Part shown: positions 1-26,064 of the stretch, one piece after another
Layout of the letters: each line of letters starts with the position of its first letter
Numbering within the stretch: position 1 is the stretch's first letter
Made by a program: the position numbers and the translations under genes
Virus record (IMG/VR): IMGVR_UViG_3300038318_000020
Span: 1-26,064 of that record
Length of the DNA stretch: 26,064 nt
DNA from: a virus
Lineage: Duplodnaviria; Caudoviricetes
Direction: 5' to 3' (one strand)
Notes under the pieces: model-generated
The model's input: only the letters and a program-made list of their open reading frames with translations
Databases searched by the model: none
Told to the model about the DNA's origin: nothing

Positions 1-22
1 TACTGATGTATTTGACGTTTAA
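1..22 (+). CDS. 3' end of an upstream gene (...TDVFDV*), truncated by the window edge
   Basis: Open frame act gat gta ttt gac gtt taa followed by a hairpin; too short to identify. Confidence 0.4.
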
Positions 23-28
23 AGAATA

Positions 29-62
29 AAGGGGGAGCTGAGATATGTTCCCCTTAATTTTA
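29..62 (+). terminator. possible hairpin/terminator after the upstream gene
   Basis: aagggg(g)agc...gttcccctt imperfect inverted repeat followed by aatttt. Confidence 0.35.
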
Positions 63-78
63 AAAGTAAGGTGATTAA

Positions 79-213
79 ATGTTCCCAAAATTAAAAAAGA
101 AAAATAATCAATGCGAAAATTGCAATGAATATAAAAATAATAAATGCAAAAGAATAGGTACTAATGGTCAAATAGGCATCTGCTGGATGGAAAAATCAGA
201 AGGGGAATATTAA
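79..213 (+). CDS. small Cys-rich hypothetical protein (44 aa, MFPKLKKKNNQCENCNEY...)
   Basis: Hand-translated; AAGGTGA RBS before ATG 79; CxxC plus two further Cys; below the ORF-track cutoff. Confidence 0.6.
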   Translation: MFPKLKKKNNQCENCNEYKNNKCKRIGTNGQIGICWMEKSEGEY

Positions 214-234
214 ATAAAAAAGTAGGTGATAAAT

Positions 235-1953
235 GTGTTATTTTACGATTTTGAAGTTTTCACGCACGATTGGTTAGTTGTAATTATGGATACAGATACT
301 CATAAAACAAGCCATATTATAAACGATAGGAAGGCTCTTATAAGTTTTTATGAACAACACAAGGATAATATATGGTGCGGATATAATTCACGCTCATATG
401 ACCAATATATCTTAAAATCCATATTATTAGACTTCAATCCCAAAGAAGTTAATGACTGGATTATTAAAGACCATAAACCTGCATGGCAGTATTCTTCATT
501 ATTTAATAAAATACAATTATTTAACTATGATGTTATGACAGATAGAGGTCATTCATTAAAACAGCTTGAAGGCTTCTTAGGTAACAATATCAAAGAAACA
601 TCAGTGCCATTTGATATTGATAGAAAATTAACTGCTGCTGAGATTCAGGAAACAATAAAATATTGTACATCTGATGTAATGAATACAATAAATGTTTTTA
701 TTCAGCGTAAAGAAGAATTTACATCACAAATGTCATTAATAAAAACATTCAATTTACCACTTCAATATATAGGTAAAACTAAGCCGCAGCTATCAGCAAT
801 AATTCTTGGAGCCTCAAGACGTGAATATAATGATGAATTTGATATTACTATACCTGATACACTTAAAATTAAAAAATATCAATATATAGTTGATTGGTAT
901 AAGAATCCTGAAAACAGAAACTATGAAAAATCACTTGAAACAGAAGTTGCAGGAGTACCTCATATATTTGCCTGGGGCGGTGTTCATGGGGCAATAGAAA
1001 AATACAAAGGTGAAGGACTATTCATAAATTGTGATGTCCAGTCATTGTATCCAAGCATAATGATTGAATATGGTTATCTCTCACGTAATGTATCTGAACC
1101 AAAGAAATACGCTGAAATTAAAAGGACCAGATTAAAACTTAAAAAAGAAAAAAATCCAATGCAGGCACCTTATAAAATTGTACTCAATAGTACCTATGGA
1201 GCTATGAAAGATAAATATAATCAGCTGTATGATCCTTTGATGGCAAATAACGTATGCATAACAGGACAACTTTTATTACTGGATCTTATAGAACACATAG
1301 AACCATATTGTAAGTTGATTCAAAGTAACACGGATGGATTATTTTTAAAAGTTAATTCTGAAGATGATATAAAAATAATTCAGGGAGTAGCTCATGAATG
1401 GGAAATAAGAACACGCTTAAACCTTGAATGGGATACATTTTCAAAGATATTTCAGAAAGATGTTAATAACTATGTAGTCATTCATGAAGACGGCAGCTAT
1501 AAAAGTAAAGGTGCTTATGTTAAAAAACTTTCAACACTGGATAATGACTTACCAATAGTAAACCGAAGTTTGATTGATTATTTCACAAAAGGAATACCAG
1601 TTCAGGAGACTATAAATAATTGTAATGATTTATTACAATTTCAGAAAGTAGTTAAAGCTTCATCAAAATATAAATGTGCTATGTATGGAAATACAATACT
1701 GAATGAAAGATGTTTACGAGTCTTCGCTTCGAGGTCCAGAAATGATAAAGGAGTATATAAACTTAAATCAGAAGATAAAAATCCAGAAAAGTTTGCAGGT
1801 ACTCCTGAAAGATGTTTCATTTTAAATGGTGACATTAAAGGAAAAAGAATTCCAAGAAAATTAGACAGGGATTGGTATATAAAAGTGGCTAAGAAAAGAT
1901 TAAAAGATTTTACAGGCATTGAGGACCAAATAAACATGTGGGAGTTGATTTAA
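235..1953 (+). CDS. family B DNA polymerase with 3'-5' exonuclease domain
   Basis: Exo I YDFE, Exo II YNSRSYDQ, Exo III YCTSD; polymerase motifs DVQSLYPS, KIVLNSTYG, NTDG. GTG 235 is preferred to 226 because of the AGGTG RBS at 224-228. Confidence 0.92.
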   Translation: MLFYDFEVFTHDWLVVIMDTDTHKTSHIINDRKALISFYEQHKDNIWCGYNSRSYDQYILKSILLDFNPKEVNDWIIKDHKPAWQYSSLFNKIQLFNYDVMTDRGHSLKQLEGFLGNNIKETSVPFDIDRKLTAAEIQETIKYCTSDVMNTINVFIQRKEEFTSQMSLIKTFNLPLQYIGKTKPQLSAIILGASRREYNDEFDITIPDTLKIKKYQYIVDWYKNPENRNYEKSLETEVAGVPHIFAWGGVHGAIEKYKGEGLFINCDVQSLYPSIMIEYGYLSRNVSEPKKYAEIKRTRLKLKKEKNPMQAPYKIVLNSTYGAMKDKYNQLYDPLMANNVCITGQLLLLDLIEHIEPYCKLIQSNTDGLFLKVNSEDDIKIIQGVAHEWEIRTRLNLEWDTFSKIFQKDVNNYVVIHEDGSYKSKGAYVKKLSTLDNDLPIVNRSLIDYFTKGIPVQETINNCNDLLQFQKVVKASSKYKCAMYGNTILNERCLRVFASRSRNDKGVYKLKSEDKNPEKFAGTPERCFILNGDIKGKRIPRKLDRDWYIKVAKKRLKDFTGIEDQINMWELI

Positions 1954-2109
1954 ATGTTAGATGAAATTAGTTATAACGTGGCTGAAGTTATTCCTTATAG
2001 AAGTTTCAAAGAGAAAATTCAAATTGTATTGGAAGAGTTATTAAAAGGTAAGTATGTAGAGGTTTGGGACAAGTTTATTTATTCAGCGGGGAAGTGGAAC
2101 TATGAATAG
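1954..2109 (+). CDS. hypothetical protein (51 aa, MLDEISYNVAEVIPY...)
   Basis: Hand-translated; ATG directly after the polymerase stop, GGGAG RBS upstream, overlaps the next start. Confidence 0.6.
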   Translation: MLDEISYNVAEVIPYRSFKEKIQIVLEELLKGKYVEVWDKFIYSAGKWNYE

Positions 2110-2296
2110 ATATTGGGAAAATCAATCAGGAATATATGATCCAACAGCTGCAGAAGTGATAAAAAATGAAAGTAAAAGAAATAAGGAAATACACGATACT
2201 ATAAATCAGATTAAAAACATTTTAAAAGATAAGGATTTACTACTCATTGAACGTATTGCTATTAAAGATAAGCAAACTAAAAAGGTATATAAGTAG
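2102..2296 (+). CDS. small phage hypothetical protein (64 aa)
   Basis: Tightly packed in the operon; N-terminal NxSGxYDPTA pattern of the kind seen in small Firmicute phage proteins. Confidence 0.7.
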   Translation: MNRYWENQSGIYDPTAAEVIKNESKRNKEIHDTINQIKNILKDKDLLLIERIAIKDKQTKKVYK

Positions 2297-2306
2297 GTGA
2301 AAAAAT

Positions 2307-4169
2307 TTGTTTAAAGGATATATACCAACAAAAGGCAAGCGACCAACTGAATCCATTAAGGGTAGGACAAGTTTCTACCCTTTGGATGAAGTAGAACATT
2401 TACAAAGTTATGGAGGAATTCTTAAAGATGATGTAATTATGGTTGATTCAGATGATGGAAAAGAATCGGAAATATTATATAAAATTGTCCAGGATTTAAA
2501 AATTCAATGCAATATTTTAAAAACTACTAGAGGTAAACATTTTTATTTTAAAAATACTAATATTAAATCAAACAAAATAGGAAATCAATGTCCTTTATCA
2601 CTAACTTTAGATTATAAACTAGGAACTAGAAATACAGTAGTACCTTTGAAAGTTAATGGTACTGAGCGGAAATGGTTACAAGAAGTTAATACCATGGATC
2701 CTTTACCAATATGGTTAAAACCTATAGGAAAAAATATAATTGATTTTTCTACACTTGGGGAAGGGGACGGAAGAAACCAAACACTATTTAATTATATTTT
2801 AAAACTTCAATCAGAAGGTTTATCTACGGACGATATTCGTACTACTATCAGAATTATAAACAAGTATATCCTGGAGGATCCTTTACCTGAAAGAGAACTG
2901 GAAACAATTTTAAGAGATGAAGCTTTTCAAAAACCAGTATTTTTTAAAAAAGGTACATTACTTCATGATAAGTTTGCTGAATATCTGAAAAATGAAGAAA
3001 ATATTATCAAGATTAATGGAATACTTCATATTTACAAGGATGGAATTTATACATTTGACCAAGTGGAAATTGAAAAGGCTATGATTAAATATATCCCTAT
3101 TCTAAAAAGAAGTCAAAGAAATGAAGTATTATCGTACTTAGAACTTATAGCAGAAGAAAAAGAATTATCAAATGTAGATTATATTGTATTAGAAAATGGC
3201 CTTTACAATATTAAAACAGATAAATTAATTGACTTTACCCCTGATTATATAGCTAAAAATAAAATACCTGTGAATTATAATCATGAAGCTTACAATAAAT
3301 CAATGGATAAAACTCTTAATAAAATAGCTTGCAATGATAAACAACTGCGTCAGCTGCTAGAAGAAATGATTGGATATACACTTTTAAGACGTAATGAATT
3401 AGGTAAATGTTTTATATTAGTTGGGCAAGGCAGTAATGGTAAATCCACACTTTTGGATGTAATAAAATATTTTTTAGGTGATGATAATATCTCTTCAATA
3501 TCCTTAGAAGAGTTAGGTCAAAGGTTCAAAACAGCTGAACTTTATGGAAAATTAGCTAATATTGGTGATGATATTTCATCTAAATATATGGAAGATAATG
3601 CGATATTTAAGAAATTAGTTACTGGTGAAACAGTGAACGTAGAGAGAAAAGGTAAGGACCCATTTGATTTTAATAATTACAGTAAATTAATTTTTAGTGC
3701 TAATGAAGTGCCTAGAATAAATGACACATCAGATGGGTTAATGAGGAGGCTTGTAATAGTGCCTTTCAATGCCAAGTTTAGCAGTAAAGACGCTGACTTT
3801 GACCCCTTCATAAAAGATAAATTACTTACAGATGAAGGTATGCAATACTTATTAAATATAGCAATAGAAGGACTAAAAAGAGTTATTAAAAATAATGGAT
3901 TTACAGAAGTTTCATCAGTTGAAGAAGAAATAAAGGAATATGAGAAAAGAAATAATCCTGTAGTGGCTTTTTTAGAAGAGAATGAGATTGAGGGTAACAC
4001 AGTAGAAGAAACATATTTAAGATATTCAACTTGGTGTATTGAAAATGGTTTAAAAGCATTGAGTAAAAATATGTTTGGAAGGGAAGTTAAAAAACAAGGG
4101 TTTAATTCAGATGAAACTATAAGAAATGAAGATGGAAAACAAAAAAGAATATATAGGAGAAATGAATAA
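2307..4169 (+). CDS. primase-helicase (prim-pol + PriCT + D5/P4-type SF3 helicase)
   Basis: DSD and RGKHFYF prim-pol motifs, EGDGRNQTLF PriCT start, Walker A GQGSNGKS, Walker B ANIGDD, motif C IFSAN. Confidence 0.9.
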   Translation: MFKGYIPTKGKRPTESIKGRTSFYPLDEVEHLQSYGGILKDDVIMVDSDDGKESEILYKIVQDLKIQCNILKTTRGKHFYFKNTNIKSNKIGNQCPLSLTLDYKLGTRNTVVPLKVNGTERKWLQEVNTMDPLPIWLKPIGKNIIDFSTLGEGDGRNQTLFNYILKLQSEGLSTDDIRTTIRIINKYILEDPLPERELETILRDEAFQKPVFFKKGTLLHDKFAEYLKNEENIIKINGILHIYKDGIYTFDQVEIEKAMIKYIPILKRSQRNEVLSYLELIAEEKELSNVDYIVLENGLYNIKTDKLIDFTPDYIAKNKIPVNYNHEAYNKSMDKTLNKIACNDKQLRQLLEEMIGYTLLRRNELGKCFILVGQGSNGKSTLLDVIKYFLGDDNISSISLEELGQRFKTAELYGKLANIGDDISSKYMEDNAIFKKLVTGETVNVERKGKDPFDFNNYSKLIFSANEVPRINDTSDGLMRRLVIVPFNAKFSSKDADFDPFIKDKLLTDEGMQYLLNIAIEGLKRVIKNNGFTEVSSVEEEIKEYEKRNNPVVAFLEENEIEGNTVEETYLRYSTWCIENGLKALSKNMFGREVKKQGFNSDETIRNEDGKQKRIYRRNE

Positions 4170-4180
4170 TTTGTGACTAA

Positions 4181-4402
4181 TTGTTACAACTTGTTACAGA
4201 TATCTGTAACACGATTAAGATTAGCAATATCAATGGTTATAAGATTATTGTTACAGATGTTACAGATATTTTAACTTCTTAGTATTTAATCATAATGAGT
4301 AAGTTCAATATGAATATATTACCTTATATATATATATAGGAAATCTGTAACAAAAACACCTAAAAAACATGTTCAAGTGTAGTAAAATCAATTGTTACAG
4401 AT
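4181..4402. repeat. TGTTACA(GAT) direct and inverted repeats; candidate replication origin
   Basis: Copies at 4182, 4192, 4249, 4258, 4393 (+) and 4202, 4343 (-); perfect 20-bp palindrome 4192-4211; (TA)n tract ~4325-4338; lies just downstream of the primase-helicase. Confidence 0.7.
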
Positions 4403-4428
4403 TTTTTAAAAAAAAGGAGGAGTTTATA

Positions 4429-5520
4429 ATGAAAATTAAAATATGTGCTAGAGATTTACAAAATATGTTAAAAACTGCAAAAGGTTTACAACTTAATAAA
4501 TTAGATATTGATATTCAAAAAGGTTTACAACTTAATAAATTAGATATTGATATTCAAAAAGGTTTATTAATAAAAAACGACACTCTAATCATGAACAACC
4601 TTCATACTCAATTAGAATCAAAATTTTATGTAGATGTAATAGAGCCAGGAGAAACATTGATTCCAGAACCTACACTTAAAATGATAGAAAATTTTAAATC
4701 AGGTTCAATAACAATAACAGAAAATACCATCACTCATGGCAGTAAAGAATTAAAATATATGCCTGGGTCAATAGAGGATTTTTATACAATAAATGATGAA
4801 ATATCTTATGAATTATTTACAGTTAAAGAATCGGAATTAAGCCATTTATTAGAAGCAAATTATGCAACATGTAATGATATAACTAGACCTGCATTACAAG
4901 GAATTGAAATAAGAGAAAACAAATTCATAGCATTGAATGAATATTATTTAAGTGTTAGACAAGGTAACTTCACTTGCAATGAAAAAATTTTAATATCTCC
5001 AGGGGTTTGGAAATTACTTTTAAAAGTATTAGATAAAAAATCAGATAACATTGTTAAAGTATCTTGGGATAAAGACAAATTAGTAAAATTTGAATTTGAA
5101 GATTTTACAGTCAAAGGTAATTTGTATAAAAATCATCTAATGGATGTGAAAAAAATAATACGTGATTATCATTCAACAGAAATAACATTAGAAGCTAATA
5201 AATTAATAGAATCATTAAAATTAATGGACAAGTTGACTAAAGAAGAACAATTAATTTTATTATCATTTACTGATAATAAATTAGAAATAAAAACTAAAAC
5301 GGATATGAATATAATGACAGATGAAATTGAAATATCTAAAATGGGTGAAGATGTTAACATTGCATTTAATATTAAATATTTATTGGCAGTAGTAAATCAA
5401 TATAAGAAAGAAAATGTAAAAGTAGAATTAAAAGGTCCTTATAATTCTATGATATTTAGAGGAGAAAATAAATTAGATTTAGTATTACCTGTACGATTAC
5501 CTGAAGACTATGGGTGGTAA
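4429..5520 (+). CDS. dnaN: phage-encoded DNA polymerase III beta sliding clamp homolog
   Basis: ~363 aa; VIEPGETLIP, TRPALQGI, IAFNIKYLL and C-terminal LVLPVR match beta-clamp motifs; AGGAGG RBS supports ATG 4429 rather than 4369. Confidence 0.82.
   Translation: MKIKICARDLQNMLKTAKGLQLNKLDIDIQKGLQLNKLDIDIQKGLLIKNDTLIMNNLHTQLESKFYVDVIEPGETLIPEPTLKMIENFKSGSITITENTITHGSKELKYMPGSIEDFYTINDEISYELFTVKESELSHLLEANYATCNDITRPALQGIEIRENKFIALNEYYLSVRQGNFTCNEKILISPGVWKLLLKVLDKKSDNIVKVSWDKDKLVKFEFEDFTVKGNLYKNHLMDVKKIIRDYHSTEITLEANKLIESLKLMDKLTKEEQLILLSFTDNKLEIKTKTDMNIMTDEIEISKMGEDVNIAFNIKYLLAVVNQYKKENVKVELKGPYNSMIFRGENKLDLVLPVRLPEDYGW
4479..4566 (+). repeat. perfect 39-bp in-frame tandem duplication (KGLQLNKLDIDIQ x2)
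   Basis: 4479-4517 equals 4518-4556, followed by a third AAAAGGTTTA at 4557-4566. Confidence 0.95.
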
Positions 5521-5535
5521 TTAGGAGGATAAAAT

Positions 5536-5964
5536 ATGAATTATAAAAAAGCAGAATGGTTATTATATAATTACAAAAAATTAAAAGCTGAGATTAAAAA
5601 TATAGAAATTGAAATAGAAGATATAAAAAATACTTATGTTGGAGTAAGTGCAATTGATACTAGTCAAGAAAGTACAAGTGAAACGAATAAAATATCTTCT
5701 ACAGTGGAAAATGAAGTATTAGATAAAGAACGAAGAATTGAATATTTGGAATCAATTAAGTCCAGTAAGGAAAATCAAATAAAAAAAGTGGACAATGCTT
5801 TGGAAATATTAACCGAAGAGGATAGGAAACTTATTGAATTAAGATACTTTGAACGAGTACCTAATTATAAAGTGGCCCAAAGGTTTAACATGACAGAGGA
5901 GGGCTGTAGTGCTAGAAAAAGAAGAATAATAGAAAACATTAAAGATATTTTAATTTTAGATTAA
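5536..5964 (+). CDS. RinA/ArpU-like late transcriptional activator (C-terminal sigma region 4-like HTH)
   Basis: AEWLLYNY N-terminus, ISSTVENEV, ALEILTEEDRKLIELRYF; position just before the packaging module. Confidence 0.8.
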   Translation: MNYKKAEWLLYNYKKLKAEIKNIEIEIEDIKNTYVGVSAIDTSQESTSETNKISSTVENEVLDKERRIEYLESIKSSKENQIKKVDNALEILTEEDRKLIELRYFERVPNYKVAQRFNMTEEGCSARKRRIIENIKDILILD

Positions 5965-5982
5965 AACAAGGTTAATTATAAG

Positions 5983-5991
5983 TGGTAATAT
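5983..5991 (+). promoter_or_regulatory. candidate late promoter (extended -10 TGgTAATAT, no consensus -35)
   Basis: Directly downstream of the activator gene, where RinA/ArpU-dependent promoters usually lie. Confidence 0.35.
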
Positions 5992-6027
5992 GATAGTAAG
6001 TAAAAAAGATATAGTCGAGCAGGAACG

Positions 6028-6078
6028 GTCAATAACCACACGCTTAAAAGCGTGGGCTTCCTTTTGACGCTTGTGTGA
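6028..6078 (-). mobile_element. minimal IS200/IS605-family end remnant (PATE-like)
   Basis: GTCAATAACC-a-CACGCTT-aa-AAGCGTG-GGCTTC...GTGA; on the - strand reads TCAC|...GAAGCC-hairpin-GGTTATTGAC, resembling fused left and right ends of tnpB/iscB elements; no transposase present. Confidence 0.55.
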
Positions 6079-6086
6079 GAAGAGGT

Positions 6087-6230
6087 TTGAAGATAGAAAA
6101 AACAATTAAAGCGCAGCAGCCAGAAGTTTATAAGCAGTTAAAGAAGGAGAGAAAAGAGAACCTTTCCTCTAATTATATAGAAAAGCTTATGGAAAATAAT
6201 AAAGGCGTAGATGAAAAAAAATGCAGATGA
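6087..6230 (+). CDS. hypothetical protein (47 aa, MKIEKTIKAQQPEVYKQLKK...)
   Basis: Hand-translated TTG..TGA frame; purine-rich upstream region; start codon uncertain. Confidence 0.5.
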   Translation: MKIEKTIKAQQPEVYKQLKKERKENLSSNYIEKLMENNKGVDEKKCR

Positions 6231-6286
6231 GTTATTAATTTATCATATAATCTTTATCTCCTTCATAAAATTATTAAAAGAATTAG

Positions 6287-6313
6287 AGAGCTCTTAATAG
6301 GGCTCTTTTGTTT
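6287..6313 (+). terminator. intrinsic terminator
   Basis: AGAGCTCT-taat-AGGGCTCT stem followed by TTTGTTT. Confidence 0.55.
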
Positions 6314-6344
6314 ATGTTTGTTCGTGACGAGATGAGGTGATCGA

Positions 6345-6662
6345 ATGGCAAGAGACTTTTCTAAAAAGTTTTATAACAGCAAGGAATGGAAGAAGTGTAG
6401 GGAAGGATATAAACAATCAGTCAATGGGTTATGTGAAAGATGTCTAGCTAATGGCAAGTATGTACCAGGGGAAGAAGTACATCATAAAACATATCTAACA
6501 CCAGAGAATATAAACAATCCAGATATAACTTTAAACTGGGATAGATTAGAATTACTTTGTGCGACTTGTCATAGCATTGAGCATAATAGAGTGGAGAAGG
6601 AAGTAGTACGAGAAGGGCTAAGGTTTGACAACTTAGGTAATTTGGTAGAGGATAAAGGATAA
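6345..6662 (+). CDS. packaging-associated HNH endonuclease (HK97 gp74-like)
   Basis: FYNSKEWK, LCERC, EEVHH, LLCATCHSIEH; 105 aa; upstream of terS as in cos phages. Confidence 0.88.
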   Translation: MARDFSKKFYNSKEWKKCREGYKQSVNGLCERCLANGKYVPGEEVHHKTYLTPENINNPDITLNWDRLELLCATCHSIEHNRVEKEVVREGLRFDNLGNLVEDKG

Positions 6663-6665
6663 ATA

Positions 6666-6674
6666 TGATATAAT
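6666..6674 (+). promoter_or_regulatory. extended -10 sigma-A promoter (TGaTATAAT)
   Basis: Consensus match; predicted +1 at G6681 coincides with the start of the structured leader. Confidence 0.7.
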
Positions 6675-6680
6675 ATATAT

Positions 6681-6772
6681 GTGGGATAGACCGACGGGTC
6701 GAAAGCAAGGTATTCCGAACCTTGTTTCCCACTACATATAAAATCGGGCAACACTACGGAGGTGTATTTATT
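6681..6772 (+). ncRNA. structured leader RNA, copy 1 (three-way junction plus RBS hairpin)
   Basis: P1 GTGGGA/TCCCAC, P2 GACC/GGTC, P3 AGCAAGG/CCTTGTT with loop TATTCCGAA; downstream TCGGGCAA and ACACTACGGAGGTGTATTT shared with copy 2. Confidence 0.7.
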
Positions 6773-7660
6773 ATGGATAAAAAAGAAAAGATGAACAAGA
6801 TTGTAGAGTTGTACAAGCAGGGTAAGGGTGCAAGATTAATTTCTAAAGAATTAAATATACCTAAAACAACAGTTCAACGTTATTTGAAAAAATCTAATAT
6901 TGAAATAAGAAAACATAGAAATAAAAAATTAACTGATGCAGAGGTAAAAGAGATAATAGATAAGAAGTATCCTGATTTTCAATATGTAGGTGGCTATACC
7001 AATGGGCATGGCAAAATGGTTATACAATGTAAAACTTGTGGATATAAGTTTGCATATACTACTGAGGTAATAAGACCAAGTAGAGATGTAGATATCCAGT
7101 GTGGTAACTGCAATGAAACAATCAAATTAAGAGATAGATTGACAAACATATTAAATAAATTATATACAGAACAGATGAGAATAATAAATAAAGAGCAAAG
7201 CATGACAATAACTGAGGAAGTGGAAAGTTTAAAGAGAATTGCAAAGAAACACAAATATTATTTAGAATGTGAAGAATGTGGCAGAATGTATTTTACTAAT
7301 AGAAATGATACTAAAACTTGCAGCAAAAGGTGTATCAATAAAAGAAATAATAGAATAAAAGAAATAAATAGGAGAAAAATCATAAAAGAAAACGGAGGGA
7401 TAGATTGGGATATAACATTGGACAAGTTAATTGAAAGAGATAAAAACATATGCTATATATGTAATGGTGAATGTAATAAGGAAGATTATATATTGGATAA
7501 AGATAATAACTTTATAGTTGGTTCTGATTATCCAAGTATAGATCATGTAATACCAATAAGTAAAGGTGGGACTCATACATGGGACAACGTAAGGTTAGCA
7601 CACCATCATTGTAATAGTATAAAAAAGGATAGTATAGTAAATGAAGGTGAAACAGGATAA
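6773..7660 (+). CDS. free-standing HNH homing-endonuclease-like protein (HTH + Zn ribbons + C-terminal HNH)
   Basis: GKGARLISKELNIPKTTVQRYL HTH; several CxxC pairs; SIDHVIPISKGGTHTWDNVRLAHHHCNSIK. GGAGGTG RBS supports ATG 6773. Confidence 0.88.
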   Translation: MDKKEKMNKIVELYKQGKGARLISKELNIPKTTVQRYLKKSNIEIRKHRNKKLTDAEVKEIIDKKYPDFQYVGGYTNGHGKMVIQCKTCGYKFAYTTEVIRPSRDVDIQCGNCNETIKLRDRLTNILNKLYTEQMRIINKEQSMTITEEVESLKRIAKKHKYYLECEECGRMYFTNRNDTKTCSKRCINKRNNRIKEINRRKIIKENGGIDWDITLDKLIERDKNICYICNGECNKEDYILDKDNNFIVGSDYPSIDHVIPISKGGTHTWDNVRLAHHHCNSIKKDSIVNEGETG

Positions 7661-7680
7661 TTGAAGATGATTACATAATT

Positions 7681-7710
7681 AGACAAGGCTATTTGCTTTG
7701 TCTTTTTTAT
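7681..7710 (+). terminator. intrinsic terminator closing the HNH cassette
   Basis: AGACAAGGC-tattt-GCTTTGTCT followed by a T-run. Confidence 0.65.
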
Positions 7711-7734
7711 GCAAGTTAGTAATTGCAACGAGCA

Positions 7735-7830
7735 TAGTCCCCCCTTATTTTTTATTGGGTATCGGCTGAGTGAATACCAACTGTGCACCTTCATTTAACA
7801 CACGGGAGGTTCCCACATAACCCCCACCCT
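7735..7830. other. candidate cos region
   Basis: Non-coding, relatively GC-rich stretch bounded by C-runs between the HNH genes and terS; positional inference only, cut site not identifiable. Confidence 0.3.
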
Positions 7831-7850
7831 AAAAAAGGCAGGTGAAAGAT

Positions 7851-8219
7851 ATGAGTAAAAAGAAAGAAATAGATAAAGATAGATTGGTTAATAACGAAAT
7901 AAATAGACTTACTAAATTATTCAAAGACATAGACAGAAACAAAAGGTTAACTGCTAAAGGACTAATTGAAGAGGCTGCATATATGAAAATAACTCTGCAA
8001 GAATTAAAAGTCGAAATAGATAAACATGGGCCAATAGATGAAATGCCACAAGGCGAATACTCTATCCTTCGAGAACATCCTGCTTTAAAAAGTTATAATA
8101 CTATGGTGCAGAGATATACAAACATTATAGATAAATTAATCAATTTGCATCCTAAAGAATCAGAGGTGGTGGAGGAAGATGACAGTTTCGAAGACTTCAT
8201 TAATTCTAGAGCCGACTAA
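7851..8219 (+). CDS. terS: terminase small subunit (P27-like)
   Basis: LIEEAAYM, EHPALKSYNTM, acidic C-terminus; precedes and overlaps terL. AGGTG RBS favours ATG 7851 over GTG 7842. Confidence 0.8.
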   Translation: MSKKKEIDKDRLVNNEINRLTKLFKDIDRNKRLTAKGLIEEAAYMKITLQELKVEIDKHGPIDEMPQGEYSILREHPALKSYNTMVQRYTNIIDKLINLHPKESEVVEEDDSFEDFINSRAD

Positions 8220-8709
8220 ATATTCACGTACTGATCTTGATATTATATTTGGAAAGACTAAACCAACTGTAAGCAAGAAAGGATTTAGAAAATATCCTAA
8301 TGATTATAATCCTATATTGGAATACTGGGAGCAAATACAAAATGACAAAACTTTAGTAAGCAAAAAAGTATATCAACAATATGAGGAAATAGTAAGATGG
8401 ATTAAAGAAGATGGTTATAAAGAGTGGTACTATTCTCCCGAAAGAGCTAACCATATAATAGAATTTGCTGAAAACTTTTGCTGCCATTCCAAAGGCAAGA
8501 TGGCAGGTAAAAAGGTAGTATTAGAACTTTGGGAAAAAGCATATTTAGCAAGTGTATATGGGTTTATAGACATAGAGGGGAACAGAAAGCACCAAAGGGT
8601 AGTTCTGATTGTAGGGAAAAAGAATGGTAAATCCTTACTGGATTCAATTATGGGTCTTTATGGATTAGTTGGTGATAGTGAAGGCGGACCTGAGATATAT
8701 GCAGTCGCT
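8179..8709 (+). CDS. terL: terminase large subunit, exon 1 (177 codons)
   Basis: LELWEK adenine-binding motif, Walker A VGKKNGKS; ends at EIYAVA at the group I 5' splice site. Confidence 0.9.
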
Positions 8710-8775
8710 AGAATGGTGGCGACTTTAAATCGGGTAAAATCGGTGAAGGCTAAATTTAATATATAGAAACAAACA

Positions 8776-8804
8776 TTGACCAAGCAATATATTAATGATA
8801 TAAT
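8776..8804 (+). promoter_or_regulatory. intron-internal sigma-A promoter for the endonuclease
   Basis: TTGACC-17 bp-TATAAT with extended TG; GAGGTG RBS at 8813-8818. Confidence 0.75.
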
Positions 8805-8824
8805 AATATTGTGAGGTGAATGTA

Positions 8825-9679
8825 ATGAAGATTGTGGGTATTTATAAAATAACAAATTTAATAGATGGAAAAGTGTATATAGGGCAAACAGTAAACTACA
8901 ATAAAAGAAAGAAAAAACATTTAAGCAGTTTGAAAAATGGGAACCATCATAACGAACATCTACAAAGAGCCTTTGATAAGTATGGAGAAGATTCTTTTAA
9001 GATAGAGTTAATTAAAAAATGCAATATTGAAGAACTTGATAAATTAGAAAGATATTACATTAAGGAATTAGACGCTTGTAACCATGACAAAGGTTATAAT
9101 ATGATGTATGGTGGTCAGAGATATAGAAACTTTACAAAGAAAGTAAGGTTAAAAATGAGCGAGAAGGGTAAAGGTAGGAAATTTACAAATGAGCATAAAA
9201 AGAAAATAAGTCTTGCACAAAAAGGTAAAGTTATATCTCAAGAATCTATTGATAAAGCTAATGCGACAAAGAAAAAATTAAGAGTGCATTGTGGTGAAAA
9301 AAATCCAAATACATTAATTAGTGATAATGTTGCAGAAAAAATAATTATAGATTTATTAGAAGGAATTCCCATAAATGATATAGCAGATAAATATCAAGTT
9401 AGCAATGATGTAGTTTACAATCTTATGTATAATAGGTCATATTTGCACATCATGCCAGATGTGAGGGAAGAATTGAAAAACAGGACATCTATTTTACAAA
9501 CAAATAAAATAGAATCTGCTATTAAAATGTATTTACAGGGGCATTCTCAAAATGAGATTGCTAAAACTTTAAACATTAGCAGAAATACATTGAGAAGAGA
9601 ATTAAAAACTAGGAATATAAACCCACAAATAAATGTTAATCAATATGTTAAACAAGCTAATACCGAGGTAATCTTATAG
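8825..9679 (+). CDS. intron-encoded GIY-YIG homing endonuclease (NUMOD3 repeats, C-terminal HTHs)
   Basis: GIYKITN...VYIGQT, HHNEHLQRAFDKYG, LERYYI, GYN; EHKKKISLAQKG NUMOD3-like; SQNEIAKTLNISRNTLRR HTH. Confidence 0.92.
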   Translation: MKIVGIYKITNLIDGKVYIGQTVNYNKRKKKHLSSLKNGNHHNEHLQRAFDKYGEDSFKIELIKKCNIEELDKLERYYIKELDACNHDKGYNMMYGGQRYRNFTKKVRLKMSEKGKGRKFTNEHKKKISLAQKGKVISQESIDKANATKKKLRVHCGEKNPNTLISDNVAEKIIIDLLEGIPINDIADKYQVSNDVVYNLMYNRSYLHIMPDVREELKNRTSILQTNKIESAIKMYLQGHSQNEIAKTLNISRNTLRRELKTRNINPQINVNQYVKQANTEVIL

Positions 9680-9877
9680 ATTGCTAAAGGCTATGAGACA
9701 CCGTAACGCGTAGAGGATGAATAGATATAATTCCTCCAAGAGTGCCCGGCAACCAATAAAGGTTATCTTTTTTATTGGTTGAAAATGTACGCTAAACTGA
9801 GTTGGAAATGACCAACTAATGAGAATGAGGGAAACCTCCAGAGCATAGGATAAAAAGCCTATGGGTAATACTAATTG

Positions 9878-11134
9878 ACTAAGAAAGACCAAGCCAAAAT
9901 AGTATGGCAAGAAGCCAAGAGAATGGTTAATAAATCCCCTACCCTCAAAAAAAGAATAAGAACATTAGTAGGGGAGATTGATTCTGATTTTAATGATGGA
10001 GTATTTAAGGCATTAGCTTCTGATAGTGATAGCCTTGACGGACTAAACATCCATGTAGTAATAATGGATGAATGGCATCAGTGGAAAAATGGCAGAGCAT
10101 TATATGACATAATGGCTGATGGTATAACAGCAAGGGAACAGCCATTGATTATTATGACTTCTACTGCTGGGACTATTAGAGAAGATATATTTGATGAAAT
10201 ATATGAAGAGGCGGAAATACAATTTAATAATATGAAATTAGGAAACGAGGTTGATGATAGAACCTTGTTTTTTATTTATGAACTTGATAAAAAGGCTGAA
10301 TGGTGGGATGCAAATAATTGGATTAAGGCTAATCCAGGTTTAGGTACTATCAAGAAATTAAGAGCATTACAAGATAAAGCTAAAAGAGTGGCCGACAATC
10401 CAAAACTAGAGAAGAATTTTGTATGTAAAGAATTTAATATAAGAGAAACAAGTTCAGAATCATGGCTACCGTTTGAAGTCTTAAATAATACAGCTACATT
10501 TGATATAGAAAAATTAAAACCTAGGTATTGTGTTGCAGGAATTGACCTTGGAGCAACCACAGACTTAACTTGCGCAACGATAATATTTAGAGTACCTGAT
10601 GATCCGATTCTGTATGTGAAACAGATGTATTGGTTACCAGGTGATTTATTAGAAAAGAGAACAAGAGAAGATAAAATACCATATTCTACATGGTTAGACG
10701 ATGGCCTATTAAGAGTAAGTGAAGGTAATAAAGTTAATTACAAAGATGTTACGAAGTGGCTTTTGGAAGTCCAAAATGATATGGATATTTATATATTCAA
10801 GATTGGTTATGATAGTTGGAGTTCAACTTATTTGATAGATGAACTAGAACAGAATTTTGGAAAGATAACTGAAGCAGTCGTTCAAGGTGCAAAGACTTTT
10901 TCTAACCCTTTAAAGAGAGTAGAGGCAGAATTAGAAGCTAAAAGAATAAATTATGGAAACAACCCAATTTTCAAATGGAACCTCTCGAACAGTGCGATTA
11001 GCGTTGACAGGAATGACAATATTGCATTGGTTAAAACAAGTAATCCAAGACGTAGGATTGATGGTGTTGCCTCGTTCATGGATGCCTACATTGTGCTCGA
11101 AAGAAATTACCAAGAATATATGAATATAATATAG
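9878..11134 (+). CDS. terL: terminase large subunit, exon 2 (spliced protein 595 aa)
   Basis: TKKDQA, Walker B VIMDE, coupling motif TSTAG, WIKANPGLG, nuclease GIDLG and RIDG. Confidence 0.92.
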   Translation, partial: TKKDQAKIVWQEAKRMVNKSPTLKKRIRTLVGEIDSDFNDGVFKALASDSDSLDGLNIHVVIMDEWHQWKNGRALYDIMADGITAREQPLIIMTSTAGTIREDIFDEIYEEAEIQFNNMKLGNEVDDRTLFFIYELDKKAEWWDANNWIKANPGLGTIKKLRALQDKAKRVADNPKLEKNFVCKEFNIRETSSESWLPFEVLNNTATFDIEKLKPRYCVAGIDLGATTDLTCATIIFRVPDDPILYVKQMYWLPGDLLEKRTREDKIPYSTWLDDGLLRVSEGNKVNYKDVTKWLLEVQNDMDIYIFKIGYDSWSSTYLIDELEQNFGKITEAVVQGAKTFSNPLKRVEAELEAKRINYGNNPIFKWNLSNSAISVDRNDNIALVKTSNPRRRIDGVASFMDAYIVLERNYQEYMNII

Positions 11135-11139
11135 AATTA

Positions 11140-11148
11140 TGATATAAT
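11140..11148 (+). promoter_or_regulatory. extended -10 sigma-A promoter (TGaTATAAT)
   Basis: Same motif and the same 7-nt distance to the leader's G (11155) as at 6666. Confidence 0.7.
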
Positions 11149-11152
11149 TTAT

Positions 11153-11270
11153 ATGTAGGATAGTTATGGACTAGCTACCCATAATGACAAGAAGGAAGCC
11201 CGAACCTTCTTCCTACATACATAAAATTAAACATTCGGGCAAGCTAAACACTATCGGAGGTGTATTTGTT
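11153..11270 (+). ncRNA. structured leader RNA, copy 2
   Basis: P1 ATGTAGGA/TCCTACAT, P2 TTATGG/CCATAA, P3 AGAAGG/CCTTCT with loop AAGCCCGAA complementary to TTCGGGC 11234-11240; ACACTATCGGAGGTGTATTT before the ATG. Confidence 0.72.
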
Positions 11271-11738
11271 ATGGCTAAAAAGATAAAAGTAAAATGCAAA
11301 ATAGACGGGAGTATATGGATGGCGAAAGGTAATCATTTATTAAATGGACATGGATGCCCAGCGTGTAGTGAAAGCAAAGGTGAAAAGATGATTAGAAAGT
11401 ATTTAAGGAAAAAACATATTAAATATAGAAGTCAGTATAAGATGGCAAAATATAAAAATGAGCGTTCATTACCATTTGATTTTGCAATATTTAATAATAG
11501 TAAATTGATAGCATTAATGGAATATCAAGGAATACAACATTATGAACCCATAGAATATTTCGGTGGAGAGAAGATGTTTAAATATCAAAGAGAAAATGAC
11601 AACATAAAAAGAAATTATTGCAAAATAAATGATATACCATTAATAGAAATACCATATACTGTAGATAATATTGAAGGATATTTAGACAAACAATTGTCAG
11701 AATTAGATAAATCAATACGATTAGCACTTACTAGATAG
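11271..11738 (+). CDS. Vsr/DUF559/DUF2726-like PD-(D/E)xK endonuclease, possibly N-terminally shortened
   Basis: GCPACSESKGE, LPFDF, EYQGIQHY, DNIKRNYC, LIEIPY; GGAGGTG RBS supports ATG 11271. Confidence 0.8.
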   Translation: MAKKIKVKCKIDGSIWMAKGNHLLNGHGCPACSESKGEKMIRKYLRKKHIKYRSQYKMAKYKNERSLPFDFAIFNNSKLIALMEYQGIQHYEPIEYFGGEKMFKYQRENDNIKRNYCKINDIPLIEIPYTVDNIEGYLDKQLSELDKSIRLALTR

Positions 11739-11753
11739 TAGGTGCTTTTATTA
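11723..11753 (+). terminator. intrinsic terminator
   Basis: AGCACTTACT-agat-AGTAGGTGCT followed by TTTATT. Confidence 0.7.
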
Positions 11754-11777
11754 TGTTTAATTTAAGGAGGTGAGTAC

Positions 11778-12932
11778 TTGGGATTATTAAATAAAATAAA
11801 AAGCACTTTTAGCAATGCGACAAAAGTTAGTAGAGTAAAAATGATAACCGATAGAGGAAATGGCTTTTATTCATGGGATGGCAAACTTTATAAAAGTGAT
11901 ATAGTAAGAGCTTGTATACGGCCACGAGTAAAGGCAATAGGTAAACTAATACCTAAACATATAAGGAATGGCCCTGATGGATTGAAAATAAATCCAGAAC
12001 CATATATGAGGTTTTTATTAACAGAGCCTAATCCATATATGAGTGGTCAAATGCTACAAGAAAAAGTTGCAAACCAATTGGCATTAAATAGTAATGCTTT
12101 TATATTAATTATTAAAGATGAAAATGGCTATCCTATAGAACTTTACCCTGTACCATGTTTAACAGCTGAAGCTATATATGATAAATCAGGGAATTTGTAT
12201 TTAAAATTTTATTACAGAAATGGTAGAACAGGTATATTCCCTTATTCTGACATAATTCATTTAAGAGATGATTATAACGATAATGATATATTTGGGGATC
12301 CTCCAGGTGAAGCTTTAACAAGTTTAATGGAAGTTATAGGGACAATAGATCAGGGTATGGTAAAGGCAATAAAAAATAGTGGTGTAATTAGATGGTTATT
12401 GCAATTTCAACAATCTCTAAGGCCAGAGGATATAGAAAAGAATGTTAAACAGTTTGCGGATACTTATTTAAGTATAGAATCAGATACATTTGGTGTTGCT
12501 GGTGTAGATGCAAAAGCAGATGCCAAACAAATAGAGCCGACAGATTATGTACCGAATGCAGCTCAAACTGATAGAACAACAGAAAGGATATATTCATTTT
12601 TCAACACTAACAAGAAGATAGTCCAATCTAGTTACAATGAAGATGAATGGATAAGCTATTATGAAGCAAGGATTGAACCTGATGCATTGCAAATGGCTAA
12701 TGAATATACAAGGAAGTTATTTACACGTAGGGAAAGAGGGTTTGGTAATAAAATCATATTTGAAAGTTCTAATTTAAACTTTGCTAGTATGCAAACTAAA
12801 CTAAATCTAGTCCAATATGTAGATAGAGGAATCATGAATCCTAATGAAGTAAGAGAAATACTCAATATGGCACCAAGAGAAGGCGGAGACGAATATATCC
12901 GTAGACTTGATACTAGACCAGCAGATGAGTAG
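11778..12932 (+). CDS. HK97-family portal protein
   Basis: VRACI, PNPYMS, NAFILI, DIIHLR, GIMNPNEVREILNM; position after terL. Confidence 0.92.
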   Translation: MGLLNKIKSTFSNATKVSRVKMITDRGNGFYSWDGKLYKSDIVRACIRPRVKAIGKLIPKHIRNGPDGLKINPEPYMRFLLTEPNPYMSGQMLQEKVANQLALNSNAFILIIKDENGYPIELYPVPCLTAEAIYDKSGNLYLKFYYRNGRTGIFPYSDIIHLRDDYNDNDIFGDPPGEALTSLMEVIGTIDQGMVKAIKNSGVIRWLLQFQQSLRPEDIEKNVKQFADTYLSIESDTFGVAGVDAKADAKQIEPTDYVPNAAQTDRTTERIYSFFNTNKKIVQSSYNEDEWISYYEARIEPDALQMANEYTRKLFTRRERGFGNKIIFESSNLNFASMQTKLNLVQYVDRGIMNPNEVREILNMAPREGGDEYIRRLDTRPADE

Positions 12933-12943
12933 GAGGTGAGTAA

Positions 12944-13639
12944 GTGGCTAATAAAGTAAAAATAAAAGGTGTAATCATACCAAATGATTATAAGTGGGTT
13001 TATGATTGGTTCGACATGGATTCTACTTGTCCCAATGATGTATCGAAAGTGTTAGAAACTTTAAATAATGAAGAAGTAGAAGTTGAGATTAATAGTGGTG
13101 GAGGTGATGTTTATTCAGGTAGTGAAATTTATACGGCTTTAAAAGATTATAAGGGCAATAAGGTAGTAAAAATAGTAGGAATAGCTGCGAGTGCTGCTAG
13201 TATTGTGGCAATGGCGGGTGATAAAGTATTAATATCTCCTACTGCACAAATAATGATTCATAATGTATCAAGTACAGCATCGGGAGATTATAGAGATTTA
13301 GAGCATGAAGCAGAGGTAATTAAAAATTATAACAGCACAATAGTAAATGCTTATACCCTTAAAACTGGTATGAAGAAAAATGACTTATTGGAAATGATGA
13401 ATAAAGAGACATGGTTGACACCTGAAAAAGCTTTGGAATATAAATTTGTAGATGAAATAATGTTCCAAGAAGAGTCTAGAATGGTTGCTAGTTATAATAA
13501 TATGATACCAATTGAAGTAATAAACAAAATAAGAAATACAGTTAAAGGTCCGATTAATTCAGAAAATGGTGAATCGGATATTTTAATGTCAAAATACAAC
13601 TATTTAAAATTAAAAGGAGAGTGTAAAGATGAATTTTAA
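12944..13639 (+). CDS. ClpP-like prohead maturation protease
   Basis: INSGGGDV, GIAASAAS (catalytic Ser), IMIHN, ETWLTPEKA. Confidence 0.93.
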   Translation: MANKVKIKGVIIPNDYKWVYDWFDMDSTCPNDVSKVLETLNNEEVEVEINSGGGDVYSGSEIYTALKDYKGNKVVKIVGIAASAASIVAMAGDKVLISPTAQIMIHNVSSTASGDYRDLEHEAEVIKNYNSTIVNAYTLKTGMKKNDLLEMMNKETWLTPEKALEYKFVDEIMFQEESRMVASYNNMIPIEVINKIRNTVKGPINSENGESDILMSKYNYLKLKGECKDEF

Positions 13640-14861
13640 AGAATATCAAGAAAAAAGAAATGCTTTGATGGCGGAAGTAAAAGAGTTTTTAGACAAAAGC
13701 AACGCAAAGGAAGCGGACAAGAAAATGGAAGAAGTAAAGGAGTTAGATAATAAGTGGGAAGAAATAAAACTTGCACAGGCTAATTTCAATGCTTTAAATG
13801 ATGATCCTAAAGGATTAGACATTACTAATTTAGCAGGTGATAAAGGAGTTGATGGCGTAGTGGTAGATACTTTAGATAAAAATGCAATTGCAACGGATAT
13901 TGATATTTATGATTCTGTTGAGTACAGAAAAGCATTTATGAATAATGTTGTGAAAGGAACTCCAATTCCTGAAAAATTCCAAAATGTGGACCAAAATACA
14001 ACTACCAGTGACGTAGGTTCAGTAATACCTACTACAGTTTTAGAAAAGATAGTTGAAAAATTAGAAGCTACAGGAATGATTTTACCACTTGTAACTAGAA
14101 CATCATACAAAGGCGGACTTGCAATTCCTACATCAAGTGTTAAGCCAGTAGCTACTTGGGTAGCTGAGGGCGCAGGAAGTGAGAAACAAAAGAAAACCAC
14201 AGGGCAAATTGTATTTAGTTACTACAAATTAAGATGTGCAGTATCTGTGTCATTTGAAACTAGTGTTGTTACACTTGGGGTATTTGAAACTACTTTAATA
14301 AACAATATAGCTGAAGCTATGACCAAAGCTTTAGAGCAATCTATTATCACTGGATCTGGGGAAGGACAACCAGAAGGTATTTTAACTGAAACAGCTCCAG
14401 AAGGACAAAATATTGAGATTGCAGCAGATGCTGATGTTGACTATGAAACATTAATTAATGCAGAAGCCGCTTTACCATTATCCTACGAATCCGAAGCAGT
14501 ATGGTGCATGACTAAAAAGACATTTATGAAATTTATAGGAATGACTGACCAAAACGGACAACCTATTGCTAGAGTTAATTATGGGGTTTCAGGCAGACCA
14601 GAAAGAACATTACTAGGTAGAACTGTAGTACTGAATGATTACATGACAAGCCTTGGCGCTACAATAGAAAATGATACGGTTGTGGCTTTTCTGTTTAACT
14701 TTAAGGATTACGTCCTGAATACAAACTACAACATAACTGTGAAACGTTATGAAGATAACGACACTGATGACCAAGTGACAAAAGCTATCATGCTTGTGGA
14801 TGGTAAGGTTGTGGATAAGAACTCGCTTGTAACCATAACTAAGAAAGTTGTTGTAGGTTAA
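13629..14861 (+). CDS. HK97-fold major capsid protein with N-terminal scaffold (delta) domain
   Basis: Coiled-coil N-terminus, VIPT, WVAEG, GSGEGQPEGIL, TLLGRTV. Confidence 0.92.
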   Translation: MNFKEYQEKRNALMAEVKEFLDKSNAKEADKKMEEVKELDNKWEEIKLAQANFNALNDDPKGLDITNLAGDKGVDGVVVDTLDKNAIATDIDIYDSVEYRKAFMNNVVKGTPIPEKFQNVDQNTTTSDVGSVIPTTVLEKIVEKLEATGMILPLVTRTSYKGGLAIPTSSVKPVATWVAEGAGSEKQKKTTGQIVFSYYKLRCAVSVSFETSVVTLGVFETTLINNIAEAMTKALEQSIITGSGEGQPEGILTETAPEGQNIEIAADADVDYETLINAEAALPLSYESEAVWCMTKKTFMKFIGMTDQNGQPIARVNYGVSGRPERTLLGRTVVLNDYMTSLGATIENDTVVAFLFNFKDYVLNTNYNITVKRYEDNDTDDQVTKAIMLVDGKVVDKNSLVTITKKVVVG

Positions 14862-15169
14862 TGTATATCGTAATTAAATCGTTTAAAGATAAGTACACCG
14901 GGGAGATAATCCTCCCCGGTAGTTCATTTATATGCGATGAAAATGAGCGGATAAAAGATTTAATTAATAGGGGGCTAATCAAAAAGACTGAGACTGAGGC
15001 AGAAGACGGGGGCTGGAAAGATTATCTTCAAAAGTACCCCGCAACGATAGAATACCTGTCAAGTTACACTAAAAAAGAATTGCAAGCCATACTTGAAGAT
15101 AAGGGTATCGAGTACAACACAAGACAGACAAAGACTGAATTAATAAAGCTGCTTAAAGGCGGTGATTAG
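14861..15169 (+). CDS. small head-associated protein with C-terminal HeH/Rho-N-like motif
   Basis: VIKSFKDKYTG N-terminus; TKKELQAILEDKGIEYNTRQTKTELIKLL. Confidence 0.65.
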   Translation: MYIVIKSFKDKYTGEIILPGSSFICDENERIKDLINRGLIKKTETEAEDGGWKDYLQKYPATIEYLSSYTKKELQAILEDKGIEYNTRQTKTELIKLLKGGD

Positions 15170-15451
15170 ATGATACAAGATATAAAAGATGCTTTAAGAG
15201 TGAGCGGTGATGATTTAGATACAGAAATTCAAGACTTAATAGAAAGTGCAAAAGCAGATTTGATTTTATCAGGAGTAAATAAAGATAAAGTTGTAGACAC
15301 AGATCCCTTAATAAAACGGGCCATAATCGTCTACTGTAAAGCAAATTTTGGATATGATGATGTAAATATGGCAACAAGATTTGAACAGTCCTATATAAGT
15401 TTAAAACATCATCTTACATTGTTGGCTGAATATACTGTAGGTGATGAGTAA
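15170..15451 (+). CDS. head-tail connector (gp6/gp15-like)
   Basis: IKDALRV..DDLDTEIQDLIESA motif, size and position. Confidence 0.85.
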   Translation: MIQDIKDALRVSGDDLDTEIQDLIESAKADLILSGVNKDKVVDTDPLIKRAIIVYCKANFGYDDVNMATRFEQSYISLKHHLTLLAEYTVGDE

Positions 15452-15662
15452 TGTTTTTTTTAAATAGAGTTAAGAAAATATTTCAATTAAAAAATGACGG
15501 CCCAAGAAAAATCATAGCAAGGTCAAACATAATACAGTACGACGATATGGGCTACCCTTTAAGATTATGTATTATGGATGACGGAAAGCAAATTTGGTTA
15601 GATTCTTACAATGAGGAAACGGACTTAGTTTGTGAATGGAAGTTTGTAGGTGATGAGTAATG
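15436..15662 (+). repeat. 18-bp direct repeat TGTAGGTGATGAGTAATG flanking the 69-aa ORF
   Basis: Exact copies at 15436-15453 and 15645-15662. Confidence 0.9.
15451..15660 (+). CDS. hypothetical protein (69 aa) inserted in the neck module
   Basis: TAATG coupling at both ends; AGGTG RBS. Confidence 0.7.
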   Translation: MFFLNRVKKIFQLKNDGPRKIIARSNIIQYDDMGYPLRLCIMDDGKQIWLDSYNEETDLVCEWKFVGDE

Positions 15663-15980
15663 AGAGATTATAGGCACAAAATAGACTTTATACAACAAGT
15701 AAAAGGCAGAGACGAATACGGGGACCCTATTGACACATGGGAAACATTTAAAAGTGGTATATGGGCCAGTAAAGATCCCTTACTGGGAAATGAATTCTTT
15801 GCTGCCTTAACCACAGATAACAAAGTAGAAGTTAAATTTAACATGAGGTATATAGAGGGAATAACATCAGAAATGAGAATAAGACAGGGTGATGAAGTAT
15901 ACGAAATCATAGGTCAGCCTGTAAATGTTAAAGGATTAAATAGAGAATTGCTATGTTACTGTAGGTTGGTGAAAAAGTAA
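15660..15980 (+). CDS. head closure protein (SPP1 gp16-like)
   Basis: YRHKIDF, DEYG, EFFAA, MRY, ITSEMRI, YEI motifs. Confidence 0.88.
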   Translation: MRDYRHKIDFIQQVKGRDEYGDPIDTWETFKSGIWASKDPLLGNEFFAALTTDNKVEVKFNMRYIEGITSEMRIRQGDEVYEIIGQPVNVKGLNRELLCYCRLVKK

Positions 15981-16447
15981 TGGCTAATAATTTTAAATTT
16001 AAAGTAGAAGGTATGGATAAGCTTCAAAAGGATTTAGAAAAAATAGGTCAGGTACCACAAAAATATGTAACAGCAAGTGCAAGAAGAGGAATGAATATAG
16101 CTTTAAAAGATTCAAAAGCAAATGCACCATACGATACGGGAATGTTGAAAAAAGGTATCGTAATGAAAGGCGAACGAGCCAGAGCAAAGGGCAAGAAAGT
16201 ATATAGAATCGTCTTTGATAGAAATATGAATGATGTATTTCAAAAACCTAACAAAGAAGGTAAAGTTACAGGTTACTATCCGATATCGCAAGAATATGGA
16301 TTCTTTGCAAAGAATGGAAGATATATACCAGGATATCGTTTCATCCATGATAGCTTAATTGATAACACGTCTAAAATAGAAAAAACTATAGTATCTGAAA
16401 TGCAAAAGAGAATAGATATTGAAATAATGAAAGCGGGGTTAAAGTAA
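15980..16447 (+). CDS. HK97 gp10-like neck/tail-completion protein
   Basis: VEGMDKL, APYDTGMLKKGI, QEYG, PGYRFI. Confidence 0.85.
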   Translation: MANNFKFKVEGMDKLQKDLEKIGQVPQKYVTASARRGMNIALKDSKANAPYDTGMLKKGIVMKGERARAKGKKVYRIVFDRNMNDVFQKPNKEGKVTGYYPISQEYGFFAKNGRYIPGYRFIHDSLIDNTSKIEKTIVSEMQKRIDIEIMKAGLK

Positions 16448-16836
16448 TGGAAACAGCGCTAAGATATGAACTGGTAAAAGCAATACCAGAACTGAGCAAT
16501 CAAATATACCCTACAAACGCACCAGAAGGTGCTACTGGTCCATACTTAGTATATGCGAGGATTAGCACAAAAACAATAAAAACTCTTGAAGGATTGACAG
16601 ATAAAGAATCAATTTCTTATATGTTTTCTATTATGGCTGTAAAGTATTCTGATATGGTAAGAATTAGAAAACAAGTAACTGATTTATTAAAAGGAATGGC
16701 ACAGAGAGCTATAGGGGCACAAGGGATATATATTGAGGATATAGATATAAACAATATAGACGAGCAGTATGAACATGAACTTAAAGTAAACAGAGGGATT
16801 ATAGATTTTACAATTTATTTTGAGGAGGTAAAATAA
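16447..16836 (+). CDS. tail terminator/completion protein (gp17/DUF3168-like)
   Basis: IYPTNAPEGATGPYLVY motif; position before the tube protein. Confidence 0.75.
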   Translation: METALRYELVKAIPELSNQIYPTNAPEGATGPYLVYARISTKTIKTLEGLTDKESISYMFSIMAVKYSDMVRIRKQVTDLLKGMAQRAIGAQGIYIEDIDINNIDEQYEHELKVNRGIIDFTIYFEEVK

Positions 16837-16837
16837 T

Positions 16838-17266
16838 ATGGGTAAAGCAACAAGAGCGTTAGGTACAAAATTATCCAAAGGCACAGAAGCGTCTGTGGAT
16901 ATTGCAGGACTGACTTCTATTGGTGGAATAGAGATTAAAGCAGATACTGTAGATACTACCACATTAGATTCTGATGGGGGTTATAAAGAGTTTATAGGTG
17001 GATTTAAGGATGCAGGAGAAGTGCCTATAGAAGGTTTTTTTGATCCTGGAAATACAGGACAGGTTGAAATGCAAAGTGCATTAGACACAGGTGTTGCTGA
17101 AGATTATAAAATAACATTTCCTACCACACCACAAGCCGAATGGGCTTTTAAAGGGGTTGTAACAGGGTTTAAAGTAGGAGATGTAGATGTAGATGGGACT
17201 ATAGGGTTTGGGGCCACTCTAAAAATTAGTGGTAAACCTGTCTTAACAGTAGGGGCAGCAGGCTAG
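16838..17266 (+). CDS. major tail tube protein
   Basis: DTVDTTTLDS.GGYKEFIGGFKDAG, FKGVV, LKISGKP. Confidence 0.88.
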   Translation: MGKATRALGTKLSKGTEASVDIAGLTSIGGIEIKADTVDTTTLDSDGGYKEFIGGFKDAGEVPIEGFFDPGNTGQVEMQSALDTGVAEDYKITFPTTPQAEWAFKGVVTGFKVGDVDVDGTIGFGATLKISGKPVLTVGAAG

Positions 17267-17292
17267 GATAATATCTTAGCCTTTATTTTTTA
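17261..17292 (+). terminator. intrinsic terminator after the tail tube gene
   Basis: GGCTAGGAT-aat-ATCTTAGCC followed by TTTATTTTTT. Confidence 0.75.
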
Positions 17293-17363
17293 TATTAAAG
17301 GAGGAATGAGCAACGCTGGGTAACAATGTTAAAATTCAACAAGAAGATTGCTACAAAGCAAGA

Positions 17364-17549
17364 GTGTTTATTGATGATGTAGAAGTTAAAGGAGTAACCA
17401 ATATTAAATATTCAATTGATGTAAATAATGCACCAGTTGTAAAACTTGAATTTGTTCCTGGAACTTTAAATAACGAAAATAAAATTAGTGTAAGTTTAGA
17501 TAGTGAAAAATTAGCGGATGAAGTAATAAAACGAGGAATCCAGGAGTGA
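17364..17549 (+). CDS. hypothetical protein (start may be upstream, near CTG 17316)
   Basis: Frame is open upstream of 17364; the strong AGGAGG lies at 17299-17304. Confidence 0.55.
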   Translation: MFIDDVEVKGVTNIKYSIDVNNAPVVKLEFVPGTLNNENKISVSLDSEKLADEVIKRGIQE

Positions 17550-17589
17550 AAAAGGTTTAATAAAAACTGCTTTTAAGGAGGAAAAATGA

Positions 17590-17910
17590 ATGGGCTATTA
17601 TCCAATTAAATTAGATAAAATAAGGAATCTTAAATATGGCATGAGAGCCATTGACTTAATAGAAAAGAAATTTGGGTGCCCTATAATGAAGATAAAGGGC
17701 ATTGAAGATGGAACCTTGACTATGAAAGAATATGCTACTCTTATTTGGGCAGGATTAGCACATGAAGACAAGGAACTGACACCAGATAAGGTAATGGACC
17801 TTATAGATGAATATTCATCTATAACAAAAGTTACACAGGATATGTGGAAAGCTCTAAATGAAGTATTTGTTGAGGAAGAAGATAAAGAAGATGAAGGAAA
17901 AAACAAATAG
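17590..17910 (+). CDS. tail assembly chaperone (lambda gpG-like)
   Basis: LIWAGL.HED.ELT motif; ends EGKN at a slippery site. Confidence 0.85.
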   Translation: MGYYPIKLDKIRNLKYGMRAIDLIEKKFGCPIMKIKGIEDGTLTMKEYATLIWAGLAHEDKELTPDKVMDLIDEYSSITKVTQDMWKALNEVFVEEEDKEDEGKNK

Positions 17911-18242
17911 AAGATGGTGAGCAGGAGCCTTTTACTATAAAGGGGGCTAAAAAACTTGCCATCTCTATTGGTATTCCCATTAGTGAATTCTGGGAAATGA
18001 CACCAGATGAATTAAATTTGTCGGCTGAAATCTATGCAGAGAAAAAGAAACAAGATGAACAAAATTTAATAATACAAGCCTATCTAATCAGTAGATGGGT
18101 ATGGGCGAAAGAAGTGCCTATAGAAAGAATATTAGAGGATATGGGAAATAAACAAGAAAATAAAATTATGACTGATGAGGCTATGCTTAAACAGGTTATG
18201 ATATTAAATAATATTTTTGGTGGAGAGGTAAAAGAGAAATAG
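17898..18242 (+). CDS. gpT-like -1 frameshift extension of the tail chaperone
   Basis: A AAA AAC heptamer at 17898-17904; the -1 frame is open through ...IPISEFWEMTPDEL... to 18242. Confidence 0.82.
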   Translation, partial: KKQIEDGEQEPFTIKGAKKLAISIGIPISEFWEMTPDELNLSAEIYAEKKKQDEQNLIIQAYLISRWVWAKEVPIERILEDMGNKQENKIMTDEAMLKQVMILNNIFGGEVKEK

Positions 18243-18259
18243 CACCTTAACAGGTGCTA
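18240..18259. terminator. hairpin between convergent stop codons
   Basis: TAGCACCT-taac-AGGTGCTA perfect 8-bp stem containing both TAG stops. Confidence 0.6.
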
Positions 18260-18745
18260 TAGTATTTTAGATTTAACTTTAATTTTATTGATAAAGCCTA
18301 TCATTTCCATACTATCAGAGAATGCAGTTTTAGGAATAAGTAAACTATCGCCCGGATTAAATCTAATGAAAATAAAATAATCATTAACAAAGGTTACCTC
18401 TTCTATTTCATTAAACTTGTAAGAAGTAGTCCTAGTTGAATTAGTCACAGTTAGATGGTTTTCATCAATTTCAATTATTCTTTCATCCTTAGTATCAATT
18501 TTATTAAGATATTTTTTCTTTAGTAATTTGGGAGATTTTAAAATTAAGTAGATTACTACTAGAAATACAATTATAGGTATGGCAAATGAATAATCCTTAG
18601 CAATTAAAGCCAATAACAGTATTGCTATTAAAGCAAAGCCACCTATAAATAGCAATAATTTTGGAATAGTTTTGTTTTTGGCACTAAAATCACTTGAGAC
18701 ATATTTCTTTAAATCTTCTTCGGTGATGCTATAGGTTATTTTCAT
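18257..18745 (-). CDS. YcxB-like membrane protein (moron)
   Basis: Two hydrophobic helices, then YKFNEIEEV...LLIPKTAF; AAGGAGTG RBS. Confidence 0.78.
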   Translation of the reverse strand: MKITYSITEEDLKKYVSSDFSAKNKTIPKLLLFIGGFALIAILLLALIAKDYSFAIPIIVFLVVIYLILKSPKLLKKKYLNKIDTKDERIIEIDENHLTVTNSTRTTSYKFNEIEEVTFVNDYFIFIRFNPGDSLLIPKTAFSDSMEMIGFINKIKVKSKIL

Positions 18746-18770
18746 AATATCACTCCTTGCTTTTTACTAA

Positions 18771-18799
18771 ATAATATCATAGAAGAAGGGGAAAATCAA
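18771..18799 (-). promoter_or_regulatory. sigma-A promoter for the YcxB-like gene
   Basis: TTGATT-17 bp-TATTAT with extended TG on the - strand. Confidence 0.6.
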
Positions 18800-18805
18800 A
18801 AGAAT

Positions 18806-18835
18806 AAAAGCCCACTATTTAGAAGTAGGCTTTTT
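18806..18835 (-). terminator. terminator after the RHH gene
   Basis: AAAAGCCCACT...AGTAGGCTTTT inverted repeat with T-runs in both directions. Confidence 0.6.
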
Positions 18836-18979
18836 GTATTCATCTAAAACTAATTCTATACCTCTATCTAGCAATCTAGACATTGGTATCATAGTTTCTT
18901 TAGATAGTTTTTTTAATTGTTGGAATAATTTTTTGTCAACAGCATTACCTATTCTTATTCTATTTTTTAAGTCAGACAT
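18815..18979 (-). CDS. ribbon-helix-helix DNA-binding protein (54 aa; absent from the ORF track)
   Basis: MSDLKNRIRIGNAVDKKLFQQLKKLSKETMIPMSRLLDRGIELVLDEYKKPTSK; AGGAGG RBS at 18987-18992; beta-helix-helix pattern. Confidence 0.85.
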   Translation of the reverse strand: MSDLKNRIRIGNAVDKKLFQQLKKLSKETMIPMSRLLDRGIELVLDEYKKPTSK

Positions 18980-18998
18980 AATGGCACCTCCTATTATT

Positions 18999-19058
18999 CT
19001 ATATTATACTACTTACTTAATATACTTGCAACTTATAGCAGTTTATAGTATAATATAG
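18999..19058. promoter_or_regulatory. symmetric bidirectional promoter sharing one palindromic -35
   Basis: TTGCAA 19026-19031 is 17 bp from TATAAT on both strands (19049-19054 +, 19003-19008 -); 13-bp inverted repeat 18999-19011/19046-19058. Confidence 0.8.
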
Positions 19059-19076
19059 TAAAGGGGGAAGAAAAGA

Positions 19077-19973
19077 ATGGAGTACAAAAGAGAATTAATA
19101 GAAAATAAAATGGTAGTTTATGCTATCACTAATAAAATCAATGGTAAAAAGTATATAGGAATTACAACTAATTCATTTGCAGAAAGGTATCCGCATGGAA
19201 TAAGAGCACATCATAACCCACATTTGAGAAATTCAGTTAAAAAATATGGACAAGAGAATTTTGAAGTAATGCTACTAGAAAAGAAAGTAGAAAATATGGA
19301 AACTTTATGTAAGCTAGAAATGAAATATATAGAAAAATATGATACTTGTAATGCGGACAAGGGTTATAATAAATCCTTGGGCGGTCTTGGGGTAAGGCAA
19401 ACAGAAAGAAGCGAAGAACATTGCAGGAACATTAGTATAGCTAAAAAGAAAATAGGTTTAAATACACTAACTAGAATGACACCAGAGGCAATAAAAAAGA
19501 GAAACGCTAAAATAAGTAAAGCTATGAAAGGTAAAAATAATCCTGCATGGCGTGGAGGCGTAAGTTATAAAAGAAAGCTTAAGGGGTTGTCTAAAGAAGA
19601 AGGGTATAAAATAGATGGCATAAGCCTCAGCACACGCGAAAAATTGAGACAAGCATCATTAGGTGAAAATAACCCTATGTATGGAAAAAATATCAAGGAT
19701 TATATGACGGAAGAAGAATACGAGGAATGGAAAATCAAAGTTGCTAATCCAGGGGCTAAAAATGGAATGGCAAGGAAGGCAGTAATTATATACAAAAACC
19801 AAAAATACGAATTTGACTATGCACAAGAAGGCATAGACTACTTTAAGAACAAAGGTGAGCACATAACAAGATATTGGTTTTACAATGGGGTTACAGAAAA
19901 ATACAAGGATAAGTTTCAATTTGTTGGTTATATAGAAGATTATGAGGAATACATAAAGGCATTGGCTAAATAG
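19077..19973 (+). CDS. free-standing GIY-YIG endonuclease with NUMOD3-like repeats
   Basis: VVYAITNKINGKKYIGIT, HNPHLRNSVKKYG, LEMKYI, GYN; GKNNPAW and GENNPMYGK motifs. Confidence 0.9.
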   Translation: MEYKRELIENKMVVYAITNKINGKKYIGITTNSFAERYPHGIRAHHNPHLRNSVKKYGQENFEVMLLEKKVENMETLCKLEMKYIEKYDTCNADKGYNKSLGGLGVRQTERSEEHCRNISIAKKKIGLNTLTRMTPEAIKKRNAKISKAMKGKNNPAWRGGVSYKRKLKGLSKEEGYKIDGISLSTREKLRQASLGENNPMYGKNIKDYMTEEEYEEWKIKVANPGAKNGMARKAVIIYKNQKYEFDYAQEGIDYFKNKGEHITRYWFYNGVTEKYKDKFQFVGYIEDYEEYIKALAK

Positions 19974-19988
19974 CTAGTGCCTTTTATT
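19955..19988 (+). terminator. intrinsic terminator
   Basis: AAAGGCATTGGCTA-aa-TAGCTAGTGCCTTT followed by TATT. Confidence 0.7.
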
Positions 19989-20012
19989 ATGCAAAGAAAG
20001 GGGGAATCTTTA

Positions 20013-22452
20013 ATGGCGAAGTCCAACTTCATCGTTAGAGGAGGTGCCTGACTTTTCGGGCATCAAAACCGAAATGGATAAGACCCAAAAACAATTTAAA
20101 GGTTTCCAAGCATCTTTTAGCAGTGGCTTAAAGACAATAGGTAAAATAACAGGGATAACATTAGGTGCAAAAGCAATTGTAGATTTTGGAAAGGCGGCAA
20201 TAAAAGCTTCATCTGACCTAGAAGAAATACAAAACGTAACCAATACTGTATTTGGTAATATGGCCAAAGATGTAGATAATTTTTCTAAAAACCTAATAGA
20301 AAGTTATGGTATTGGTGAATTAAGTGCAAAGAAATATACATCCTACATGGGAGCAATGCTTAAATCTTCTGGTATATCAGGAAAAGCAGTTAAAGAAATG
20401 TCTGAGAATTTAACACTTCTTATTGCTGACATGGCATCCTTTTATAACCTAGGAACTGATGAAATGTTTCAAAAGCTTATGTCTGGTATGACTGGTGCAA
20501 CAATGCCTTTGAAACAATTAGGTATAAATATGAATGTAGCTAATCTTGAAGCATTTGCATTAAGTCAAGGGATCCGTAAGAGTTGGCAGGAAATGAACCA
20601 GGCTGAACAGGTAATGCTGAGATATAACTATCTTATGGCGGTAACTGGAGATGCTCAAGGCGATTTTGCTAGAAATAACGATACCTGGGCAAATAGTGTA
20701 AAAATATTGAAAGAAAAATGGCAGGAGTTCTTAGGAATTGCAGGTAAAGGATTACAAGAAATATTATTGCCAGTTGTTAAATTCCTAACAAAAGTCTTAG
20801 ATATATTAATAAAAATATCTACAGCAGTTGAAAAAGTATTTGCAATAATAACTGGTAAGAAGGTAGATGTAGAGCCAAACCAAGTTGGAGCAGTGCAAGA
20901 CTATACCGATACAATTGGAGATATGGAAGGGATCTCTAAAGATGCAGCTAAAGGCCAAAAGGATTTAGGCAAAGGGATTAAGGATGCTGCCAAAGCTGCT
21001 AAAGGTGCATTAGCTCCATTCGACGAACTAAATATATTGCAACAAAATTCGGCTGATGCCGGAGCAGGTGGAGGATTAGATGGATTGAATCTTAACAATG
21101 ATTTTAAAGTAAAACCAGTAGATGATACAGGTGGATTTAAAAAAGCCAAAGATGAAGGAAACAAATTTTTTGTGTGGTTTGGCGATAAGTGGAACAGGTT
21201 AAAAGAAATGGTAGCAATCCCAATAATGGTGGCTGAACCAGTATTTCCGACTATACCAAGTCCTGTTTATAATCCAGATTGGGGCTTAGATTTACCACAA
21301 ATACCAGCACCTTTATTTCCGCCTATTCCAGCACCAGTTTATGAACCAGTATGGAACTTAATCCCTCCACCAGTGCCAGCGGTAGATTATTCCCAATATG
21401 CATTTTCTCTAGAAAAAATGAAAATTAGAACTTCTGAGGTATTTGTAAGAATACAAGAAAATGTTGGTATTGCTTTAGAAACCTTAAATACTAATATAGG
21501 ACTTAGTTACGAATGGTTGAAAGAAACTACAGCAGGCTTACTGCTTGGGTTAGAAACAAATGTTACAGCTGCAATGGAAAGAATGAATGTAAATATTAGC
21601 ACAGTTTTAGAAACAATAGAAACTAACTATGGAATACACAAAAAAAATGTTGCTACTCTTGCAACAGGTATTGCTACAGTATTAGTAACTAATATAAATA
21701 AAGGTTTATCTACTATGGGGGCAAATACAAATAAGACTATAGAAACAATAGAAACTAACCTACAAACTTTTGGAAAGAATGTAGGAAATATTGCAGTAGA
21801 AATCGCAAAAGGATTTGCAAACAATTTAAGTGAAGGATTCAAAACAGCTAGCCAAAACTTTGCTACATTTGCTAATAGTGTAGGTAGAAACCTAAGTGCT
21901 TTCGGAAGTGGATTTCTGAGGGCAAGTGCTGAAACAGCGAAGGGATTTGTGAGTAACATGGTAAGTGGGTTCGCTAAGGTATGGGATAACTTTAAGAATT
22001 TAATGGCTGGATTAGGGGAAAGAGTAAGCGGATGGTTTAGTGCAAACAAAGGAGTCATAACAAAAACAGCAATAACAGCAGGAATAGCAGTAGGAGCAGG
22101 AGCTTTAGCTTTAGCAGCACCAGCAGCAATACCTTATATAGCTGGGGGATTGGGTGGATTAGCTACTATACCAGCCTTCGCCAAAGGTGGTATCACAGAT
22201 GGTCCTATGTTGGCAATGGTTGGAGATAATCCAGGCGGTAAAGAAGTAGTATCGCCCTTGGAAACACTTCAAGATATGCTGGTTTCTGCAGTTGGCACCG
22301 CAATAATGGAAACTAATCAATTTGGCGGAAATAATAATCAACCAATAATAGTAAAAACATATTTAGACAGTAAAGAAGTGGCAAGAACAATCTATGACCC
22401 ACTTAAAGAGGAAACAGGCAGACGTGGGGATCCAGTTATTCAACCATTATAG
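20013..22452 (+). CDS. tail tape measure protein, with a +1 frame break after codon 12
   Basis: ASSDLEE.QN..NTVFG, ADMASFYN, LKQLGINM motifs, long amphipathic repeats, FAKGGI..GP.LAMVGD. The RBS-supported ATG 20013 frame stops at TGA 20049-20051; the long frame is +1. Confidence 0.85.
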
Positions 22453-22469
22453 AAAGGAGTAGGTAAAAC

Positions 22470-22814
22470 ATGATAAAGATAGAAGGAATAACAATCCCTA
22501 CTCCTTCTGATTACCAAGTAGGGATTATGGATTTAAGTAAAGCAGAAAGAAACGCGAGGGGTACACTTATAATTGAAAGAATTGCAACTAAGAGAAAAAT
22601 AGAATTAAGTTGGAACTATTTAGATAAAAACAAATTAAGCCAATTACTCAAATTAGTAAGCCCTGTATTTTTTCAAGTAGAATATATAGATCCACAAGAT
22701 AATATGAGAAAGACAGGGACTTTTTATGTAGGAGATAGGCATGTAGGAGCATTGGATTATAGAAATGGTAATATTCGTTATAAGGATATTAAATTCAACA
22801 TCATAGAAAGGTAG
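22470..22814 (+). CDS. putative distal tail/baseplate protein
   Basis: Position after the tape measure gene; PTPS, RNARG, FYVGDR, FNIIER motifs. Confidence 0.65.
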   Translation: MIKIEGITIPTPSDYQVGIMDLSKAERNARGTLIIERIATKRKIELSWNYLDKNKLSQLLKLVSPVFFQVEYIDPQDNMRKTGTFYVGDRHVGALDYRNGNIRYKDIKFNIIER

Positions 22815-22822
22815 GTGTAAAC

Positions 22823-24451
22823 ATGATAAAAGTAAGTCAAAAGTATAAAGAATCTGTTTATGCACTTACTAGAAGAACCACAGCCAAAGTATCCTTTGAA
22901 ATCCTAGACAATGAAGCTTATAACGATAATACTCCGATAGTAACAAGTGAAGCCCCTATAAGCAGAATAAACCAATTGACTAACAAAAAAAGAAACATGA
23001 ACCATAAATATGCTACTTTTGAGCGAGATTATTTTAAGCTTGACGGTAGCTTTTATATTCCCCCTAAACCAGGAGAAGGAGATTCAGAATTAGGTTGGTG
23101 GAGTGATGATATATGTGATGAAAATGGAGTATTTACACCATATCAAGTATTAGAATTGAACTTCACAGAAGAACATAATTCTATGGGATTGACCATTACA
23201 TTTGATAATATGGCCAAAGAATACGCCAAGGATTTTGATGTTGAAGTTTATAGGTTAGATGGTACTTTAATACACAAAGAAACGATTATAGGAAATAATG
23301 AACCTACTTATGTACTAGTACAAGGTTTAGATAACTATGGAAAGATAAAAATCGTTATAAAAAAATGGGCTAAACCATACAGAAGGGTTAGAATTACAGA
23401 AGTAGACTTTGGAGTTTTCCAGGAATATGATGATGATAAATTAATTAAATTAAATATTATCGAAGAGATGAATATTATAAGTGACAAGATTCCTTCAAAT
23501 GAGATTAGATTCACAATAGATAATAGTAGCAAGGAATTTAATATTCTTAATCCTTCTGGATTCTATAGGTTCTTAAAGGAAAGACAAGAGGTCAAAGCAT
23601 CTATAGGTATAGAAATATCAGAAGATGAATTTGAATTTATTCCCATGGGGAAATTTTATCTCACTGATTGGCAATCTGATGAAGGAGCCTTGACAACTAC
23701 ATTTATAGCAAGAGATATATTTGAATTATTAGAAGGTAAAGAATATACAAGTATAAATAATACTAATCTTTATGATTTAGCAGAGGATATTTTAATAAAA
23801 GCTAATGTAGAAAATTATTTCATAGATGAGGGATTAAGAAATATTCCTACAAGTGGATTTGAGAAACCTTTAAATAGTAGAAAAGCTTTACAATATCTAG
23901 GGATAGCTGGGAAATCTGCAATATACCAAGATAGACAAGGGACATTACAAATAGAACAATTTAAAACCCTTGATGAGAGTACAAGTTATATATATTTTGC
24001 TGGTCCTGATATGTATACAGGTATGATATATCCAATGGCAGATGAAGGCTATGACATGAAAAATATAACCTTTGATAATGTTTATAAGGAGCCACAGATT
24101 AAGCTAGATAAGCTCTTATATTCTTTGATTATGGTAGTTCATAATGGAGAAGAAGAGCAAGAAGTTACTTTCTACAATCAAGGAATTAAGGATGGAGTAT
24201 CATACAAGATAGACAATCCTCTTATAAACACTGTTGAACATGCCGGGGAAGTGGCAGAATGGATTATTGAAGAATACAATCTAAGGGCTATATATAACAT
24301 TGATTGGAGACAAAATCCCGCCCTTGAATGTGGAGATATAGTATTAGTAGAAGATAGTTTTAAAGCTAAAAAACAATCCAGGATAATTAAGCAAGAGTTC
24401 GAATATGCAGGATACCTTTCAGGCAGAACAGAGACTAAAGGTGGTGTGTAG
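22823..24451 (+). CDS. putative tail tip/baseplate hub (Tal-like) protein
   Basis: IPMGKFYL, IYQDRQGTL, WRQNPALECGDIV motifs; position. Confidence 0.65.
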   Translation: MIKVSQKYKESVYALTRRTTAKVSFEILDNEAYNDNTPIVTSEAPISRINQLTNKKRNMNHKYATFERDYFKLDGSFYIPPKPGEGDSELGWWSDDICDENGVFTPYQVLELNFTEEHNSMGLTITFDNMAKEYAKDFDVEVYRLDGTLIHKETIIGNNEPTYVLVQGLDNYGKIKIVIKKWAKPYRRVRITEVDFGVFQEYDDDKLIKLNIIEEMNIISDKIPSNEIRFTIDNSSKEFNILNPSGFYRFLKERQEVKASIGIEISEDEFEFIPMGKFYLTDWQSDEGALTTTFIARDIFELLEGKEYTSINNTNLYDLAEDILIKANVENYFIDEGLRNIPTSGFEKPLNSRKALQYLGIAGKSAIYQDRQGTLQIEQFKTLDESTSYIYFAGPDMYTGMIYPMADEGYDMKNITFDNVYKEPQIKLDKLLYSLIMVVHNGEEEQEVTFYNQGIKDGVSYKIDNPLINTVEHAGEVAEWIIEEYNLRAIYNIDWRQNPALECGDIVLVEDSFKAKKQSRIIKQEFEYAGYLSGRTETKGGV

Positions 24452-24453
24452 AC

Positions 24454-24852
24454 ATGTCATGGCAAGAACCTAAGACTAGTTGGAATAGTGAAGATTACTA
24501 TAATTTTGAAGACTTAAATAGGGTAGAAAATAACACTAAAATTGTAGCAGGGTTAGTAAAGTTATTTGACAGAATTCCCGATTTGGAAACAAATACAAAT
24601 AGAGACATGAGTAGTATTGAATTTGCAGAAAGTTTAAATAGGATAGAAAATAATATAAAAATATTAGGAGAAAGAAGGATATTACCTGGGTGGATTTCTC
24701 CTAAGATGGATTGGGAATATAATCAAAGATTTAGTCATGTAGATGCTAATAGGCTAGAGAGGAATTTGGAATTACTATATAAGCATTACAAAGGAAATTC
24801 AAGCTTGTTCCAATACTGTGGAGCTTATACATGTGGAGAGGAAGTGATATAA
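24454..24852 (+). CDS. minor tail protein (internal DLNRVENN/DANRLERN repeat)
   Basis: W..PKT.W....Y.N..D.NR.E motif occurs twice; operon position. Confidence 0.6.
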   Translation: MSWQEPKTSWNSEDYYNFEDLNRVENNTKIVAGLVKLFDRIPDLETNTNRDMSSIEFAESLNRIENNIKILGERRILPGWISPKMDWEYNQRFSHVDANRLERNLELLYKHYKGNSSLFQYCGAYTCGEEVI

Positions 24853-25929
24853 ATGGCATATGAAAAAACAGTATGGAAGAATAGAGAGGTCGAGAAACCT
24901 CGAACATTTACAAAAGTTGATAATCCTGATGGTACAATTACACTGACACCGGCGGAGGGAAACATAATTGAGCCTGGAACACCCATTATTGCCTCAAATA
25001 TGAATAAAATTGAAGATGAAATAGAATTACTTGATACTCACCCATCATCTATTGCTTCTCCAACATCACTAGGTCATGTTAAAATTGGCAGTGGTATAAA
25101 CATGGATTCAAATGGGGTAATTTCAGTACCGCCGATTAAAAATGTTACTGTGTATGATGAACTTGAACTATATATTGATGCCAATAATGGGAATGATAAT
25201 AATAATGGTTCACAAAGTAGTCCTTTTAAAACAATCCAAAAAGCTATTGATATTATGTGCACAGGTGAGATTATTGCTACGATATTATATATAAATTGTG
25301 CCCCTGGGACATATGACGCCCCAGTTGGGTATAGTATGCGTAAGGTCCTTGCAAATATAATAGCTATAGCAGCCACAGAAACGACCAATGCAAATACTTT
25401 TATGAATGGTACATTAAATGTTGATGATATGCCAGGGAAAACAGTTAGAGTTTCGCGTTTTACGTTTACAGATGCAATAATTGGCTCTCGTCAACCTGCA
25501 AATTTATATTTATATGGCATAAAGTCGATTAATGCTCAATTTGCTGTAGAATTAGACGATGGCGGATATTTATATGTTTTAGGTTGTGAACTAAATAGTC
25601 AAATATCAGCAATTCATTGCGAAAATGTTAGTAATGTTACAATTGTGGGTAGTAGTACAAAATTGACCGCTAAATATGGTCCAACAATAGATTTGAACTC
25701 AGTAGGTTCTGCAAAAATAGATGGCATAACACTTGCTATAACAATTCCCAGTACAAATGGAGCTGCCATATGTGCAAGATATGGAACTACTCTATATGCT
25801 AGCGGTATAAAAGGAACTCTTGGAGCAAGCCCAGTATTTCAATCCTCTGGTTCAATTATATTTAAAGATAGTATAACGGCAACAGGTGCTGCTGATGTTA
25901 AGGACAAGGGTGGGCAAATATTTAGTTAA
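24853..25929 (+). CDS. receptor-binding tail fibre/spike with pectin-lyase-like beta-helix
   Basis: Anchor MAYEKTVW...GTPIIASNMNKIE, ASPTSLGHVKIG fibre repeat, YIDANNGNDNNNGSQSSPFKTIQKAID beta-helix cap. Confidence 0.72.
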   Translation: MAYEKTVWKNREVEKPRTFTKVDNPDGTITLTPAEGNIIEPGTPIIASNMNKIEDEIELLDTHPSSIASPTSLGHVKIGSGINMDSNGVISVPPIKNVTVYDELELYIDANNGNDNNNGSQSSPFKTIQKAIDIMCTGEIIATILYINCAPGTYDAPVGYSMRKVLANIIAIAATETTNANTFMNGTLNVDDMPGKTVRVSRFTFTDAIIGSRQPANLYLYGIKSINAQFAVELDDGGYLYVLGCELNSQISAIHCENVSNVTIVGSSTKLTAKYGPTIDLNSVGSAKIDGITLAITIPSTNGAAICARYGTTLYASGIKGTLGASPVFQSSGSIIFKDSITATGAADVKDKGGQIFS

Positions 25930-26064
25930 TATTTAATATAAAGTCGAATTTTGTAGATAAATGACTAAAAAAAATTTAATATTTTACCTCCTTTTTTTTA
26001 TATTTTTTTTATTACGCAAATATATATGTGTATAAAAAATAAAAGAAAGGAGTTTTATTATGCT

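Follow-up and report, generated by a model that had tools for sequence, protein, structure and literature searches.

Why do two different nuclease genes in one phage genome stand behind what appears to be the same folded RNA leader, and what could such a leader do? The window, by which we mean the whole stretch of 26,064 nucleotides analysed here, is a linear virus fragment of 26 kb, estimated in its record to be 68% complete, and it carries genes for replication and for tails as well as a packaging module. It contains two cassettes of identical order: promoter-like site, leader, nuclease gene and terminator-like site. The first lies between a small packaging-type HNH gene (stop at 6662) and the small terminase gene, the second between the large terminase gene TerL (stop at 11134) and the portal gene. 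They begin 4 and 6 bases past these two stop codons and end in terminator-like (intrinsic) sites at 7681–7703 and 11723–11746, both on the plus strand, as are all features of the two cassettes. The initial annotation had described two leaders of shared layout, each starting right after the stop of a packaging gene and each cassette closed by a terminator, and sequence and folds are as it described them.

In the first copy an extended −10 promoter-like element of the type TG-n-TATAAT (here TG-a-TATAAT, 6666–6674, recognised by sequence) is followed by six bases and then G6681, and the predicted start of transcription lies at or next to this G. A three-way junction with an int-alpA-like core spans 6681–6732: P1 (6681–6686 paired with 6727–6732) leads through UAG into P2 (6689–6700), and GAA separates P2 from P3 (6704–6726). 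The P2 tetraloop GACG (6693–6696) is a predicted self-kissing loop, going by our survey of P2 loops and by PMC7357161 in its available part. The P3 loop UAUUCCGAA (6711–6719) is the putative anti-Shine-Dalgarno key, since it changes together with both of its targets in relatives. Target 1, which we call the decoy, is TCGGG (6744–6748) and pairs with the loop over 5 bp, one of them U-G, at −6.0 kcal/mol. Target 2, CGGA, lies in the loop of a predicted small hairpin, P4 (ACACT/GGTGT, 6751–6765), which also holds the Shine-Dalgarno sequence GGAGGTG (6758–6764). The second copy (11140–11273) repeats this layout, with an extended −10 element (11140–11148), a three-way junction (11155–11216), a P2 loop containing the palindrome UAGCUA (11170–11178), a P3 loop (11196–11204), a target 1 that forms 7 bp with its own loop (11234–11240; −12.9 kcal/mol) and a P4 hairpin with target 2 and the Shine-Dalgarno sequence (11248–11263).

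Both cores fold as drawn, copy 1 with a z score of −3.45 (1 of 200 shuffles as good) and copy 2 with −2.0 (8 of 200). Our own covariance model, R1, gives them 51 and 53 bits and everything else in the window at most 13, and the 19-nt tail that carries the Shine-Dalgarno sequence occurs twice in the window and never in 100 shuffles. The loop of copy 1 also matches the Shine-Dalgarno site of copy 2 (−7.4, against −5.8 with its own site). Contigs of RNA runs, which show no starts, ends, strand or level, include one that covers 6600–6989 and another that has a related leader.

The initial annotation did not recognise the leader as a named family. Relatives of the leader pass the cut-off of the Rfam family int-alpA (RF02996, typed "Gene; sRNA"), though the window copies themselves are missed: in an Rfam scan of the window both stay below any reported level (the gathering cut-off is 35.8 bits), and the only matches, to SurA, preQ1-II and 6A, are chance ones. 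From one group of 20 relatives 2 pass the cut-off and 4 more match below it; from 20 relatives selected on P2, among the matches listed, 16 pass and 3 match below it. The remaining one of these, L667, is nearly identical to copy 1 and has no RF02996 match. By comparison of sequence and predicted architecture, both window leaders are divergent relatives of int-alpA. In the RF02996 consensus the junction is likewise P1-UAG-P2-CGA(A)AA-P3-P1', the P2 loop is of GACG type, CC is part of the P3 loop, and a U/A-rich tail runs as far as the decoy. In the window copies the junction reads P1-UAG-P2-(C)GA(A/C)A-P3 with P3 near-stacked on P1, the P3 loop contains CC, and the U/A-rich tail ends in a complementary GG site. 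It is because this whole architecture is shared that we assign them to a divergent branch of int-alpA, though formal score and gene context fail.

The differences are of several kinds. Going by its name, int-alpA is presumably located near integrase and alpA genes, a context not seen for the window copies, which sit in the packaging module ahead of nucleases. In the window branch P1 is shorter and has an extended −10 box of its own immediately before it, and the leader stands at the head of cassettes for free-standing nucleases. The Rfam model, for its part, draws no pairing between loop and target and ends before the Shine-Dalgarno site and P4. The 29 canonical int-alpA loci inspected by eye, out of 30, mostly show the same two downstream sites. 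R1, which was trained on one type of P1, matched the site in 17 of 30 canonical loci at E ≤ 1 and in 5 at E < 0.01, mostly partially. Of 151 genomes in the phylum to which an Aquamicrobium genome belongs, 33 have RF02996 matches above the cut-off, and the 30 canonical loci come from these. In 149 genomes from the class of an Oscillospiraceae genome R1 gave four matches at E ≤ 0.001: besides the seed there is a single clear new copy, and the other two appear false on inspection.

We take int-alpA to originate from a survey of 224 motifs. The available main text of that survey (PMC5737381) does not name it; its supplement may already describe part of the anatomy (pseudoknot, Shine-Dalgarno pairing, palindromes). 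In the literature searched, which included few subscription papers and was in part accessible only as excerpts, int-alpA appears only as a table entry or a gene-order label and RF02996 is absent, and we found no tested function for the fold in the searchable literature. RAGATH-18 and TnpB guide RNAs were also considered as candidate identities for the leader and rejected, as there is no Rfam match and no position downstream of an IS607 TnpB.

How common is the element outside the window? A blastn search of the leader against an annotated phage collection returned two short chance matches only. A pattern built on the shared words "CCGAACCTT...TCGGGCAA" hit 93 loci, none with the fold by eye, and was rejected. 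A promoter-plus-P1 pattern hit 17 loci, 15 with the full fold and 1 a remnant, and a pattern run on genome contigs hit 14, of which 9 parsed as elements. Two looser P1-anchored scans, in which P2 was left free, supply together with this genome scan our first set: 127 distinct elements that parsed, reduced to 113 by dereplication at 90%. Matches that the parser rejected are left out of the counts (25 of 102 distinct matches in one round of parsing). One locus, L137, was parsed wrongly; the permutation statistics with n = 113 and n = 104 include it, and later counts do not.

Because these first patterns fix P1, we ran two further scans that fix only P2 and the junction and leave P1 and P3 free. 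One 17-nt P2 variant is present in about 1,400 stored stretches of the viral collection (estimated from 6 of its 64 parts), and the second P2-selected scan is estimated to hit about 850. Among the matches listed, 54 of 84 and 70 of 96 dereplicated elements parsed, and a P1 of at least 6 bp forms in 42 of the 84 and 66 of the 96, against 22 of 411 and 27 of 477 with the 5' arm swapped. The 124 parsed elements from these listed matches contain 86 different P1 sequences. On a MAFFT alignment of 52 GACG-type sequences (51 of 70 among the matches listed, plus copy 1), RNAalifold recovered P1 and P2 and found two-sided changes at 8 of 12 pairs, in up to 31 of the 52 sequences per pair; it missed P3, whose columns are misaligned, and covariation in P3 rests on the parse of each sequence. 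By these comparisons both P1 and P3 covary freely when relatives are picked on P2 alone. The covariation among homologs that the initial annotation had looked to is thus seen in the P1 arm swaps and in the two-sided changes. The element is real, and far more widespread than the window suggests.

If the stems hold the fold, what do the loops do? The initial annotation had proposed that the P3 loop can pair either with the Shine-Dalgarno sequence or with a nearer site, and in permutation tests on both sets the loop changes together with both. We scored the longest duplex between loop and tail, for the element's own tail and for permuted tails (the permutations preserve relatedness only via dereplication at 85–90%). 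At the decoy the mean score in the first set is 5.42, against 3.70 for permuted tails (n = 113), and 87 of 113 elements reach at least 5, against 19% of off-diagonal combinations. At the Shine-Dalgarno site the values are 5.61 against 4.27 (n = 104), with 87 of 104 at 5 or more, against 26% off-diagonal. The P2-selected set, among the matches listed, gives 4.74 against 3.18 for the decoy (n = 103) and 5.43 against 4.01 for the Shine-Dalgarno site (n = 119). None of 10,000 permutations reached the observed mean in any of the four tests. Among the same listed matches at least two sites per element are present in 96 of 124, compared with 86 of 369 swapped combinations.

The initial annotation had also noted TCGGGCAA and a CCGAA loop as kept in both copies; they are not constants of the family, as relatives carry many other pairs of loop and target. 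We find at least six loop classes, and each of them tracks its complement at the decoy and at the Shine-Dalgarno site alike. In a crude tabulation, the two bases that follow CC in the loop match the two that precede GG in the target exactly in 67 of 99 and 48 of 94 cases, and loops with CCC slip register. Within the family, copy 2 and its relative L102 differ by a two-sided change: loop and near site have both changed yet still pair, and the Shine-Dalgarno site did not change in step. The Shine-Dalgarno site lies in a small hairpin (P4) in 77 of 97 and 71 of 101 relatives (the latter among the matches listed), against means of 47 and 31 after swapping.

The decoy is found 6–21 nt past P1. The first site is never closer than 6 nt to P1 (96 cases among the matches listed, with 0–26 allowed), which fits the requirement of a pseudoknot in cis. 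The linker is shorter with longer helices (rho −0.41), counter to a simple reach argument, and 26 of 113 first-set elements score below 5 at the decoy, some of them seemingly with one site only. Over 105 elements pairing is stronger at the decoy in 52, stronger at the Shine-Dalgarno site in 47 and tied in 6. As in C4 and CI RNAs, the variable loop is complementary to a site that overlaps the ribosome binding site of the downstream gene. We consider it very probable, on these comparative signals, that the P3 loop controls translation by anti-Shine-Dalgarno pairing.

The P2 loop has a property that the initial annotation missed: it is self-complementary. In 106 of 114 elements it is either palindromic or GACG (8 are neither). 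Outside the GACG type, palindromes of at least 4 nt are found in 92 of 100 P2 loops (mean of 2,000 shuffles 33.3, maximum 48), those of at least 6 nt in 46 of 100 (mean 4.9, maximum 13). Counting distinct loops only, 48 of 56 are palindromic (shuffle mean 18.1, maximum 29). There are 20 different palindromes, and GACG is found in 14 further elements. P3 loops, taken as a control, show no excess (20 of 86 palindromic, 25 expected). In canonical int-alpA 28 of 29 P2 loops are palindromic or GACG.

Palindromic loops and GACG tetraloops are the dimer linkages of retroviruses, and the GACG kissing dimer is held by two base pairs, according to the available parts of PMC516450 (loops) and PMC7357161 (loops and dimer). 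The same two types, palindromic 4–8-mers as in the HIV-1 DIS and GACG as in MoMuLV/MoMuSV, alternate at P2. The resemblance is one of loop type, without homology, and the dimer here is a prediction from sequence. Where one contig carries several copies (L271, L367, L121/L178, L141/L306 and the window), the members of a pair differ in the P2 loop, the P3 loop or both, as judged by eye in a small sample. The minus strand of L271 (783–2000) has three tandem leaders with identical P2 and all different P3 loops, each after its own promoter-like site. Self-pairing of P2 probably plays some role, although we hold this with clearly less confidence than the function of P3.

The two window copies are not alone in having a promoter-like site at this position. 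In a P1 scan that does not depend on the promoter, TATAAT with at most one mismatch lies 4–9 nt ahead of P1 in 49 of 77 elements, against 34 of 383 control positions; 44 of the 49 are at 6–7 nt and 38 have TG. In the P2-selected set, among the matches listed, the count is 45 of 124 (control 12 of 347), so other branches often go without the −10 box. Few elements have a terminator-like U run behind P1 (31 of 124, among the matches listed, and 11 of 112), and neither window copy does.

What does the leader travel with? Nuclease 1 (6773–7660) is a free-standing protein of 295 aa with a helix-turn-helix domain, a zinc ribbon and an HNH domain (Pfam HNH, E = 7e-8). It has 434 homologues, and the related-locus search with nuclease 1 found no relatives among viral contigs. 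Nuclease 2 (11271–11738) is Vsr-like (a weak match to DUF2726) and internally deleted: residues 3–155 of its 155 correspond to residues 234–386 of a 386-aa relative at L128 (96%), and about 690 bp are absent. The initial annotation's pair of nuclease genes therefore stands for the HNH gene, and for the Vsr-like gene only as an internally deleted derivative. Contigs from two public runs join across cassette 2.

The gap between TerL and the portal gene could be measured in 68 of 71 loci with a related TerL. It is below 150 bp and free of the element in 57, filled by an element right after the stop in 4 and by other inserts in 7. Because 57 of these 68 junctions are empty, comparison of loci tells us that the cassette is mobile, and the leader, which the initial annotation had called portable, rides on it. 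The leader differs in each of the four filled junctions; the gene behind it is of GIY-YIG type in three of them (two recognised by Pfam, one by eye) and is a deleted gene in the fourth. At the site of cassette 1 the element is absent from all 25 loci that have both flanking genes, which are distant loci, and at L099 an element stands at a similar gene end, ahead of a GIY-YIG gene.

Cassettes are also seen in other states. One related phage has two decayed cassettes: at L103 (456–560) a leader remnant without nuclease ahead of TerL, and at L102 (1513–1680, minus strand) an intact leader ahead of the portal gene with the nuclease nearly all deleted. At L094 (322–480) an IS607-type serine recombinase gene (by eye) lies directly 3' of the leader's Shine-Dalgarno sequence and was apparently inserted into the cassette.

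Some further features of the window deserve mention in their own right. TerL is split at 8750–9875 by an intron-like insert with a GIY-YIG gene (8816–9679); the insert has its own strong promoter-like site (8776–8804) and no int-alpA leader. Contigs from two runs show another form, with a 27-letter hairpin in place of about 900 bp. The insert is probably a group I intron, and the Rfam scan of the window gave no match for it. At 18257–19973 a divergent YcxB-like gene and a ribbon-helix-helix gene lie on the minus strand, adjoined by a free-standing GIY-YIG/NUMOD3 gene (19077–19973) just ahead of the tape measure gene; R1 finds no int-alpA-type leader in this region. Near the start of a sliding-clamp-like gene (4369–5520) is a perfect, in-frame 39-nt tandem duplication (4479–4567). 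Between the terminator of cassette 1 and the small terminase gene, 7735–7830 has C-runs and short inverted repeats, and we take this to be the place where a cos-type packaging site might be expected.

Nucleases are not the only genes behind the leader. Pfam was run on 83 of 105 downstream proteins (20 cut by locus ends and the two window proteins were excluded; a script chose the start codons, perhaps wrongly in some cases). It assigned 23 to HNH, 17 to GIY-YIG, 5 to PD-(D/E)XK types, 5 to homing-endonuclease-type DNA-binding domains only, 3 to antirepressor types and 4 to others, and 26 had no match. The same leader also heads EndoVII nucleases. For 35 of 76 P2-selected proteins (the viral ones, among the matches listed) PHROGs gives 20 nucleases, 6 replication initiators, 1 helicase loader, 1 antirepressor, 1 protease-like protein and 6 without a match. 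The leader is found ahead of phage replication-initiator genes at L452, L453, L462, L486, L488 and L491, and two of the three leaders of L271 precede AntA antirepressor genes. The downstream genes, for the most part homing-type nucleases unrelated to one another, are of dose-sensitive kinds (nucleases, replication initiators, antirepressors), and the position before replication initiators suggests control of the copy-number type.

Our preferred reading is that the leader, a divergent int-alpA-type 5' leader, is a concentration-dependent brake on the translation of a selfish nuclease gene, and we give the model in full an even chance of being right. Transcription would start at P1, from the cassette's own extended −10 promoter. 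In the nascent leader the P3 loop would pair in cis with the decoy as a pseudoknot and leave the Shine-Dalgarno sequence open, and a newly arrived cassette would produce a burst of nuclease. Trimming, cleavage or termination in the G-poor linker that follows P1 would then let short leader RNAs lacking the decoy build up. Such a short RNA would dock on a new transcript by P2–P2 kissing, and its free P3 loop would cover the Shine-Dalgarno hairpin. With that site covered by a second RNA, translation would be switched off in a dose-dependent manner that tightens as RNA copies build up. With P2 and P3 as a pair of interchangeable keys, different cassettes would stay separate from one another. Silencing in a lysogen, as the initial annotation had it, would need a temperate phage, and this 68%-complete fragment shows no sign of being one.

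For the direction of the switch and the short trans-acting form we infer by analogy with C4 of phages P1 and P7 and CI of P4. According to the available part of PMC5320573, these are branched RNAs derived from the leader of the operon they control, in which a variable loop sets specificity and occludes the ribosome binding site. The C4 model (RF01695, clan CL00128) also has a UCC-containing loop, and some relatives of the window leaders head antirepressor genes. The comparison, already drawn in the initial annotation, is apt for how the leader may work. The two differ in build: in the accessible description the P1 of C4 is 18 bp long, a UAG/GA junction is lacking, two loops do the targeting and RNase P processes the RNA, whereas the window leaders have one loop with two targets and another that is self-complementary. 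RNase P processing of the 5' end would be unneeded here because the −10 box puts the likely start at P1. The C4 covariance model has no match in the window or in the loci of 40 relatives, and R1 none in a P4 C4-family locus.

The main rival to this brake is a switch that works purely in cis, with the P3 loop alternating between decoy and Shine-Dalgarno site in one transcript and setting a low, fixed rate of translation. Because the two pairings are about equally strong, such an equilibrium fits too, and both sites are reachable in cis. In a variant, read-through transcripts of the late operon would fold differently from those of the cassette's own promoter, as for the hairpins of T4 homing endonucleases, and the P2 loop would be there for another purpose; the leader does lie inside a late operon and also has its own promoter-like site. 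The precedent is good: the T-even homing endonucleases I-TevI/II/III, segB and Aeh1 mobE have RNA hairpins that sequester the Shine-Dalgarno sequence, together with a cassette promoter (PMC2988022, available part), and there, too, RNA structure over that sequence controls translation of homing endonucleases. In what this source offers, those are single local hairpins removed by use of the late promoter; the window leaders differ in their conserved three-way junction, loop-loop anti-Shine-Dalgarno pairing, decoy and predicted dimer loop. Against the cis switch, both transcript types would hold the junction here because it forms entirely downstream of the predicted start, and 20 different palindromes plus GACG at one loop are left unexplained. 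We regard the cis switch as a serious candidate, though a rather unlikely one.

More improbable still is a riboswitch-like device, in which the junction (UAG ... CGA(C/A)AAG) would bind a host or phage protein or a small molecule and flip the loop between decoy and Shine-Dalgarno site. In its favour, conservation is far stronger in the letters of the junction than in the stems, but these letters are partly fixed by our search patterns, the downstream genes have no common metabolic theme, and the P2 palindromes go unexplained. The initial annotation had also proposed that the RNA is a partner of the nuclease, and a partner or guide would suit the preponderance of nucleases downstream (45 of 83 with a catalytic domain in Pfam; 20 of 35 in PHROGs, among the matches listed). 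The proposal fares badly because these nucleases have unrelated folds (HNH, GIY-YIG, EndoVII, PD-(D/E)XK), the same leader heads replication initiators (6 of 35 among the matches listed), a helicase loader and antirepressors, and the only variable loop is accounted for by two sites in the same leader; we think it very improbable. Equally far-fetched is an action as DNA, with the palindromes as operators or with single-stranded hairpins serving mobility. Dimeric proteins can bind palindromes, and the element lies at a cassette end; against this, stems and loop-target pairs retain G-U pairs, the element always lies on the coding strand between −10 box and Shine-Dalgarno sequence, and its palindromes have no fixed sequence.

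If the dimer step of the brake model is real, the leader would be a compact, RNA-only negative feedback, and it would explain how free-standing nucleases with a strong promoter of their own are tolerated. It would also be a regulatory part of 60–90 nt with two programmable loops. The comparative signals make the orphan int-alpA family testable by a few point mutants. More tentatively, and with somewhat less than even confidence, we suggest that int-alpA and its unrecognised relatives form a widespread, protein-free dose sensor, in which copies are counted by retrovirus-style kissing and the anti-Shine-Dalgarno loop of the partner silences the gene. If true, phage homing nucleases, replication initiators and antirepressors across many hosts would share one behaviour, a burst on entry and silence afterwards, and two freely exchangeable loop keys would sort them into many groups that do not cross-react.

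Follow-up and report, generated by a model that had tools for sequence, protein, structure and literature searches.

What does the structured leader RNA do that lies between the terminase large-subunit gene (end 11134) and a 155-aa endonuclease gene, itself followed by the portal gene, in a 26-kb phage contig (IMG/VR record IMGVR_UViG_3300038318_000020; the window, meaning the whole stretch of 26,064 nucleotides analysed here)? The leader is built on a three-way junction and occurs twice in the window, from 11152 onward (copy 2) and at 6666–6775 (copy 1). A preliminary description of this DNA had called copy 2 the second copy of a nuclease leader, and this is borne out: a model built from the family, both copies included, gave just two matches in the window, at 72.6 and 68.4 bits with the next at 11.5, and copy 1 has the same design.

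All features discussed here lie on the plus strand. Copy 2 begins with an extended -10 promoter-like site (TG-n-TATAAT, 11140–11148; predicted start at about 11154–11155), which stands upstream of P1. The junction (11152–11219) consists of P1 (11152–11160/11211–11219, nine Watson-Crick pairs), P2 (11164–11169/11179–11184 plus a G-U pair at 11163/11185, spanning 11163–11185) and P3 (11190–11195/11205–11210), connected by UA between P1 and P2 and by GACA (11186–11189) between P2 and P3. P2 is closed by loop L2 (11170–11178), whose self-complementary hexamer TAGCTA (11172–11177) is predicted to self-kiss (self-duplex -6.5 kcal/mol), and P3 by loop L3 (11196–11204), which carries an anti-Shine-Dalgarno-like guide, GCCCGAA (11198–11204). 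Downstream lie T1 (11234–11240), the putative decoy target of L3, with 7 pairs in copy 2 and an L3-T1 duplex of -13.2 kcal/mol, and the P4 hairpin (ACAC/GTGT, 11248–11263), which has the second target T2 (TCGG, 11254–11257) in its loop and contains the Shine-Dalgarno GGAGG (11256–11260). The free-standing endonuclease gene follows (11271–11738), with a terminator-like hairpin, found by consensus scan, at the end of the cassette (11723–11746). Copy 1 repeats the arrangement with a GACG tetraloop as L2, ATTCCGA in L3 (6712–6718), T1 at 6744–6748 and P4 at 6751–6765, in front of an HNH endonuclease gene (6773–7660; Pfam HNH, E=7e-8). The preliminary description had the stems, letters and coordinates of copy 2 correct throughout, including the exact complementarity of the L3 guide to TTCGGGC at 11234–11240 (expected by chance within 50 nt at about 4e-4 to 1e-3) and the positional overlap of TCGG with the GGAGG ribosome-binding site; it missed the self-complementary P2 loop, the P4 hairpin that displays the Shine-Dalgarno and the link to the Rfam family int-alpA described below.

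The leader is almost certainly a structured, int-alpA-like RNA. The stretch 11154–11220 gave this junction on folding (-18.1 kcal/mol, z = -3.3, with 0/200 shuffles as good), and the longer stretch 11154–11275, taken as a nested fold, was ordinary (z = -0.7). From an alignment of 84 members of the family, RNAalifold recovered the junction unaided, with 14 pairs of which 10 had compensatory changes, and the pair counts exceeded those of 500/500 shuffles, which ignore relatedness, as well as those of slid controls. Adding P4 and the L3-T2 helix gave a covariation score of 0.53, as compared to 0.21 in shuffles that likewise ignore relatedness. P4 was paired in 84% of cells, with changes on both sides at all four of its pairs; the L3-T2 helix was paired in only 62% on the raw, unfitted MAFFT alignment, which has visible register shifts at that place. 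G-U pairs are tolerated in the stems of the family, and its junction letters (UA / GA(C)A) are invariant. Furthermore, an independent public contig spanning 11136–11277 differs at 2/142 positions, 11199 (C>T) and 11239 (G>A). These two bases pair with each other in the L3-T1 helix and so amount to one compensatory pair; locus L014 has the identical swap.

To collect the family, sequence patterns were run against viral, metagenome and genome collections, which yielded at least 435 distinct matches; 109 of those listed were parsed as a junction, by criteria blind to the L2 sequence and to the targets, and 95 members were left at <85% identity. Matches that were not parsed (326/435 pattern matches, 20/106 promoter-free matches and 10/30 canonical int-alpA loci) stand outside all counts, and true members occur among them, for example L032, L034, L059, L099 and L152. 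At least about 170 distinct phage-type loci were found. An early impression that the element always has its own extended -10 promoter proved to be an artefact of the search pattern: among 86 members found by promoter-free patterns, 30 had an extended -10, 11 had a -10-like site and 45 had none. The promoter is thus optional in the family. Three promoterless members (L642, L701 and L716) lie just 3' of tRNA-Gln or tRNA-Lys genes, and six other loci (L025, L028, L001, L280, L298 and L603) retain an intact junction and have lost T1, T2 or the gene, apparently as decaying cassettes. Searching for homologs of the nuclease returned only two close loci with a leader, blastn against named phages gave only promoter-like or chance pieces (the three inspected were non-members), and model R1 matched 2/151 and 1/151 bacterial genomes, each count including the centre genome. 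Parts of the leader stretch occur in 15 RNA runs, as assembled contigs.

At first the motif appeared to be uncatalogued, as the Rfam scan gave no match in the window: neither copy matched int-alpA (RF02996) at its gathering cut-off of 35.8 bits, nor was there a match at E<=10 on 6000–12000 or when int-alpA was searched against the phage's own genome. This view was overturned by the relatives, since 8/40 family loci pass the int-alpA cut-off and four more score 28.6–32.8 bits; model R1 scores the same eight loci at 39.7–60.2 bits, and six of the eight are outside its training set. The two groups share the three-stem topology, the UAG and CGAAAA junctions, the CC core of L3 and a 3' tail that corresponds to T1, and canonical int-alpA members also have two targets for L3 and an L2 that is either GACG or a palindrome. 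The endonuclease branch differs in its P1 consensus, in a P2 of up to 7 bp and in the phage endonuclease genes downstream; canonical int-alpA lies between an integrase gene and an uncharacterised gene followed by AlpA, whereas the order in the window is terminase, endonuclease, portal. Taken together, the sequences identify the window element as a divergent, endonuclease-linked branch of int-alpA, with the window copy itself not filed as a formal member. The family is catalogued, and copy 2 has a weakened Shine-Dalgarno target and a shortened gene.

Canonical int-alpA was present in 36/151 sampled genomes, all of one Gram-negative phylum, that of a Rickettsia-labelled genome. All 20 canonical loci that could be parsed, out of 30, have GACG or a palindrome as L2, and both of their targets beat swapped controls. 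Around 16 canonical loci, with 33/128 flanking ORFs scanned, an integrase was found in 10 and AlpA in 3; at two loci, ParE-family toxin-antitoxin genes lie just upstream (L732, 1211–1465; L737, 1204–1458). The Rfam model has 71 positions, is typed 'Gene; sRNA' and ends just after T1, before P4 and T2, with T1 unpaired; because covariance models cannot show pseudoknots, its curators may still have drawn the L3-T1 pairing. The motif is reportedly due to Weinberg et al. 2017. A term search of the main text of that paper did not return the name int-alpA, which appears elsewhere in two papers, in one as a table entry and in the other as a gene order, and no description of a mechanism for these leaders was found in the freely accessible literature, the scope of the search excluding subscription papers. 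Nor is int-alpA listed in the table of a review on RNA oligomers that appeared in 2026 (PMC12990946, accessible part). Fremin et al. 2023 list candidates from IMG/VR upstream of mixed HNH/GIY-YIG genes (DNAVirus_8080, 8377, 1290 and 8282; PMC10690425), which we compared by their listing, and for which the accessible text gives no mechanism; their alignments, or the supplement of Weinberg 2017, may already depict the pseudoknot or the endonuclease branch.

How L3 is used emerges from comparison across the family. Two separate downstream sites scoring >=11 against L3 were present in 90/95 members, versus 40% when loops were swapped and 23% when tails were shuffled. Among the 90 members with an ORF, own loops outscored swapped ones both in the T1 window (mean 15.2 vs 9.9) and in the Shine-Dalgarno window (13.8 vs 11.0), in each case above all 10,000 permutations, in a test that is slightly circular because the edge of the T1 window is set by the T2 call. 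Held-out members from the promoter-free scans had T1 in 57/60 and T2 in 56/60 cases. Loop and targets therefore covary across homologs, the check that the preliminary description had proposed, and its two alternative targets, a decoy and the ribosome-binding site, are upheld by this covariation at both T1 and the Shine-Dalgarno; the switching between them that it suggested is something we infer.

The two targets are unlike in their relation to the ribosome. T2 coincides with the Shine-Dalgarno at a fixed distance from the start codon, and T1 is a poor Shine-Dalgarno where T2 is a good one: the anti-Shine-Dalgarno duplex is -4.3 kcal/mol at T1 vs -10.2 kcal/mol at T2, and it pairs better at T2 in 77/84 members with both targets. 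In 62/84 members T2 sits within a hairpin of at least four Watson-Crick pairs, as compared to 29 expected. As a partner for L3, T1 is the stronger in 60 of these 84 members and T2 in 16, with an energy gap of only about 1 kcal/mol in an estimate that ignores loop geometry. The targets are always in cis, within about 45 nt at most. On these comparisons, L3 very probably uses both T1 and T2, and it is highly likely that the element controls translation. In copy 2, the L3-T2 duplex has only 4 pairs (-5.8 kcal/mol) against a family average of about 6 and 5–6 in the L014-type allele; the compensatory change at 11199/11239 brought T1 to 7 pairs, had no possible counterpart in the Shine-Dalgarno and left T2 at 4, and the off state of this copy may accordingly be weak. 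A further, c4-like pairing of L2 with AGCTA right after T1 was rejected, as this site is unchanged in L035 despite a different L2 and does not covary with it.

L2 follows a different rule. In the 95 members, it is a GACG tetraloop in 17, a palindrome of at least four bases in 70, a palindrome including the closing pair in one and neither in 7. Palindromes of at least four bases thus occur in 70/78 non-GACG loops, as compared to 26.5 in shuffles (maximum 39), and in 1/95 L3 loops; they have nine different central tetramers, and P2 with its loop forms nearly a DNA palindrome. Two central loop bases that are complementary to each other cannot pair inside their own hairpin. Because the palindrome is kept across nine tetramers or replaced by GACG, in the phage and in the canonical branch, selection for intermolecular pairing is suggested, and L2 probably dimerises. 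Retroviral dimerisation elements offer a parallel: in murine retroviruses, homodimers arise when GACG loops kiss through 2 bp, and palindromic loops of 6 nt likewise self-kiss in HIV-1 and oskar, according to the accessible parts of PMC7357161 and PMC516450. As in the HIV-1 DIS and the GACG hairpins of MoMuLV/MoMuSV, the leader presents a purine-flanked 6-nt palindromic loop or a GACG tetraloop on a hairpin, and a self-complementary or GACG loop is retained under sequence change. In HIV-1 the dimer state is linked to pairing around the start codon (PMC7357161, accessible part). The retroviral loops are, however, unrelated elements of animal viruses, whereas here the loop would act in a bacterial-phage mRNA leader, its dimerisation being predicted from sequence.

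The genes behind the leader are mobile nucleases in most cases. Homing-endonuclease-type domains were found in 81/89 downstream ORFs, 49 by Pfam (16 GIY-YIG, 21 HNH and 12 associated modules) and 32 more by PHROGs; because their folds are unrelated, feedback by the encoded protein is unlikely. The other eight are one replication-initiator-like ORF (L543, 327–1160, plus strand), for which a leader would fit copy-number feedback, one glycosyltransferase ORF (L442, 1007–1840, plus strand), one degenerate ORF and five with no match. A same-strand gene lies within 150 nt upstream in 77/95 members, including 37/44 promoterless ones, and a scan of 59 upstream ORFs identified 20, of which 15 are head, packaging or tail genes. 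In copy 2, the product of 11271–11738 matches phrog_559 (labelled HNH endonuclease) and phrog_9084 (homing endonuclease), with weak DUF2726/DUF4379 hits, and has what we take to be a PD-(D/E)XK-like motif. Compared with a 386-aa zinc-ribbon-repeat nuclease in L035, this ORF is shortened in frame, with the joint at a short AAAAG repeat (11271–11285), where public contigs either show the long form or end; the short form may reflect either a true deletion or a collapse in the assembly.

Other parts of the window carry further features. An insertion at 8767–9874 splits the terminase large-subunit gene and encodes a GIY-YIG/NUMOD3/HTH gene (8816–9679) with a strong promoter-like site at 8776–8804; we presume a resemblance to a group I intron, for which the Rfam scan gave no match. 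A third free-standing GIY-YIG/NUMOD3 gene, at 18815–19973, has no leader and lies head-to-head with a small ribbon-helix-helix gene, through which protein-based control in place of a leader is possible. An exact 39-nt tandem duplication (4479–4556) lies within the 383-aa gene at 4369–5520.

Sequence comparison shows that the leader has the three-way junction and P4, that L3 matches two targets, that the P2 loop is a palindrome or GACG, and that the element stands ahead of endonuclease genes in phages; that these pairings occur in the cell, that dimers form, and that kissing is coupled to the choice between T1 and T2, and in which direction, are what we infer from it. Our best explanation, put forward tentatively, is an int-alpA-type translational switch: the monomer would permit translation, and transcripts that kiss through the P2 loop would shut it off. 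In a lone transcript, L3 would pair with T1, which is transcribed earlier and binds it more strongly, and the weak 4-bp Shine-Dalgarno hairpin would open for the ribosome. At high RNA concentration, L2-L2 kissing would rearrange the fold or supply a second L3, either of which would let L3 capture T2 and lock the Shine-Dalgarno. Nuclease output would then be capped whatever promoter the cassette lands behind, often that of a strong late head or tail operon. For the separate parts of this reading, we lean slightly towards the dimer state as the driver of the switch, and if it is, off is the more plausible direction.

The sign could also be reversed, with the monomer locking its own Shine-Dalgarno through L3-T2 and the dimer shifting L3 to the decoy, so that the nuclease is made only when many genome copies supply many transcripts, as late in lytic growth. 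T4 homing endonucleases are indeed off early and translated late (PMC2988022, accessible part), and the shortest P1-to-T1 distance in the family, 12–13 nt counted from the start of the P1 3' strand, is tight for a cis pseudoknot across P1 and P3. For the offset of T1, rho is 0.46 with P2 length as compared to 0.06 with P3 length, but this correlation is confounded, since 14/24 members with a long P2 have short linkers and those with long linkers seemingly form one clade, on which grounds linker length was discarded as a clue to cis or trans pairing. Together with the earlier transcription of T1 and its stronger pairing in 60/84 members, this makes the reversed sign rather unlikely, yet a serious alternative.

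Just as unlikely, in our estimate, and just as serious an alternative, is an attenuator acting purely in cis, where L3 would divide its time between T1 and T2 to set a fixed low rate, or would be tipped by a protein or small ligand bound at the conserved UA/GA(C)A junction, and L2 would serve another purpose (stability or decay) or none. The invariant junction letters, the closeness of the T1 and T2 energies and the 7/95 L2 loops that lack a clear self-kissing motif are all compatible with such a device, which, however, leaves unexplained why both branches keep a palindrome over nine tetramers or swap it for GACG.

Two copies in one contig raise the question of action in trans, and the preliminary description had suggested that they might cross-regulate. 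The C4 antisense RNAs of P1/P7 and the CI RNA of P4 are small multi-stem phage RNAs whose loops match doubled targets near ribosome-binding sites and which have specificity alleles. By analogy, the junction could be cut or terminated in the AU-rich linker, accumulate and dock on a full-length mRNA, possibly via L2, covering T2, including that of the other copy. Such a role would suit the Rfam model, which stops just after T1 and is typed as an sRNA, and cross duplexes equal or exceed the own ones: the copy-1 loop on copy-2 T2 gives -7.4 kcal/mol and the copy-2 loop on copy-1 T1 -12.5 kcal/mol. Copy-1 T1 differs from that of the near-identical locus L581 by one base (6748), which perfects a 6-bp match to the copy-2 loop, but the change is also a tolerated U-G wobble for copy 1's own loop, and CCGA is the commonest L3 allele in the family. 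Unlike in C4 and CI, one loop here has the targets and the other is self-complementary; Rfam C4 has no match in the window, the targets are consistently close by in cis, and the L2 loops of the two copies (GACG and UAGCUA) are incompatible, precluding mutual kissing. Cross-talk between the copies is thus possible, being allowed by the loop-target energies and not by the L2 loops, and an antisense RNA of this kind, a hypothetical form here, is improbable as the main mode of action. Finally, a self-cleaving ribozyme or a DNA-level signal, such as inverted repeats for insertion or protein binding, is very improbable, for although three promoterless members follow tRNA genes and P2 with its loop is close to a DNA palindrome, no ribozyme or riboswitch family in Rfam matched the window or 40 member loci, G-U pairs are tolerated in the stems, the palindrome varies freely in sequence and T2 keeps its place on the Shine-Dalgarno relative to the start codon.

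The monomer-on, dimer-off switch would place the leader beside known controls of phage homing endonucleases. The T-even genes for I-TevI/II/III, segB and Aeh1 mobE have RBS-sequestering hairpins (PMC2988022, accessible part), and share with the leader an RNA structure across the Shine-Dalgarno of such a gene. According to the same text, the T-even hairpins are simple, and a late promoter within the structure relieves them, whereas here the promoter-like site stands upstream of P1. In T-even phages the Shine-Dalgarno is buried in a stable stem, and late transcripts lack the 5' arm of that stem; here it is found in a 4-bp hairpin and its loop, and the leader is predicted to differ in its loop-loop masking of the Shine-Dalgarno, its decoy and its self-kissing loop.

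These results provide a testable mechanism for a catalogued orphan RNA that is found in 36/151 sampled genomes of one Gram-negative phylum and at about 170 phage-type loci or more. If self-kissing drives the switch, the leader would be a case of natural mRNA regulation in bacteria set off by homodimerisation of the RNA, of which no described example was found in the literature searched. In a wider reading, which we hold no more than tentatively, int-alpA-class leaders might be riboswitch-like elements whose ligand is their own second copy, with L2-L2 kissing counting transcripts, and through them genome copies or promoter strength, and flipping an anti-Shine-Dalgarno loop from decoy to ribosome site or back; they would then be protein-free, allele-coded copy-number sensors for phage homing endonucleases and integrase-alpA islands. 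Since their L2 and L3 codes are interchangeable, such leaders would be ready-to-use orthogonal parts in synthetic gene control, and the switch, if true, would account for the silence of toxic mobile nucleases that have inserted into late operons with strong transcription.
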